DNA of 64,000 bases from Vicinamibacterales bacterium (GTDB lineage: Bacteria; Acidobacteriota; Vicinamibacteria; Vicinamibacterales; UBA2999), in assembly GCA_050187355.1 (NCBI GenBank), contig JBFWXO010000006.1, forward strand, positions 118,584-182,583. The letters run 5' to 3'. Position 1 is the first letter of the stretch. Each line of letters starts with the position of its first letter. The translations under genes and the position numbers were made by a program. Of this stretch, positions 1 through 64,000 are shown in pieces. The notes beneath the pieces were generated by a model. That model did no database searches and was not told where the DNA came from. It saw only the letters and a list, made by a program, of their open reading frames with translations.

Positions 1-36
1 GATGCCTCGCCGGTGCTGCAGTGACCGCGCGCCGCG

Positions 37-2274
37 CTACCGGCCGGTGTCGCGCGCGTCCAGCGCCGCCTTCACCCGCGCCGGCGTGAACGGCACGGTG
101 CGGAGCCTGAGGCCGGTCGCGTCGAAGATCGCGTTGGCGACGGCGGCGGCTACCGGGGCCGTCGCGGCCTCCCCGGCGCCGAGCAGCGGCTGATCGGGAC
201 GGTTCACGAGCACGACCGTGACCTCCGGCGCCTCGGGGAAGCGCAGGATCGGATAGGTCGCCCAGTCCACGCTGGTGACGCGCGAGCGATCGAACGTGAC
301 TTCCTCGTGCAGCGCGCGGCTGAGCGTCTGCACGATGCACCCTTCGACCTGGTTGCGGAGGCCGTCGGGATTCACGACGAGCCCGCAGTCGTGGGCACAT
401 GCGACCCGCCGGACCCGCACGACTCCGGTGACGGCGTGCACCGCGGCTTCCATGGCGATGGCGACGTAGTTCTCGGCCTGCTTGTAGCGGCAGTACGCGA
501 AGCCGCGGCCGACGAGCCACTCGCCCTCGCGCGGCGCGAGGTTCGGAGAGGGCCGCGCCGTCCACCCGAACGCCTCGGCCGCCCTGTCGATCGCCTCGAG
601 GGCGCGCGGGTCGGTCAACTTCGCGCGGCGGAAGGCCACCGCGTCCACCCCAGCCGCGGCCGCCAGTTCGTCGGTCATGCCCTCCACCGCGAACACGTTG
701 GCGATCTTGCCCGGCGCCCGCAGGTTGGAGAGCTGCAGGGGCGTGTCCTTCAGGAGATGGGCGAACACACGGACGCGGTCGGCCTGATAGGGCGGATCGC
801 CGTTCTGGGTGATCGCCCCCGAGCCCTGGCCGTGGTCCTGCGCGATGCCGGCGAAGTCCGCGGCGTGGAGCGCCCGCGCTCCGCCGCCGCCGTCGGGCAC
901 GCGCATGTCGGTCTGCCAGGCCACGATGCGGCCGGACGCGTCCAGGCCGGCGCGGACGTCCAGCAGTTGCTGCGGGCCCTTCGGATCCCACGCCGTCTCG
1001 TCGGCACGCATCCACTGGACCCGGACCGGAGCGCCGATCGTCCTGGAGACGAGCACCGCGTCGGCCGCCACGTGGTCCGTGCCGTTGGTCCCGTAGGACC
1101 CTGCCCCTTCCAGGAACACGACGCGCACCTTGTCGCGCGGCAGGCCGAAGGTCCGCGCCAGACTGTCGCGCAGCCCGTAGCTGCCCTGCGTGGCGGACCA
1201 CACCGTGGCGCTGCCATCGGCCTTGACGTCGGCCACGGCGCACGACGGGCCGAGCGACGCATGGCTCTGGAACGGCCAGAAGTAGGTGGCCGAGAGCGTC
1301 GTCGCGGCGGCGGCGAACGCGGCGGCGGGATCGCCGCCTCGTGCGACCACTTCCTGAGTGCGCACGACCTCGGCCGAGCGGACGTAGTCGGCCAGGCCGT
1401 CGCTGCCGGGCAGGCCTTCCCACGAGCTCCATGTCGCGCGAAGGGCCGCGGCTCCGCGAATGGCGGCCCATTCGTCGCGGGCGGCGACCGCGAGGAAGCT
1501 GTTGACGCGCACGAGCCGCGCCCCGGGAATCCCCGCGAGCGACGCCTCGTCGACGGCGAGGAGGCGCGCGCCGAGCGCGGGCGGCCGCACCACGCGCGCG
1601 TGCCACAGGCCGGGCAGCGTGAAGTCCTGGACGTAGGTGTAGCGGCCCGACACCTTGCCGGGCACGTCCGGGCGCGGGAGCGGCGTGCCGACCACGGAAT
1701 AGGTGGCAGGCGCCGCGACGGCCGGCTCCTTGTCCACGGCCATCGACAGCCGGCGGCCTTCCACCAGCGCCCCGATGTCCACGCCGGCCCCGCCGGTCCG
1801 CGGCTGCACGCGCCCGCCGGCCACGGTCAGCTCGGCGGCCGGCCGGCCGAGACGCCGGGCCCCGAGGTCGAGCAGGGCGCGCCTGGCCGTCGCCGCCGCG
1901 CGCCGGATGTCGGCGCCGCCGCGGGTGAGCCCGGTGCTGCCACCGGTGCCACCGTGGTTCGGACACGCCCCCGTGTCGCCTTCGACGACCGTGATGCGCT
2001 CGGCCGCGACGCCCAGTTCCTCGGCCGCGATCTGTGCCAGCGCCATCCGCAGGCCGGTGCCGACGTCCACCTTGCTCGTGTACAGCGTCACGGCGCCGTC
2101 GGCGTGGATGGCGAGGTAGCTGTCGAGCGCGCCGGGGTCGAGCGAGCGCGCGGCGACGTCCGGTCCCGGCTGCGCGCCGGCGCGCGCCGCCGGGCCGCTC
2201 CAGGCGAAGCTCACGACCAGGGCGCCGCCCGCCTTCAGGAGCGCACGACGACTGACGGACCCCGGCGCCGCCAT
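37..2274 (-). CDS. Molybdopterin-binding aldehyde/isoquinoline oxidoreductase large subunit (xanthine dehydrogenase family, IorB/NicB-like), Tat-exported
   Basis: Start MAAPGSVSRRALLKAGGALVV (twin-arginine). Family motifs KVDVGTG, GGTGGS, HASLGPSCA, QVEGCIVQTLS and GAGEAAT. ATG overlaps the stop of the upstream 2Fe-2S gene. Confidence 0.9.
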   Translation of the reverse strand: MAAPGSVSRRALLKAGGALVVSFAWSGPAARAGAQPGPDVAARSLDPGALDSYLAIHADGAVTLYTSKVDVGTGLRMALAQIAAEELGVAAERITVVEGDTGACPNHGGTGGSTGLTRGGADIRRAAATARRALLDLGARRLGRPAAELTVAGGRVQPRTGGAGVDIGALVEGRRLSMAVDKEPAVAAPATYSVVGTPLPRPDVPGKVSGRYTYVQDFTLPGLWHARVVRPPALGARLLAVDEASLAGIPGARLVRVNSFLAVAARDEWAAIRGAAALRATWSSWEGLPGSDGLADYVRSAEVVRTQEVVARGGDPAAAFAAAATTLSATYFWPFQSHASLGPSCAVADVKADGSATVWSATQGSYGLRDSLARTFGLPRDKVRVVFLEGAGSYGTNGTDHVAADAVLVSRTIGAPVRVQWMRADETAWDPKGPQQLLDVRAGLDASGRIVAWQTDMRVPDGGGGARALHAADFAGIAQDHGQGSGAITQNGDPPYQADRVRVFAHLLKDTPLQLSNLRAPGKIANVFAVEGMTDELAAAAGVDAVAFRRAKLTDPRALEAIDRAAEAFGWTARPSPNLAPREGEWLVGRGFAYCRYKQAENYVAIAMEAAVHAVTGVVRVRRVACAHDCGLVVNPDGLRNQVEGCIVQTLSRALHEEVTFDRSRVTSVDWATYPILRFPEAPEVTVVLVNRPDQPLLGAGEAATAPVAAAVANAIFDATGLRLRTVPFTPARVKAALDARDTGR

Positions 2275-2735
2275 CAGCCTCGGGCCGCGCGCTGGACGGC
2301 GCGGACGATGCGCGTGTGCGTACCGCACCGGCACAGGTTGCCGGCGAGCGCGTCCTTGATCTGGGCCACCGTCGGCTGCGGGGTGCGCTCCAGGAACGCG
2401 GCGGCGGTCATGATCATGCCGCTCGTGCAGTACCCGCACTGCGCGGCCTGTTCGGCCACGAACGCGGCCTGCACGCGGTGCAGGCGCGCGGGCGATCCCA
2501 GCCCCTCCACCGTCGTGATCGTGCGGCCCTCGGCACGGCTCACCGGCACGGTGCACGACCGCTCCGCGCGGCCGTCGACGAGGACCGTGCAGGCGCCGCA
2601 CTGCCCGAGGCCGCAGCCGAACTTCGGTCCGTGGAGCCCCAGCGGTCCGCGCAGCACGTAGAGGAGCGGCTGGTCGGCATCCCAGCTCTCGACGGACACC
2701 GCGCGGCCGTTCAGGCGGAACGAATAGCCCGGCAT
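2274..2735 (-). CDS. (2Fe-2S)-binding small subunit (IorA/CoxS-like)
   Basis: GCGLGQCGACTV, QCGYCTSG and NLCRCG motifs; TGCTAGGAT extended -10 lies 12 nt upstream. Confidence 0.95.
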   Translation of the reverse strand: MPGYSFRLNGRAVSVESWDADQPLLYVLRGPLGLHGPKFGCGLGQCGACTVLVDGRAERSCTVPVSRAEGRTITTVEGLGSPARLHRVQAAFVAEQAAQCGYCTSGMIMTAAAFLERTPQPTVAQIKDALAGNLCRCGTHTRIVRAVQRAARG

Positions 2736-2842
2736 GGGAACCGCGCCATCCTAGCAGGACCCGCGCGGCCGGCACCGCCGGAAACGGCCGGCCGGCGGGC
2801 CGGCTCCGCCGTAGCCGCGGACAGCGGCGCGGCGCCGGGCCG

Positions 2843-4483
2843 TCAGCGCGTGGCGGCGGCCGCCTCCGCCAGCTCCGGTCGCACGGGCGTGTCCGCGCGA
2901 CGGCAGATCTGCAGGAGCTGCGCGAAGTGCGCGATCGCCGCCTGGCGGCGGCCGGCCGCCTGCGCGGCACGCGCCGCGCCGTACTCGGACCGGAACCGGT
3001 TCGGCTCTTTCGTCAGCGTCGCCTCGAAGGCCGCCAGCGCGTCCACGGGGCGCTTGAGCTCCAGCAGCATCTCGCCGAGCAGCTCCCGCGCCGGCTTGAT
3101 CGGGCCGGGCGTGACCGCGGCCTTCTCCGTGGCGTCCTCGCGCGTCACCGCCTCCTGCATGAGCGCCAGGGCGCCAGCCGCGTTCCCTTCGGCGAGCGCC
3201 GTCCACGCGGCGGCGCCGAGACGTTCGATCTCCACCTGCTCGGCCCAATAGGCGTCCTTCGCCTCGGCGAGCGCGCGGCTCAGCGCGGCGAGGCGGGCCA
3301 CATCCTGCCTGGCAGCCTCGACCCGCCCGCTGCGCGCGGCCCCCAGCGCCCGGGCGAAGTGCGTCACGGCCTCGGCCCATGGCACGGGCGTCCCGGGCGG
3401 CGCGAGCGCGGACGCCTCGTCCCACGCCGCGCGCTCGAGCGCGTAGCGAGCCGGCATGGCCGCCGCCGCGTAGTAGCCGGCCGTCGGGGGCGCGGCGTTC
3501 CCGGCGCCGCCGTTGGGCACGGCGGCCACGAGCGTGGACACCCGGTCGAGCACACCGCGGGCCGCCCGGTCCTGGCCGGTCTGCAGGAAGGCGTACACCT
3601 GGTAGTCCAGGGCGTGCAGCTCCTCGGACGCCGCGCCGGCGTCGCGATGCGCCGCGTCGGCCGACTTGCGGTTGGTGTCGATCGAGTCCTGCCAGAGGCC
3701 CAGGCGCGTGAAGGTGTGCGAGGGCATGTGGAGGGCGTGCGGCGCGTCCGGGGCGATGGCGGCGTAGCGGCGCGCGGCGTTGAGGCCGCGCGAGGCCAGG
3801 GGCGGCACGTCGAAGGCGTGGATGATGTAGTGCGCGAGGCCGGGGTGTTCGGGCTGGCGCGCGAACTCCTCTTCCAGAATCGACGCCGCCTTCAACTGGT
3901 TCGCGTACGACTTGTCGGTGGGCGGCGCCGTCTGCGCCAGCGCGAGGGCGTAGAAGATCCGCCCCTCGATGTCGTCCGGGTGGGCCGCGGTGAGCGCGGC
4001 CATGGCGTGCTCGTAGGCCACCGTCCGGGTGCGCTGGTCGCGCGTGGCCGCGTCGCGGAAGAGCTCGGCCGCCGCCTCGAGGTACGCGCGCTCGCGCGGC
4101 GTCCCGGCCTTCAGCGCCAGGCCGGCCTCCACCGCGGCGCGCCCTTCGTCGAGGGCCTTGGGCGTCCGGAATCCGCCGAACGGGTTGCTCCACCAGCTCA
4201 GGGCGATGCCCCAGTGCGCCATGACGCACGCCGGATCCCTCTGGAGCACGCCCTGGAATGCCGCGACCGAGGCCGAGAACCAGAAGGAGTGGAGCAGGGC
4301 GACGCCGCGATCGAAGTCCGCCTGGACGGCGGGGGCGCACGACGTGGCGAAGTGGACGGTGCCCAGCCGGGGCGCCGCCGCGTCGTGCGTGTGGACGTCC
4401 TGCGGCGCCGTCGCCGGCACCTGGGCGCTCAGCGGCGCCGTGCACACGAACACGGTCAGGACGAGCGTCGACGGACGCAGCAT
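2843..4483 (-). CDS. Secreted TPR-like protein with His-rich core, function unknown
   Basis: Signal peptide, SD GAGGAGGAG, helical repeats and a HPGLAHYIIH...PHALHMPSH motif. Confidence 0.8.
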   Translation of the reverse strand: MLRPSTLVLTVFVCTAPLSAQVPATAPQDVHTHDAAAPRLGTVHFATSCAPAVQADFDRGVALLHSFWFSASVAAFQGVLQRDPACVMAHWGIALSWWSNPFGGFRTPKALDEGRAAVEAGLALKAGTPRERAYLEAAAELFRDAATRDQRTRTVAYEHAMAALTAAHPDDIEGRIFYALALAQTAPPTDKSYANQLKAASILEEEFARQPEHPGLAHYIIHAFDVPPLASRGLNAARRYAAIAPDAPHALHMPSHTFTRLGLWQDSIDTNRKSADAAHRDAGAASEELHALDYQVYAFLQTGQDRAARGVLDRVSTLVAAVPNGGAGNAAPPTAGYYAAAAMPARYALERAAWDEASALAPPGTPVPWAEAVTHFARALGAARSGRVEAARQDVARLAALSRALAEAKDAYWAEQVEIERLGAAAWTALAEGNAAGALALMQEAVTREDATEKAAVTPGPIKPARELLGEMLLELKRPVDALAAFEATLTKEPNRFRSEYGAARAAQAAGRRQAAIAHFAQLLQICRRADTPVRPELAEAAAATR

Positions 4484-4655
4484 GGCACTTCTCCTCCTCG
4501 ACAGACGACGGGTCTCATCGCTGAAAGGCGCTGAACCTCGTCGGAGGGCCTCACAGGCCGGCGCACACGCCTCCAGGGACGCATCAGGATGGCGCCGGGC
4601 GCGGCACCGCGCTAGTACTGACTTCGGACCGGTCCGGGGCGGCGCTCCCGGCGGC

Positions 4656-5732
4656 TCAACCGCCCGGCGGGCCCTCCGCCACGACGACGCGGTTCCGGCC
4701 CTCGGCCTTGGCCCGGTACAGGGCGTCCGGCTCGCCCGAGAAGGACGCCATGACGGCCACGCCGGCGCTCAGCGTGATCGAGCCCTCCGGCCCGGTCGCG
4801 AGCGCGGCGCGTTCCACCGTCGCGCGCATGCGCTCGGCCAGGAGCGCCGCCTCGGCAATCGACGTCTCGGGCAGCACCACCAGGAACTCCTCGCCGCCCC
4901 AGCGGCCCACCCGGTCGGTCGTGCGCACCACGCTCGTCAGCACGTCGCCCACGGCGCGGATCGTCCGGTCGCCGCTGTCGTGCCCGCGCTCGTCGTTGAC
5001 GCGCTTGAAGTGATCCACGTCGCAGAGCACGAACGCCGTCGGGCGGCCGCCTCGCGACTGCCGCGCCAGCTCGCGGACGGCGAACTCCTCGGTGGCGCGG
5101 CGATTGGGCAGCCCGGTGAGGGCGTCGGTCCGCGCCTCGCGCATGAGCGCCTGCTCGGCCACGAACGCGCGCCGGTTCGTGGCCTCGAACACACGGGCGA
5201 GCATCAGGCCGACGGCAATCGTCAGCGCGAGGAACACGGTGGCGTTGGTGACCGTGAAGCGATCGGCGCCCGCCACCATCATCCCGAGGCCGGCGCCGGC
5301 GAGCGGCACGAGCGTGGTCACCAGGTAGTCGCGGCGGTCGAGCACGATGTAGGGCCCGCCGAGGAACGCCGCGACGAGGCCGGCCAGCCCGATGGTGTAG
5401 CCCTCGCGAACCACCGCGTTGACGGCGGCCACCGCGAGGACGGCGGCCCAGAAGCGGACCTTCGCGATCGCGGGCGCCCACTGTACCGTGCCGGTCGCCC
5501 GCTGCAGCAGGCCGGTCGAGACAATCACGACGGCCGCGGCCACGCGGATGACGAGCGCGGTGCTCCAGGCGGCCGGGTCCACGTACCAGTCCCACAGGCT
5601 GAAGGCCAGGATCAGGCTGGCCGACAGGCCGAAATGGAACACGGACCCGTTCAGCAGCGCGAGGCTCGCCGCGCGCGACGCGATGAACTGCGCCTGGAGG
5701 TCTGAGCCCTCGGCCGGCGCCCGGACTTCCAC
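4656..5732 (-). CDS. Membrane-bound diguanylate cyclase (GGDEF domain)
   Basis: Several TM helices, then DALTGLPNRR, DVDHFKRVND, RxxD I-site (RTTD) and GGEEF. Confidence 0.92.
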   Translation of the reverse strand: MEVRAPAEGSDLQAQFIASRAASLALLNGSVFHFGLSASLILAFSLWDWYVDPAAWSTALVIRVAAAVVIVSTGLLQRATGTVQWAPAIAKVRFWAAVLAVAAVNAVVREGYTIGLAGLVAAFLGGPYIVLDRRDYLVTTLVPLAGAGLGMMVAGADRFTVTNATVFLALTIAVGLMLARVFEATNRRAFVAEQALMREARTDALTGLPNRRATEEFAVRELARQSRGGRPTAFVLCDVDHFKRVNDERGHDSGDRTIRAVGDVLTSVVRTTDRVGRWGGEEFLVVLPETSIAEAALLAERMRATVERAALATGPEGSITLSAGVAVMASFSGEPDALYRAKAEGRNRVVVAEGPPGG

Positions 5733-5734
5733 GG

Positions 5735-7522
5735 TCAGCGCGCCCCCGGGGCGAACGGCGGCGGGGGCCGCCGGTGCCAGTCGGTGGCGCGCTGGTAGGC
5801 GTGGGCCAGGGCGAGCACCGCGGCCTCGCCGAACGGGCGCCCGTGGAAGGTGATGCTCGTCGGGCGTCCCGGGCCGTAGAAGCCGTTCGGCACGGAGAGG
5901 GCCGGCAGTCCGCAGACGTTCGACACGTCGTGGTGATCGCGCGTCAGGTTGCGGGGGCTATCGGGCACGACGCCGCCTCCCGATCCGCCCGGCGGGTTCA
6001 GCGGCGGGTTGTTCGACGGCGCGAGGTACACGTCGAACCGTCCGACGGTGGCGAAATGCTGGCGCATCAGCATCGCGCGGATGCGCTGCGCCTGCAGGTA
6101 CTCCACGGCCGGCACGAGCCGGCCCTGGCGGAAGCCGTTGGCCCGGGTGGGATTGGTGAAGTCCCGGGCGGCACCCGACTGCATCACGTCCTCGAAGTAG
6201 GCGCTCGACTCTGCGCCCACGCCGGCGCCGGCCAGCTCGCTGCGCATGCGCGGCAGCTCGAACGGCTCCAGGCGCACGCCGAGCGCCCGGAGGCTGTCGA
6301 GCGTCGCGTGGTCGTGCGCCGTCCACTCGGCCGTGCGGCCCTCGTCGGCGCCCGTCGGCTCGAGGTAGCCCACCCGCAGCGTGCGGACGTCCATGGCCGC
6401 GTCCCAGTTGACGGGCACGTCCTGCACCGACCCGTCGCGATCGTCCGGTCCGGCGATCGCGCGGAACACGAGCGCGCAATCCTCGGCGGTGCGGCAGATG
6501 GGCCCGATGCGGTCGCGGCTCCACTGCAGCGACATGCACCCGAACCGGCTCACGCGGCCGAAGGTCGGGCGCAGGCCCGTGGCACCGCACCGCGTGGCCG
6601 GGAACAGGATGGACCCACCCGTGTCGGTGCCGATCGCGAACGCCACGAGCCCCGCGGCCGTGGCCGCGGCGGGACCGCACGACGAGCCGCTTGCGCCCTC
6701 GCGCACGTCCCAGGGGTTGTTGGTCCGGCCGCCGAACCAGTACTCGCCCGACGCCATCTCCCCGGTGGAGAGCTTCGCGACCAGCACCGCGCCCGCCTCG
6801 CGCAGCCGCGCGGCCACGGCCGCCTCGGTGTCGATCACGCGGGTCCGGAAGGCCTGGGATCCCCAGGTGGTCGGATAGCCCGGCACGGCCAGGATGTCCT
6901 TGCAGCCCCACGGGATTCCGTGCAGCGGTCCGCGGTGGCGTCCCTCGGCGAGGTCGCGGTCCGCCTGCCGTGCCTGCGCCCGCGCGAGGTCCGTCGTGAG
7001 GGTGATGACGCAGTTGAGGGCGGGCCCGTGGGCGGCGAGCCGCGCCAGGAACAGCTCGGTGAGCTCCACCGACGTCACCTGGCGCGTGCGGATCAGGTGC
7101 GCCAGGTGCAGCACCGGCCAGAACGCGAGATCGTCGAGGCGGCGGGGCCGCGCCAGGCCGGACACCGGCGACGGACGGAAGGGCCGGGCCGCGCGGTCCA
7201 CGCGCATGCCCGGCACGAGCGGGCTGAAGTACAGGGGCGGCGCCACGTCGGGACCGATGGCGAAGGTGCGCCGCTCGACGTAGCGGCGCAGGCTGCCCTG
7301 CACGCCGCGGAGCATCTGGCGCCGCTCGTCCTCGCCGAAGTCGAGGCCCGCCACCGCGAGCGCCGACGCGAGCATCTCCGCGGTGAGCGCGTCCGGCGTG
7401 GGCGCCTGGCCGGCGGTCTGCGCCAGGAGCTTTTCCCACAGCACGCCGGGCAGGAGCGTCGAGGCGAGACCCGCACTGGAGCAGTACTCGAGGAACCGGC
7501 GGCGGGAGGCAGCGAGGCGCAT
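5735..7522 (-). CDS. Amidase-signature family enzyme, Tat-exported
   Basis: SRRRFL signal; GPLHGIPWGCKD, GSSCG and IGTDTGGSI motifs. Confidence 0.9.
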   Translation of the reverse strand: MRLAASRRRFLEYCSSAGLASTLLPGVLWEKLLAQTAGQAPTPDALTAEMLASALAVAGLDFGEDERRQMLRGVQGSLRRYVERRTFAIGPDVAPPLYFSPLVPGMRVDRAARPFRPSPVSGLARPRRLDDLAFWPVLHLAHLIRTRQVTSVELTELFLARLAAHGPALNCVITLTTDLARAQARQADRDLAEGRHRGPLHGIPWGCKDILAVPGYPTTWGSQAFRTRVIDTEAAVAARLREAGAVLVAKLSTGEMASGEYWFGGRTNNPWDVREGASGSSCGPAAATAAGLVAFAIGTDTGGSILFPATRCGATGLRPTFGRVSRFGCMSLQWSRDRIGPICRTAEDCALVFRAIAGPDDRDGSVQDVPVNWDAAMDVRTLRVGYLEPTGADEGRTAEWTAHDHATLDSLRALGVRLEPFELPRMRSELAGAGVGAESSAYFEDVMQSGAARDFTNPTRANGFRQGRLVPAVEYLQAQRIRAMLMRQHFATVGRFDVYLAPSNNPPLNPPGGSGGGVVPDSPRNLTRDHHDVSNVCGLPALSVPNGFYGPGRPTSITFHGRPFGEAAVLALAHAYQRATDWHRRPPPPFAPGAR

Positions 7523-7572
7523 GGCGCCGGTAGGCTACACCCGTCCGGGGCGGGACGCGCCGCGCGGGCCGG

Positions 7573-10209
7573 CTACGGGGGGCCGGCGAGCGCCGCCGCC
7601 TTGGCGGGCTCGCCGAGCCGGACGTAGATCGAGGCCAAGAGTTCGCGCGCCTCGGCCAGCTCGGATCCGGACGACCCCGACAACGCTCCCAGCATGTCGT
7701 GGGCCGTGGCCACCTCGTCCCGCGCCTCGGACAGGCGCTGCTGCGCGGCCAGCGCGCGGCCCAGCCGCAGGTGGGCGATGGCCGTGTAGCGCTGGCCCGG
7801 CACCACGGCCGACAGCCGGCGGACGGCGTCGCGAAGGATGGGCTCGGCCGTCGCCGCGGCGCCGCGGGCGAGGTGGACCGAGCCCAGGTTCGACAGCTGG
7901 TGCAGGTAGAACTCGTGCTCCTCGCCCACCGTGCCCTTGAAGATCGCGGCGGCCTCCTGGAACGCGGCCTCGGCCTCGCCGAATCGCCGCCGGTCGCGCG
8001 CCAGATCGCCCATGAGGCTCAGCACCGCGGCAACCCGGGGGTGGCGGGCGCCGTACACCTTCGTGTATTCGTCGCGCGCCTGGACGTACATCGCGCCGGC
8101 CTCGTCGGGCCGCTGCAGGTAGGCGAGGGTCCGGCCCAGCATGAGCACGTTCTGCGCGGTCTTGGGATGATGCGGCCCGTACCACTCCTCGTTGATCGTC
8201 CGGGCGTCGCGATACAGCGCCTCGGCCCCGGCATAGTCGCCGCGGTCGAGCGCGAGATTGCCGAGATTGAAGAGATCAATCGCGACGTAGGGATGGCGGC
8301 TGCCGAAGAGCGACCGGTCGAGCGCGAGCGCACGGGAGTTGAGATCCAGGGCGGCGGCGGCGTGACCCAGGTAGTACTCGGTGTTGGCCAGGACGCCGAT
8401 GGCCTCCGACAGCTCCGGGGACGGCGGATGCGTCGACAGCTCGTCGATCGCGTCCCGGAGCAGCTCGGCGGCGGCGGCGTAGTCGCCGCGATCGGCCAGC
8501 ACCCGGCCGACCACGGACTGGGCGGCCGCAACTTCGACCGGGTCGGCCGCGGCCCGCGCGGTCGCCAGCCGCAGGGCCTCGCGGGCCAGGCGCTCCGCCT
8601 CGTCGTAGCTGGACTCCTCGGCTCGAAGGGCGGCCAGGGCCAGCTGGGTGCGGAGGGTCCTCGGGTCGTCCGCCCCGAGACGCGCACGCTGCGTGTCGAG
8701 CGCGGCCCCCAGCAGGGGACCCGCGCGGTCCACGTGTCCGAGCTTGTGGTACAGCCCACCGAACGTGGAGCGAAGCTCCGCCTGCAGGTCGGGCTCGTCG
8801 TCGAGGCCCTCGGCTTCCCGGACGCCGCGGTCGAGCAGTTCCGCCACGCGCAGCCCGCCGGACGGTCCGGCGGCGGTGTCGTCGCCGTCGAACAGGTTCA
8901 GCATCAGCCGATGGATCCGTTCGAGCTCGGCCCGCGACGAGACCGCCGCGTCGCGGGCGGCGACCAGACGCAGCGTGAACCCCACACTGAGCGCCAGGAT
9001 GGTCGCGGCGACGGCACCGGCAATCGCCAGGGTGCGGCGGTTGCGGCGCAGGTATTTCCGGATGCGGTAGGTACTCGGTGTCAGGGTCCGCGCCAGGAGC
9101 GGCTCGTGCCGCTCGAAGCGTTCGAGGTCGCCGAGGAGAGCCTCGGCTGACGCGTAGCGCTCCACCTTGTCGCGATGCACGGCCGTCAGGCAGATGGCGT
9201 CGAGATCCTGCCACTCGTTCCGTGAGGCCTGCACGGCCGAGTCGAGGCGTTCCGCGGCGCGGACCGAGGGGCGGACCGGCGGGTCGACGAGCGCCCGCGC
9301 CATCTCGACGGGGCCGAGCCCGGCGAACTCCACGGGCGGCCGGCCCGTCAGCAGCTCGTACAGCAGCGCGCCGAGGGCGTGGACGTCGCTCTGGACGTCC
9401 AGGACGTCTCCGCGAATCTGCTCCGGCGAGGCGTAGTTGAGCGACAGCCGGCGATGGCCCGTGGCCGTCCGTTCGACCGCGGCTCCCGCCTCGGTCAGGT
9501 GGCGGGCGACGCCGAAGTCCACGAGCTTCACGTCGCCCGCGTCGGTCACGAGGATGTTCGACGGCTTCAGGTCCAGGTGGACGACCAGGTTGCGATGCGC
9601 GTAGCTCACGGCCTGGCAGACGCGGCTGAAGAGATCCAGCCGCTGTCTCAGGTCGAGTCCGCGCGCGGTGGCGTGGGCCACCAGGCTGCGGCCGGCCACG
9701 TACTCCATCGCGAACCACGGCCGCTCGTGCGAGACCCCGGCGTCGAAGAGCCTGGCGATGGACGGGTGGTTGAGGCTCGCCAGCGTCCGCTGCTCGCTGG
9801 CGAACCGGTCGCGGGCCGCGGGACTCCACGCATCGTGCAGGAACTTGACGGCCACGACGTCGCCGAGTCCGTCCCGCCGGGCCAGGTACACCGATCCCAT
9901 GCCGCCTTCACCGAGGTAGCCTGAGATCACGTAGTGTCCGAACTGCTGCGGCAGGGTCGACGGCCCGTCGGGAGCCAGCTCCGCGGCGAGCACGCGCGGG
10001 TCCTGGTCCAGCAAGGCCGAGCCCGACCGATCCGCGCGCAGCAGCGCATCGACGCGCGCCGCGACCGCGGCCTCGGCATCCATGAGGGCGGCGAGGCGCC
10101 GTTCCTGTTCGGCCGCGGGCAGATCGGCCAGCTCCTCGAAGAGAGCGGACACCCTCGCGTGGAAGTCGGTGTCGGCGGCGTCGGCGGGTGGGTTGGGCTC
10201 CGCGGCCAT
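7573..10209 (-). CDS. Membrane Ser/Thr protein kinase with C-terminal TPR repeats
   Basis: LGEGGMGSVY, VAVK, HLDLKPSNIL, DFG and YASPEQ motifs; one TM helix; TPR repeats. Start moved to MAAEPN. Confidence 0.9.
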   Translation of the reverse strand: MAAEPNPPADAADTDFHARVSALFEELADLPAAEQERRLAALMDAEAAVAARVDALLRADRSGSALLDQDPRVLAAELAPDGPSTLPQQFGHYVISGYLGEGGMGSVYLARRDGLGDVVAVKFLHDAWSPAARDRFASEQRTLASLNHPSIARLFDAGVSHERPWFAMEYVAGRSLVAHATARGLDLRQRLDLFSRVCQAVSYAHRNLVVHLDLKPSNILVTDAGDVKLVDFGVARHLTEAGAAVERTATGHRRLSLNYASPEQIRGDVLDVQSDVHALGALLYELLTGRPPVEFAGLGPVEMARALVDPPVRPSVRAAERLDSAVQASRNEWQDLDAICLTAVHRDKVERYASAEALLGDLERFERHEPLLARTLTPSTYRIRKYLRRNRRTLAIAGAVAATILALSVGFTLRLVAARDAAVSSRAELERIHRLMLNLFDGDDTAAGPSGGLRVAELLDRGVREAEGLDDEPDLQAELRSTFGGLYHKLGHVDRAGPLLGAALDTQRARLGADDPRTLRTQLALAALRAEESSYDEAERLAREALRLATARAAADPVEVAAAQSVVGRVLADRGDYAAAAELLRDAIDELSTHPPSPELSEAIGVLANTEYYLGHAAAALDLNSRALALDRSLFGSRHPYVAIDLFNLGNLALDRGDYAGAEALYRDARTINEEWYGPHHPKTAQNVLMLGRTLAYLQRPDEAGAMYVQARDEYTKVYGARHPRVAAVLSLMGDLARDRRRFGEAEAAFQEAAAIFKGTVGEEHEFYLHQLSNLGSVHLARGAAATAEPILRDAVRRLSAVVPGQRYTAIAHLRLGRALAAQQRLSEARDEVATAHDMLGALSGSSGSELAEARELLASIYVRLGEPAKAAALAGPP

Positions 10210-10450
10210 CGCGTTCGGGGAGGGCGCCGCGCTGGCGGCGACTGGCGGCGGTTCCGCATTCGACGCGGCCCGCTGCGAAGACGTGCTCTGTTGTGAGACG
10301 GGGATGCTAGCACCCGCCGCGTCGACGGGCCAGCCCCTACCGCTGACGTTGCATCGCCGGTACGGCAGCCGATAGGCTGAATTCAGGTCGCGGAACGAGC
10401 ACGGTTGCCCTCGACACACTGCCGTGTCGGGACGAACAGGAGGACACGCC

Positions 10451-11494
10451 ATGCACGGTGCCCTCGCTGAGGGCCGGTCGATCGACCGGGACGTCGACGG
10501 GACCCCTGACCTCCGGCCCCTCCAGGCCCACGCGGGGCGAGGCCCGGATCTCATCGGCCGATCCCGGCCGATCCGCCGGCTGTGCCGCGTGATCGCCAGG
10601 CTCGCGCCGACCGACGCCAGCGTCCTGGTCACCGGCGAAAGCGGCAGCGGAAAGGACGTGGTCGCCCGGTCCATTCACGAGCTCAGCACCGAGCGGCCCG
10701 GCGCGTTCCTGCCCGTGAACTGCGCCGCCATCTCGCCGCACCTGATGGAGAGCGAGCTCTTCGGCCACGAGCGCGGGAGCTTCACCGGCGCCGATCGGCG
10801 GCACCGGGGATGCTTCGAGCGGGCCAGCGGCGGCACGCTCTTCCTCGACGAGGTGACCGAGATGCCCCCGGGCCTGCAGGCGAAGCTGCTCCGGGTGCTC
10901 GAGACGGGCACCTTCACGCGCGTCGGCGGCGAGGCGCCCGTCTCGGTGGACGTCCGCATCATCGCCTCCACCAACCGCCCGGTGCGCGACGCCCTGCACG
11001 GCGGCGCGCTGCGCGCCGACCTCTACTACCGGCTGCGGGTGTTCGAGCTGCGCGTGCCGCCGCTGCGCGAACGCCAGGAAGACATCGAGCCGCTGGCGCG
11101 CCACTTCCTCGCCGAGGTGTCGCCCGATCGCGCCAGGGCCATCACGCCGGCGGCGCTCGACCGGCTGCGGTCCTACCGGTGGCCCGGCAACGTGCGCGAG
11201 CTGCGGAACGCCGTGCAGTCGGCGGCGGTCCTCGCCGACGACGCGATCGACGTCGACGCGCTGCCCGAAGAGGTGTGCGCGGGGGGCGACGGTCCGGCCG
11301 CGCGCGCGACCGGCCCCGACGGCGCGGAGGTGGTGTCGATTCCCGTGGGCACCTCGCTGCGAGACGCCGAGCACCGGGTGATCGCGGCTACGCTGCGCAG
11401 GCAGCAGGGGAACAAGGTGGAGGCGGCGGCGATCCTGGGCATCAGCCTGAAGACGCTGTACAACCGCCTCCATCGCTACGAGCTGCAGTCCTGA
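10451..11494 (+). CDS. Sigma54-dependent Fis-family activator (AAA+ and HTH only, no N-terminal sensor)
   Basis: GESGSGKD Walker A, ESELFGHERGSFTGA, LFLDE, WPGNVREL, C-terminal HTH; SD AGGAGG. Confidence 0.93.
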   Translation: MHGALAEGRSIDRDVDGTPDLRPLQAHAGRGPDLIGRSRPIRRLCRVIARLAPTDASVLVTGESGSGKDVVARSIHELSTERPGAFLPVNCAAISPHLMESELFGHERGSFTGADRRHRGCFERASGGTLFLDEVTEMPPGLQAKLLRVLETGTFTRVGGEAPVSVDVRIIASTNRPVRDALHGGALRADLYYRLRVFELRVPPLRERQEDIEPLARHFLAEVSPDRARAITPAALDRLRSYRWPGNVRELRNAVQSAAVLADDAIDVDALPEEVCAGGDGPAARATGPDGAEVVSIPVGTSLRDAEHRVIAATLRRQQGNKVEAAAILGISLKTLYNRLHRYELQS

Positions 11495-11523
11495 CGGCGG
11501 GTTCGACGGCCCGCCGCGCCGCC

Positions 11524-12045
11524 ATGGAGCCAGTCCTCGCGACCTTCGACGTGCCGACGGTGCTGGCGCGCCTGGTGGCGGCCCTGCTGGCGGGCGCCGT
11601 GCTGGGCCTGGACCGGGAAGTCCACCGCAAGCCGGCGGGCCTCCGTACGCTGATGCTGGTCAGCCTGGCGTCCGGCTTTCTGACGATGCTGGGCACGGCC
11701 GTGCAGGGCCCGGTGAGCGATCCGTTGAGAGTCGTGCAGGCCGTGGTGACGGGCGTCGGCTTCCTCGGCGCCGGCGTGATCCTGCGGCGCGAGGATCGAT
11801 CGTCGGTGGAGGGGCTGACCACAGCCGCGTCGATCTGGGTGGCGGCGGCCCTCGGGGTGGGATTCGGCCTGGGCGCGTTCCGGCTTTCGAGCGTCGCGCT
11901 GGGCCTGACGGCAGCCGTGCTGATGGCGGCGCGCCCGCTGGAGCGGCGGCTGCACCGGACGCGCGACGCGCGGGCGGAGCGGCGGTCCCCGCCGGGCGCG
12001 GACCCGACGGTGCGGCCCGCGCCCCGTGCGCCGCGCGAGGGCTGA
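11524..12045 (+). CDS. MgtC/SapB family membrane protein
   Basis: GLDRE..RKPAGLRT, VVTGVGFLGAG and GLTTAASIW motifs. Confidence 0.92.
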   Translation: MEPVLATFDVPTVLARLVAALLAGAVLGLDREVHRKPAGLRTLMLVSLASGFLTMLGTAVQGPVSDPLRVVQAVVTGVGFLGAGVILRREDRSSVEGLTTAASIWVAAALGVGFGLGAFRLSSVALGLTAAVLMAARPLERRLHRTRDARAERRSPPGADPTVRPAPRAPREG

Positions 12046-12054
12046 CCGAGACGA

Positions 12055-12510
12055 TCAGTCCGTCAAGGCGTCGAGGTCCACGGCGAGCACGTCGCGGATC
12101 TTGTAGTAGTCGCCTTCCACCGTGAATCCCTCGAGCGACCGCACCGACGCGCCGTGCATCGGCGCGCGAATCGTCACCAGGGCCTCGGTGTCCGCCGGCG
12201 CGGACTCGCCGGTCTGGGCCGCCGGCCAGCGCGTGTTCCAGGTGTCGATCACGGCCAGGGGCTCGACGGCCTCTGTGACCGGGCCGCGGTGCAGCCGGAA
12301 GATCGTGCCCGTGTCCGGCACGCGCTCCAGCGTGTACTCGCCCGCCGACAGCACATAGCCGCTCATGTTGAGCATGACGGCGGTCTTGAACGTGAACTCG
12401 GCCCGCTTGGTCGACGGCGCCTGCGCCGCGACGGCGCCCGCCGTCAGGAGCACCGTGCACGCCACGGCCGCGGCCAGGGCCGTTCGTAAGATGGAACGCT
12501 CGTGTTTCAC
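12055..12510 (-). CDS. Secreted hypothetical protein
   Basis: GTG start with SD AAGGAGGT; signal peptide ending AVAA-Q; LSAGEYTL motif. Confidence 0.7.
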   Translation of the reverse strand: MKHERSILRTALAAAVACTVLLTAGAVAAQAPSTKRAEFTFKTAVMLNMSGYVLSAGEYTLERVPDTGTIFRLHRGPVTEAVEPLAVIDTWNTRWPAAQTGESAPADTEALVTIRAPMHGASVRSLEGFTVEGDYYKIRDVLAVDLDALTD

Positions 12511-12538
12511 ATCGACCTCCTTTCCTGACGATCGAACC

Positions 12539-12554
12539 TGCAAGGCGCGAACCG
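12539..12554 (-). promoter_or_regulatory. Sigma54 (-24/-12) promoter
   Basis: Minus strand CGGTTC-GCGCC-TTGCA, GG-N10-GC spacing, about 30 nt before the GTG at 12510. Confidence 0.65.
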
Positions 12555-12624
12555 GCCGCCGCCTCGACCGGCGGTGTGCCGGCGCCGCCAGAGCGGACGC
12601 TGCCGGTCATCCGTGCTCACCGGG

Positions 12625-12639
12625 TTGTAAGTCCTACAA
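12625..12639. promoter_or_regulatory. Palindromic candidate enhancer (UAS) for a sigma54 activator
   Basis: TTGTA-AGTCC-TACAA inverted repeat, AT-rich, about 70 bp upstream of the -24 element. Confidence 0.55.
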
Positions 12640-12652
12640 GGCGCCGGCGGCC

Positions 12653-13081
12653 CTACTGGATGGAGACGAGCTCCAGATCGAAGTGCAGGGTCTTGCCGGC
12701 GAGACGGTGGTTGAGGTCGAGCACGACGGCCGCCGTCGAGACGTCGATGACGGTCACCGCGATCTGCTCGCCCTCGGGCGACGCCGCGAGGAGCTCGTCG
12801 CCCACGTGCGGGTCGACGCCGCCCGGAAGTTCGTCGCGGCTCACGGCCACGGTCAGCTCCGGACGATACGGCCCGTAGGCCTTGCCGGCATCCACGACGA
12901 CGTCCTGCTGCTGGCCGGGTTCCATGCCGACCAGCGCCTCCTCGACGCCGGCGATCACGCGGCCCGCGCCGAGCGTGACCTCCAGCGGCCGCCGGTGGCG
13001 GGTGGACGCGAAGACCGAGCCGTCGTCCAGGCGGCCGGTGAAGTGGACGGCGACGGTGTCACCGTGTTTCGCTGAAGCCAT
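12653..13081 (-). CDS. FKBP-type peptidyl-prolyl isomerase (SlyD/SlpA-like)
   Basis: HFTGRLDDGSVF, GVEEALVGM, AYG and DLNHRLAGKTLHF motifs; SD AGGAGG. Confidence 0.93.
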   Translation of the reverse strand: MASAKHGDTVAVHFTGRLDDGSVFASTRHRRPLEVTLGAGRVIAGVEEALVGMEPGQQQDVVVDAGKAYGPYRPELTVAVSRDELPGGVDPHVGDELLAASPEGEQIAVTVIDVSTAAVVLDLNHRLAGKTLHFDLELVSIQ

Positions 13082-13104
13082 CGGACCCTCCTGGAGGTCA
13101 CGGC

Positions 13105-13120
13105 TTCAAATCCCGGGCCA
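13105..13120 (-). promoter_or_regulatory. Sigma54-like promoter (-12 GA variant)
   Basis: Minus strand TGGCCC-GGGAT-TTGAA just upstream of the FKBP gene SD. Confidence 0.5.
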
Positions 13121-13169
13121 TGCCGCGCCCGGATTCGCCCCGCGCGTGCACGGACGGGCCGGCGGCCCG

Positions 13170-14963
13170 TCACGACGCCGCGCGCTGCTCGGCCGGCCTG
13201 GCGGTGCGCGAGAGGTTGTGCGCGGTGTTGACGAGCGCGATGTGCGAGAAGGCCTGCGGGAAATTGCCGAGCATGCGGTGCGCCACGGGGTCGTACTCCT
13301 CGGGCAGCAGGCCGACGTCGTTGGAGAGCGCCAGCAGCCGCTCGAAGAGCGAGCGGGCCTCCTGCCGCCGTCCCAGCAGCACGTAGGCGTCGGCCAGCCA
13401 GAAGCTGCAGGCCAGGAAGGCGCCCTCGCCGGGCGGCAGGCCGTCGTGGCCGGTGGAGGTGTCGTAGCGGCGCACGAGACCGTCGACGAGGAGGTCCCGC
13501 TCCACCGCGGCGATGGTGCCGGCGACGCGGGGATCGTCGGGGGGCAGGAAGCCGACGGTGGGAATCAGCAGCAGGCTGGCGTCGAGCGCCCGCGTGTCGT
13601 ACGCCTGGACGAAGCTGCCGAGCTCCGGATCGAAGCCGCGCGCGCACACCTCGGCGTGGATGGCCTCACGCGCGTCCCGCCAGGTGTCGACGGACGCCTC
13701 CAGGCCGAGCTCCTCCGCCGCGCGGATGCCGCGGTCGAAGGCGACCCACGCCATCACCTTCGAATAGGTGAAGTGGCGCCGCGGGCCCCGGACCTCCCAG
13801 ATGCCCTCGTCGGGCTCGCGCCACGCCGTCAGGAGGTGGTCGAGCATGGCGCGCTGGAACGCCCAGGCCTCGTGGTCCGCGTCCAGTCCCCCGAGCCGCC
13901 CCTGGTGCAGGGCGTCCATCACCTCGCCGTACACGTCGAGCTGCAGCTGATCGTGCGCCGCGTTGCCGATGCGCACGGGCTGGGCGCCGTCGTAGCCGCA
14001 CAGCCACGGCACGTCGTACTCGGCCAGCCGCCGCTCGCCGGCCAGGCCGTACATGATCTGGAGCTGCGACGGGGCGCCCGCGGCCGCGCGCAGGAGCCAC
14101 GCGCGCCAGCCCCCGGCCTCCTCGTAGTAGCCGGCGTTCATGAGCGCGAGCAGCGTGAGCGTGGCGTCGCGAAGCCAGCAGTACCGGTAGTCCCAGTTGC
14201 GCACGCCTCCCGCCTGTTCGGGCAGCGAGGTCGTGGGCGCCGCCACGATGCCGCCGGTCGGGGCGTAGGTGAGCGCCTTGAGCGTGATGAGCGACCGCAG
14301 GACCGTATCGCTCCACTCCCCCGTGAACCGGCAGCGCGCCGCCCAGCCGGTCCAGAACTCGATCGTGTGGGCGAGGGCGGCCTCCGGATCCACGGCTTCG
14401 GGCGGCGCGGCGTGCGAGGGCCCATAGGTCAGCACGAACGGCACCGTCTCGCCCGCCTGCACGTCGAACTCGCCCGAGTGCCTGAGCGCCTTCCCCGTCA
14501 GCGTGACCGGCGTGTGCAGCAGCACCATGTCGGGACCGGCGATGGCGCGCAGGGTCCCGTCCGGCAGGTGACTCACCCAGGGCACGGCGCTGCCGTAGTC
14601 GAAGCGCAGGACGAGCTCCGTCCGCATCCGCACCCGTCCGCGCTCGCCGCGCACCAGCCTGACCAGGTCGGAGGTCGCGCCCCGGCGCGGCATGAAGTCC
14701 ACGACCGTCACGATGCCCTCGGCCGTCTCGATGCGACGTTCGAGCACCAGCGTCCGGTCGACGTACCGGCGGGTCACCCGCGTCGCCTCCGCGACCGGCT
14801 CGATCAGCCAGCGCCCGTTCTCGGGCGTGCCCACCAGCGCGGCGAAGCAGGCGCCCGAGTCGAACCGCGGCCAGCACAGCCAGTCCACGGAGCCTCGGAG
14901 GGAGACCAGCGCGGCCGTTTCACAGTCGCCGATCAGGGCGTAGTCTTCGATGGGATCGCTCAT
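13170..14963 (-). CDS. Glycoside hydrolase family 15 (trehalase/glucoamylase-like)
   Basis: IEDYALIGD, AAPTTSLPE..GGVRNWDYRYCWLRD, QLDVYGE and GNFPQAFSH motifs. Confidence 0.95.
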   Translation of the reverse strand: MSDPIEDYALIGDCETAALVSLRGSVDWLCWPRFDSGACFAALVGTPENGRWLIEPVAEATRVTRRYVDRTLVLERRIETAEGIVTVVDFMPRRGATSDLVRLVRGERGRVRMRTELVLRFDYGSAVPWVSHLPDGTLRAIAGPDMVLLHTPVTLTGKALRHSGEFDVQAGETVPFVLTYGPSHAAPPEAVDPEAALAHTIEFWTGWAARCRFTGEWSDTVLRSLITLKALTYAPTGGIVAAPTTSLPEQAGGVRNWDYRYCWLRDATLTLLALMNAGYYEEAGGWRAWLLRAAAGAPSQLQIMYGLAGERRLAEYDVPWLCGYDGAQPVRIGNAAHDQLQLDVYGEVMDALHQGRLGGLDADHEAWAFQRAMLDHLLTAWREPDEGIWEVRGPRRHFTYSKVMAWVAFDRGIRAAEELGLEASVDTWRDAREAIHAEVCARGFDPELGSFVQAYDTRALDASLLLIPTVGFLPPDDPRVAGTIAAVERDLLVDGLVRRYDTSTGHDGLPPGEGAFLACSFWLADAYVLLGRRQEARSLFERLLALSNDVGLLPEEYDPVAHRMLGNFPQAFSHIALVNTAHNLSRTARPAEQRAAS

Positions 14964-15123
14964 CGTCCCGAGTCTTTCAGATGCCGCCCCTCGGGCGCCA
15001 CCACCCGGGGGAGACGCCGCCGTGATCGGCCTCCGTCCTGGACGGCCGCCGGTCATCCGGACGTCCGATCGCCGGGCCGACCGGGGGCGCCGGCGGCAGT
15101 ATCCTTCGACCGGGGACCCCGCC

Positions 15124-16131
15124 ATGGCTACCGACGAACAAGCGCGCCTCGCCGCCCTCCGCAGATATCGCATCCTCGATACGGAGCCCGAGCAGCGGTT
15201 CGACGACCTGACGATGCTGGCCTCGCAGATCTGCGAGACCCCGATCTCGCTCATCACGCTCATCGACGCGGACCGGCAGTGGTTCAAGTCGCGCGTGGGG
15301 CTGGACGTCGCCGAGACGGCGCGCAGCGTGGCGTTCTGCACCCACGCCATCCGGCAGGAGGGCATCCTCCAGGTGCCGGACGCGGCCGGCGACCCGCGCT
15401 TCCGCGACAATCCCTTCGTCACGGGCGAACCCAACATCCGCTTCTATGCCGGGGCGCCGCTCGTGACGCCCGACGGCCACGCGCTCGGCACGCTGTGCGT
15501 CATCGACGTGCAGCCGCGCCGCCTGTCCGACGCGCAGCTCCGCGCACTCGGCGCGCTGCGCCGGCAGGTCGAGGCGCAGCTGGAGCTCCGCCGCAACCTC
15601 GACGAGCTCGCCGGCGCCCTCGAGGCGCGCGACCAGGCGGAGCGGGCCCAGGCGGCGCTGGTCGCGGGGCTCACGGCGTCGCTCGCGAAGGTGGAGAAGC
15701 TCGCGGGCCTGATGCCCTTCTGCTCCACCTGCGAGCTGAACCTCGTCATCCCGGCGACGCCCGCGTCGATCCCGGCCGTGAGCGAGGGCCTGCGACAGCT
15801 CCTGCACGGCAAGGGCTGGAGCGACGACGAGCTGATGCCCGTGGAGCTGGCGCTCGACGAGGCGCTCGCCAACGCGATCCGGCACGGGTGCAAGAACGAT
15901 CCGACCAAGCACGTGCAGTGCGTGGTGACCACCGACGCCACGGGCGGGCTCGTGATCGTGGTGCGCGATCCCGGGCCCGGGTTCGACGTCTCGGCCGTGC
16001 CGAACCCGCTGGAGGAGGGGAACCTCCTCAAGCCCAGCGGCCGCGGCGTGTTCCTGATCAATCAGCTCATGGACCGCGTGGAGTTCGCCGACGGCGGCCG
16101 CGAAGTGCTGATGCAGAAACGCCGCGCGTAG
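15124..16131 (+). CDS. GAF domain plus RsbW-like anti-sigma factor/Ser kinase (HATPase_c) fusion
   Basis: GAF (RLAALRRYRILDT...FCTHAI...IRFYAGAPL), coiled coil, then ELALDEALANAIRHG, DPGPGFD and SGRGVFLI. Confidence 0.88.
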   Translation: MATDEQARLAALRRYRILDTEPEQRFDDLTMLASQICETPISLITLIDADRQWFKSRVGLDVAETARSVAFCTHAIRQEGILQVPDAAGDPRFRDNPFVTGEPNIRFYAGAPLVTPDGHALGTLCVIDVQPRRLSDAQLRALGALRRQVEAQLELRRNLDELAGALEARDQAERAQAALVAGLTASLAKVEKLAGLMPFCSTCELNLVIPATPASIPAVSEGLRQLLHGKGWSDDELMPVELALDEALANAIRHGCKNDPTKHVQCVVTTDATGGLVIVVRDPGPGFDVSAVPNPLEEGNLLKPSGRGVFLINQLMDRVEFADGGREVLMQKRRA

Positions 16132-16150
16132 GCCGGCGGGGACCCGCGGC
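16129..16150 (+). repeat. 22-bp direct repeat, copy 1
   Basis: TAGGCCGGCGGGGACCCGCGGC; 21/22 identical to 19043-19064. Confidence 0.45.
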
Positions 16151-16155
16151 TTCGG

Positions 16156-16917
16156 TCAGGAGGTCCTGTCGCCTCCGCCCCGCAGCATGTTCATCAGCTC
16201 GATCGGCAGCGGGAAGATGATCGTGGAGTTCTTCTCGGCCGCGATCTCGGTCAGCGTCTGCAGGTAGCGGAGGGTCAGGGCCACGGGCTCGGCCGCGATC
16301 ACGGCCGCCGCCTGCGACAGCTCCTGCGACGCCTGGAGCTCGCCGCCGGCGTGGATGATCTTCGCGCGCTTCTCGCGCTCGGCCTCGGCCTGTCGCGCCA
16401 TGGCCCGCTGCATGTTCTCGGGCAGGTCCACGTGCTTGACCTCCACCGCCGACACCTTGACGCCCCACGGGTCCGTGCGCTGGTCGAGGATCTGCTGCAG
16501 CTCGTGGTTCAGGTGATCGCGCTTGGACAGGAGGTCGTCCAGGTTGACCTGCCCGAGCACGCTCCGGAGCGTGGTCTGCGAGAGCTGCGACGTGGCGTAG
16601 TGGTAGTTCTCCACCTCCACGACCGCCTTCACGGGGTCCATCACCCGGAAGTACACGACGGCGTTGACCTTGACGGAGACGTTGTCGCCCGTGATCACGT
16701 CCTGCGGCGGCACGTCGAGCACCACGGTCCGGAGTCCCACCCTGACCATCCGGTCGATGGGCACGAGCACCAGGACCAGGCCGGGGCCCTTCGGCATGGG
16801 CAGGAGCTTGCCGAGGCGGAAGATCACGCCGCGCTCGTACTCCGCCAGGATCTTGATGGAATTCACGAGGTACAGCGCGAGGAACACGAGCACCACGAGC
16901 AGCGGGGATATCAGCAT
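16156..16917 (-). CDS. SPFH/stomatin (slipin) family protein
   Basis: [25 protein letters not shown] and [11 protein letters not shown] motifs; downstream of nfeD. Confidence 0.95.
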
Positions 16918-16928
16918 GGTCGGACCCT

Positions 16929-18257
16929 TCAGTCCTTGCGGACGTGGAGATGCAGGCCGTCCACGCGCGTGACGCGGACGCGGCTGCCTGACGGGATCGG
17001 TTCGGGGGCGGTGGCGCGCCAGAGCTCGCCGTGGGTGGAGACGAGGCCCCGCTCGCCGTCGATCGGCTCGACCGCGATGCCGGACTCGCCAACCATGGCG
17101 GACGCGCCGGTGGCCGGCGGCCGGAGCTGCGCCCTCAGCGCCAGCCGCGCCATCACCACGGCGAAGGTCGTGAAGGTCAGCACCACCGGCAGCACGAGGC
17201 GCAGCTGCAGCTGCAGTTCCGGCAAGGGGGAGTCCACGAGGATCATGGAGCCGAAGACCAGGGCCAGGACGCCGCCGGCGGTCAGCAGGCCGAAGCTCGT
17301 GACCTTGATCTCGAGCACGAGCAGGAGCAGGCCGAAGAAGAGCAGCAGCACGCCGGCGATGTTCACGGGCAGCACCGAGAAGGCATAGAAGGCGAGCAGC
17401 AGGCACAGGCCGCCGACGATGCCGGGGACGATCGCGCCGGGGTTCCAGAGCTCGATCGTGATTGCCAGCGTCCCGAGGCTCATCAGGAGGTAGGCGACCG
17501 TCGGGTTGGCGATGGTGCTGAGGACGCGCTGCCGCAGGGTCATCTCGATGTCCACCACGGTGGCGCCGGCGGTGTGCAGCGTGGTGGTCGTGCCGTCGAA
17601 GCGCGTCACGCTCCGTCCATCGAGCTGGCGGAGCAGGTCGGGCAGATCCGGCGCCACGATATCGACGAGCGGCGGCGTCGCGCTCCTGGCCTCGTCCTCG
17701 GTGAAGGCCCGGCTCTTGGTGACGGCTTCCTCGGCGAGCGTCACGTTGCGGTGCCGGCGGGTGGCCAGCGTCCGGACGTACGCGGACACGTCCTCCGTCA
17801 TCTTCGCGGCCATCGTCTCGTCGACCTTCTGGCCGCTGCCGTCCACGGGGTGCGCCGCGCCGATGTGGGTGCCCGGCGCCATGGCCGCGATGTCGGCGGC
17901 GATGGTCAGGATGAACCCGGCCGACGCCGCGCGCGCGCCCGACGGCGCCACGAAGACGGCGACGGGCGTCTTGGCGGCCACCATGTGCGTGATGATCGCG
18001 CGCGTGGAGTCCACGAGGCCGCCCGGCGTGCGCAGCGTGAACACGACCAGGGCGGCGCCGGCCTCGTCCGCGCGATCGAGCGTCGCCGCCATGTACTCGG
18101 CGGACACCGGCTGGATGATGCTGTCCACGACGGCGGAGTAGACGACGGGCGCCTCCGCCTGGACCGTATGGGACGCGAACGGGCCCTCAGGCGTGAGGGC
18201 CAGTCCGAGGACGAGCGCCACGCTTCCGGTGAATCTCCGCGCCAGGCAGGCATTCAC
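16929..18257 (-). CDS. nfeD: NfeD family membrane-bound serine protease (long form)
   Basis: [11 protein letters not shown] and IGAAHPV motifs, TM region, C-terminal GELWRA OB-fold; paired with stomatin; GTG start with SD. Confidence 0.93.
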
Positions 18258-18379
18258 GGGAGGTCCTCGACCTGAGTCGAGTATATAGAAAGGGGCGGCT
18301 CGACCGGCCAGTTTCGGAGGGACCCATGCGACAGCGTCGGCGTGCACCGCGCGCGATCCCGCGATTCGACGGCCGGGCG

Positions 18380-19045
18380 ATGCTGGCCGCGGCGCTCGTC
18401 GCGCTCCTGGCCGCCGCGCCGGCCCGCGCTCAGGCCGTGCCGTGCACGGGCACGGGGCCGGCGAGCGAGGCCACGCCGGCCGAGGTCGAGGCGTACGTCA
18501 AGGCGCAGGGCAAGCGGGTGCTGACCTTCGTCGGCTACTCGGGCGCCGAGTACGAGAACCAGGCCCTCATGCTGGTCGCGGCGCGATCGGCCCTGACGTC
18601 GCACGACCCCAGGGCGACGATCGTCAACATCGGCGCCACCATCGAAGGGATCGGCGCCGTGTACGAACTGGCCCGCACGCTCGGCTTCGCGACCATGGGC
18701 ATCGTCTCCACGCAGGCGCGGGACACCAAGGCGACGCTGTCCCCGTGCGTGGACCGTGTGTTCTTCATCCGCGACCAGACCTGGGGCGGGCTCCTCGAGG
18801 GCCAGCAGCGGCTCTCGCCGACGTCGGCCGCGATGGTGGCCGTCAGCGACGAGGTGCTGGCCATCGGCGGCGGCGACGTCTCGCGGGACGAGCTGGCGGG
18901 GGCGGAGCGCGCGGGCAGGAAGACGTCGTTCGTGCCCGCGGACATGAACCACGAGATCGCCCGCGCCCGCGCGAAGCGGCGCGGCGAGCCCGAACCCACC
19001 GACTTCGCCGGGCCGGTGGCGGCGGCCCGGCGCCAGCGGCGCTAG
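18380..19045 (+). CDS. Hypothetical secreted protein with SLOG-like (LOG/DprA Rossmann) fold
   Basis: Signal peptide ending ARA-Q; motifs LTFVGYSG, IVNIGAT..GIG, TMGIV and SDEVLAIGGG....E...A...GRK. Confidence 0.6.
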   Translation: MLAAALVALLAAAPARAQAVPCTGTGPASEATPAEVEAYVKAQGKRVLTFVGYSGAEYENQALMLVAARSALTSHDPRATIVNIGATIEGIGAVYELARTLGFATMGIVSTQARDTKATLSPCVDRVFFIRDQTWGGLLEGQQRLSPTSAAMVAVSDEVLAIGGGDVSRDELAGAERAGRKTSFVPADMNHEIARARAKRRGEPEPTDFAGPVAAARRQRR

Positions 19046-19064
19046 GGCGGCGGGGACCCGCGGC
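19043..19064 (+). repeat. 22-bp direct repeat, copy 2
   Basis: TAGGGCGGCGGGGACCCGCGGC; like copy 1, begins at a TAG stop in a convergent intergenic gap. Confidence 0.45.
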
Positions 19065-19092
19065 GGGCGGGCCCCCGGCGGCCGCGGCCGGA

Positions 19093-19968
19093 TCAGGCCA
19101 GCGCGGTCTTGAACAGCACGAGCAGCCGCGACCAGGCGCGCTCGGCCTGCTTCTCGTTGTAGACGGCCGAGTCCGGCGGGCACCAGCCGTGCGCGGCGCC
19201 GGCGTAGACCTCGATCTCGGCCGGCAGCTTCGCCTTCGCGAACGTCTCCTTCAGCACGTCCTTCGCGGTCGGGTCGCGCTGGTCGTCGTTCTCGGCCACG
19301 CAGAACAGGAACGACGCCTTCATCCTGGGCACGAGCAGGTGCGGGCTGTCCGCGTCCTTCGTCACCAGTCCGCCGCCGTGGAACGAGCCGCCCGCGCCGA
19401 CGCGGTCCGGCACGGCCGCCGCCGTCCGCATCACGATGGGCCCGCCCATGCAGTAGCCGGTCGTCCCGATCTTCCTGTTCTTGTCGACGGCCGCCTGCGC
19501 GTCCAGCCAGGCCACGAAGGCCCGCGCGTCGGTCATGTGCGTGGTGGGGTTGATGCTCTGCGCCAGCGGCATCACGATGTCGCGCGTCTTCTGGTCCGCG
19601 AAGCTGGCGCCGGCCGGCACCACCGGCGCCTTCGCCTTGCGGTAGAACGGGTTCACGACCAGCACCGAGTAGCCGGACTCGGCCAGCCGCTTGCCCATCT
19701 GCCGGAACGCCGGCCGCAGCCCCAGGATGTCCGGCCACACGATGACCCCGGCGTGCGCGCCGCTGGCGGGATGGACGAAGTAGCAGTCGGCGGTGCCGTC
19801 GGGCGTCGTGACGTTGACGTCCTGCTCGGTGACGGCCTGGGCATCGGCCGCGCGCGGCAGGGTGAGCAGCAGGCCCGCGCCCACGGACGCCGCGCCGAAC
19901 TGGCGGCGGGTGAGATGCGGGAAGCGGGCGTAGTTCTCGAGGTCATGTTCGAAGTTCTCGTCGCACAT
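19093..19968 (-). CDS. Dienelactone hydrolase family protein, Tat-exported
   Basis: TRRQF signal; GYCMGG nucleophile; AEND; HGW. Confidence 0.93.
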   Translation of the reverse strand: MCDENFEHDLENYARFPHLTRRQFGAASVGAGLLLTLPRAADAQAVTEQDVNVTTPDGTADCYFVHPASGAHAGVIVWPDILGLRPAFRQMGKRLAESGYSVLVVNPFYRKAKAPVVPAGASFADQKTRDIVMPLAQSINPTTHMTDARAFVAWLDAQAAVDKNRKIGTTGYCMGGPIVMRTAAAVPDRVGAGGSFHGGGLVTKDADSPHLLVPRMKASFLFCVAENDDQRDPTAKDVLKETFAKAKLPAEIEVYAGAAHGWCPPDSAVYNEKQAERAWSRLLVLFKTALA

Positions 19969-20054
19969 GCGCGGGCTCCTTCGGATGGCGGCGCGAGCCG
20001 GGGCGTGGCGCGCGCGGGCCCAATGAGTATAGGTGGTCGGCGCCCCGCGCCGTC

Positions 20055-21080
20055 TCAGCCGCCGGCCCGCGCCCGGCCGGCCAGCGCGCACTCCTCCGCG
20101 ACGGTGAGGTAGCGCGAGACGGCGCCGGCGCCGATCACGTACGGGTGCGGATCGCCGGGCTGCCGGCGCGCCATGGCCGGGAGCTTCGTCTTCGAGCCGT
20201 CGAACGCGGTGTGGTTCGAGAGCAGCACGTCGGCGCCCGCCCTGGCGGCGATGTCCCGGAACCGCCGGGCCGAGTCGATGTAGTGGGTGAACCAGAAGGC
20301 GTCGGGCCGCTCGGGCGTGATGTAGCCGGCGCGGTTGGCCACCCAGTTGAACGCCGTGCCGCCCCAGTAGGCGGCCGTGTGCGTGGCGGCGCCGTCGCGG
20401 ACCGGGATGATCGTCGACAGCGTCCCCAGCGTGTGGCCGGGCGTCTTGTAGAGCGTGAGCGTGGTGTCGCCCAGGGTCAGGGTGTCGCCATCGGCCACCA
20501 CCATGTCGCGGCGCGGCTTCTTCCAGGAGCCGCGCGTGCCGTCCAGCAGATCCCAGTCGTCGGCCGACAGGACGACGCGCGCCTTGTAGCGATCCTGGAG
20601 GAAGGACGCGCCTCCGGCGTGATCGGAGTGCCCGTGGCTGACGAGCACGTACTTGATGGCGGCCGGGTCGGCGCCGAGCGTCTCCAGGCCGCCGACGACC
20701 TCGTCGGCCACCGAGTAGTCGAAGATCGGATCGATCACGATGAGGCCCGCGGACGTGACCACGGCCCAGGCGGAGTACTCGGTCTGCCCGACGAAATAGA
20801 GGTTGTCGAACACCTTCACCGGATCGGCGTGCCAGCTCGCACGCGGAGGCGGGCCGGCGGGCCGCGACGCGGCCGGCGCGGCCAGCGCCGGGGCCGGCGG
20901 CACGCACAGCCGCTGGAAGAGCGGGGCGAAGTCGGCGCCCGCGGCGGCCTTCGCGCGGGCGACGTGGTCCGCCACGCCCCGGTCCTGCGCGGCGGGCCCG
21001 GCGGCCGCGAGCGCGGCGCTCAGCGCCAAGACGGCTGCGGCTCGGCCGGTCACGCGCCGGTGCGCCAGGCGCGGGATCAT
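20055..21080 (-). CDS. Secreted metallo-beta-lactamase-fold hydrolase, subclass B3-like
   Basis: PVKVFDNLYFVG, HGHSDH, TPGHT and LSNH motifs; signal peptide. Confidence 0.85.
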   Translation of the reverse strand: MIPRLAHRRVTGRAAAVLALSAALAAAGPAAQDRGVADHVARAKAAAGADFAPLFQRLCVPPAPALAAPAASRPAGPPPRASWHADPVKVFDNLYFVGQTEYSAWAVVTSAGLIVIDPIFDYSVADEVVGGLETLGADPAAIKYVLVSHGHSDHAGGASFLQDRYKARVVLSADDWDLLDGTRGSWKKPRRDMVVADGDTLTLGDTTLTLYKTPGHTLGTLSTIIPVRDGAATHTAAYWGGTAFNWVANRAGYITPERPDAFWFTHYIDSARRFRDIAARAGADVLLSNHTAFDGSKTKLPAMARRQPGDPHPYVIGAGAVSRYLTVAEECALAGRARAGG

Positions 21081-21640
21081 GCCGACGGCCACAGCCATCC
21101 GAACGCGCCGGCGGTGAGGCAGGCGTAGAGGAGGCCGTCGAAGGTGGACTTCAGGGTCGTGGACACCGACCGCTTGTACCAGATCGACATCTGCCACAGG
21201 CCGAGGGCGTACCCCATGAAGGCGGTGGTGCCGACCACGCGGAACACGATCAGGTAGTGCGCGCCCGGGCCGAGGGTCCGGCTGGCGACGTAGCCGGAGA
21301 AGAATGCGATGGCCGCCGCGTACACGAACCACTGCGCCAGCTGCGCGCCCATGAAGTTCGCGCCGGCCGGCAGCACCGTCAGCGTGGCCACGGGGCCCTT
21401 GGTCCACTTCTCCTGGAAGACGGGGTCCTTCATGCCGGCCGGGCCGCCGGAGTGCGGCAGGAAGTAGTCGCCGGGCGGGATCCCCATCGGCCGGAGCGCC
21501 GCGATGACGTCGTCCTCGCGCGGCAGCTTGCCGTAGTCGGTGTTGTGGTACCCGAGCGCCATGTGGATGACCGAACTCGCGACGAACACCAGCACGGCCG
21601 ACAGGAGCACGGGCAGCCAGAGTGACGTCAGGGCAACCAT
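21077..21640 (-). CDS. Hypothetical membrane protein
   Basis: About 4 TM helices; SD GGAGGT; stop overlaps the MBL gene start. Confidence 0.8.
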
Positions 21641-21736
21641 GGGTACCTCCGCGTGAGACGCGCGCCGTCGTGGGATTCCCGAGGCCGTGCATGCTACCAC
21701 CGGCCGGCGGCGGGACGCGGCGCTACAATCCGGCGC

Positions 21737-22174
21737 ATGGCGACCACCGTAGTCCCCGTGCTGATCCTGGCCGCGGCACTCGCCGCCGGCCAATCCCCCG
21801 CGGCGATGCGGGCGCGCCTGTCCACGGTCCCCATCGACGTCGCGATGCAGGCGACCGTCGCCGGCAGCGGCAGCGCCACGGCGACGCTGCCGGGAACGAC
21901 GCTGAGCGTCGAGGGCACCTATCGGGGGCTCGTGACGCCGGCCACCACCGTCCGCGTGTACGAGAGCCCGCGGGCCGGCATGCGCGGCACCCTGGTGGGC
22001 GAGTTCCAGAGCGGGGGCGGCACGTCGGGCGTCTTCGCGGGCGTCGTCGCCCTGACGCCCGACCGCGCCGCGGCGTTCGGGAAGGGCCTGCTCTACGTGC
22101 AGATCCAGAGCGAGAAGGCTCCCGACGGCAACCTGTGGGGCTGGCTGCTGCCGGCGAAGGGACCACGCCGATGA
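21737..22174 (+). CDS. CHRD-domain-like secreted protein
   Basis: GSGSATATL and [22 protein letters not shown]-terminus; ATGA overlap with the PQQ gene. Confidence 0.75.
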
Positions 22175-24270
22175 CCCGCGCGCCGATTCGACCGCATCAC
22201 ACCTGGCTCGCGGCGGGAGCGGCCGCCGTGGCCGTGGCGCTGGCGGCCACGCCGGGGCCCGAGGCCGCCGGGCAGCAGGCCGCGCCGGCGCTCACCGCGG
22301 CCCGGGCCGCCGCGGGCCGCGATCTCTACCAGACGCGATGCGCGGGCTGTCACCTGGCCGATCTCGGCGGGCGCAACGACGCCCCCGCGCTCACCGGCGC
22401 CTCGTTCCAGAGCGTCTGGCAGGCCCGACCGGTCGCCGATCTCGCCGGCTACATTCGCGCCGCGATGCCGCCAGGCGGACCGGCGCTCGGCGACGAGGAC
22501 GCGCTGGCGGTCACGGCCTTCATCCTCGCGACCAACGGCCGCGGATCGGTTCCGCCCCCGGCACCCCCCGCCGCCGGTCCGCGCCTGCCCGATCCGGACG
22601 AGGCGCCGCCGGCCCGGGGGCTCTACGCGCCCGGGACCGTCCCCGGCTATGTCCCCGTGACCGACGCGATGCTCAGGACGCCGCCGCCCGGCGACTGGCT
22701 GATGGCGCGGCGCACGTACCAGGCCTGGAGCTACAGCCCGCTCACCGAGATCTCCACCGCCACCGTCGGCGCGCTGCGCCTGGCGTGGGCGTGGAACATG
22801 AACGAGGGCGGCTCGAACCAGCCGATGCCGCTCGTCCACGACGGCATCGTGTACCTCACGAACACCATGAACGAGGTGCAGGCCCTCGACGGCGCGACCG
22901 GGGAGCTCCTCTGGGCCAACCAGGTGGGTCCGAACCGGCGGGGCGTCGCCTCAGGCGGCATGCGCAACATCGCCATCTACGACGACAAGATCTTCCTGGC
23001 CACGACCGACGCGAAGATGGTCGCCCTGAACGCGAAGACGGGCGAGGTCGTGTGGACCACCGTCATCGCCGACGCCGCGAAAGGCTTCACGAACACCAGC
23101 GGGCCGATCGTGGTGAAGGGCAGGGTGATCCAGGGCCTCGGCGGTTGCGAGCGCTACCAGCCCGAGCGCTGCTTCATCAGCGCCTACGACGCGTCGACCG
23201 GCGCGCTGGCCTGGAAGTTCCACACGGTGGCCCACACGGGCGAGCCCGGCGGCGACACGTGGAACGACCTGCCCGACATGATGCGCCAGGGCGGCGAAAC
23301 CTGGATCACGGGCAGCTACGATCCCGACGTCGATCTCACGTTCTGGGGCATCGCCCAGGCCAAGCCGTGGATGCCCGTGAGCCGCGGCACACGCGCGTTC
23401 GACGCCGCGCTCCACACGGCGTCCACGGTGGGCCTCAATCCCGACACGGGCGCCCTCGTCTGGCGCTTCCAGCACGTGCCCGGGGAGTCCCTGGACCTCG
23501 ACGAGGTGTTCGAGAAGGTGGCCGTGGACGTGGGCGGGCGCCAGGCGCTCTTCACGATCGGCAAATCGGGCATCCTGTGGAAGCTCGATCGGAGGACCGG
23601 CGCGCTGCTGGACTTCACCGAGACGGTGTTCCAGAACGTCTACACGGCCATCGACCGCGGGACCGGGCGCGTCACCTACCGCGGCGACATCCTGGAACAG
23701 AAGATCGGCCAGTGGATCGCCGCCTGCCCCAGCACCGAGGGCGGCCACAACTGGCAGGCGATGAGCTACCACCCGGGGACGCAGTCGCTCATCATCCCCC
23801 TCAGCCAGTCGTGCATGGAGATCGCGGCGCGCAAGGTGGACCAGGTGCCGGGCCAGGGGGGCACGGCCGGGGCGCGGCGCTTCTTCGAGATGCCGGGCAG
23901 CGATGGCAACGTCGGCAAGCTGGCCGCCTACGACGCCGACACGCTGAAGGAGGTCTGGAGCGTCGAGCAGCGCCCGGCCTATCTCACCGCGGCGCTCACG
24001 ACCGGCGGCGGCCTCGTGTTCATCGGCGATCTCGACCGCTACTTCCACGCCTACGACGTGAAGACGGGGCGGGAGCTGTGGAAGACGCGCCTCGGCACCT
24101 CGGTGCAGGGATTCCCCGTGACCTACACGGCGGGCGGGCGGCAGTACGTGGCGGTCACGACCGGCCTCGGCGGCGGGAGCCCGCGCAACGTGCCGCAGAC
24201 GATCTCGCCCGAGATCCGCTACCCGCGGAGCGGCCACACGCTCTACGTATTCGAGCTGCCCCCCCGGTAG
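22171..24270 (+). CDS. Quinohaemoprotein: N-terminal cytochrome c plus PQQ-dependent dehydrogenase
   Basis: Signal peptide; CAGCH; Trp-docking propeller repeats; [22 protein letters not shown] and GRQYVAV motifs. Confidence 0.9.
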
Positions 24271-24355
24271 CGGCGACGGCCCGCCGCGGATGCCCGCGCC
24301 CGCGCGCCAACACGACGGCGACCGGGACTAGAATCGGGACGTCGCGGAGGATCCA

Positions 24356-24745
24356 GTGAGCACACACGACCCCTTGACGGCCCCCATGCCCGGCGCGGAC
24401 TCGCGCCAGGTGGGCGGCATGCAGCTCGACATCGTGAAGGCCGGCGCCGCGCGCGTGAAGCGCGCCATCTACCCGACGGGCTTCCGCTGGGCCACGCACA
24501 TGAAGCCGGTGACGGGCACCGACGTCTGCATGCACGGGCACGTCGGCTTCCTGGCCCGGGGACGCATCCACGTCCACTTCCCGGACGGCTGCGTCCAGGA
24601 GTACGAGGCCCCCGCCGCCCTGGCCATCGAGCCCGGCCACGACGCCTGGGTGATGGGCGACGAGCCGGCCGTGATCATCGAGGTGGACTTCGAAGGCGAC
24701 ACCATCGCCAAGCTCGGGCTGCCCGACGGGCACCGGCACGACTGA
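24356..24745 (+). CDS. Cupin-domain protein
   Basis: GFRWATH..P..GT..C...HVG and IEPGHDAWV motifs; SD GGAGG. Confidence 0.85.
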   Translation: MSTHDPLTAPMPGADSRQVGGMQLDIVKAGAARVKRAIYPTGFRWATHMKPVTGTDVCMHGHVGFLARGRIHVHFPDGCVQEYEAPAALAIEPGHDAWVMGDEPAVIIEVDFEGDTIAKLGLPDGHRHD

Positions 24746-24746
24746 C

Positions 24747-26177
24747 GTGCGGCCCCCTCTCAGAGCCGTCCTGACGCTGGCCCTCGCCGCCACGGCGCTG
24801 GGCGCCCGCCCGATGGCGCAGCGGCTGCCGATCGGCGAGCCGATCCGGGAGTTCGTCGCGGTGGACGCGCCGGTCGTCGCGCTGACCCACGTCCGCGTGA
24901 TCGACGGCACGGGCGCCGCGCCGCGCGACGACCAGACCGTGGTGATGCGCGACGGGCTCATCGCGGCCCTGGGCCCGGCGGCCTCCACGCCTCCGCCCGC
25001 CGGCGCGCAGGTCATCGACCTCACGGGCAGGAGCGTCATCCCCGGGCTCGTGATGCTCCACGAGCACACCTACTACCCCACCGGCCCGGGCGTCTACGGC
25101 CAGCTCGGCCTGAGCTTCGCGCGGCTGTACCTCGCCGGCGGCGTCACCACCATGCGGACCGGCGGCAACCTGAACGGCTTCATGGACATCGTCCTGAAGC
25201 GGCGCGTCGATGCGGGCACGGCGGCCGGGCCCGCCATCGACGCCACCATGCCGTACGTGAACGGCGAGAACCAGTTCGTCCAGACGACGGCGGTGGACTC
25301 CGAGGAGCGCGCCCGGAAGCACGTGGCGTACTGGGCCGACGAGGGCGCGACGTCGGTCAAGGCGTACATGCAGATCTCGCGGGCCGCGCTCGGCACCGCC
25401 ATCAAGGAAGCCCACGCGCGCGGGCTCAAGGTCACCGGGCACCTCTGCTCGGTCACCTACGCCGAGGCCGCCGCGCTCGGCATCGACAACCTCGAGCACG
25501 GGTTCCTGGCGGCCACCGACTTCGTGCCGGACAAGCAGCCGGACGTGTGCCCCGGCCAGGGCCGCGGCCAGCAGTCGCTCGTGGATCTCGATCCGAAGGG
25601 CACGGCGTTCCAGACCCTGATAAGGACGCTCATCGAGCGCCGCGTGGCCATCACGTCCACGCTCACGGTGTTCGAGGCCGGCATGCCCTCGCGACCCCTG
25701 CCGCCCGGCATCGACGTGCTGCTGCCCGAGCTCCGGGAACAGTACGAGCAGAACCGCGCCCGCGCGGCCCGGAACACGACGTCGGTCATGCCGCGCCTCT
25801 TCCCCAAGGCGATGGCCCTCGAACGCGAGTTCGCCCTCGCCGGCGGGCTGCTGGTGGCGGGCACCGACCCCACCGGCGGCGGCGGCGTGATCCCGGGCTT
25901 CTCGGATCACCGTCAGCTCGAGCTGCTCGTGGAGGCCGGGTTCTCGCCGCTCGAGGCCCTTGCCATCGGCACGCGCAACGGCGCGCGGTATCTCGGACAG
26001 GAGGCCCGCATCGGCACGCTCGCGCCCGGCAAGCAGGCCGATCTCGTCGTGATCGACGGGGATCCCTCGCGGGACATCGCCGAGATCCGGAAGGTCCAGA
26101 CGGTGTTCCGGCGCGGCGTGGGCTTCGATCCTGCGAAGCTCATCCAGTCGGTGACGGGGAAAGTCGGACTCTGGTGA
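24747..26177 (+). CDS. Secreted amidohydrolase (imidazolonepropionase-like)
   Basis: IDGTG, PGLVMLHEH, GVTTMR, AGTD and GKQADLVV motifs. Confidence 0.92.
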   Translation: MRPPLRAVLTLALAATALGARPMAQRLPIGEPIREFVAVDAPVVALTHVRVIDGTGAAPRDDQTVVMRDGLIAALGPAASTPPPAGAQVIDLTGRSVIPGLVMLHEHTYYPTGPGVYGQLGLSFARLYLAGGVTTMRTGGNLNGFMDIVLKRRVDAGTAAGPAIDATMPYVNGENQFVQTTAVDSEERARKHVAYWADEGATSVKAYMQISRAALGTAIKEAHARGLKVTGHLCSVTYAEAAALGIDNLEHGFLAATDFVPDKQPDVCPGQGRGQQSLVDLDPKGTAFQTLIRTLIERRVAITSTLTVFEAGMPSRPLPPGIDVLLPELREQYEQNRARAARNTTSVMPRLFPKAMALEREFALAGGLLVAGTDPTGGGGVIPGFSDHRQLELLVEAGFSPLEALAIGTRNGARYLGQEARIGTLAPGKQADLVVIDGDPSRDIAEIRKVQTVFRRGVGFDPAKLIQSVTGKVGLW

Positions 26178-26222
26178 CGGCCGCACGCCTGCGGCGCCGC
26201 GGGAGCCCGGGAAGGTGACGCC

Positions 26223-26996
26223 GTGCTGATTCCCTCGATCGATCTCAAGGGCGGACGCATCGTCCAGCTCGTGCAGGGCGAGACGCTCGCCGTCGAGTCG
26301 CACGACGTGGACGGCTGGGTCGCGCGCTTCCACGGCTTCCCGGCCGTGCAGCTCATCGACCTCGACGCCGCGATGGGGACCGGCAACAACGACCCGCTCG
26401 TGCGCTACGTCGCGGCGAAGCTGCCGTGCCGGGTGGGCGGCGGCGTCCGCTCGGCCGGGCGGGCGGCGGAACTCCTCGCGGCCGGCGCCACGCACGTGAT
26501 CGTGGGCTCGTCCCTGTACCGGCAGGGTGCGACGGGCACCGACTGCATCGACCTCGCGTTCGCCGAGGCGCTCGCCCGCGAGGTCGGGGCCGCGCACGTC
26601 ATCGGCGCCGTGGACAGCCGCGGCGGCCAGGTGGTGATCCACGGCTGGAAGACGACGCTGCCGCTCACGGCGATGGACGCGGTAAGGACCCTCGAGCCGT
26701 ATTGCACCCAGTTCCTCTACACCCACGTGGATCGCGAAGGGCTGATGCAGGGCACCGATCTGGGCGCGATCCTCGCCGTGGCGCGCGCGACATCGCGGCA
26801 GGTCATCGCGGCCGGCGGCATCACGACCCAGGCCGAGATCGACGAACTGGACCGCCACGGCGTCCACGCCGTGGTCGGCATGGCCATCTACACCGGGGCC
26901 CTCGCGGTGAAAGCGCCCGGCGCTGCACTCAAAGCGCCCGGCGCTGCCGTGAAAGCGCCCGGCGCTGTCGTGAAAGCGCCCGGCGCTACTGGATGA
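26223..26996 (+). CDS. hisA: HisA-type phosphoribosylformimino-AICAR-P isomerase, with C-terminal repeat tail
   Basis: LIPSIDLKGGRIVQL, IDLDAA, VGGGVRS, THVDREGLMQG, AAGGI and VVGMAIY motifs. Confidence 0.85.
   Translation: MLIPSIDLKGGRIVQLVQGETLAVESHDVDGWVARFHGFPAVQLIDLDAAMGTGNNDPLVRYVAAKLPCRVGGGVRSAGRAAELLAAGATHVIVGSSLYRQGATGTDCIDLAFAEALAREVGAAHVIGAVDSRGGQVVIHGWKTTLPLTAMDAVRTLEPYCTQFLYTHVDREGLMQGTDLGAILAVARATSRQVIAAGGITTQAEIDELDRHGVHAVVGMAIYTGALAVKAPGAALKAPGAAVKAPGAVVKAPGATG
26907..26990 (+). repeat. Tandem repeat, 4 x 21 bp, encoding (V/L)KAPGAx
   Basis: Invariant core AAAGCGCCCGGCGCT; units start at 26907, 26928, 26949 and 26970. Confidence 0.95.
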
Positions 26997-27384
26997 AGGC
27001 CACGGCGCGCACGGCCTTGGCCACGACGTAGATCCGGTCGTTGTTCGACATCGGATCGGCCGGCGTCATGAAGAAGCCGGGACGGGCGGCGTCGTAGGCG
27101 GTCGTCGAGCCGACCAGCATCTCCCCGTCCTTGAAGACGACCTGCAGCTTGCGCCCGGGCACCAGCTTCTCGAAGGCCTTCTTCTCGTTGTAGTCCTTGT
27201 TCCCGGCGTGGTCCTTCACGAAGAACACGGCCTTCAGGGCCGGCACGCCCACCCTCACGGGCGCCGCGCCAGGCTCGGTCGGGATCACGTGGAAGAAGTC
27301 GCGCGAGATGGAGAAGTCCTGGGTGGTGCCCTTCACCATCCGCCCGTCGGCGAAACGCGCGACGACACGATTGTGAATCTGCAT
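26986..27384 (-). CDS. Hypothetical protein with two-fold internal repeat (DUF6982-like)
   Basis: VVARFADGRMVKGTTQDF resembles LQVVFKDGEMLVGSTTAY; strongly GC3-biased codons. Confidence 0.8.
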   Translation of the reverse strand: MQIHNRVVARFADGRMVKGTTQDFSISRDFFHVIPTEPGAAPVRVGVPALKAVFFVKDHAGNKDYNEKKAFEKLVPGRKLQVVFKDGEMLVGSTTAYDAARPGFFMTPADPMSNNDRIYVVAKAVRAVAFIQ

Positions 27385-27480
27385 GGGTGACGTCCGCGGG
27401 GGGAAACCCTGGTCAGCTTAACGTACGCGCGACCCGCGGCCCGCGCGCCGGATGCGCGCCGGCCGGTATGATGGCGACCC

Positions 27481-28281
27481 GTGGCCCGCGATCTCACGCA
27501 CGTCGTCAGCACCTATTCGAGCGCGGCCGATCACTTCGACAGCCTGCCCTTCTGGCATCACTTCGGCCGGGCCACCGTCCGCCTCGCCGGCCTGCCGCCG
27601 GGCGCGCGCGTGGTCGACCTGTGTTGCGGCACGGGCGGGTCGGCGCTGCCGGCGGCGGAGGCGGCAGGGCCCGCCGGGTCCGTGCTGGGCGTGGACGCCA
27701 CGCCCGCCCTCGTCGAGATCGCGCGCGCGAGGGCCGCCGGGGCGGGGCTGGCCCACGCGCGATTCGAGGTGGCCGACGTCACCACGTTCGACCTGCCCGC
27801 CGGGTCCGTCGACGCCGTGATCTCGGTGTTCGGCCTCTTCTTCTTCGACGACATGGCCGGTCTGCTCCGCCGGGCGTGGTCGTGGCTGGCCCCGGGAGGC
27901 GCCCTGGTGACGACGGTGTGGGGCGAGGTGGTGCTGTGGCCCGGCGAGGACTACTTCTGGGACGAAGTGCGCCGCGAAGACCCCGCGCTCGAGCACATCA
28001 GCGCGTCGAGCCGCCTGGCGGCGCCGGGCGCCATCGAGGCGGTGTACGCCGAGGCCGGCCTGCCGGCGCCGATCGTCACGCGCGAGTCCTGGCGCATGCC
28101 GCTCGCGTCACCCGAGGCCTTCTGGCCCGTGATCCTGGGCACGAGCAACCGAGGAGTACTCGAGTCCCTGCCGGCCGACGCGCAAGATCGCGTCAAGCGG
28201 GCCGTGCTGCACCGGCTGGCGCGTGAAGGCGTCAGCGGGCTGGACATGACGGCGCACGTCGCGATCGCACGCAAGTCCTGA
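27481..28281 (+). CDS. Class I SAM-dependent methyltransferase
   Basis: VVDLCCGTG, LGVD, DAVISVFG and LAPGG motifs. Confidence 0.92.
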   Translation: MARDLTHVVSTYSSAADHFDSLPFWHHFGRATVRLAGLPPGARVVDLCCGTGGSALPAAEAAGPAGSVLGVDATPALVEIARARAAGAGLAHARFEVADVTTFDLPAGSVDAVISVFGLFFFDDMAGLLRRAWSWLAPGGALVTTVWGEVVLWPGEDYFWDEVRREDPALEHISASSRLAAPGAIEAVYAEAGLPAPIVTRESWRMPLASPEAFWPVILGTSNRGVLESLPADAQDRVKRAVLHRLAREGVSGLDMTAHVAIARKS

Positions 28282-28366
28282 CCGCCTGGGCGCGGTGACG
28301 CGACCCGCGGGCTGCCGTCGCTACCTGAGTAGCCGCCAGAGCGCGCGCGAGCGAGGAGCGTCAGCC

Positions 28367-29923
28367 ATGCGCACCAGGAGTACACGGTCGATCACGGTCG
28401 GAGTTGCCGTCGCAGTGCTGGTGTGGGTCACGGTCGCGCCGCTGGTGGCGCAGCTCGTGGACCGCACCCTGGCGCCGAATGCGGCCAACGAGGGCATCGG
28501 GCTGTCGCTGGCCGAGCAGACCGGCGCGGGGCGCGGCGACCCGTCGACGCCGGACTCCTCCCGCTTCATCATTGGACGCGATCCGTTCCGGGCCATCCGG
28601 CGCGGGCGCCAGCTGTTCCAGCGGAAGTTCCGGAGCGCGGTCGGGCTCGGGCCCATCACGGGCGACGGCGCCGGCGAACTCGATCGGATCGGCGAGATTG
28701 GCGCGGGGCTCAGCGACAGTTGCGCGGGCTGCCACGGCCGCCCCCGCGGCGCGGCCGGCTTCGGCGGCGACGTGGCGACCAGGCCCGACAGCCGTGATGC
28801 CATTCACCTCTTCGGCCTCGGCCTCAAGGAGATGCTGGCCGACGAGATCACGGCCGACCTGCGGGCCGCCAGAACCGCGCTCGTCGGAGCCTCGGCCAGG
28901 GCCGGGCGCCCCCTGTCGGCGCGGCTCACGAGCAAGGGCGTGGACTACGGCGTCCTGACCGCCCTCCCCGACGGCACGGTGGACACCTCGGGCGTCGCCG
29001 GCGTGGATCCCGACCTGCGCGTGCGTCCCTTCTTCTGGCACGGCAAGACGCTGTCGATTCGCGAGTTCGTCGTCGGGGCCCTGAACGCCGAGATGGGCCT
29101 GCAGGTCGCCGACCCGGATCTCGCCGCAGCCGCGGCGGGCGCCCGCGTGGTGACGCCGGCCGGCATGACGCTCGACGGACGCACCGACGCGATCGAAGCG
29201 CCGCCGGCAGGCGGCGAGCTCGACCCCGCCCTGGTGGACTACCTCGAGTTCTACCTGCTCAACTACTTCAAGCCCGGACAGCACGAGCGGACCGCGGAGG
29301 CCGCGCAGGGCCTTCGGGTGTTCAATCGCCTCGGCTGCGCGTCCTGCCACCGGCAGACGCTGACCATCGAGCACGATCGCCGGGTGGCGGACGTGGACAC
29401 GGTGTTCGACCCGGTCCGCGGCAACCTGAACCGGCTCTTTGCCACCGCGACGCCCAGGCTCTCCGTGCACGACGACGGCACCGGCTACCCCGCGCTGAAG
29501 CTGCCGGCGCGGCAGCGCTTCGAGGTGACCAACATCTTCACGGACTTCAAGCGCCACGACCTGGGGGCGGGCTTCCACGAGCGCAACTACGACGGCACGG
29601 TGCGGACCGAGTTCCTGACCGCGCCGCTCTGGGGCGTCGGGACGACGGCCCCCTACGGCCACGACGGGCGCAGCGTGAACCTCCGGGAGGTCATCCTGCG
29701 CCACGGGGGCGAGGCGCAGGACTCGCGGGATCGGTTCGCCGAAGCGCCCCCGCGCCTCCAGCGGGCGGTGACGGCGTTCCTCGAGACGCTGGTGCTGTTT
29801 CCCCCGGACGACACGGCGTCGAATCTCGACCCGGGCGATCGCACCCTGCCGGGGTTCCCCCAGGCGGGTCACGGCAGCATCCGGTTGAGCGTGCTCTTCA
29901 ACGACCCGCGGAGGGTCGAATAG
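28367..29923 (+). CDS. Secreted di-haem oxidoreductase family (thiol oxidoreductase-like) protein
   Basis: CAGCH and CASCH; FTDFKRHDLG, TAPLWGVG and HDGR motifs; signal peptide. Confidence 0.85.
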   Translation: MRTRSTRSITVGVAVAVLVWVTVAPLVAQLVDRTLAPNAANEGIGLSLAEQTGAGRGDPSTPDSSRFIIGRDPFRAIRRGRQLFQRKFRSAVGLGPITGDGAGELDRIGEIGAGLSDSCAGCHGRPRGAAGFGGDVATRPDSRDAIHLFGLGLKEMLADEITADLRAARTALVGASARAGRPLSARLTSKGVDYGVLTALPDGTVDTSGVAGVDPDLRVRPFFWHGKTLSIREFVVGALNAEMGLQVADPDLAAAAAGARVVTPAGMTLDGRTDAIEAPPAGGELDPALVDYLEFYLLNYFKPGQHERTAEAAQGLRVFNRLGCASCHRQTLTIEHDRRVADVDTVFDPVRGNLNRLFATATPRLSVHDDGTGYPALKLPARQRFEVTNIFTDFKRHDLGAGFHERNYDGTVRTEFLTAPLWGVGTTAPYGHDGRSVNLREVILRHGGEAQDSRDRFAEAPPRLQRAVTAFLETLVLFPPDDTASNLDPGDRTLPGFPQAGHGSIRLSVLFNDPRRVE

Positions 29924-29932
29924 CGGCGCAGG

Positions 29933-31996
29933 CTACGGCAGCGCGAACGCGACCACGCTGCTGCCCGAGGGCGCGCCGTTCTTGCCGCCCCCGCAGGCGA
30001 TGACGACGTACTGCTTGCCGTTCCGCACGTAGGTGGAAGGCGTGGCGTTGCCGGCGGCCGGAAGCGTCGTCTCCCACAGGAGGGTGCCGGTGGCGGCGTC
30101 GAACGCCCGGAACTTCTTGTCGAAGTTCGTGGCTCCGATGAACAGGAGCCCGCTGGCCGTCACGATCGGGCCGCCGTAGTTGTCGCTGCCCGTGTTGGTC
30201 ATCCCCGTGGCGGCCAGTGCCGGCACCTCGCCCAGCGGAATGCGCCACCGGATCGCGCCCTCGTTCAGGTCGATGGCGTTCAGCGTGCCCCAGGGCGGCG
30301 TGACGGCCGGATAGCCGTCGGGGTCGAGGAAGATCGACTCGCCGTCGCTCCGGTACTTGAGGTACCCCGGGGCCGACCGGAAGGCGGGATCGGCCGCCTT
30401 GTCCTTGCCCGTGATCAGGAAGTCCGCCACGTCGCCGATGTTGCGGCCGCCCATGTCCGGGAAGCCCGGCATCCGGCCCGTGCCCTGGCGGATGATGGTC
30501 ATGATCTCGTCGCGCGACAGGCGCGTGCCGACGTCCACGAGCGACGGGGCGGCCGGCGTGCCCCTGCGGTCGGCGCGGTGGCAGGTGGCGCACTTCGAGG
30601 TGTAGAGCGAGGTGTCGTTGTTGGGGATGAGCTTCACCACCCACGGCATCTCGTTCGCGTTCACGAAGAGGAGCCCGGTGGCGGGGTCGAAGGCCGAGCC
30701 GCCCCACTCGGCTCCGCCGTCGAACCCCGGGAACACGATGGTGCCCTCGAGCGACGGCGGCTCGAACATGCCGGAGCGCATCTTCCTGAACCGCGCCAGG
30801 ACATCCGCGTGCGCCTCGGGGGTGCGCGTGGTCAGCATGTCCTCGGTGAGGCCCTGGCGCGTGAACGGCGGCGGCTTCAACGGACGCGGCTGCGTCGCGG
30901 CCGGGTACTCGCCCTCCACGCCCTGCGTCGGCACGGGCCGGTCCTCGATCGGGAAGAGCGACTCGCCGGTGCGCCGGTCGAGCACGAACGTGTCCCCGTA
31001 CTTCGTCGTCTGCGCCACGGCCTCGACCGCCCGGCCATCGCGGGTGACGGTCACGAGCGTGGGCGGCGACGGGAAGTCCCAGTCCCAGATGTCGTGCCGG
31101 ACGCCCTGGAAGTGCCAGACGAGCCTGCCCGTGCGCGCATCCAGCGCCAGCACGCAGTCCGCGAACAGGTTGTCGCCCTTGCGGGTCGTCCCGTAGAAGT
31201 CGAAGGACGCCGATCCGGTGGCCGCGAACACGAGGCCGAGAGCCGGGTCCACCGTGAGGCCCGCCCACGGGTTCGCGCCTCCGGCCAGCGTGTAGGCATC
31301 CGGCGGCCAGCTGTCGTAGCCGAGCTCGCCCGGCTGGGGAATCGTGTGGAAGACCCACCGCTGCTCGCCCGTCTTCCAGTCGAACGCCCGGATGTGTCCG
31401 GGCGTGCCCGGCAGTGTCTCGGGCACGCTGCTCGGCAGGATGAGCAGGTCGTCGAAGACGACGCCGGGCGTGCTGGCGCTGATGGTGACCGACGCGGGCG
31501 GCTTGCCGAGTCCCTCGCGCAGGTCCACGCGGCCGCCCGCGCCGAAGCTGGCGATGGGCTGCCCGGTCTTCCGGTCCAGCGCGATGAGGACGTTGCGATA
31601 GGTGACGAACACGCGGTCGGCGTGCACGGCCACGCCCCGGTGCCGGAAGCGCTGGCGGCCGCCGGTGCCGCCGCTCGGGTCGTACTTCCACGCCTCACGG
31701 CCCGTCGCCGCGTCGAGCGCCACCACCTGCATCGTGGGCGTCGTCACGTAGAGCAGGCCGTCGACCACCACCGGGTTGCTCTGCATCTCCGACGCGGTGA
31801 AGTGGTCGCCGCTCTCGTACGTCCAGGCCACCTGCAACTGGCGGACGTTGTCCTTCGTGATCTGGGTGAGCGCGGAGTAGCGCGCGTTGCCGGGCCCACC
31901 GTTGATGGGCCAGTCCGCCTGCGCGGGAGGTGGGGGCGTTCCGGAACAGCCGGCCGCCAGGGCAAGGCAGGCGATGGAGGCGAGCGCGCGCATCAC
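29933..31996 (-). CDS. PQQ-dependent (glucose-type) dehydrogenase lipoprotein with inserted cytochrome c domain
   Basis: Lipobox LAAGC; RHRG, HDIWDWD, GGAEWGG and PPWGTL motifs; CATCH insert. Confidence 0.9.
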   Translation of the reverse strand: MMRALASIACLALAAGCSGTPPPPAQADWPINGGPGNARYSALTQITKDNVRQLQVAWTYESGDHFTASEMQSNPVVVDGLLYVTTPTMQVVALDAATGREAWKYDPSGGTGGRQRFRHRGVAVHADRVFVTYRNVLIALDRKTGQPIASFGAGGRVDLREGLGKPPASVTISASTPGVVFDDLLILPSSVPETLPGTPGHIRAFDWKTGEQRWVFHTIPQPGELGYDSWPPDAYTLAGGANPWAGLTVDPALGLVFAATGSASFDFYGTTRKGDNLFADCVLALDARTGRLVWHFQGVRHDIWDWDFPSPPTLVTVTRDGRAVEAVAQTTKYGDTFVLDRRTGESLFPIEDRPVPTQGVEGEYPAATQPRPLKPPPFTRQGLTEDMLTTRTPEAHADVLARFRKMRSGMFEPPSLEGTIVFPGFDGGAEWGGSAFDPATGLLFVNANEMPWVVKLIPNNDTSLYTSKCATCHRADRRGTPAAPSLVDVGTRLSRDEIMTIIRQGTGRMPGFPDMGGRNIGDVADFLITGKDKAADPAFRSAPGYLKYRSDGESIFLDPDGYPAVTPPWGTLNAIDLNEGAIRWRIPLGEVPALAATGMTNTGSDNYGGPIVTASGLLFIGATNFDKKFRAFDAATGTLLWETTLPAAGNATPSTYVRNGKQYVVIACGGGKNGAPSGSSVVAFALP

Positions 31997-32003
31997 GGAT
32001 CCC

Positions 32004-33572
32004 CTAGCGCAGCGGCGGCGTGCTCACCGGAGGCCGGCGATGCCGCGAGCGCTGCTCGTATGCGTAGGCAAACGCGATCAGGTTCGCCTCGTCCCACGCC
32101 TTCCCGAAGAACGTCATCCCCGCCGGCAGCCGGCCGCCGCGCGTGTAGCCCATCGGCACCTGGATCGACGGGAAGCCCGTCGTGGGCGAGAAGAACTGGC
32201 TGTTGTCGCCGCCCGGAGTGTTGAGGTCGCCGATGAGGCGCGGCGGGTTGCTCCAGGTGGGATAGACGAAGGCGTCGAGCTTCAGGGCGTCCATCGTCTT
32301 CGTGACGGCCGCGCGCACCTCGTCGCGGTAGGCCCGTTCGGCGGCGCAGTCCGGCGAGTCCGGCCCGTTGGCCTCGCCCTGCTCGGCCTGCTCGAGCCGC
32401 CGCTGGACGGTGGGGTGGAACTTGCCGCCCTTCACGACCTCGGCGAGGTCGGCGACGGGCACGCGCCCCTTGCGGGCGGCCAGGAACTGGTTGATGTCGT
32501 ACTTGAAGCCCTGGCACGACGTGCCGGGCGGCCGGCGGATCGTGTTCAGGCCCTCCACGGTGGCCGGATCGACCACCACCGCGCCAGCCAGTTTCAGGTC
32601 CTCCACGGCCGTCATGAACACCTGCACGATCTCGGCGTCGGTCGTGTCGCGTTCGTAGGCCTGCCGCAGGATCCCGATGCGCTTGCCGCGGAGGGCGTCG
32701 CGCGACAGCCCGGCCGCGTAGTCGGGGATGGCGCGTCCGCGGGCCGCCGCGGTCGCCGGGTCGTTCGGGTCCTCGCCCACCACCACCTGGAACACCGCCG
32801 CGGCGTCGGCCACCGTGCGCGCCATGGGCCCGGCGATGTCGGCCAGCAGGCTGAGCGGGAACACGCCCGCGCGGCTCGTGAGCCCCATCGTGGAGCGGAT
32901 GCCCACGAGGGCCTGGTGCGAGGAGGGCCCGCGAATCGAGTTGCCGGTGTCGCTGCCCAGCCCCACGGCGCCGAAGCTCGCGGCCACGGCGGCGGCCGTG
33001 CCGCCGCTGGACCCGGCGGTGACGCGGTCGAGGGCGTAGGGATTCTTCGTGTAGCCCGGCAGGATCGAGCTGAGGGTCTCGTTCGGCGTGAAGGCCCACT
33101 CCGCCAGGTTCGACTTGGCGAGCACGATCGCGCCGGCCGCCTTGATGCGCGCCACCTGGAAGGCATCGGCCGCCGGCACGTACCCCTCGAACGTCAGCGA
33201 CCCGTTCGAGCTCTGCATGCCGGCCGTCTCGAAGTTGTCCTTCACGATGGCAGGGATGCAGTGCAGGGGCCCGACGGGCCCGCCCGCCTTGTAGCGCTGG
33301 TCCAGCGCGTCCGCCTCGGCGAGCGCCCGCGGGTTCACCATCACGATGGCGTTCACGGCCGGCCCGTTCTTGTCGTAGGCGTCGATGCGGCGGAGGTAGC
33401 GCTCGACGAGGCCGTGGCAGGTGAGCCGGCCGTCCCGAAACGCGGCCTGGATGTCGGCAATCGACGCCTCCTCCACCTCGAAGGGCGGAGGCGGCGTCTG
33501 CGCGCGCGGCGTGAGCACGGCGGCGAGGACGAGAGCGGAGGCGATCGGGGCGGTGCGCATCGCGCGCATCAT
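32004..33572 (-). CDS. Secreted amidase-signature enzyme
   Basis: GPLHCIP.IVKDN, GSSGGT and GSDTGNSIR motifs. Confidence 0.93.
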   Translation of the reverse strand: MMRAMRTAPIASALVLAAVLTPRAQTPPPPFEVEEASIADIQAAFRDGRLTCHGLVERYLRRIDAYDKNGPAVNAIVMVNPRALAEADALDQRYKAGGPVGPLHCIPAIVKDNFETAGMQSSNGSLTFEGYVPAADAFQVARIKAAGAIVLAKSNLAEWAFTPNETLSSILPGYTKNPYALDRVTAGSSGGTAAAVAASFGAVGLGSDTGNSIRGPSSHQALVGIRSTMGLTSRAGVFPLSLLADIAGPMARTVADAAAVFQVVVGEDPNDPATAAARGRAIPDYAAGLSRDALRGKRIGILRQAYERDTTDAEIVQVFMTAVEDLKLAGAVVVDPATVEGLNTIRRPPGTSCQGFKYDINQFLAARKGRVPVADLAEVVKGGKFHPTVQRRLEQAEQGEANGPDSPDCAAERAYRDEVRAAVTKTMDALKLDAFVYPTWSNPPRLIGDLNTPGGDNSQFFSPTTGFPSIQVPMGYTRGGRLPAGMTFFGKAWDEANLIAFAYAYEQRSRHRRPPVSTPPLR

Positions 33573-33592
33573 ACGTCGGGGCCGGGGCCGGG

Positions 33593-34675
33593 TCAGCGCA
33601 GGAAGGCGCCGATCCGATCGTTCAGGAACGCCGCGTCGGCCGGATTCGCGCCGCCGCCGGCCGCGTGGCCCCACACCGACGGGATGGGCAGGAAGGTGGA
33701 GTCCCGCAGGAACTGCTGCTCGTACTTCGCGTCCTCGACCGGGAAGTAGAGGTCCGTGGCGCTCGGCATGTACAACACCTTCGCCGTGATGGACCGGAGC
33801 GCCTTCTCGTGGTCTCCGCCGAAGCCCGGGGTGCCGCCCACGTCGTGCCGCTGCCAGGTGCGCGCGTGCAGGATGAGGTTGTTCGGGTCGCGGCCGCGGT
33901 CGCGCTCGACGCGCGACGCGATCACCTCCTCCACGGTCTGCTGCTGCGGCTTGTAGAGCTCGCGGCGCCACCACTCCTGCGACCACACCCACGCGGCCCA
34001 GTGGGCGGACCACGCCCGCATGCCGGCCGGCGGCGGCGTGGTGTAGCGGCCGCCGTCGAACGCCGGGTCGGCCGTCAGCGCCAGGATGGCGCTCTCGAGC
34101 CTGGCGATGCCATGGGGATAGGTCTTCGCCGTGCCGCACCACGGCACGATGCGATCCATGAAGCCGGGATGCGACACGGCCCACTGGAACGCCTGCTCGG
34201 CGCCCATGGAGAAGCCGACGACGGCCCTGAGGTGCGTCACGCCCAGGTGCTCCAGCACGCGCCGCGACGCCTCGACGTCGTCGCGAATCGACACCGCCGG
34301 GAAGTCGGGGCCCGCCAGCGGCGCCGGCGTGTTGCTCGGCGAGGAGGAGAACCCGTTGCCGAACATCTCGGTCAGCACGACGAAGTACCTGTCGGGATCC
34401 AGCGCCTTGCCGGGACCGACCAGGAAGTCGTAGCCGTGGTAGTCCGCGCCGTAGTACGAGGGCACGAGCACCGCGTTGTCCTTCGCGGCATTCAGCCGGC
34501 CGAACGTGGCATAGGCGATGCGCGCCGTGGGCAGGACCCCGCCGCCCTCGAGGCGGAAGCCCGCAATCTCGAGGAAGCGGCGATGCTCGTCCGGCGGCGC
34601 GGCCGTCTGGGCGGCGGTGACGACGCCGGCGCTCGTGAGCGCCAGCGCGGCAAGAAGCTTCGGGGCGGTCGGCAC
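33593..34675 (-). CDS. Alpha/beta hydrolase, homoserine O-acetyltransferase (MetX)-like, with signal peptide
   Basis: YATFGRLN, GNGFSSSPSN, GFSMG, DLYF and WGH motifs. Confidence 0.85.
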   Translation of the reverse strand: MPTAPKLLAALALTSAGVVTAAQTAAPPDEHRRFLEIAGFRLEGGGVLPTARIAYATFGRLNAAKDNAVLVPSYYGADYHGYDFLVGPGKALDPDRYFVVLTEMFGNGFSSSPSNTPAPLAGPDFPAVSIRDDVEASRRVLEHLGVTHLRAVVGFSMGAEQAFQWAVSHPGFMDRIVPWCGTAKTYPHGIARLESAILALTADPAFDGGRYTTPPPAGMRAWSAHWAAWVWSQEWWRRELYKPQQQTVEEVIASRVERDRGRDPNNLILHARTWQRHDVGGTPGFGGDHEKALRSITAKVLYMPSATDLYFPVEDAKYEQQFLRDSTFLPIPSVWGHAAGGGANPADAAFLNDRIGAFLR

Positions 34676-34729
34676 GGCGCGATTCTACTGCCGGTTGAGC
34701 GGCCGGAACGGCGCGGATAGACTGCCGCC

Positions 34730-36010
34730 GTGGATCGCGAGTTCGCATTCGAGATGGCGGCGTCCAGCGTCCGGTTCGGCGCGGGCGTCACGCGGGAAGT
34801 CGGCTCGGACCTGGCCGACTGGGGCCTGGCGCGGGTGCTGGTCGTCACCGATCCGGTCGTCGCGCGCCTGCCGCCGCTCGCGGCCGTGCTCGACTCGCTC
34901 GACCGGCACAAGGTGGAGGCCATCGTGTTCGACCGCGTCCGGGTCGAGCCCACCGACGAGTCGTTCAAGAGCGCCATCGCCTTCGCCGCCGAGCAGGCGG
35001 TGGACGGCTTCGTCGCCGTCGGCGGCGGATCGGTGATGGACACGGCCAAGGCCGCGAACCTCTACACCACGTATCCGCCGGACGACTTCCTGGACTACGT
35101 GAACGCCCCCATCGGCAAGGCGCTGCCGGTACCCGGCCCGCTCAAGCCGCTCGTGGCCATCCCGACCACGGCGGGCACGGGCAGCGAGACGACCGGCGTC
35201 AGCATCTTCGACCTGACCGCCCTGCACGCGAAGACGGGCATCGCCAGCCGGCGGCTCAAGCCCGCGCTCGGGCTCCTCGACCCCGACAACACGCGGACGA
35301 TGCCGCGCGAGGTGGCGGCCTCCAGCGGGCTGGACATCCTGAGCCACGCCATCGAGAGCTTCACCGCCCTGCCGTACTCGGATCGGCCGCGGCCCGACCG
35401 CCCGGCGGTGCGGCCCGCCTACCAGGGATCCAACCCGATCAGCGACGTCTGGTCCCTGCAGGCGCTGCGGATGGTGTCGGCGTATCTCGTGCGCGCGTTC
35501 GACGACCCGGGCGACGACGAGGCGCGGGCCCAGATGCTCCTGGCCGCGTCGTACGCCGGCGTCGGCTTCGGGAACGCGGGCGTGCACCTGCCGCACGGCA
35601 TGTCGTACCCGGTGTCGGGCCTGGTGCGCGGGTACCGGGCGCCGGGGTACGGCCTGACGCACCCGCTCGTGCCGCACGGCATGTCGGTCATCCTCAACGC
35701 CCCGGCCGTGTTCCGCTTCACGGCCCCGGCCAGTCCCGCGCGTCACCTGCAGGCCGCCGAGGCGCTGGGCGTGGACATCTCGGGCGTGGCGCCGGACGAC
35801 GCGGGCGCGGTGCTGGCCGACCGCATCGTCTGGTTCATGGAGCGGCTGGGAGTCCCCAACGGCCTCGAGGCGATCGGCTACACGTCGAGCGACATCCCGG
35901 CCCTGGTGGAGGGCACGCTCCCGCAGCACCGCGTGACGAAGCTCTCGCCGCGTCCGGCCGCCGCCGACGACCTGGCCCGGCTCTTCGAGGATGCGATGGC
36001 GGCCTGGTGA
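34730..36010 (+). CDS. Hydroxyacid-oxoacid transhydrogenase (Fe-ADH family)
   Basis: GGGSVMDTAK, PTTAGTGSETT, RPAYQGSNPISD, GVHLPHG and VPHG motifs. Confidence 0.92.
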   Translation: MDREFAFEMAASSVRFGAGVTREVGSDLADWGLARVLVVTDPVVARLPPLAAVLDSLDRHKVEAIVFDRVRVEPTDESFKSAIAFAAEQAVDGFVAVGGGSVMDTAKAANLYTTYPPDDFLDYVNAPIGKALPVPGPLKPLVAIPTTAGTGSETTGVSIFDLTALHAKTGIASRRLKPALGLLDPDNTRTMPREVAASSGLDILSHAIESFTALPYSDRPRPDRPAVRPAYQGSNPISDVWSLQALRMVSAYLVRAFDDPGDDEARAQMLLAASYAGVGFGNAGVHLPHGMSYPVSGLVRGYRAPGYGLTHPLVPHGMSVILNAPAVFRFTAPASPARHLQAAEALGVDISGVAPDDAGAVLADRIVWFMERLGVPNGLEAIGYTSSDIPALVEGTLPQHRVTKLSPRPAAADDLARLFEDAMAAW

Positions 36011-36041
36011 GGCGCGGCCCAGCGGCCCGGCGTGCGCGGCG

Positions 36042-38534
36042 TCAGAGCCCCAGCCAGTAGGTCAGTTTCAGGATGAAGACGTGGGTGCCCCGGCCCCGGA
36101 AGGCGTCGGCCAGGTCGCGGCCCGCGGAGAAGACGCCGGGCCGGGCCTCGTCGGCGGCCGAGAGGTTCCACACCGCATAGAACGTGCTGCCACGCTTGTA
36201 CTCCCAGCGGAAGACCACGTTGCTCCGGAGCGACTTCGTGTTGAAGTCCGGATTGTCGGCCAGCGTCACCGGCGCGAAGTCGAAGGAGCTCGGCCGCGCC
36301 AGCCGGCGGATGTCGGTGTAGTCGCCGACCGCCACGAACGGCTGCAGGTAGGCCTCGAGCGTCATGTCGCGGGTGAAGGCGAAGGTGCCCCGGCCCGTGA
36401 GGCTCACGACGTGGCGCTCGAGCCGGCCGTAGACGTGGTCGGTCTCGCCGTCGCCGGTGGCGTCCGTGTTCTCGATCCACTGGGCCGCGTCGTGGCCGCG
36501 ATCGTAGGACCCGGCCACGCTCACCTGGAGCCGCCCCGTGGGCTGGACCCGCAGCGTGAGGTTCGTGGACCGCATGTTCGTCCCGGCCTCGTCCGTGCGG
36601 AGGTTGTTGTTCAGGAACACCTGCCACGTCTTGCGGGAGTCGCTCCGCAGGCCCAGGAACGTCTGCCAGCCGCCGGGCTTGACGATGGGCGGGCCGCCGC
36701 GCGAGTCGAGGTCGTCCAGCCGGCGGAAGTCGTGCCCGGCCTGGACGAACAGCCCCGAGAAGTTCCGGAAGACGAGATCGATGCCGCCCGAGAGCCCGCT
36801 GTCGAAGACCAGCCGGTCCTGGTTCCAGGAGCGCTGGCCGAAGAGGAACACGCCCTGCGATCGGAAGATCCCGCGCGGGTCCGGCTGCCGGACGCTGACC
36901 GAGACGTTCACGTTCGTGCGATCGACGCGCGCGCCCAGGAAGCCGAGGTCGCTGTTGCGGAACGTCGGCGTCACGCGGTCGACATGGCTGAACAGGCCGA
37001 TGTGCTTCGCGTCGTAGCTGAGGTTCGACACCGCGGCCAGGCCCGACTGCTGCCGCCCGTCCACCGGCGCGTAGGTGCCGAGCGCCAGGCCCGTCCACTG
37101 CGCCTTGTTGCTGGCCCAGCGCCACGAGAAGTCCGCCGCGCCGGTGAAGGCGTCGGCGTCGCCGTCCCGCACGACGCTGGTGGCCATCAGGCCCACGTTC
37201 GACTGGCCGTTCCGCGAGTCGCGGCGCAGCCGCCCGACGCCGTAGAGCGTGCGCGCCTCCACGAGGCGCTCGGTGCGGTGCATGACGGTCTCGCCGGAGG
37301 CGGACGTGACGGGCGCGTCGACGACGGCGTACTCCGGGGCCGTGAGCGCCGTGATGCCGCCGTAGACCCAGCGGTCCTTGCGCCCCGTCACCTTCGCGGC
37401 GCCCAGGATGGTCGTCTGCTCGGGCCGTGAGATCTCCACGTCGCCGTCCCGGAGGGCGAGCCGGCCCGGCGCCCGGCCGATCCGGCGGGAATGGAACGGC
37501 AGGAACACCGGAAAGGGCGGGACGAACATGCGGCTGTCCTCCACGAAGAACGGCCGCCGCTCGGGAAAGAAGTTCTCGAACACGGTCAGGTTCAGGACGG
37601 CCGGGTCCTGCTCCACCTGGCCGAAGTCGGGGTTGAGCGTGGCCGACAGCGTGGCCGACGTGCCCAGGCCGAGCCGGGCGTCCAGCCCGAACTGCCCGGA
37701 GCCCGTCAGGGCGCCCTCGGCGGGCCGCTCGGCCCGCGCGAGCGCCACGGGCAGGATCTCGATCCGGCGGGGCGGCGCCATCGTCTGCTCGAACACGAGG
37801 TGCCCGAAGCGCGAGACGAAGCCAGCCGCGCCGCGGGGCGTCGGCACCCACCGGTCGTAGCCGCCGGCGCGGTAATGGTCGCGGCGCAGGTTGAAGCCCC
37901 ACACGGTGCGCTCGCCGGGGCGGACGGTGAAACGAAGCTGCGAGAACGGAATGGCGTACTCGGCGAACCAGCCGTCGGCGGCGATCGTGGTCCGCACGTT
38001 CCACACCGCGTCGAAATCCGGGCTCTGCCGCGTGTCCTCGTAGAACAGGTAGTCGTTCTGCATGCCCGACGGGTTGGTCTCGAACACGACGGCGTTCTGG
38101 TGGTCGTGCCGCGTGTCGAAGCTCATGCGGATGAGATCGCTCGGCGGCAGGTTGTCGCGGCGTCCGAGGCCCGTCGTGACGAGCGAGGGATCCTTCGTGA
38201 AGCAGCGCACGGCCGCATACAGCGTGCGGTCGTCGTACGCGATCTGGACCACCGTCCGGTCGCGCGGCGGCGCCATGTTGTCGGGTTCGTTCTGCACGAA
38301 GTCGTCGATGGCCTCGGCCCGGGTCCACACGTCGTCGTCGAGGACGCCGTCCACGACCGGCGGCGCTCCCGTGATCCGGAGGGCGTGGAACTCCTTGCCC
38401 GCCTTTTCCGGGACGACGGGCTCGCCGGCGGGCGCCTGCGCGGACCCGCGTGCGGCCAGGAGGGGCAGCGCGACCGCGCCGAGCACGAGAGCCAGGCGGC
38501 TTCCGGGCCGGCACCATCGACGCATGCGGGACAA
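36042..38534 (-). CDS. CBM9-like sugar-binding plus DUF5916 domain outer-membrane protein
   Basis: VDGVLDD..W, EYAIPFSQLRF, NPDFGQVEQD...FFPERRPFF and RWEY motifs; aromatic C-terminus. Confidence 0.88.
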   Translation of the reverse strand: MSRMRRWCRPGSRLALVLGAVALPLLAARGSAQAPAGEPVVPEKAGKEFHALRITGAPPVVDGVLDDDVWTRAEAIDDFVQNEPDNMAPPRDRTVVQIAYDDRTLYAAVRCFTKDPSLVTTGLGRRDNLPPSDLIRMSFDTRHDHQNAVVFETNPSGMQNDYLFYEDTRQSPDFDAVWNVRTTIAADGWFAEYAIPFSQLRFTVRPGERTVWGFNLRRDHYRAGGYDRWVPTPRGAAGFVSRFGHLVFEQTMAPPRRIEILPVALARAERPAEGALTGSGQFGLDARLGLGTSATLSATLNPDFGQVEQDPAVLNLTVFENFFPERRPFFVEDSRMFVPPFPVFLPFHSRRIGRAPGRLALRDGDVEISRPEQTTILGAAKVTGRKDRWVYGGITALTAPEYAVVDAPVTSASGETVMHRTERLVEARTLYGVGRLRRDSRNGQSNVGLMATSVVRDGDADAFTGAADFSWRWASNKAQWTGLALGTYAPVDGRQQSGLAAVSNLSYDAKHIGLFSHVDRVTPTFRNSDLGFLGARVDRTNVNVSVSVRQPDPRGIFRSQGVFLFGQRSWNQDRLVFDSGLSGGIDLVFRNFSGLFVQAGHDFRRLDDLDSRGGPPIVKPGGWQTFLGLRSDSRKTWQVFLNNNLRTDEAGTNMRSTNLTLRVQPTGRLQVSVAGSYDRGHDAAQWIENTDATGDGETDHVYGRLERHVVSLTGRGTFAFTRDMTLEAYLQPFVAVGDYTDIRRLARPSSFDFAPVTLADNPDFNTKSLRSNVVFRWEYKRGSTFYAVWNLSAADEARPGVFSAGRDLADAFRGRGTHVFILKLTYWLGL

Positions 38535-38716
38535 TTAGACCCCGGCGGGCCGGGATTGGCCGTCGCCGGCGTGCCGCATGTCGGCCCCGCGCCGCGCAAT
38601 GGCGGTCGGGGACGGCGCCTGCCACAGGTACGAGGGCCGGCCGTTCGGCCGCGGCAGGATGCGGATCGCGCCGGCCTCGTCGAGCGCGCGGCGGTACGTT
38701 CGCGGACAGGCCGCCG

Positions 38717-39475
38717 TCAGCCGGCCGGAGACGGGTCGGCGGCGAGCCCCGACAGGTAGTCCAGCACCGCCTGCCGCGCGCCGGGCCGCGTGTAGACGTC
38801 CCTGGCCCGGCTCTCGATGACGCCAGCCATCACCTCCGCCACCTCCTCGGCGCTCTGCGAGTTCGGCAGGCCGCGGGAGTCGGGGCCCCCGTGGACGGCG
38901 TTCAGGCCGAACTCGGTCCGCACCACGCCCGGGGAGACGAGCGACACGGCGATGCCAGGGTGTGAGGCGGCCAGCTCGTCGCGGACGTTCGCCGTGAGCG
39001 CGTTCAGGAAGTGCTTCGCGCCGCTGTAGGCGGAGCGGAAGGGCGCCAGGGGCATGCGGCCGAGCATGGAGGACACGTTGATGATGTGACCGGCCCCGCG
39101 CTCCTTGAAGTGCGGCAAGACGGCCTGGATGCCGTACAGGGCAGACTTCACGTTCACGAGCATCATCTGGTCCAGATCGTCGTCGGTGAGTTCGGTGGCG
39201 GGCCGGGTGATGCCGCGCCCGACGTTGTTCACCCAGACGTCGATCCGGTGGAACAGCGTCAGCGCTTCGGCCACGGCCCGCGTCGCGTCGCCGCGCTTGG
39301 TCATGTCGGCCACGATGGCGTGGCCGTGCGGCCGGCAGCGGGCCGCCACCGCGGCGAGGGCCTCGGGCCGGCGCGCAATGAGGCCCACGGCCGTGCCGTC
39401 GCGGGCCAACCGTTCGGCCAGCGCCGCGCCGATTCCGCTGCTGGCCCCCGTGATGACGACGACCTTCTCTGCCAT
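38717..39475 (-). CDS. SDR family oxidoreductase
   Basis: ITGASSGIG, NNVG and YSGAK motifs; SD AGGAGG. Confidence 0.95.
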   Translation of the reverse strand: MAEKVVVITGASSGIGAALAERLARDGTAVGLIARRPEALAAVAARCRPHGHAIVADMTKRGDATRAVAEALTLFHRIDVWVNNVGRGITRPATELTDDDLDQMMLVNVKSALYGIQAVLPHFKERGAGHIINVSSMLGRMPLAPFRSAYSGAKHFLNALTANVRDELAASHPGIAVSLVSPGVVRTEFGLNAVHGGPDSRGLPNSQSAEEVAEVMAGVIESRARDVYTRPGARQAVLDYLSGLAADPSPAG

Positions 39476-39612
39476 GGTTCCGGCCTCCTGGTGGGTCCGA
39501 TGATACGTTGCCGGCCCGGTGGGGCCCCGTGGACCGGGCGTCCGCGGACGAGCCGGCCCGGGGGTGGCAACCCTTTGTCCGGTCGGCTCGTCTACTCCAG
39601 GCGAGGTTGCCC

Positions 39613-40365
39613 ATGTCCCTGACCGCCCGCCTGTCCGCAGCCGTCCTCGTCACCTGCCTGGGAGCGACGCCGGTCCTGGCCCAGAAAGTCGAGGAACGGG
39701 TGGACCGGACCCTGCCGTTCCGATCCGGGGGCACCGTGCGTCTCAAGACGTTCTCGGGCAAGGTGGAGATCCGCGGCACCGACGGCGACCAGGTGGTCGT
39801 GCACGCGGTCCGGCGGGCCGAGGCCGAGAAGCTGCGGGACATCACCTTCGACATCCGCACCGAGGGATCGGCCATCGTGATCGATGCCAACCACCGCGAC
39901 GGCGGGTGGCGGCGGAACGACAACGTCGTCGAGGCCGACATCGAACTGCAGGTGCCGCGGCGGACCACGCTGGACGTCACGACCTTCAGCGCGCCGGTGA
40001 CGGTGCGCGGGGTGGAGGGCCGGCACGACATCGGCGGCTTCTCGTCGACCATCCGTGTCGAGGACGCGGTGCAGGGGCTGCGGGTGAAGACCTTCAGCGG
40101 CGACGTGATCGTCGCCGCCCGCTCGTGGCCCGACGGGCAGGACATCGACGTCAACACCTTCAGCGGCGGCATCGATCTCACCGTGCCGGCCGATGCGCGC
40201 GGCAGCCTGGCCTTCAACACCTTCAGCGGCGACCTGGATTCGGACCTGCCGATCGCGGTGTCGCGCTCGCGCGGCCGCCGGAACGTCGAGGGCACGCTGA
40301 ACGGCGGCGGTTCGAGCAGCGTCCGCCTGAAGACCTTCAGCGGCGACGCGCGCGTCCGGCGCTAG
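39613..40365 (+). CDS. DUF4097 beta-strand-repeat (adhesin-like) secreted protein
   Basis: Repeated (K/N)TFSG motif; signal peptide. Confidence 0.85.
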   Translation: MSLTARLSAAVLVTCLGATPVLAQKVEERVDRTLPFRSGGTVRLKTFSGKVEIRGTDGDQVVVHAVRRAEAEKLRDITFDIRTEGSAIVIDANHRDGGWRRNDNVVEADIELQVPRRTTLDVTTFSAPVTVRGVEGRHDIGGFSSTIRVEDAVQGLRVKTFSGDVIVAARSWPDGQDIDVNTFSGGIDLTVPADARGSLAFNTFSGDLDSDLPIAVSRSRGRRNVEGTLNGGGSSSVRLKTFSGDARVRR

Positions 40366-40389
40366 GTCCCCCGCTCCGGGGCCGCGCTA

Positions 40390-41688
40390 TCAGGGACGCG
40401 GGGCCGCGGTCAGCCCGGGGTAGACAGCCCGGAAGAGCGCGAGCGCCGTGCGCCGTTCGTCCGCCGTGAACCGGCCGTCGCCGGGGAGCGGCACCGGCGC
40501 CGACAGCCGTGCGACGACCCGATCGGCGACGGCCGTGCGGACGTCGTCGGGCAGCGCGGCGAACGCCGGGCTCTCGACCGTGTAGCTCAGCGGATAGGCC
40601 ATGAGGCGCGTCGCAAGGTTCAGCTCGTGCAGCGACCGCCCGCGGCCGTCATGCGGCCCCCGGCCCGAGAACCACTCCCGGAAGCCCGACGTCCCCGACA
40701 GCCCGCCCGGCATCGGCGCTTCGTCCGCGAACACCAGGTAGCCGGCCAGATCGTCCACGAGCGCGGTCACGGCGAGCATCTCGAGCGGCACGCGACCCTC
40801 GTGCCTGGCCACCCGGGCCTCCCAGCCGAGCCGCGTCATGAGATTGAGCGCCCGGGTCTGGTGATCGAAGACGGCCAGCGCCGCCACGTCGCTCAGGTGC
40901 GACGGATACCCGCCGAGCGGCACGACGCCGTCCAGCGTCTCCACGTCGCCGGATCCGCCCGGCACCAGGGGCCGCGTGGTCCCATCGCGATCGACGACGA
41001 CGTTCCCGCGGTGCGTGATCGCGCCGAGCCGCCCCGTCACGTAGAACCCGCCCCACCGGTCGGCGAACGCCGTCCGGTGATCCACCAGCGCCTGGCTGAA
41101 GAACTTGAGCGTGGGCGTGCCGTCGGGCCCCGCCGTCAGGCTGCGCGTCAGGAACCCGGGCACCTCGAGGGTGGCAGACGCCACGTGACAGGTGAGGCAG
41201 CTGGTCTGCCGCGTCAGGGACGGCCGCTCGGAGGGCCGCTGGTCGAGGGTGTAGAACACGGCGCCCTGCGCCGGATCGTGGGCGATGAGCTCCAGGAACG
41301 GCGCGCCGCGGATGTACCCCACCGCCACCTGCTCGTTGAAGTACAGCGCCCGCGGGTTCATCGGACGCGTGACCTCGCGCTGGACGCCCGTGCGCGACAG
41401 GACGAGCATCTGCGAGGCGACCGGCACGTCCAGCGCCGCCAGCAGCGGCCGCAGGTAGCCGTCGGCGCCGTCGAAGGCGAGCGTGCGCTCGCCGGCGGCC
41501 AGGCGCGCGTTCAACGCCGCGACCGGATCGGTCGTCGGCCGCATCGCGTACTCGATGGCCGGGTGCTCGTCGAGGACGCCCACCCAGCGGCCCGAGGCGT
41601 CGCGTTGCGCGCCGGCAACGGCCGTCGTGGCCGCCACCGTCGCCGCCGTCAGCCAGCCCGCCGCGCGGACGGTCGCCGCCGATTTCAT
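40390..41688 (-). CDS. Secreted hypothetical protein with a single CxxCH haem motif
   Basis: Signal peptide; NPRALYFN, SCLTCH and RWGGFYVTG motifs. Confidence 0.75.
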   Translation of the reverse strand: MKSAATVRAAGWLTAATVAATTAVAGAQRDASGRWVGVLDEHPAIEYAMRPTTDPVAALNARLAAGERTLAFDGADGYLRPLLAALDVPVASQMLVLSRTGVQREVTRPMNPRALYFNEQVAVGYIRGAPFLELIAHDPAQGAVFYTLDQRPSERPSLTRQTSCLTCHVASATLEVPGFLTRSLTAGPDGTPTLKFFSQALVDHRTAFADRWGGFYVTGRLGAITHRGNVVVDRDGTTRPLVPGGSGDVETLDGVVPLGGYPSHLSDVAALAVFDHQTRALNLMTRLGWEARVARHEGRVPLEMLAVTALVDDLAGYLVFADEAPMPGGLSGTSGFREWFSGRGPHDGRGRSLHELNLATRLMAYPLSYTVESPAFAALPDDVRTAVADRVVARLSAPVPLPGDGRFTADERRTALALFRAVYPGLTAAPRP

Positions 41689-41727
41689 GGCGATCGAATG
41701 GTACCCTACCGCGATGCGTGCCCCGCG

Positions 41728-43032
41728 ATGATCGCCCGGCTGCTGGCCAAGGTCGGGCTCGTGACGCCGGCGCAGCAGGCGTGGGCCTGGTACGACTGCG
41801 GCAACTCGGCCTACTTCACGACGGTCATCACGGCCGTCTTCCCGTACTTCTTCGCCAGCTACGCGGCCAAGGGCCTGGCGCCGGTCGAGGCGACGACGCG
41901 CTTCGGCGTGGTGACGACGCTGGCCATGGCGATCGTGGCGGTGACGGCGCCCGTGCTCGGCGCCTACGGCGATCACACCGCGCGGAGGAAGCAGCTCCTC
42001 GTCGTGTTCGCGGCCATCGGCGTCCTGGCCACCTTCCTCCTCACGACCATCGTCGAGGGCGGCTGGCAATGGGCGGCGCTCGTCTTCGTCCTCGGCAACA
42101 TCGGCGTGTCCGGGTCGCTCGTCTTCTACGATTCGCTGCTGCCCAGTGTGGCGGCGCCGGAGGACACCGATCGCGTGTCGTCGGCGGGGTACGCGCTCGG
42201 CTATCTCGGCGGGGGCGTCCTGCTGCTGCTCAACCTGGCCTGGATCCTGAGTCCGGCCTCGTTCGGCCTGCCGGACGCGGTCGCCGCGACGAAGCTGTCG
42301 TTTGCGAGCGTCGGCGTCTGGTGGCTGCTCTTCACCGTGCCGCTCCTCCGCACGGTGCCCGAGCCGCCGCGGCTCGCCGGCGCCGACGAGCGCGCGGGCT
42401 CGGCGATCGCCGGCACCCTGGCGCGCCTGTCGCACACGTTCCGCGAGATCCGCCAGTACCGCCAGGCGTTCCTCGCCCTCGTGGCGATGCTGGTCTACCA
42501 GGACGGCATCCAGACGATCATCCGCTTCGCCGGCATCTACGGCGCCGAGGTGGGCGTCGGTCAGTCCGAGCAGATCGCGGCCTTCGCGATGGTGCAGCTC
42601 GTGGGCGTGCCGTTCTCGTTCGTCTTCGGGTCGCTGGGCGCCCGCATGGGCACGAAACGCGCGATCTTCCTGGCGCTGGGCGTGTACGCCCTTGCGGCCG
42701 CGCTCGGCTACTTCATGCGCAACGCGACCGACTTCTTCATCCTGGCCGCGATGGTCGGCACGGTGCAGGGCGGCGCCCAGGCGCTCAGCCGGTCGCTCTT
42801 CGCCCGGCTGATCCCGGCGTCGAAGACCTCCGAGTACTTCGGGTTCTACGCCGTGGTCGAACGCTTCGCGACCGTGCTGGGACCGCTGCTCTTCACGCTG
42901 AGCGGCGCCCTCACCGGGTCGACCCGGTCGGCGGTGCTCGGCATGATCGTGTTCTTCGTGGCCGGCGGCTGGCTGCTCTCGCGGGTGGACGTGGCGGAGG
43001 GCGAAGCCGCCGCACGCGCCGTCACGCCGTGA
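41728..43032 (+). CDS. MFS transporter (UMF1/Atg22-like)
   Basis: WAWYDCGNSAY, FYDSLLP and QALSRSLF motifs; about 12 TM helices. Confidence 0.92.
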   Translation: MIARLLAKVGLVTPAQQAWAWYDCGNSAYFTTVITAVFPYFFASYAAKGLAPVEATTRFGVVTTLAMAIVAVTAPVLGAYGDHTARRKQLLVVFAAIGVLATFLLTTIVEGGWQWAALVFVLGNIGVSGSLVFYDSLLPSVAAPEDTDRVSSAGYALGYLGGGVLLLLNLAWILSPASFGLPDAVAATKLSFASVGVWWLLFTVPLLRTVPEPPRLAGADERAGSAIAGTLARLSHTFREIRQYRQAFLALVAMLVYQDGIQTIIRFAGIYGAEVGVGQSEQIAAFAMVQLVGVPFSFVFGSLGARMGTKRAIFLALGVYALAAALGYFMRNATDFFILAAMVGTVQGGAQALSRSLFARLIPASKTSEYFGFYAVVERFATVLGPLLFTLSGALTGSTRSAVLGMIVFFVAGGWLLSRVDVAEGEAAARAVTP

Positions 43033-43513
43033 ACGTGAGCACTCCGTTGGCGAACTGCGAGGCGTAGCCCGCCAGCGCCCGCGACGCGGGGCCGCCGGCG
43101 GCGGCACCCGACGTCGTGAACTGGGCGCCGTGGCACAGGCAGACGAACCGGCTGCCCGAGTACCCGGTCACCGTGCAGCCCTCGTGGGTGCAGGTGGCCG
43201 ACAGCACGTTGAACGCGGCGTCGCCGATCCGCGCGATCAGGAACGCCCCCAGCGGCGTGGAGGCCAGGGCCGCCGATCCGTTCGACGCCAGCGGCGATCC
43301 GGTGCCGACGGCCACGCTGACGACGCGGCCGGACACCGTGGCGGACACCGCGGAGAGCGCGGGCGCATCGGTGCTGGAGGGCGAGGTGGGGCCGCCGCCG
43401 CACGCCTCGGTCACGAGGCCGGCCACGGCGATGAGCGAGGCCGCCTGACACGCGTGACAGACAAACGCACGACGGGTCGACGACGAGGAGGGGATCTGGT
43501 GAGACTCGGGCAT
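43022..43513 (-). CDS. Rieske (2Fe-2S) protein with Tat/lipoprotein signal
   Basis: CTHEGC and CLCHG motifs; TRRAF...EAC signal. Confidence 0.9.
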   Translation of the reverse strand: MPESHQIPSSSSTRRAFVCHACQAASLIAVAGLVTEACGGGPTSPSSTDAPALSAVSATVSGRVVSVAVGTGSPLASNGSAALASTPLGAFLIARIGDAAFNVLSATCTHEGCTVTGYSGSRFVCLCHGAQFTTSGAAAGGPASRALAGYASQFANGVLTFTA

Positions 43514-43630
43514 GACGGACTCCGTTCGGTCCGTCCGTCTGCAAAGTTCGGGTCAGTACCGGCCGAGGGATCGGCGTGGCTTCGCCGCACCGCGCATCGA
43601 ACGGCGCGCCGGCGTCGTCCGCGGCCGAGG

Positions 43631-43996
43631 TCAGGAGGTGGGGTCGGAGACGGCCTGCCGCAGCAGCGCGCCGGCCACGAACCCCGCGCCGGCGACCGCG
43701 GCGCAGAAGAGCGCCATCATCGCGATCGAGTCGTAGGTGTTCGGCTGAATCGTGTCCGGCAGGCCGAGCGCGTGCTTGACCAGGTGCGCGGCCGGGACCG
43801 GCAGGCAGACGGCCAGGGCCGCCGGCCACCCGGGCCAGCCGGCCCAGCCGCCGATCGCGGCGGCCGCCGCGAGCAGCAGCGCCACGATCACGACGGGGCT
43901 CACGTGGCCGCCCGCGGCCAGGTTGTCCACGGCGCTGATGGCGAGCCCCAGCCCGGCGCCGATGGCGACGGGAACGACGCGTCCGGCCGGTGTCAA
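43631..43996 (-). CDS. Small hypothetical membrane protein
   Basis: About 4 hydrophobic segments; TTG start with GAGG SD and upstream TATAGT. Confidence 0.65.
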
Positions 43997-44079
43997 CCCG
44001 AGTGCCTCACGGCGTGACTATACCGTCCCGGCACCAGCCGCGTGGCGCCGGCCGCGCGCAGGGGGTATCGTGCTCGTGC

Positions 44080-45075
44080 ATGGTGCCCCTGTCGGTGCTC
44101 GATCTCTCGCCCATCCTGGAAGGCGGCACCGCCGCCGACGCCTTCGCCCGCACGCGCGATCTCGCGGGCCACGCGGAGCGGCTGGGCTACCGGCGCTTCT
44201 GGCTGGCCGAGCACCACAACATGCCGGGCATCGCCAGCGCGGCGACGGCGGTGCTGCTGGCCGACGTCGGCCGGGCAACGACCACGATCCGCATCGGCGC
44301 CGGCGGCATCATGCTGCCGAACCACTCGCCCCTCCAGGTGGCCGAGCAGTTCGGGACGCTGGAGTCGCTCTTCCCGGGCCGCGTCGACCTGGGGCTGGGC
44401 CGGGCGCCGGGGACGGACCCGTCGGCGGCGCGCGCGCTCCGCCGCACCCTCAACGCCGACCCCGACGGCTTCCCGAACGACGTCCTGGAGCTCATCGCCT
44501 ACCTGGAGGACGCGCAGCCGGGACAGGCGGTGGTGGCGGTCCCGGGCGCGGGTCTGCGGGTGCCGCTGTGGATTCTCGGCTCGAGCACGTTCGGGGCGCA
44601 GGTGGCGGCGGCCTTCGGCCTGCCCTTCGCGTTCGCGTCCCACTTCGCGCCGACCTCCCTGCACGACGCGCTGGCGATCTACCGCCGCGACTTCCGCCCG
44701 TCGTCGCGCCTCTCGGCGCCCTACGTGATGCTCGGCGTGAACGTGGTCGCGGCCGACACCGACGAGGAGGCGCAGTTCCTGGCCTCGTCGGGCCGGCAGT
44801 CGTTCGCCAGCCTGCGGATGGGACGGCCCATCCCGCTGCCGCCGCCCTCCCGGGAGTGGGCGCGCGACCCCGCGGACATGAGCGATCCGAGCAACCGCAC
44901 GCGGGTGTCGTTCGTCGGCAGTCCAGCGACGGTGGCCGAGGGCATGCGGACGTTCGTCGAGCAGACGGCGGCCGACGAGCTGATCGTGGTGTCGCACATC
45001 TACGGCCACGAGGCGCGGCTCAGGTCCTACGAGATCGCCGCGACGCAGGCGTCTCCGGCGTCCCACCCCCGCTGA
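44080..45075 (+). CDS. LLM-class flavin-dependent oxidoreductase (YhbW-like)
   Basis: [24 protein letters not shown] and GLGRAPG motifs. Confidence 0.95.
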
Positions 45076-45086
45076 GTGGCGGCGCG

Positions 45087-45115
45087 GTGGGCGCAGCGGC
45101 CAGGCTGCGCGCCAC
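45087..45115. terminator. GC hairpin between convergent genes
   Basis: GTGG-GCGCAGC-loop-GCTGCGC-G-CCAC; no U-tract. Confidence 0.35.
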
Positions 45116-45145
45116 GCAGCGGACGAGGGCAGGCGGCTCGACCCG

Positions 45146-46267
45146 CTACGGTTCGTCGTCCGTCGTGAGCCGGGAGACGGCCGCCGACACCGTCTGTCCC
45201 GGCTCGAAGCCGCCGACGATCCACCACGCATCCCCAGCGCCGACCAGTCCGCGGTGGTCCATCGTGGGAAGGCCCAGCCGCGGCCCTTCGATCCAGCCGT
45301 CGGCCGCCGTGTCGTAGAGCCACGACGTGGCCTCGGGTTCCGACGGCCGGCCGTCGTACCCGATCCCGTTGTAGTTGTACGGATTCGCCGTGCCGCCCAC
45401 GAACAGGATGCCCGCGCGACCGGTCATGCGGACCGGGCCGGCAGCCGCGCGGTAGCGGGCAGGGCCCGGGTGCGGCGCGATGGCCCGCCACGCGATCGAG
45501 GCGGGCGCGGCGGGATCGATGTCGCCCCGGTAGCACTCGGCGCTGATGCCGTACTTCGGGGAGCCGCCCGCCAGCATCCTCGCACCACCGCAGTAGACGA
45601 TCGTGTCGCCGACGATGCCGCCGGCGTGCCCGAACACGGGCGTGCCTGGAATCGGCGTGGCGGCGATCCAGCGATCGCCCGAGGGGTCGTATGCCTGGAC
45701 GGTCGTGACCGTCCGGTCCGTGGACCAGCCGCTGACCATGTAGATCAGGCGGTCGCGCCACACGCCGGAGACGGCGTCGTCGAGGGCGACCGGCGCATCG
45801 GCGCCGCGCACGAACCGGCGCTCGCGCACCAGGTAGACGTTGGTGGCAGGACTGGTCGTCTCGGCGCCGTCGGCAGCCACCTCGTACCCACCGAACACGT
45901 ACACGCGATCGCCGATCGCCTGCGCCGTGGCCGCAATGCGCCCCACCCGCCCCGGCACGTCCGGCAGGGCCTCCCAGCGGCCCGCGTCCACGTCGAGCGC
46001 GAGGGCCTGCCGCGTAATGGCTTGGTAATCGCGCGCGGCGCCAAGTCCGAGGAAGGAGAAGACCCACGGCCGCCCATCGACGACGGCACCGGCGACGGCG
46101 TTGTTCGTGATTGGCAGCGGCAGGTTGGGGCCGGGGTCGACACGCAATCCCGCGGCCGGGGGCGAGGTGTCGGGTGTGCGGCCGGCATCCGGCGGCGGCC
46201 CCCCGCACGCGACGGCGGCCGTCGCCCCCAGGATCGACGCCAGGACGCACGTCCGGGACCGCGTCAC
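45146..46267 (-). CDS. Kelch-repeat beta-propeller lipoprotein
   Basis: Lipobox AVAC; repeated YVFGG, YMVSGW, VYCGG and IVGG. Confidence 0.85.
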   Translation of the reverse strand: MTRSRTCVLASILGATAAVACGGPPPDAGRTPDTSPPAAGLRVDPGPNLPLPITNNAVAGAVVDGRPWVFSFLGLGAARDYQAITRQALALDVDAGRWEALPDVPGRVGRIAATAQAIGDRVYVFGGYEVAADGAETTSPATNVYLVRERRFVRGADAPVALDDAVSGVWRDRLIYMVSGWSTDRTVTTVQAYDPSGDRWIAATPIPGTPVFGHAGGIVGDTIVYCGGARMLAGGSPKYGISAECYRGDIDPAAPASIAWRAIAPHPGPARYRAAAGPVRMTGRAGILFVGGTANPYNYNGIGYDGRPSEPEATSWLYDTAADGWIEGPRLGLPTMDHRGLVGAGDAWWIVGGFEPGQTVSAAVSRLTTDDEP

Positions 46268-46335
46268 CGCGGCAGCGTATCATGGCCGTTCGCCACGAGT
46301 GCCGGCGGCGCGAACGCCGGCGGAAGGAGAACGCG

Positions 46336-46785
46336 ATGCGGACGGTGTGCGCCTGGGCCGTGGTGCTGCTGTGGCCGGCCCTCGCCGTGAGTCAGCCGGC
46401 GGCAGCGAAGGACGAAGCCGAGATCAAAGCGGCCATGGTCGCCATGTGGGACGCGATCGAACACGGCGATGTGGACCGCTACGCCACCTTCGTGCACCCG
46501 GACTTCACGTCCTTCGGCGAGAACGACACCTACATCACCGAGGGCAAGGACGCCGAGGTCCGCAACTACCGCGCGTACCTCCAGCGGGCCTCGGGCGTGC
46601 ATACCGACATGCACCAGCCCGTCGTGACGGTCCGCGGCGACACGGCCTGGATCACGTACTACTGGACCGACTCGGGCACCCTCGACGGCACGCGCTTCAC
46701 CTCGCGCGGCAAGTCCACCCGGATCTTCGTCCGCGAGGGTGGCCGCTGGCTCTGCATCCACGGCCACTACACCGCCGTGCCCTAG
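46336..46785 (+). CDS. Secreted NTF2/SnoaL-like (DUF4440) protein
   Basis: GDTAW and TRIFVREGGRWLCIHGH motifs; SD AAGGAG. Confidence 0.88.
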   Translation: MRTVCAWAVVLLWPALAVSQPAAAKDEAEIKAAMVAMWDAIEHGDVDRYATFVHPDFTSFGENDTYITEGKDAEVRNYRAYLQRASGVHTDMHQPVVTVRGDTAWITYYWTDSGTLDGTRFTSRGKSTRIFVREGGRWLCIHGHYTAVP

Positions 46786-46864
46786 ATCCGATCGGCGCGA
46801 CAGGACGCACGAGGCCCGATCGCCGGCGGCGCCAGGCACGCGCCGGACACCCGTGGCGCGGCCG

Positions 46865-47698
46865 CTACCGCGCGGTGGCCGAAATGTCGTACTGGAGATC
46901 CACCCCGCAGTTGCCGCCGCCCAGCCCAATTCGATGGCCGCCCATGCCGGTCCAGGCGCCTCCCCGGAACGTGTGCACGAATGTCTCGGCCCGGTCGTTC
47001 ATGTCGCTGTCCCTGACGTCGGTCACCGACGGCGGAATGATCACGACCTTCTTGTCCCACTCCGTCGCGCGGAACTCCACCTCCACCGTGGCCCCTTCCC
47101 GGCTCGTCAGGTCGAACGTGACGGTTCGGGCGATGACGCGGGACGCGAGTTCCTTCAGCTCCAGGAACGAGCCGGCCGAGGGGTAGCTGGTCGTCTGGAA
47201 GACGACGGCGTCGGCGCGGCCGGTGGCCTTGACGCCGACCCGGACGGAGAACTCGCCCTCCGGATCGAGGATGCCGTCGCACGACCCCCGGGCCGTGAAG
47301 GCGACCGTCTTCACCTCGAAGGCGAACACGTCCGGGCTCACCGTCACCGACGTCTGGCCCGACTGGCCCTGGTAGGCCGCCGTGATCTGCACCGAGCCGT
47401 CGCGGACGCTCCTGACGAGGCCCGCCGCACTCACCGTCGCCACGCCGGTGTTCGACGACGTCCACGTTGCCTGACCGGTGACCACCTGCGTCGTCCCGTT
47501 CGACAGCGTCGCCGTGGCCGTCAGCTGCGTCGTGCCGCCGACCTTGAGCGACGACGTGCCCGAGATCGCAATGGAGGTCACGGTAGAACTGCTGCCTCCA
47601 CCGCCGGATCCGCTGGGTCCGGTGGGTGAGGACTTGCTGCACGCTCCGGTGAGCACTACGGTCGCACAGACCACCAGTCGTCGCACGTGGGTTGCCAT
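46865..47698 (-). CDS. Lipoprotein with bacterial Ig-like (Big_2) domain and unknown C-terminal domain
   Basis: Lipobox LTGAC; Gly/Ser linker; WTSSNTGVATVSAAGLV. Confidence 0.88.
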   Translation of the reverse strand: MATHVRRLVVCATVVLTGACSKSSPTGPSGSGGGGSSSTVTSIAISGTSSLKVGGTTQLTATATLSNGTTQVVTGQATWTSSNTGVATVSAAGLVRSVRDGSVQITAAYQGQSGQTSVTVSPDVFAFEVKTVAFTARGSCDGILDPEGEFSVRVGVKATGRADAVVFQTTSYPSAGSFLELKELASRVIARTVTFDLTSREGATVEVEFRATEWDKKVVIIPPSVTDVRDSDMNDRAETFVHTFRGGAWTGMGGHRIGLGGGNCGVDLQYDISATAR

Positions 47699-47750
47699 GA
47701 TCTCTCCACCGGGCCGGCGGCCCGCTATCTACGCGGCTCGTGAATCGACG

Positions 47751-47948
47751 CTACTTCTTGGTGGCCGAGATCTCGTACTCGAGATCCACGGCGCAGTTGT
47801 TGCTGCCCAGTCCTACGGTCTGGATGCCAAGGGAGCGCCAGGACGCCATCGGCGGAGGGGTACTTGTCCGTCGAGAAGAGGACTTGCTGCACGCGCCGAT
47901 CAGAAGCACAGCCGTAAGGGCTGTCAGCCGTGGAATGTCTCTGCCCAT
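47751..47948 (-). pseudogene. Internally deleted paralog of the adjacent Ig-lipoprotein (65-aa residual ORF)
   Basis: Signal plus GACSKSS, an out-of-frame VLFSTDKYPSADGVLAL fragment, and GLGSNNCAVDLEYEISAT each match parts of 46865-47698. Confidence 0.8.
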
Positions 47949-48131
47949 CGAACCACGCCTCCGTGCCAGCCACTGTGGCGGCGGGCCACCGGCGCTGTCG
48001 ATGGCGGGAGGGTGGCATCCACATGACACCGCAAGCAGTTCAGCGATCACGGCTTGCGCGCGGACATGACAGGCGCGGCGGACCGGGATCATCGCGGGCC
48101 GTCGGGCGCTACACTGGTGTTCCCCCGAAAG

Positions 48132-50096
48132 ATGTCGTCATCCCGCGGCGTGGTCCGCTTCGGTCCGTTCGAGTTCGACCCGGCAGCCGATCAGTTGAAG
48201 AAGGGCGGCCGTGCCACCCGCCTGCGCGGCCAGCCCCTGAAGGTGCTGACGCTGCTCGTCGACCGGCCCGGCGAGGTCGTCACGCGCGACGACCTGCGGC
48301 AGGCGCTCTGGGGCGACCAGTCCTTCGGGGAGTTCGACGTCGGGCTGAACGCGGCCATCCGCCGCCTGCGGCGAGCGCTCGCCGACTCCGCCGACGTGCC
48401 CCGGTACATCGAGACGCTGCCGGGGCGCGGCTACCGGTTCATCGCGCCCGTCGAGCCGCTGGCCGACATCACGGACGAAGCGGACGGAGCGTCGCACGGG
48501 ACCGTCGCCTCCGCGCCCGACTCCGCGATCGCACCAGCCGCCACGCGCGTCGATGACCGGGGCCGGTGGCGATGGGCCGCCGGCGTGGCCGCGCTGGGCC
48601 TCGTGGCGGGGCTCGGCGCCTGGCAGGCGGGTCTGCTGCGTGCCCGGGACGATGCCTCGCCGGCCGGCGCGCCCATTCGATCGGTCGCCGTGCTGCCGTT
48701 CCAGAACCTGTCGTCGGACCAGGAATGGGGCTTCTTCGCGTCGGGCCTCGCCGATGCCCTGCTGGCCGAGCTTGGACAGATCCACGAGCTCAAGGTGATC
48801 TCGCGCACCTCGACGCTGCGCTATGCCGACACCACCCGCTCCATCCCCGAGATCGCCGGCGAGCTGGGCGTGGACGCGGTGGTGGAAGGGTCGGTGTCGC
48901 GCAGCCCTGAACGCGTGCGCGTCACGGTGCAGCTCATCGACGGGCGGACCGACCGGCACCTGTGGTCGAACTCCTACGAACGCCCGATCGAGGACTCGAT
49001 TGCGCTCCAGGACGACCTGGTCACCGCGATCGTGCGCGAGATGGGCGTCGCGGTGACGCCCGAGGAAGCGACCCGCCTGGCCGCGGCGCCTCCGGTCTCG
49101 ACCGATGCCTACATGGCCTACCTGCGGGGCCGGTACTTCTGGGAGCAGCGGACGGTGCAGGGCCTCGACCGCGCCATCGCGCTCTTCGAGGAGGCCATCG
49201 CGCGGGCGCCCGGCTATGCGGCGGCGTATACCGGGCTCGCGGATGCGTACGGCCTGCTGCCCCGCTACGGCACCGTCGATCCGCGGGTGGCGCTCGCCAG
49301 GTCGAAGGAGTACGCCGAGCGCGCGCTCGCGCTCGATCCGGACATGGCGGAGGCGCACACCGCGCTCGCGAAAGCCCTGTACACGCTCGACTGGAACTGG
49401 TCCGACGCAGGGGCCCACTTCGAGCGCGCCATCGCGCTCAATCCCAGCTACGCCACGGCCCATCACTGGTATTCGCTCCACCTGATGATCGTGGGCCGGA
49501 TGGACGAGGCCCTGGCCGAGGCGCTCAAGGCGCGCGAGGTGGATCCGGTCGCACGGGCCGTGCACACGCACGCGGCCTGGGTGCGGTATCTGGCCGGAGA
49601 CGCGGCCACCGCCGGGCGTGAGGCCCAGGTCGGCATCGACATGGCCCCCCGCCACTTCGGCAACTACCAGCTGCTCGGGTGGATCGCCCGCGCCGAGGGC
49701 CGGTACGAGGCGGCCGAGGGCGCGTTCCAGACCGCGGTGAACCTCGATCCCGACGACTGGCGCGTCCGGGCCGCGCTGGCCGGTGTGCAGGCCGCGGCCG
49801 GGCGCCGGGACCAGGCACAGGGACTGATGCGGGAGCTCGAGGCCCGCCGCGCGACCGAGCCGATCCCGACCGAGGCGTTCGTCAACCTGAACACGGCGCT
49901 CGGCGAGCTCGACCAGGCCTTCGCGTGGCTCGAGCGGTGTGCCGAGGACCGTTCGATCTCCTACTTCCTCTTCGACCTCCGCTACGAGCCGCTCTACGCG
50001 CCACTGCGGAGCGACCCTCGTCTGGCGGCACTGTTCCGCTCGATGGGCCTCGACCTGGCGGCGGGCGCGGGCGCCGACGCGCGGACGAGCCAGTAG
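48132..50096 (+). CDS. CadC/ToxR-like winged-helix regulator with TM, TolB-like and TPR domains
   Basis: FGPFEFD, LRRALAD...YIETLPGRGYRF, TM helix, SVAVLPFQNLS, VISRTS and TPR repeats. Confidence 0.92.
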   Translation: MSSSRGVVRFGPFEFDPAADQLKKGGRATRLRGQPLKVLTLLVDRPGEVVTRDDLRQALWGDQSFGEFDVGLNAAIRRLRRALADSADVPRYIETLPGRGYRFIAPVEPLADITDEADGASHGTVASAPDSAIAPAATRVDDRGRWRWAAGVAALGLVAGLGAWQAGLLRARDDASPAGAPIRSVAVLPFQNLSSDQEWGFFASGLADALLAELGQIHELKVISRTSTLRYADTTRSIPEIAGELGVDAVVEGSVSRSPERVRVTVQLIDGRTDRHLWSNSYERPIEDSIALQDDLVTAIVREMGVAVTPEEATRLAAAPPVSTDAYMAYLRGRYFWEQRTVQGLDRAIALFEEAIARAPGYAAAYTGLADAYGLLPRYGTVDPRVALARSKEYAERALALDPDMAEAHTALAKALYTLDWNWSDAGAHFERAIALNPSYATAHHWYSLHLMIVGRMDEALAEALKAREVDPVARAVHTHAAWVRYLAGDAATAGREAQVGIDMAPRHFGNYQLLGWIARAEGRYEAAEGAFQTAVNLDPDDWRVRAALAGVQAAAGRRDQAQGLMRELEARRATEPIPTEAFVNLNTALGELDQAFAWLERCAEDRSISYFLFDLRYEPLYAPLRSDPRLAALFRSMGLDLAAGAGADARTSQ

Positions 50097-50106
50097 CGCC
50101 CGCTCA

Positions 50107-51264
50107 CTACGAGGCCGTGCGCGCGCGCAGGTAGGCGGCCACGGCGGGCTGCTGGCCGTACTCGGCCCAGCCGAGGGGCGTCCCGTTCCACAACGCATCG
50201 CGGATGTCGAGCCTGGCGCCGCGGTCGACGAGCAACTCGACCACGGCCAGATGTCCGCCGAGGGCCGCCTGATGCAGCGGCGTGGCGTGCGCGTGGAACC
50301 CCTCGGGGTTGCGCCGGTCGGGACGCTCCCCCGCGTCCAGCAGCCGTCGAACGACCTCGACGTGTCCGAGCTGCGCCGCCAGGGCGAACGCGGCGTGGCG
50401 ATCGGCGGCCGTGGCACCGGGCAGGAGATCGTCCACGGCGGCCAGCCGGCCGAGCCCCGCGGCCGTCACCAGCCGGTCGACGCGGGCGCCACGACTGACG
50501 AGCGCGTCAGCGGCCTCGGCGAACCCGAAGACGAGCGCGGTCTGCACGGGTGAGCGCCACTGGCCCTCGCCGCCGCCCTCGACGTCCGCTCCGGCATCGA
50601 CGAGGGCGTGAACCAGCGGCACCTGGACGCCGGCGTCGGCCGGCGGCGTGCTCGAGACGAGCATGGGCAGCGTGGGACAGGTGCCGCCGTACATGCCGGC
50701 GAGCGCGTTCGGATCGACGCCCGCGCCGAACAGCCGCTGCGCCACGGCGACCGCGTTGGACGGCGACACCTGGCGATAGCCTTCGACGCCGTTGGCCGCC
50801 AGGTAGTGGAGGAGCGTGGCACCGTGGACGGGCGGGTCGTGCGGCGTCACGCGCGTGGACCGCGCGCGCACCAGATCCGGGTGGGCGTGAAGCAGGCGAT
50901 CGAGCGCGTCCAGGTCGCCTGACACGACGGCGTCGACCGCCAGCTCGAAGGCCCCGACCGGCGAGCCGTCCCGCCGGACGTCGGCGACGAGTGCCGACAG
51001 CGCGTCCCAGTCGCGGAAGGAGTAGCGGCGCGCAAGGGCGAGGCGCGCGTCGTCGAGGTCGAGCGCGGCGGCCGCGATCTCGTCGGGGGCGAGCCTGCGC
51101 GGCTTCCAGGAGACGACGGGATCCAGGAAGCGCGGATGGCGTTCGTGGAACAGCCGGATCGCCGGCAGTTCACCGCGGCGGTGTGCGTCGAGCAGCGCGC
51201 CGGCCTGCGCCTCGTACTCCGCGAGCGGCGCAAGCGGCGGCAGCGGTTCCCAGGCCCAGGGCAT
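50107..51264 (-). CDS. Ankyrin-repeat protein
   Basis: GATLLHY, TPLHQAALGGH and GTPLGWA motifs. Confidence 0.9.
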   Translation of the reverse strand: MPWAWEPLPPLAPLAEYEAQAGALLDAHRRGELPAIRLFHERHPRFLDPVVSWKPRRLAPDEIAAAALDLDDARLALARRYSFRDWDALSALVADVRRDGSPVGAFELAVDAVVSGDLDALDRLLHAHPDLVRARSTRVTPHDPPVHGATLLHYLAANGVEGYRQVSPSNAVAVAQRLFGAGVDPNALAGMYGGTCPTLPMLVSSTPPADAGVQVPLVHALVDAGADVEGGGEGQWRSPVQTALVFGFAEAADALVSRGARVDRLVTAAGLGRLAAVDDLLPGATAADRHAAFALAAQLGHVEVVRRLLDAGERPDRRNPEGFHAHATPLHQAALGGHLAVVELLVDRGARLDIRDALWNGTPLGWAEYGQQPAVAAYLRARTAS

Positions 51265-51353
51265 GGCGTCCGATCGCGAGCATACCCGACAGAACGGACC
51301 GGGCAATGCCGCCCGGCGGCGCGATCCGCCGCCACCGGGGCGCGGAGACACGA

Positions 51354-51384
51354 AGGGCCCGGCGGGGTGTTCCCACCGGGCCCT
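51354..51384 (-). terminator. Probable intrinsic terminator
   Basis: 13-bp stem AGGGCCCGGTGGG / CCCGCCGGGCCCT (one G-U) followed by TCGTGTCT on the minus strand, downstream of 51452. Confidence 0.6.
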
Positions 51385-51403
51385 CATCGTGACAGCGTGT
51401 CAG

Positions 51404-51438
51404 GCCCGGGTCCCTGTTCCCGGGTCCCCGATCCCTGC
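51404..51438. repeat. Heptameric short tandem repeat (TCCCNGN-like x5)
   Basis: GCCCGGG TCCCTGT TCCCGGG TCCCCGA TCCCTGC. Confidence 0.5.
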
Positions 51439-51451
51439 GGGCATCAGGGAG

Positions 51452-52774
51452 CTACCGTTCCCGCTCCTCGGTCGTCGCCGTGGCCTTGCGCTTGGCCTGC
51501 TCCGCCTTGAACTCCTCGTCGTTCATGTAGACGATGTTGATCCAGGCGTGCGCCATCTCGTCCACGGTGCGATCGCCCCAGCCCACCCACTGGTTCGGAT
51601 CCGGATTGGTCTTCTTGGCCGTCGTGTTGTCGTGCCACGACGTGACCTTGAGCAGCGTGCCCTTCGGCAGGAGCGGCGCCACGTCGTCCGCGTAGACGAA
51701 CGTGGTCATCCACTGGAAGTTGAAGTTGTCGACGTGGCTCAGCACCTGGCGCTGGCCGGTCGGCAGGATCGCCTCCACCATCATCGCCTTGCCGCGCAGG
51801 TGCATGTGGGGCTGGAAGCTCTCGATGCGCGCGTTCTCACGCAGCGGGTAAAAGCCCTCGGTCACGGTGACGGCGTTCGGACGGAGGTCCAGGTTGCCCA
51901 GCGCCGCCGGCACGAGCGACAGCCGGTTGCGGTACTTCGGCTCCTGGCCCTTCGGGTAGAGGTAGATGCCCATCTCGACGTTGCTGGTGATCTCCTCACC
52001 GGCCTGCGAGTAATGGATGTCCCAGCGGAACCGCGAGCCGGGCAGGAGGAGCTTGCCCGTGTCGGGACGCATCATCTCGCCCTGCTTGCCGACGGCCCAT
52101 TCCATGAACGGCGCCGGCAGACCCGGCATGGCGCCCGGCTCGTCCTGCTCGAGGTAGGCGATGGCGTGGTGGGTGATCTTGCGGCCCTTGATCGAGTTGG
52201 GCCGGATCTCGATGGCGCGGACCCAGCGCGGCTCGGTGATGCCCGACGGCGTCACGCGCTTGTCCCAGGCGTCCTGCGCGACGGCCGGCATCGTGTAGGA
52301 GTCGGACTTGATGATGATGTCCGGCTCGTCCTGCCCGAAGACCTTCGCGAAGTTCCAGCCCTGGTCGCTCGGCCACTCGACGGGCGGCGGCATGTCCTTC
52401 GGGTTGCCCTGCGGCGCGCCGGCGTCCACCCATTTCACGATCGTGTCGAGGTCCTCGGGCGACAGCGAGTCGTCGTTCTTGAACTTCGTCACGCCCACCG
52501 TCCGGTCGATCTGGAACGGCGGCATGGAGTGCTCCGTCACCCGCGCCTTGATCGACCGCGCCCACGGCCGCGCCTGCTGCCAGGTCTGCAGCGACATCGG
52601 CGCGATCGAGTCCGGCCGGTGGCAGGCCTCGCACTTCTTCTGGAAGATGGGCGCGACGTCCTTGGTGAACGTGGGCCCCTGCGCCGCCGCCGCGCCTGGA
52701 ACGCCGATCACCGCGGCGACCACGAGCGCCCCTGTCGTGCCCCCCACCCAGCCGAGCGATTGACGGTTCATCAT
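51452..52774 (-). CDS. Secreted cytochrome c plus copper type II (PHM/DBH-like) monooxygenase fusion
   Basis: Signal peptide; CEACH...MPP; HH, DIHY, QPHMHLRGK, FNFQW and DEM motifs. Confidence 0.8.
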   Translation of the reverse strand: MMNRQSLGWVGGTTGALVVAAVIGVPGAAAAQGPTFTKDVAPIFQKKCEACHRPDSIAPMSLQTWQQARPWARSIKARVTEHSMPPFQIDRTVGVTKFKNDDSLSPEDLDTIVKWVDAGAPQGNPKDMPPPVEWPSDQGWNFAKVFGQDEPDIIIKSDSYTMPAVAQDAWDKRVTPSGITEPRWVRAIEIRPNSIKGRKITHHAIAYLEQDEPGAMPGLPAPFMEWAVGKQGEMMRPDTGKLLLPGSRFRWDIHYSQAGEEITSNVEMGIYLYPKGQEPKYRNRLSLVPAALGNLDLRPNAVTVTEGFYPLRENARIESFQPHMHLRGKAMMVEAILPTGQRQVLSHVDNFNFQWMTTFVYADDVAPLLPKGTLLKVTSWHDNTTAKKTNPDPNQWVGWGDRTVDEMAHAWINIVYMNDEEFKAEQAKRKATATTEERER

Positions 52775-52787
52775 CAGGCTCCTGTCG

Positions 52788-53657
52788 TCACTTCACGGTG
52801 ACTTTCACGTAGGCGTTGGTCCAGCAGCACTGGAAGCCGGCGCCGCCCTCCCCCGAGTCGTCGTTCGCCTGCACGCGCACGAGGTATTCGCCGGGACGGT
52901 CGAACGTGGCCTGCGCGGTCACGGTCTCGCCCTGGGTCTTCACTTCGATCCGGTCCGGTTCGAACTTCACCGCGCCGGGGCCGCGGAACTTGTGGAACGA
53001 GAGGTTGGCGACCAGGCCGGCCGTCCGGCGGGCCGTCAGATCCGACCCCTTCTTCACTTCTTTCGGATCCGTCACGGAAAACGCGATGGCCACCGGCTGG
53101 CCGACGGTCCCGCTATAGCTGGCTGCCACGGTGGTGGGCGGTCCGAACACCTTGGTGCCGGTCGCCGTGAAGGTGAGCTCGGGGGGCTTGTTGCCCATGC
53201 CCGACTCCTGGAAGGGCTCGATCGTGTAGCCCTTCGCCACGCCGAGCGGGATCGACTGCGTCTCGCCGTTGGCCGTGATCGTCCACGTGAGGGTCTTCGA
53301 CCCGATGTCCTTCGGCACGCGGATGACGAAGACGCCCCACTCGCGGCCGACCTCGAAATGCGTGGGCTGTCCCTGATCGGCGGGGCCGGGTTCGATCTTG
53401 TTGTTGGGCCCGATCGGAATGTCGAGCGCCTGCTCGCGGTTGCGGTTGAAATAGCCGACGAGCAGGCTGAAGCTGCCGTCGGGATTCTCGTACCAGCCTT
53501 CGAACGCGGGCGTCACGCTGGAGCCGCGCGCGCGGGCGGGGTCGAGGGGCATCGGCTGCGGCGTCTGGGGCGCCTGGGCGACCAGGCTGACTCCGGCCAC
53601 GACGGCCAGGAGCGCCGGGAACGCCACGGCGCCGTGGACCGGGCTGAACCTGCGCAT
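52788..53657 (-). CDS. Secreted hypothetical protein with C-terminal vicinal Cys (QCCW)
   Basis: Signal peptide; PAFEGWYENPDGSF..GYFNRN; Ig-like C-terminus; 13-bp gap to the monooxygenase gene. Confidence 0.8.
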   Translation of the reverse strand: MRRFSPVHGAVAFPALLAVVAGVSLVAQAPQTPQPMPLDPARARGSSVTPAFEGWYENPDGSFSLLVGYFNRNREQALDIPIGPNNKIEPGPADQGQPTHFEVGREWGVFVIRVPKDIGSKTLTWTITANGETQSIPLGVAKGYTIEPFQESGMGNKPPELTFTATGTKVFGPPTTVAASYSGTVGQPVAIAFSVTDPKEVKKGSDLTARRTAGLVANLSFHKFRGPGAVKFEPDRIEVKTQGETVTAQATFDRPGEYLVRVQANDDSGEGGAGFQCCWTNAYVKVTVK

Positions 53658-53800
53658 GAGCCGTTGATCTTAACCGCGAGCCTGCGGTTCTGCCACCCCC
53701 GGGAGCCCGTCGCCTGAGTGCCGAAACCCATGCAACCGACTGCGAAATAGCATGACCTCAGCTGATGGATGTTCGGGGCTGACCCTGCCGCGCAGGGGGA

Positions 53801-54466
53801 CTACCGCCGCGAGCGCGGGCCCCGGCTGGGGCCGCGGGACGGGCTGGCGGTCCGGCCCGTCGAGGCGGGCCGCCTCGGCCGGCGTGGCGCCGCAGGCGGC
53901 GTGACGTAGTCCACCCCGGGCGCCGGGCCGGCGCCGCCGGCGACCCGATAGGCCAGGGCGACGATGCCGCTGCCGGGCAGGACGCGGTGGTCGCTCAGGA
54001 TCAGCCGGGTCTCGACGCCCGGAGGGAGGAGGGGAATCCCGGCGCCGAGCAGCACGGGCATCACGGCCACCTCCACCGTGTCCACGAGGCCCGCGGCGAG
54101 CAGCGTCCGGCACAGCTCGCCGCCTCCGAACAGCCAGAGGTCCTTCCCGGCCTCGCCCTTCAGACGGCGCACCGTGTCCACCGGGTCGTCGTTGGTGACC
54201 TGCAGGCCGGGCGCGGTCCGCGGCGGCAGCGTGCGCGAGAACACGATCGAGTGCACGCCGGGCGTCACGCCGCCGCCCTCCTGCGCGGCGGCCACCTCGT
54301 AGGTCCGGCGGCCCATGACGAGGGTGTCGAACTGCCGGAAGATCGCGCCGAAGTCGATGGCCTCGTCGTGCACGATCCAGTCGAAGGAGCCGTCCGCACG
54401 GGCGATGAAGCCGTCGAGACTGACGGCGACGTGGTAGCGCAGGCGGCGGGCAGGGGAGGTCGCCAT
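53801..54466 (-). CDS. Dihydrofolate reductase family (RibD C-terminal-like) protein
   Basis: AVSLDGFIA, VMGRRTYE, LFGGGEL and PVLLGAGIPL motifs. Confidence 0.92.
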   Translation of the reverse strand: MATSPARRLRYHVAVSLDGFIARADGSFDWIVHDEAIDFGAIFRQFDTLVMGRRTYEVAAAQEGGGVTPGVHSIVFSRTLPPRTAPGLQVTNDDPVDTVRRLKGEAGKDLWLFGGGELCRTLLAAGLVDTVEVAVMPVLLGAGIPLLPPGVETRLILSDHRVLPGSGIVALAYRVAGGAGPAPGVDYVTPPAAPRRPRRPASTGRTASPSRGPSRGPRSRR

Positions 54467-54615
54467 GGCTCGAGGCTCCGCGGTGAGAGACGGCGGCCAC
54501 GATACCATTCGGCGCGCGGCGCGGGGGGCGGCGCGGAAATGCGCCGGACGCGGCCGTCTCTTGCAGAGGGCGCGCGCGGCGCGTGGGCGCCGGGCCCCGG
54601 GCGCGAGGAGCAGTC

Positions 54616-56958
54616 ATGGCCAAGGCAGCGACAGCACGGCGGTCTCCGGCGGCACGACGCAGGGTCGCGGCAAAGGCCGCCGCGGGGGACGCCTCCCGGC
54701 CGCTGGTCCTCTACATCCACGGCGTCGGCCGCCACAAGCCGGTGGACGAGCTGAAGGCCGAGTGGGACCTCGCCCTCTTCGGCAGCGACCGGGGCGACGC
54801 CACCCGCATGGCGTACTGGTCGGACATCGTGCATCCGCCCGCCGCGGCCAAGAAGGGATCGAAGAAGGTCACGCGCGCGGCCGACGAGCCGACCGGCGAC
54901 GTCGCGGAGCAGGCCCTGAACGACGCCGGCGTCTCGTCGAAGGCGGCCGGCGCCTACGCCGAGGCGATCGCCGCGATGCTGGGGGCCCCGCCGGACACCA
55001 CGCGCCGCCCGGGCAAGAAGGTGCTGCCGCTGCCGCGGTTCCTGCGAAAGCCCGTCTCGGCGGCGTTCCTCAAGGCCTTCATCGGCGACACGGCGGCCTA
55101 CTTCTTCGACACCGGGAAGCGGCGGCGGATCCGCGAGCGGTTCCAGGACGTCCTCCCCGACGACGGGCGGCCGCTCACGGTCGTGGCGCACAGCCAGGGA
55201 TCGATCGTCGCGCTGGAGGTGCTCGCCGCCCTGGGCGCGGCAGTGAACGTCGTGAAGTTCGTCACGATCGGGTCGCCGCTGGGCCTGCAGGAGGTGCAGG
55301 ACTTCCTCGACGTCCGGCCCGGACGCAAGCCCTTCGACATCCCGGGCGGCGTCGAGCAGTGGCACAACTTCGCCGATCCGCTGGATCCGGTGGCCCTCGA
55401 CAAGGGGCTGCGCGGCGAGTTCGGCCGGCCCCGGGACGCGAACCCGCCGCGGCCGCTCATCGTCGACGACCTCGTCGTCAACGACGGCTCGCGGAAGCTG
55501 ATCGGCTTCAACCCGCACTCCGCGATCGGCTATCTGGCGCATCCCAAGGTGCGGCGCAGCGTCCACGAGGGCGCGCAGTTCGATTCCATGGCGCGGTTCG
55601 TCGTCGCGCGCGACGTGGCGGAGGGCCTGGCGGTGGAGGGCCGGCAGCCCGTGATCATCGAACTCCTCGAGCCCGGCTACTGGGCGCTCGGCGAGAAGGG
55701 GCCGGAGCTGGAGGCGCGGGAGGACCGCGAGCGGCAGGCCCACGGCGAGATCACGCTGGCCGACCGCGTCGAGCGCGCCGCGGCCCAGATCGGCGACGTC
55801 GTGCGACGGATGGCCCGCGCCGACGGCCGCGATCCGGACCAGGCCGAGACCGACGCCCGGATCGACCCCCTGCGGCGCTTCGTCGCGGCCCGGCTGACCC
55901 CGGACGAGGTCCGGCAGGTCGCCGTCGAGCACAAGTCCTTCAACGTCTACGCGGTGTGGAAGAGCTCGTCGAAGAAGAAGCTCATCGCGCGTTCGCAGGC
56001 CGTCCTCCAGGTGGACGCCGCCCGCGGCAGCTACGGCGCCCGCGGCGGCGGCATCGTGTGGGCGGTGCTGGACACGGGGGTCCGCTCGGATCACGCGCAC
56101 TTCAAGAACGGCACGATTCAGGCCGTCTGGGACTGCACCGCGCGCGGCGCGCCCAAGCGGCTGAAGGCCGACACGGACAGGGACGGTCACGGGTCGCACG
56201 TGTCGGGCATCATCGCCGGCGAAAGCCGGCACGACGGCACCGTGTTCGCGGGCATGGCGCCCGACGCCCGCCTCGTCGTCTACAAGGTGCTCGACGACAA
56301 CGGCCAGGGCGAGGACGCGTGGATCATCAAGGCGCTCGACCACATCGCGCGGCAGAACGAGAACGCCGCGGGCCAGGTGATCCACGGGATCAACCTCAGC
56401 CTGGGCGGACCGTACGACTCCACGGTGTACGGGTGCGGGTTCACGCCGATCTGCCAGGAACTGCGCCGGCAATGGCGGGCGGGCGTGGTCGTGGTGGTGG
56501 CGTGCGGCAACGAAGGGCAGCTCGACGTGCAGACCAGCGACGGGGAGGTGGAGATCAACACCTCGATGTCGATTGGGGATCCCGCCAACCTCGAGGACTG
56601 CATCGCCGTGGGGTCGGTGAACGCCGACAAGCCGCACCTGTACGGGGTGTCGCCCTTCTCGTCGCGCGGCCCGACCTCCGACGGGCGGCTCAAGCCGGAC
56701 GTCGTGGCGCCGGGCGAGCGGATCATGTCGGTGAACTCGCGCAGCAAGACCGATTACCGCGTCGAGAGCGGCACGAGCATGGCGGCGCCGCACGTGTCGG
56801 GGATGCTGGCGGCGTTCCTCTCGGCGCGCCGGGAGTTCCGCGGGCGTCCCGACGACGTGAAGCGCATCCTCATGGACGCCTGCACGGACATCGGACGCGA
56901 CCGCTACCACCAGGGCCGCGGCATCCCGAACCTGATGCGGATGCTCCTCAGCGTCTGA
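54616..56958 (+). CDS. Cytoplasmic alpha/beta-hydrolase plus S8 (subtilisin) serine peptidase fusion
   Basis: N-terminal IHGVG, AHSQGS, TIGSPLG, DPLDPVA and NPHS; C-terminal LDTG, HGSH, ACGN and GTSMAAP; SD GAGGAG; no signal peptide. Confidence 0.9.
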   Translation: MAKAATARRSPAARRRVAAKAAAGDASRPLVLYIHGVGRHKPVDELKAEWDLALFGSDRGDATRMAYWSDIVHPPAAAKKGSKKVTRAADEPTGDVAEQALNDAGVSSKAAGAYAEAIAAMLGAPPDTTRRPGKKVLPLPRFLRKPVSAAFLKAFIGDTAAYFFDTGKRRRIRERFQDVLPDDGRPLTVVAHSQGSIVALEVLAALGAAVNVVKFVTIGSPLGLQEVQDFLDVRPGRKPFDIPGGVEQWHNFADPLDPVALDKGLRGEFGRPRDANPPRPLIVDDLVVNDGSRKLIGFNPHSAIGYLAHPKVRRSVHEGAQFDSMARFVVARDVAEGLAVEGRQPVIIELLEPGYWALGEKGPELEAREDRERQAHGEITLADRVERAAAQIGDVVRRMARADGRDPDQAETDARIDPLRRFVAARLTPDEVRQVAVEHKSFNVYAVWKSSSKKKLIARSQAVLQVDAARGSYGARGGGIVWAVLDTGVRSDHAHFKNGTIQAVWDCTARGAPKRLKADTDRDGHGSHVSGIIAGESRHDGTVFAGMAPDARLVVYKVLDDNGQGEDAWIIKALDHIARQNENAAGQVIHGINLSLGGPYDSTVYGCGFTPICQELRRQWRAGVVVVVACGNEGQLDVQTSDGEVEINTSMSIGDPANLEDCIAVGSVNADKPHLYGVSPFSSRGPTSDGRLKPDVVAPGERIMSVNSRSKTDYRVESGTSMAAPHVSGMLAAFLSARREFRGRPDDVKRILMDACTDIGRDRYHQGRGIPNLMRMLLSV

Positions 56959-56998
56959 GGACCGGCAGCCACCCGCCGCTTTGCGGTAGGGTGTGCCG

Positions 56999-58816
56999 AT
57001 GAACACCCGACGACAGTTCCTGCTCACGGCGCCGATGGGCGTCCTGGCCGCCACCGCCGCGTGCGGCCCGGGGTCCGCGCCGCCGGCCGGGGAGGCGCCC
57101 GCGGCGTCCGTCCCGTCCACGCCGGGGGCGCCGCCCGCATTCGGCACCGGTCCGGCCTCGGGACCGCCGCTCTCGGCGGCCACCTTCGCCGAGGCCGAGA
57201 AGGTCGCGCGGGTCACGATGACGCCGCCGCATCGCGAGGTGGCGGCGTCCAGCTTCGCCCGCACCTTCGGTCCCCTCTTCGAGCGGCGCGAGGGCCCGCG
57301 GCGCGTCGACCTGCCCGACACCGTCGCGCCGGCCAGCCGCTGGCAGCCGTCGTCGATCGATGCCACGCCCGGCCCCGCGCGCGATCGCTTCGTGCGAAGC
57401 GCCGGTCCGGCCGTGCCCCTCCCGGCCAGCGACGCCGACATCGCCCACGCGCCGGTCACGCAGCTGTCCCGGTGGATCGAGCAGCGGCAGCTCACCTCGG
57501 ACCGTCTCACGCGCATCTACCTCGCCCGTATCGATGCGCTCGATGCCAGGATCCGGGCCGTCATCACGAAGACCGCGGACCTGGCGCTCACCCAGGCCGC
57601 GCGCGCCGACGCCGAGATCGCCGCCGGCCGCTATCGCGGTCCCCTGCACGGCATCCCGTACGGCGTGAAGGACCTGCTCGACACGGCCGGCATCCCGACG
57701 ACCTACGGCGCCGAGCCGTATCGCAACCGCGTGCCGGCGGCCGATTCGGCAGTCGTCCGCCGCCTGACCGAGGCGGGAGCGGTGCTCGTCGCGAAGCTCA
57801 GCCTCGGGGCGCTGGCGCTGAACGACATCTGGTTCGGCGGCATGACGATGAACCCGTGGCTGCTCGAGGAAGGCGCGTCGGGCTCCAGCGCCGGCCCGGG
57901 CGCCGCGACCGCGGCCGCCCTCGTGGCCTTCTCGATCGGGAGCGAGACCGGGGGCAGCATCATCGCGCCGGCCATGCGCTGCGGCGTCACGGGCCTGCGG
58001 CCCACCTTCGGCCGCGTGCCGAGAACCGGCGCCATGACGCTCTGCTGGTCGCTCGACAAGCTCGGGCCCATGACCCGCAGCGTCGAGGACGCGCTGCTCG
58101 TCCTGCAGGCCATCTCCGGACCCGATGGCGGCGACGCCTCGAGCGTGCCCTGCGCGCTCGACTTCGATGCCACGGCCCCGGTGACCGGGCTGCGCGTGGG
58201 CTACATCCCGTCGTGGATGACCGCGAGCCCGGCCACCGACGTCGATCGCGCGGTCCTGGCGCAGTTGTCGACGCTCGGCCTCACGGCGACGGAAGTCGCG
58301 CTGCCGGACTGGCCGTTCGACTCCCTGCAGACGATCATGTTCGCCGAGGCGGCGGCCTCGTTCGAGGAGCTGACCCTCTCGAACGGCATCGATGCGATGA
58401 AGGTGCAGGTGCCCGACGCCTGGCCCAACCTGTTCCGGATCTCCCGGTTCCTCTCGGCCGTGGACTTCGTGCAGGCGGACCGCCTGCGGCGGCGGGTGGC
58501 CGACGAGATGCGGCGGATCTTCACGGAGGTGGATCTGCTCCTCGTGCCATCGCTGAGGGGCGAGATGCTGACCATCGGCAACCACACCGGCCATCCGTCG
58601 CTGACGCTGCGGGCCGGGTTCGTGCAGGTCGCGGAGGCGCGCAGCGACTGGGCGCCCGATCCCGACCATCCCCTGCCGACGTTCGATCCGCCGCGCCGGG
58701 TGCCGCACGGGGTCACGCTCCTCGGCCGGCTGTTCGACGAGGGCACGATCGGCCGGGTCGGTCTCGCGCTGGAGCGCGCGCTCAAGGTCGCCGACGAACG
58801 CCCCGCGGGTTTCTGA
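56999..58816 (+). CDS. Amidase-signature enzyme, Tat lipoprotein (paralog of 5735-7522)
   Basis: TRRQFL...AAC signal; GPLHGIPYGVKD, GSSAG and GSETGGSI motifs. Confidence 0.92.
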   Translation: MNTRRQFLLTAPMGVLAATAACGPGSAPPAGEAPAASVPSTPGAPPAFGTGPASGPPLSAATFAEAEKVARVTMTPPHREVAASSFARTFGPLFERREGPRRVDLPDTVAPASRWQPSSIDATPGPARDRFVRSAGPAVPLPASDADIAHAPVTQLSRWIEQRQLTSDRLTRIYLARIDALDARIRAVITKTADLALTQAARADAEIAAGRYRGPLHGIPYGVKDLLDTAGIPTTYGAEPYRNRVPAADSAVVRRLTEAGAVLVAKLSLGALALNDIWFGGMTMNPWLLEEGASGSSAGPGAATAAALVAFSIGSETGGSIIAPAMRCGVTGLRPTFGRVPRTGAMTLCWSLDKLGPMTRSVEDALLVLQAISGPDGGDASSVPCALDFDATAPVTGLRVGYIPSWMTASPATDVDRAVLAQLSTLGLTATEVALPDWPFDSLQTIMFAEAAASFEELTLSNGIDAMKVQVPDAWPNLFRISRFLSAVDFVQADRLRRRVADEMRRIFTEVDLLLVPSLRGEMLTIGNHTGHPSLTLRAGFVQVAEARSDWAPDPDHPLPTFDPPRRVPHGVTLLGRLFDEGTIGRVGLALERALKVADERPAGF

Positions 58817-58869
58817 CGAGGCACGTCGATCGCCCGCGGGCGCGGCCGCGGGCCACATGGGAGGCTGAC

Positions 58870-59520
58870 ATGCCGCAGCTGCTGTGGGGTGGAGTCGCCG
58901 GCCCGATCCTGTTCGCGACGGTCGCCACCCTCTGCGCCTGGCTCCGGCCGGGCTACTCGCAGATCCACCAGTTCATCAGCGAACTCGGGGCGACGGGCAC
59001 CGCGAACGCCTGGCTCATGAACGGGGCCGGCTTCGTGCCTGGCGGCCTGCTGATCGCGGGCTTCGGGCTGGCGCTCCGCGACGCCCTGCCGCGGCGGCGC
59101 CTGTTCGCGGCCGGATCGCTGCTCGTGGTCGTCTTCGGTGCCGGCATCGGCGCGTCCGGCCTGATCCCGTGCGACGTCGGCTGTCCGCAGGGCACGGGAT
59201 CCGCGATGAACCGCGTGCACGACCGGCTCGGCCCCCTGCTGTTCCTGGCGGGGGCGCTCGGGGCGATCGTGCTGGGTCTCGGCTTCCGCGGCGTCCGCAC
59301 CCTGAGGGCCCTCTGGGGCTACTCGGTCGCCTCGGGCCTGATCGCGCTCGTCCTGCTGGCCCTCCTGGCCAGCACCCTCGAGACCCGCGTCCGCACGGGT
59401 CTCTGGCAGCGCCTGCTCGTGGCCACGCTGTTCGCGTGGTGCGCCGTCGTGGCTATCCGCGTGGCCCGCCGCGGGGCGGCCTCGCCGGACGCGGCCGGCC
59501 CGCGTCAGGGCACCACCTGA
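58870..59520 (+). CDS. DUF998-like membrane protein
   Basis: PGYS..HQFISELG, PCDVGCP and GLWQR motifs; SD GGAGG. Confidence 0.85.
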   Translation: MPQLLWGGVAGPILFATVATLCAWLRPGYSQIHQFISELGATGTANAWLMNGAGFVPGGLLIAGFGLALRDALPRRRLFAAGSLLVVVFGAGIGASGLIPCDVGCPQGTGSAMNRVHDRLGPLLFLAGALGAIVLGLGFRGVRTLRALWGYSVASGLIALVLLALLASTLETRVRTGLWQRLLVATLFAWCAVVAIRVARRGAASPDAAGPRQGTT

Positions 59521-60557
59521 CGGGGCACGGGCGCACGCCCGCCTTCCTCCCGGGGTGACGGCGCGGAGCCCACGCCGGCGGTTCCGGCGCGGCCGGCGGG
59601 CCTGCGCGGCCACCACAGGGACGCCACGACGCTCCCGGCCAGCAGCGCGGTGATGACGCCCAGCGACCACGTGGTGGGGAACTTGCCCCCGAAGGCCGCG
59701 TTCAGCCACGCCATCTTGGAGCCCACGAAGACGAGAATCAGCGCCAGTCCGTACTTCAGCATGTGGAAGCGCTCCACCGCCCCGGCCAGCAGGAAGTACA
59801 TCGAGCGCAGCCCCAGGATGGCGAACACGTTCGAGGTGAAGACGATCAGGGGCTCGCGGGTCACCGCGAAGATGGCCGGCACGGAGTCGACCGCGAAGAC
59901 GACGTCGCTCAGTTCCAGGAACACCAGCGCCACGAGGAGCGGGGTCGCGTGCCACCGCCCGCCCAGCTTCACCAGGAACCGGGCGCCATGGAGCTCCGGC
60001 GTCACGGGTACCAGCCGCCGCAGCAGCCGGACCACGGGATTCGCCTCGGGATCCATCTGCCGCTCGGGCGCCCGGATCATCTTGATGCCCGTCACCACCA
60101 GCAGCACGCCGAAGAAGACGACCACGGCGTGGTACTGCATCAGGACCGAGCCGATGGCCACGAAGATGCCGCGCAGCACCAGCGCGCCGAGGATTCCGTA
60201 GAACAGCACGCGGTGCTGGTACTGCAGGGGAATCGAGAAGTAGGTGAACACCAGGACGAAGACGAACACGTTGTCCACGGCCAGCGACTTCTCGACGAGA
60301 TACCCGGTCAGGAACTCCAGGCCGATCTGGCGGCCCGTCGCGTCGCCGAAGCGTTCGCCCGCGTAGACGAAGAGCCCGGCGTTGAAGAGGAGGGCCGCGG
60401 CGACCCACACGACCGACCAGGCCACGGATTCACGGAACGTGACGGCATGGGCGTTCCGGTGGAAGACGCCCAGATCCAGGGCGAGTAGCGCCAGGATGCA
60501 GGCGGTGAAGGCGGCGTAGAACGACCAGTACTCGGCGAACGGAAACAGGGTGGGCAT
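59505..60557 (-). CDS. TerC/Alx family membrane protein
   Basis: EKSLAVDNVF, QHRVLFYG, DVVFAVDS and SNVFAILGLRS motifs. Confidence 0.95.
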   Translation of the reverse strand: MPTLFPFAEYWSFYAAFTACILALLALDLGVFHRNAHAVTFRESVAWSVVWVAAALLFNAGLFVYAGERFGDATGRQIGLEFLTGYLVEKSLAVDNVFVFVLVFTYFSIPLQYQHRVLFYGILGALVLRGIFVAIGSVLMQYHAVVVFFGVLLVVTGIKMIRAPERQMDPEANPVVRLLRRLVPVTPELHGARFLVKLGGRWHATPLLVALVFLELSDVVFAVDSVPAIFAVTREPLIVFTSNVFAILGLRSMYFLLAGAVERFHMLKYGLALILVFVGSKMAWLNAAFGGKFPTTWSLGVITALLAGSVVASLWWPRRPAGRAGTAGVGSAPSPREEGGRAPVPRQVVP

Positions 60558-60652
60558 ATGGGTGCTGGCGGACCCGGCCTGCGCCCGGCCCGCACGCACC
60601 CACGGTAGAGCCGCGGAGGCGTTCCAACAAATAGATAGTTACTGGACGCCCT

Positions 60653-60667
60653 ATCGGTCTGCTCTAT
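60653..60667. promoter_or_regulatory. Putative LysR (NhaR-type) binding box
   Basis: ATCG-N7-CTAT (T-N11-A) in an AT-rich stretch upstream of the terC-family gene. Confidence 0.55.
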
Positions 60668-60673
60668 GTGACG

Positions 60674-61579
60674 TCAAGGAGCGAACACCTCGGTCCTCGC
60701 GGCCGTGGTGATGGCCAGCACCCCGGGATGCTTCAGCCGGCGCTCGGCCGAGATGGCGTAGTACCGCTCGCGCACGGCCGGCGTGCGCCCGATCGCCTGC
60801 ACCCGGTACTGGCGGGCGATCTCCCGTGCCGCCGCCGTCGGCCCGGGAAAGGCCGCGCCGCCGTCCTGGCCGAAGGTCTTCATCAGGGCGGAGTCGTCGA
60901 ACTCGCCGACGATGCGGGGGTTCAGGCCCTCGGCGTCGAACCACTGGTCGAGCGCCCGCCGCAGGGCCGTGGCCGGCGTCGGCAGCAGCAGCGGGACGCC
61001 GTCCAGCGAGGCCGGAAACCGCCGGCGGAGCTTCCCGGCCAGGGGAGCGGCGGCGAAGAAGGTGGTGTCGGACTCCCCCAGCAGGTGGTTGAAGACCTTG
61101 CCCCGGACCTGCGTGGGCGCCGGCGCGTCGGAGATGACGACGTCGAGGGCGTGCATGGTGAGCTCGGTCGTGAGCACCTCGAGCCCGTCCTCGCGGCACA
61201 CCAGGCGCATCGCGGTCTGCCCGGACAACACGGGTGCGAGCAGACGATGGACGACGAGCTTCGGCAGCGCGTTGGCCACGCCCACCGCCAGCGTCAGCAG
61301 GCGGCCGCCCGCGGTGCGATCCCGCAGCGCATCGAGCAGCTCCCGGCCCATGCCGAAGATCTCGTCGGCGTAGCGGTACACGAGCCGGCCGACGTCGGTC
61401 AGCACCAGCCGCCGACCCTGCCGCTCGAGGAGCTTCTCCCCGATGACGACCTCGAGCTGCCGGATCTGGGCGCTGACCGTGGGCTGGGCCAGGCGCAGCT
61501 TCTCGGCGGCGCGCGACACGCCGCCCTCGTGGACGGCCGTCCAGAAGTACAGCAGGTGGTGGTAGTTGAGCCACTCCAT
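60674..61579 (-). CDS. nhaR: LysR-family transcriptional activator, NhaR-like
   Basis: MEWLNYHHLLYFW N-terminus; GEFDDSALMK and YAISAERRLKHP motifs. Confidence 0.88.
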   Translation of the reverse strand: MEWLNYHHLLYFWTAVHEGGVSRAAEKLRLAQPTVSAQIRQLEVVIGEKLLERQGRRLVLTDVGRLVYRYADEIFGMGRELLDALRDRTAGGRLLTLAVGVANALPKLVVHRLLAPVLSGQTAMRLVCREDGLEVLTTELTMHALDVVISDAPAPTQVRGKVFNHLLGESDTTFFAAAPLAGKLRRRFPASLDGVPLLLPTPATALRRALDQWFDAEGLNPRIVGEFDDSALMKTFGQDGGAAFPGPTAAAREIARQYRVQAIGRTPAVRERYYAISAERRLKHPGVLAITTAARTEVFAP

Positions 61580-61590
61580 GGGGTACGAGT

Positions 61591-62427
61591 CTACGGGCGG
61601 GCCGTTCCCGGGGACGCCGCGGCCTGCCACGCCAGGTGCCGGCGCCAGACGATCGGCCACAGCGCCGCGATGCCGGGGGGCGCCAGACCGAAGCGCTCCC
61701 GCAGCACGCGGACGTACTCGGCCGCGTCGGCCACCACGCGGTCGCGCGCGCCCTCCGCGGTCACCTCCCGCAGCGTCGCCGAGCGCAGGATGACAAGGCC
61801 GTCCGGCGTGAAGCGCTCGCAGACCGTCGTCTTCACGAAGCTGGACGCCGGCGAGGTCTGGAGCTCGTGGCACTTCGCCGCGAAGGAGGCGTAGTCGCGA
61901 GGCGCCAGCGTGAAGTCGAAGCTGTCGGCCCCGCCGTGGGCGTGGTTGTGCATGCGCCACCAGTCGCCGTCGCGGCTCAGCCGGAACTCGAGGAACCCCT
62001 GGCGATAGGTGCCGGGCTCGAGCGGCAGGGGGTCCAGGAATCCGTCGCCGAACCCGACGTCCACGACGTACGGGCGGTCCAGCGTGACGATGAGCACGAG
62101 GTGGTTGTCGTGCGCGGCGTCCCCGCTCGTGGCACGGCCGGCGGCCCCGGCGACGTAGCGGACGTCGAAGCCCATCGACTCGAGCACCCAGCCGAAGACC
62201 CCGTTCATCTCGTAGCACCAGCCGCCCCGCCGCTCGTCGACGAGCTTGTGGAAGGCCGCCTCGCGATCGAGCGGCAGGGGCCGGCCCAGGTGGATGTCGA
62301 GGTTCTCGTAGGGGATGGCGTGGAGGTGGGCGCGGTGGATCGCCCGCAGCGTGTCGAGCGTCGCGGCGGGCCGCCCGTCGAAGCCCACGCGGGCGAGATA
62401 GCGTCCCAGGCGGTCGGCATCGAGCAT
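61591..62427 (-). CDS. nat: Arylamine N-acetyltransferase
   Basis: IPYENL, RGGWCYE, HL and DVGFG (Cys-His-Asp triad). Confidence 0.93.
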   Translation of the reverse strand: MLDADRLGRYLARVGFDGRPAATLDTLRAIHRAHLHAIPYENLDIHLGRPLPLDREAAFHKLVDERRGGWCYEMNGVFGWVLESMGFDVRYVAGAAGRATSGDAAHDNHLVLIVTLDRPYVVDVGFGDGFLDPLPLEPGTYRQGFLEFRLSRDGDWWRMHNHAHGGADSFDFTLAPRDYASFAAKCHELQTSPASSFVKTTVCERFTPDGLVILRSATLREVTAEGARDRVVADAAEYVRVLRERFGLAPPGIAALWPIVWRRHLAWQAAASPGTARP

Positions 62428-62432
62428 CGGGG

Positions 62433-63191
62433 TCACTCCCACCGGAACAGGCGGTTGGCGACGGCCGTGGCCACGAGCGCGGTGAGGATCAGCGCGGCGA
62501 CGTCGCCGCCGTGCGCGGCCCATCCCTCGCCCCGCCAGATGCCGCGCTGCAGCGACACGGCGTAGGTGAGCGGCAGCACGCGGGCGAGGGCCTGGAGTCC
62601 GGCCGGCAGAATCTCGATCGGCACGAAGAGCCCCGACACGGCCAGCATCGGGTACAGCACGGCCGCCGCGGCGGGCTGCGCGAACCGTGCGGTCGGCACG
62701 ACGCTCGCCAGGACGAAGCCGATCGACAGCACGCAGGCCGTGCTGAAGAGCACCGCCAGGCCGAAGGACAGGAGCGGCGGGTCCATGTCCGCGGGCACGA
62801 GCCGCCGCCCGGCCAGCGCGAGCACGCCGAGGGTGAGGGCCGAGAACACCAGCTTCACCAGCACGTGCGCCGCCAGGATGGTGTGGGGGCGCAGCGGCGT
62901 CGCGCGCAGCCGCTTCAGGATGCCGCCCTCCCGGTAGATGGCGACGATGGCGACGAGGGACATGACCGATCCGAGGGCGATGAAGGTGGTGACCATCACC
63001 GCGAGGTCGGTGCCCACGAACGCGGGCAGGTCCCCCGCGCCCCGCCGCCCGCCGATGCGCCCGAACACCAGGTACAGCAGCACCGGCACGGCCAGCGTGC
63101 CGATCACGCCGAGCGGCTCGCGCACGAAGATCTTGATCTCGAGCCAGGTGAGTTGCCAGAGGCCGCGAAACACGGTGTCCTCCCCGTTCAC
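62433..63191 (-). CDS. ABC-2 type transporter permease
   Basis: YREGGILKRLRATPL, SGLFVP and PLTYAV motifs; 6 TM helices. Confidence 0.92.
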   Translation of the reverse strand: MNGEDTVFRGLWQLTWLEIKIFVREPLGVIGTLAVPVLLYLVFGRIGGRRGAGDLPAFVGTDLAVMVTTFIALGSVMSLVAIVAIYREGGILKRLRATPLRPHTILAAHVLVKLVFSALTLGVLALAGRRLVPADMDPPLLSFGLAVLFSTACVLSIGFVLASVVPTARFAQPAAAAVLYPMLAVSGLFVPIEILPAGLQALARVLPLTYAVSLQRGIWRGEGWAAHGGDVAALILTALVATAVANRLFRWE

Positions 63192-64000
63192 TCGCGGATG
63201 ACGTGCCCGGTCACCTCGAGGAACACGTCCTCGAGCGTGGGGCGCGCGGTGCGGAAGCCGGACACGTGGATCTGCGCGCCGGCGATGGCGCGGATCACGT
63301 CGGTCACCAGGTCCGGGGTGCCGCCCCGGATCGTCAGCTCGCCGTCGGCCGCCGTGACGGCCGGCCCGCCCGGCAGCGCCTCGAACACGGCCCGGGCGGC
63401 GGGGGTGGTGGTGGTGACGACCACCGTCGTCGTGGGACAGTGGCGCCGGATGAGCTCATCGGGCGTCCCGATGTCCACCACCCGTCCGTGGTCGATGATG
63501 GCCACGCGGTCGCACAGCCGTTCGGCTTCCTCCATGAGGTGGGTGGTCAGGCACACCGTGGCGCCCCGCGCCTGGATGCCGCGCACCAGCTCCCAGATGG
63601 CGCGCCGGGCCTGCGGGTCCAGGCCGGTGGTGAGCTCGTCCAGGAAGACGACCTCGGGCCGGTTGATGAGGGCCAGGGCGATGAGCAGCCGCTGCTTCTG
63701 CCCGCCCGAGAGCGTCATGAACCAGGCCGCGCGCTTCTCGCCCAGGCCGAGCTCGTCGAGCAGGCGATCGCCGTCGAGGGAGGTGCGGTACAGCGACGCC
63801 CACAGGCGCACGGCCTCGCCCACGGTGATCCGCTTCTGGAGCTGCGCCTCCTGCAGCTGCACCCCGATGCGCGTCTGGAGCCGGCGGACGTCGCGAATCG
63901 GGTCGAGACCCAGCACCGACACCACGCCGCCGTCCGGCGTCCGGAGCCCCTCGACGCACTCGAGCGTGGTCGTCTTGCCGGCGCCGTTCGGGCCGATCAG
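63188..64000 (-). CDS. ABC transporter ATP-binding protein (5' end outside the window)
   Basis: GPNGAGKTT at the window edge, in frame with LSGGQ, FLDE and TTHLMEEAE. Confidence 0.95.
   Translation of the reverse strand: MIGPNGAGKTTTLECVEGLRTPDGGVVSVLGLDPIRDVRRLQTRIGVQLQEAQLQKRITVGEAVRLWASLYRTSLDGDRLLDELGLGEKRAAWFMTLSGGQKQRLLIALALINRPEVVFLDELTTGLDPQARRAIWELVRGIQARGATVCLTTHLMEEAERLCDRVAIIDHGRVVDIGTPDELIRRHCPTTTVVVTTTTPAARAVFEALPGGPAVTAADGELTIRGGTPDLVTDVIRAIAGAQIHVSGFRTARPTLEDVFLEVTGHVIRE

Follow-up and report, generated by a model that had tools for sequence, protein, structure and literature searches.

A single gene in the window, the whole 64,000-nucleotide stretch of DNA that was analysed, encodes a lipase-like enzyme and its own subtilisin-type protease in one cytoplasmic chain. 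With moderate confidence, the gene is read as a self-contained protease-effector module, in which a hydrolase zymogen would be unlocked by the S8 protease fused to it. The open reading frame extends from 54583 to 56958 on the + strand. The ATG at 54616 gives a protein of 780 aa and agrees with the start of a 93%-identical homolog (P0002). The following parts were assigned:

54616..56958, + strand: whole gene, 780 codons plus stop, encoding a basic tail, an alpha/beta-hydrolase, an I9-like propeptide and an S8 protease
54616..54699, + strand: basic hydrophilic N-terminal tail, residues 1-28, not a signal peptide
54700..55635, + strand: alpha/beta-hydrolase domain, residues 29-340, of the protease-associated zymogen family, with the HG oxyanion motif H35-G36
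54850..54885, + strand: candidate cleavage loop 1, residues 79-90, KKGSKKVTRAAD, low pLDDT, opposite the R73-G site of caspase-linked homologs in the alignment
54901..54981, + strand: helical hairpin, residues 96-122, forming the centre of a putative inhibitory middle segment (~50 aa)
55006..55035, + strand: candidate cleavage loop 2, residues 131-140, RPGKKVLPLP, opposite the R117-G site, with conserved K-[KR]-V-L-P-L-P
55192..55194, + strand: hydrolase nucleophile S193 within AHSQGS
55384..55386, + strand: hydrolase acid D257 (D254 is likewise invariant among close homologs)
55516..55518, + strand: hydrolase H301
55645..55983, + strand: I9-like subtilisin propeptide, residues 344-456, with an additional helical insertion at about residues 355-415
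55972..55983, + strand: propeptide/mature junction motif K453-K-K-L456, family consensus K-R-K-L
55984..56955, + strand: S8 catalytic domain, residues 457-780, with D486, H525, N632 and S721

An earlier note on this DNA had described a 780-aa reading frame without a signal peptide, and this was borne out by the reading frame, its start and the homologs, of which 118 of 119 had N-terminal tails without any 10-residue hydrophobic window (median length 25 aa, 25% K/R). The motifs that it had located all mapped onto the protein: AHSQGS at residues 191-196, DPLDPVA at 254-260, NPHS at 299-302, DTG at 486-488, HGSH at 525-528, GTSM at 719-722 and KKKL at 453-456. Both catalytic triads were, as it had claimed, intact. 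Residues H35, G36, H192, G195, D254, D257, H301, D486, H525, N632 and S721 were invariant across 75 aligned homologs, and S193 was kept in at least 90% of them.

The C-terminal domain belongs to peptidase family S8 (subtilases), as seen from the order of the triad, the oxyanion Asn and the Pfam score (PF00082, 169.9 bits, cut-off 21.8). The PADLOC 'subtilase' profile PDLC03014, which carries no system name, matched residues 384-773 with 209.9 bits. In a Foldseek search with the full model, the top matches were the unprocessed, secreted pro-subtilisins ProN-Tk-SP (3afg), pro-subtilisin E (3whi) and pro-Tk-subtilisin (2e1p). These matches spanned both propeptide and catalytic domain, with 450-490 aligned columns, whereas mature subtilisins gave about 315. 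The triad and oxyanion Asn of the pro-subtilisins are kept in the window protein. A Pfam scan of the protein gave no I9 match; the model shows the end of the propeptide, S452-K455, as a strand like that of pro-subtilisins, and residue 1 of subtilisin BPN' extrapolates to residue 455. Unlike the three pro-subtilisins, the window protein lacks a signal peptide, bears ~55 aa of extra helical sequence within its propeptide and carries a 340-aa hydrolase in front of the propeptide.

For the hydrolase domain, Pfam matches were below threshold (Abhydrolase_6, 18.3 against 26.3), and a Foldseek search of the PDB with the N-domain yielded no match at E <=1e-3, the best being lipases and cutinases. The AF2 model of the N-domain (pLDDT 82.9) gave VIA Z scores of 11-13.8 to many alpha/beta hydrolases. 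Judged from this model, the N-domain has an alpha/beta-hydrolase fold with a Ser-Asp-His triad formed by the conserved S193, D257 and H301. Only 165-190 of its ~295 residues aligned with canonical hydrolases.

A pairing of such hydrolases with proteases was predicted by Kaur et al. 2020 (eLife, PMC7159879). In the text of Evans et al. (bioRxiv, 14 Nov 2025, PMC12642450), LcHydrolase is described as a zymogen whose cleavage at R73|G and R117|G gives fragments of 8.1, 4.7 and 19.8 kDa, of which the N- and C-terminal ones are toxic together. A profile of the window-type N-domain (A3), built from 46 sequences, matched stand-alone Xanthomonadaceae proteins of 291-354 aa with E-values of 1e-36 to 1e-78. 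For two hydrolases with basic residues at the corresponding positions, L144h (K73-G74, R117-G118; predicted fragments 8.0/4.7/19.7 kDa) and L149h (R73-G74, R118-G119), the profile gave E 2.8e-39 and 1.7e-40. In pairwise BLASTP the window hydrolase domain matched L144h (E 1e-11) and L147h (E 4e-21). The genes upstream of L144h-type hydrolases (alignment A4: L149, L151, L150, L145) encode proteins with SGHG...DAC motifs, which match metacaspase-4 weakly (E 4e-4). These comparisons show that the window N-domain is homologous to the caspase-linked hydrolases bearing R73-G and R117-G sites, and thus of the same family as LcHydrolase. The two would have the same layout of HG strand, loop, fragment of ~45-50 aa, loop, lid helix and GxSxG on a lipase-like fold, with a linked protease in either case. 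The earlier note had proposed a protease and a latent hydrolase unlocked by cuts flanking an insertion. This mechanism is supported by homology, since the family is of the LcHydrolase type and the basic loops that had been flagged lie at homologous positions; its defence side fared less well, the enrichment in defence islands being weak. The window protein differs from the LcHydrolase-LcCaspase module in several respects. Its protease is an S8 enzyme with a predicted I9-type propeptide and not a caspase, it lies in the hydrolase's own chain and C-terminal to it, there is no WD40, STAND or TPR-S sensor, and the loop motifs are of the K-[KR]-x-L type where the LcHydrolase sites are R|G.

Residues 84-90 and 124-135 have pLDDT values below 50 and flank the helices at 96-103 and 109-122. 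In the alignment, the R73-G site of the caspase-linked homologs falls opposite about R87 of the window protein, and both R117-G and the trypsin-type ER-[VI]PLPWF fall opposite K135-V136-L137-PLP. The insertion in the hydrolase that had been reported earlier was upheld by the partial alignment to canonical hydrolases and by its low-pLDDT flanks; as to size, an excised segment of ~50 aa (roughly residues 85-136) is more likely than one of 80 aa. The likeness that had been noticed between the second basic loop and the propeptide junction was confirmed (K-[KR]-V-L-P-L-P and K-x-K-L). The site 2 motif [KR]-x-[LIVM]-P-[LFI]-P was found in 116 of 121 close homologs and 16 of 28 distant ones. At the junction, K-[KR]-x-[LIVM] occurred in 79 of the 121 close homologs and in 23 of the 28 distant ones, and the looser K-x-x-[LIVM] in 117 of the 121 close ones. 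Of the 28 distant orthologs, 12 lack the site 2 motif, which counts against a protease-effector module. A proline at P1' is unfavourable for subtilisins. This argues against the L|P bond at site 2 that had been put forward earlier; K|V, V|L and K|L would fit equally well.

Linkage to a protease is a recurrent property of this hydrolase family. The hydrolase-S8 fusion gave 647 database matches, and 28 full-length genomic loci were collected from many phyla. When the best 149 N-domain matches were scanned, 45 proved to be fused to a protease, which was S8 in 42 (with C11 in addition in one of these), trypsin in 2 and S41 in 1. The stand-alone homologs in L106, L107, L147 and L152 are directly followed by a gene for a TPR-S + Trypsin_2 protein, and in L148 a TPR-S protein is encoded farther downstream, past a gap. 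In a FastTree phylogeny the caspase-linked hydrolases formed one clade and the TPR-S-trypsin-linked ones another (support 1.0 each). The hydrolase thus recurs with proteases of four unrelated folds, fused or adjoining, and in the window protein the S8 protease is linked to it in the same chain. The S8 clade has other partners too: in L036 an MBL protein with a match to LmuA/Avs1a, elsewhere alpha/beta-hydrolase-like proteins of 430-450 aa in L027-L029, L031, L032 and L086, the last being the window's own genome. These 430-450-aa partners of split S8 genes (A2) were not treated as members of the N-domain family because their hhalign match to A3 was confined to the nucleophile elbow (probability 14%).

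The following mechanism is proposed, in which we infer the cutting of the hydrolase by the S8 domain, the exact bonds, toxicity, substrate and trigger, and a role in defence. The hydrolase domain would be a zymogen of the LcHydrolase type, held inactive by the segment of ~50 residues (~85-136) between the flexible basic loops, and the I9-type propeptide would restrain the S8 subtilase. Once autocleavage has taken place near K453-L456, an unspecified trigger would free the protease of this propeptide. The freed S8 site would then cut both hydrolase loops, probably between molecules; the second loop has the K-[KR]-x-L signature of the junction. The fragments would refold into an active hydrolase damaging the cell, probably via a lipid or ester, and growth arrest or death would result, as in abortive infection. 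A bolder and rather doubtful extension is that the one polypeptide constitutes a complete immune or suicide switch without an NTPase or repeat sensor. The propeptide insertion (~355-415) or the basic N-tail would act as sensor or bait. Infection would strip off the propeptide, for example through a phage protease, a phage inhibitor or proteotoxic stress, and leave the S8 domain free to cut the gate out of the hydrolase in the same chain.

Several known systems resemble parts of this proposal. Gated pairs of an MBL pro-nuclease and a protease are described in the texts of Tuck et al. (Science 2025, PMC12799240) and Evans et al. (PMC12642450), the latter including an S8-linked MBL clade. There, too, the partner protease cuts two insertions and unmasks an enzyme, and a relative of the window S8 adjoins such an MBL protein in L036. 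As these texts describe it, the MBL effector is a DNase and the protease is joined to Hachiman, Avs, Lamassu or DRT sensors, unlike the sensor-less window protein with its alpha/beta-hydrolase. In the fungal HET-Q2/HET-Q1 pair, as presented by Clave et al. 2022 (PMC8851545), a subtilisin-type protease cleaves a latent death effector, as would be the case here; the pair is eukaryotic, its gasdermin effector is pore-forming and the two are separate proteins. The trypsin-NucA 'System 3' described in the text of Kaur et al. 2020 (PMC7159879) has protease and effector in a single chain, as in the window protein, but its effector is a nuclease and its protease trypsin-like. Proteins of this type adjoin the fused gene in L003, L018 and L019, and in P0234 a window-type hydrolase, trypsin and NucA are joined in one chain. 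The S8 domain gave weak matches to profiles of IetS (<=48 bits). IetAS is a defence system made of an ATPase and an S8 protease, and membership of the window gene in it was rejected, since a genuine IetS in L020 scored far higher (389.6 bits) and the scanned window ORFs on either side included no ATPase. A literature search of titles and the beginnings of abstracts returned no paper on an alpha/beta-hydrolase-S8 fusion. In the same way, the word 'subtilase' is absent from the main texts of Evans, Tuck and Kaur, and the three passages of Evans et al. (PMC12642450) with the word 'subtilisin' deal with MBL clades.

Genomic context provides less support for a protease-effector module. Around the gene, the window has RibD_C, amidase, ankyrin, OmpR/TPR regulator, TerC, LysR and NAT genes, which are of the housekeeping type and not defence genes, in line with the earlier note. 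Defence enrichment around the homologs, which it had proposed to survey, was weak: known systems lay within two genes in only 2 of the 28 loci, PD-Lambda-1 in L012 and IetAS in L020, and the window has none. A search for conserved neighbours in these loci found nothing beyond the synteny of close relatives. No full-length copy was found among 72,556 plasmids, and the N-domain gave no match among 50,697 phage records. Pfam, NCBIfam and PADLOC scans of the window protein detected no further domain, and in particular no STAND, WD40 or TPR sensor; in the published modules the sensor is fused to the protease. All these negative results were counted against the module, as were the chiefly housekeeping neighbourhoods of the 28 loci and an identity of 55-73% over hundreds of homologs.

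The housekeeping neighbours, the high conservation and the negative scans for a sensor domain favour a stable housekeeping or stress enzyme, the alternative that survives best, although we consider it unlikely. It would be an intracellular esterase or lipase joined to an intracellular subtilisin for protein or lipid turnover, with the propeptide only a folding chaperone and the insertion an ordinary lid. Intracellular subtilisins are present among the PDB sequence matches. In Xanthomonadaceae, a fused copy was found in ~47 of 400 sampled genomes, syntenic beside smpB, and with such synteny and strong conservation a stable cellular function would fit too. Against this, the hydrolase family is a protease-linked one with a toxic zymogen member and recurs with the four protease folds, and a cleavage-like motif is conserved within an otherwise variable hydrolase loop. 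The distribution is also patchy: among 401 genomes from the phylum 17 carry the fusion, and 7 of 19 genomes of the same genus have a full-length copy, where relatives are divergent (39-47% identity save one at 93%). The window hydrolase domain itself clusters with Planctomycetota sequences (support 0.97, MAFFT + FastTree).

It is still less probable that the effector role falls to the S8 protease, which would degrade proteins of the host or the phage; the hydrolase would then not be its substrate but regulate it or act as an independent effector in its own right. No part of the protein is more conserved than the S8 domain, and a caspase-like protease with no effector partner still gave phage protection according to the text of Evans et al. 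(PMC12642450), but the hydrolase triad is conserved and the positions of the gate loops are homologous to those of proven cleavage sites. A lipase toxin exported against other bacteria, of the T6SS Tle type or a polymorphic toxin, and processed by its own protease is highly improbable: weak Pfam Tle3 matches (E 0.075 for the window protein, 3.6e-5 for P0126, 3.2e-6 for P0135), precomputed PF24322 in 4 of 120 homologs among the matches listed and a stand-alone homolog near a TssG gene (L153) point to it, but the protein lacks a signal peptide, Pfam and NCBIfam find no PAAR, VgrG or Rhs domain, the 106 ORFs that neighbour the gene in the 28 loci include no T6SS gene and the Tle3 (PF24322) score is 13 bits against a Pfam cut-off of 27.

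To our knowledge, protease-gated zymogen effectors have been described only since late 2025, and always as two genes with the sensor fused to the protease. The window family combines a predicted zymogen with a protease of a different class (S8, with a putative propeptide of the classical kind) in one chain, with no recognisable sensor, and so looks like a cis-fused, sensor-less version of this newly described bacterial immune module. If the protease-effector reading is true, the module would be portable across protease folds, the single protein would be a simple model for studies of activation, and the lack of a sensor would raise the question of its trigger. Many genes annotated merely as 'S8 family peptidase' or 'pimeloyl-ACP methyl ester carboxylesterase' would gain a function. 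Should the propeptide or the tail itself prove to be the sensor of a single-chain switch, protease-effector modules would have a new way of sensing, and a minimal abortive-infection system encoded by one gene would be widespread among soil bacteria.

The gene is a single open frame in DNA of 70-75% G+C. Features within it are, with residues numbered as in the encoded protein:

54616-56958, + strand: whole gene, 780 codons by ORF reading
54616-54699: A/R/K/T/S-rich basic N-terminal tail, present in nearly all homologs
55678-55860 (residues 355-415): charged helical insertion of ~55 aa in the predicted I9-like propeptide, modelled at pLDDT ~95

A Pfam scan of the protein found a complete S8 domain at residues 478-761 (169.9 bits, cut-off 21.8) and only sub-threshold alpha/beta-hydrolase matches at residues 172-260. 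NCBIfam gave zero matches above its cut-offs. PADLOC profile PDLC03014 ('subtilase') scored 209.9 bits over residues 384-773, and the IetS profiles at most 48 bits. H35, G36, H192, G195, D254, D257, H301, D486, H525, N632 and S721 were invariant across 75 aligned homologs, and S193 was conserved in at least 90%. All motif coordinates in the earlier note were correct when mapped onto the protein.

The full-length AF2 model (pLDDT 80.2, pTM 0.83) had low-confidence segments at residues 84-90, 124-135 and 456-463 and in some S8 loops. The top PDB matches by Foldseek were the unprocessed pro-subtilisins 3afg, 3whi and 2e1p (450-490 aligned columns), mature subtilisins aligning over only ~315 columns, which identifies residues 344-456 as an I9-like propeptide at the level of the model. 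It contains additional helices (362-376 and 381-402) and ends in a strand at 452-455. Classical subtilisin propeptides are much shorter and are not known to carry such an insertion, which may be a regulatory element. The hydrolase domain (N-domain) was modelled alone at pLDDT 82.9, and Foldseek found nothing in the PDB at E 1e-3 or better for it. VIA-align matched it to many alpha/beta hydrolases, best to lysosomal phospholipase A2 4x90 (Z 13.8, 180 residues, rmsd 3.2) and also to YdeN, PPT2, lipases and the Nir2 DDHD domain. Only 165-190 of the ~295 residues were matched to canonical hydrolases, which marks the segment separating the second strand (63-67) from the nucleophile strand (187-192) as family-specific on the modelled fold. 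In order, this region comprises a helical hairpin (96-122) with a flexible loop on each side, a conserved LPLP and a long helix (141-164).

LcHydrolase of Lysobacter capsici is a zymogen cut by a caspase-like partner at R73|G and R117|G into fragments of 8.1, 4.7 and 19.8 kDa, of which the N and C fragments jointly kill E. coli; in the available part of the paper its substrate is reported as unknown (Evans et al. 2025, PMC12642450). Caspase-like domains of such systems are described, in the available part of Kaur et al. (2020, PMC7159879), as always paired with an alpha/beta-hydrolase gene. In the caspase-linked hydrolase of locus L144 (296 aa) the corresponding pairs are K73-G74 and R117-G118, and its fragments are predicted at 8.0, 4.7 and 19.7 kDa; in that of L149 the pairs are R73-G74 and R118-G119. 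The window-family profile found these two at E 2.8e-39 and 1.7e-40, respectively. Used alone, the window domain matched the L144 hydrolase at E 1e-11 and the trypsin-linked hydrolase of L147 at E 4e-21 over residues 29-316. By these profile and pairwise matches to caspase- and trypsin-linked hydrolases, the N-domain is assigned to the LcHydrolase-type zymogen family.

In the multiple alignment, window G133-K-K-V-L-P-L-P140 lines up with the proven site 2 of LcHydrolase (ER|GPQNW) and with the trypsin-type ER|[VI]PLPWF. The first proven site fell near K83-K-V-T-R87, in a poorly aligning loop that allows placement only to within a few residues. The two positions coincide with low-confidence model loops. 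The earlier note had proposed that the protease cuts its prodomain and an ~80-aa hydrolase insertion at K-x-L sites, freeing a toxic effector. The two basic segments that it marked coincide with the aligned positions of the proven cut sites; the piece between them would be shorter than proposed, ~49-53 aa (4.8-5.3 kDa). The proposed likeness of site 2 to the propeptide/S8 junction was borne out by the motif counts, K-[KR]-x-L being common to both.

Conservation of the candidate cleavage sites
Site 2 (residues 131-140), 121 close homologs: K134 in 91, [KR]135 in 118, V136 in 99, L137 in 109, P138 in 119, L139 in 118, P140 in 121
Site 2, 28 distant rows: full motif in 16
Junction, 121 close homologs: K453 in 120, R/K454 in 81, K455 in 117, L456 in 118
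Junction, 28 distant rows: K-[KR]-x-[LIVM] in 23
Loop 1 (residues 79-90), close homologs: K/R-rich, dibasic pair in 72 of 120

BPN' residue 1 corresponds to window residue 455 in an ungapped phmmer alignment (query 469 = BPN' 15), and K453-K-K-L456 therefore lies at the expected point of propeptide removal. The candidate junction bond K455|L456 would fit, K455 being the end of the modelled strand. Proline at P1' is poor for subtilisins. The L|P bond at site 2 has such a proline; the candidate bonds K|V and V|L would fit, V|L being the position homologous to R|G. In a Xanthomonadaceae group (L009, L023, L030) LPLP is absent at site 2 and K-R-A-L is kept at the junction.

A whole-library search with residues 1-345 gave 1867 clusters (E 1e-3 or better). 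Of the best 149 scanned, 45 had a protease domain on the hydrolase chain itself; the other 104 were mostly short and may be fragments. The protease was S8 in 42 of the 45 (P0182 also having C11), and P0184 combined the hydrolase with trypsin, P0206 with S41, and P0234 with trypsin and a NucA endonuclease in a single chain. Stand-alone hydrolases of complete genomes were directly followed by a TPR-S + Trypsin_2 gene at L106, L107, L147 and L152, and at L148 a TPR-S protein lay farther downstream after a gap. Directly upstream of the stand-alone hydrolase at L145, L149, L150 and L151 was a 600-840-aa protein, considered caspase-like because of its SGHG...DAC motifs and weak metacaspase-4 match (E 4e-4). 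In a midpoint-rooted FastTree tree (37 domains, 326 columns) the caspase-linked and TPR-S-trypsin-linked hydrolases formed separate clades, each with support 1.0, and the window domain clustered with two Planctomycetota sequences (support 0.97). L146 5305-6357 encodes a 351-aa protein related to the fused clade that consists of the hydrolase only, with neither S8 part nor LPLP; this copy may have decayed or been truncated. At L107 the hydrolase/TPR-S-trypsin pair is immediately preceded by a GH108 + PG_binding_3 gene of phage-lysozyme type (8182-8805).

Relatives of the S8 part were also seen in other settings. A second, split module was found in the organism's own genome (L086 6635-9677, - strand, contig C17), in L027, L028, L029, L031 and L032, and on plasmid pRL11 (L154 4476-7490). 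Its protease, of 507-596 aa, is a 'propeptide + S8' protein that belongs to the same S8 clade and is 51% identical to residues 558-778. The partner directly after it, annotated 'hypothetical' in pRL11, has 430-450 aa with HG and GHS[LF]G motifs ~240 aa apart, and is probably another protease-gated hydrolase; membership of the window hydrolase family was not demonstrable (hhalign probability 14%). At L036 6903-10029 the gene after a relative of the window S8 encodes an MBL-fold protein matching PADLOC LmuA (8.5e-46), RTasMBL and Avs1a, an S8-linked MBL pairing as mentioned in the available part of Evans et al. (PMC12642450).

The fusion is common, 647 of 8000 candidate proteins reaching E 1e-3 or better. 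Nearly all of the 120 listed have 730-846 aa and 55-93% identity, the closest among them (93%) being named as from a Vicinamibacterales MAG. In species-representative genomes, full-length copies (38-51% identity) occurred at 28 loci of Planctomycetota, Acidobacteriota, Gamma-, Beta-, Alpha- and Deltaproteobacteria, Cyanobacteria, Ignavibacteria, Zixibacteria and Verrucomicrobia. This is an accessory gene: a full-length copy is present in 7 of 19 same-genus genomes, at 39-47% identity for all but one, and the N-domain profile was matched by 17 of 401 genomes of the phylum. In Xanthomonadaceae 72 of 400 genomes match, ~47 as the fusion (one being the unpublished G514). Searches of 72,556 plasmids for a full-length copy and of 50,697 phage records for an N-domain match were both negative. 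The hydrophilic, basic N-terminal tail ranges from 1 to 73 aa across homologs (median 25 aa, K/R 25%). Of 119 homologs whose first strand is recognisable, 118 have no 10-residue hydrophobic window in this tail, and the protein is thus cytoplasmic, as far as sequence can tell.

A stable cellular enzyme is the main rival explanation. The window neighbours are a RibD_C protein, an amidase, an ankyrin protein, a regulator, TerC, LysR and an N-acetyltransferase. Beside the ankyrin-repeat gene (50107-51387), two adjoining genes without Pfam match (51452-53657, - strand) encode proteins of 440 and 289 aa, the former having a CxxCH haem motif and the latter a hydrophobic, signal-like segment at its N-terminus. 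Around the 28 loci no neighbour was common beyond close relatives. Defence enrichment, raised in the earlier note, came out weak: among the 106 flanking ORFs, known systems were present at 2 of the 28 loci (PD-Lambda-1 in L012; IetA and IetS in L020). Single-chain Trypsin_2 + Endonuclease_NS proteins adjoin the fused gene at three of the 28:

L003 412-2562: trypsin-NucA protein
L018 5104-7587: trypsin-NucA protein
L019 6080-7981: trypsin-NucA protein

They match PADLOC 'nacht' PDLC03010 across the trypsin part, and such fusions are 'System 3' in the available part of Kaur et al. (PMC7159879). Trypsin genes flank L026 and an antidote gene flanks L013. The fused gene adjoins smpB at L009, L023 and L030 (Xanthomonadaceae), with an integrase fragment upstream, beside smpB, in L023; the remaining flanking ORFs were housekeeping-like. 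The flanking context is suggestive of a defence role at best, and the stable enzyme stays a live alternative in view of the synteny kept in Xanthomonadaceae and of the otherwise bland gene surroundings.

The best-supported reading of the gene is a cis-fused, sensor-less version of a protease-gated hydrolase zymogen module. There is good support for its family identity and architecture; cutting by S8, toxicity, a trigger and a defence role would be expected by analogy with relatives. The mechanism has been published for two-gene, sensor-linked modules (Evans et al. 2025, PMC12642450; for MBL nucleases, Tuck 2025, PMC12799240). No account of a hydrolase-propeptide-S8 single chain was found in the literature searched, whose figures and supplements, outside the search, may show one. 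A hydrolase zymogen and propeptide-S8 in one chain would be a variant of a published mechanism.
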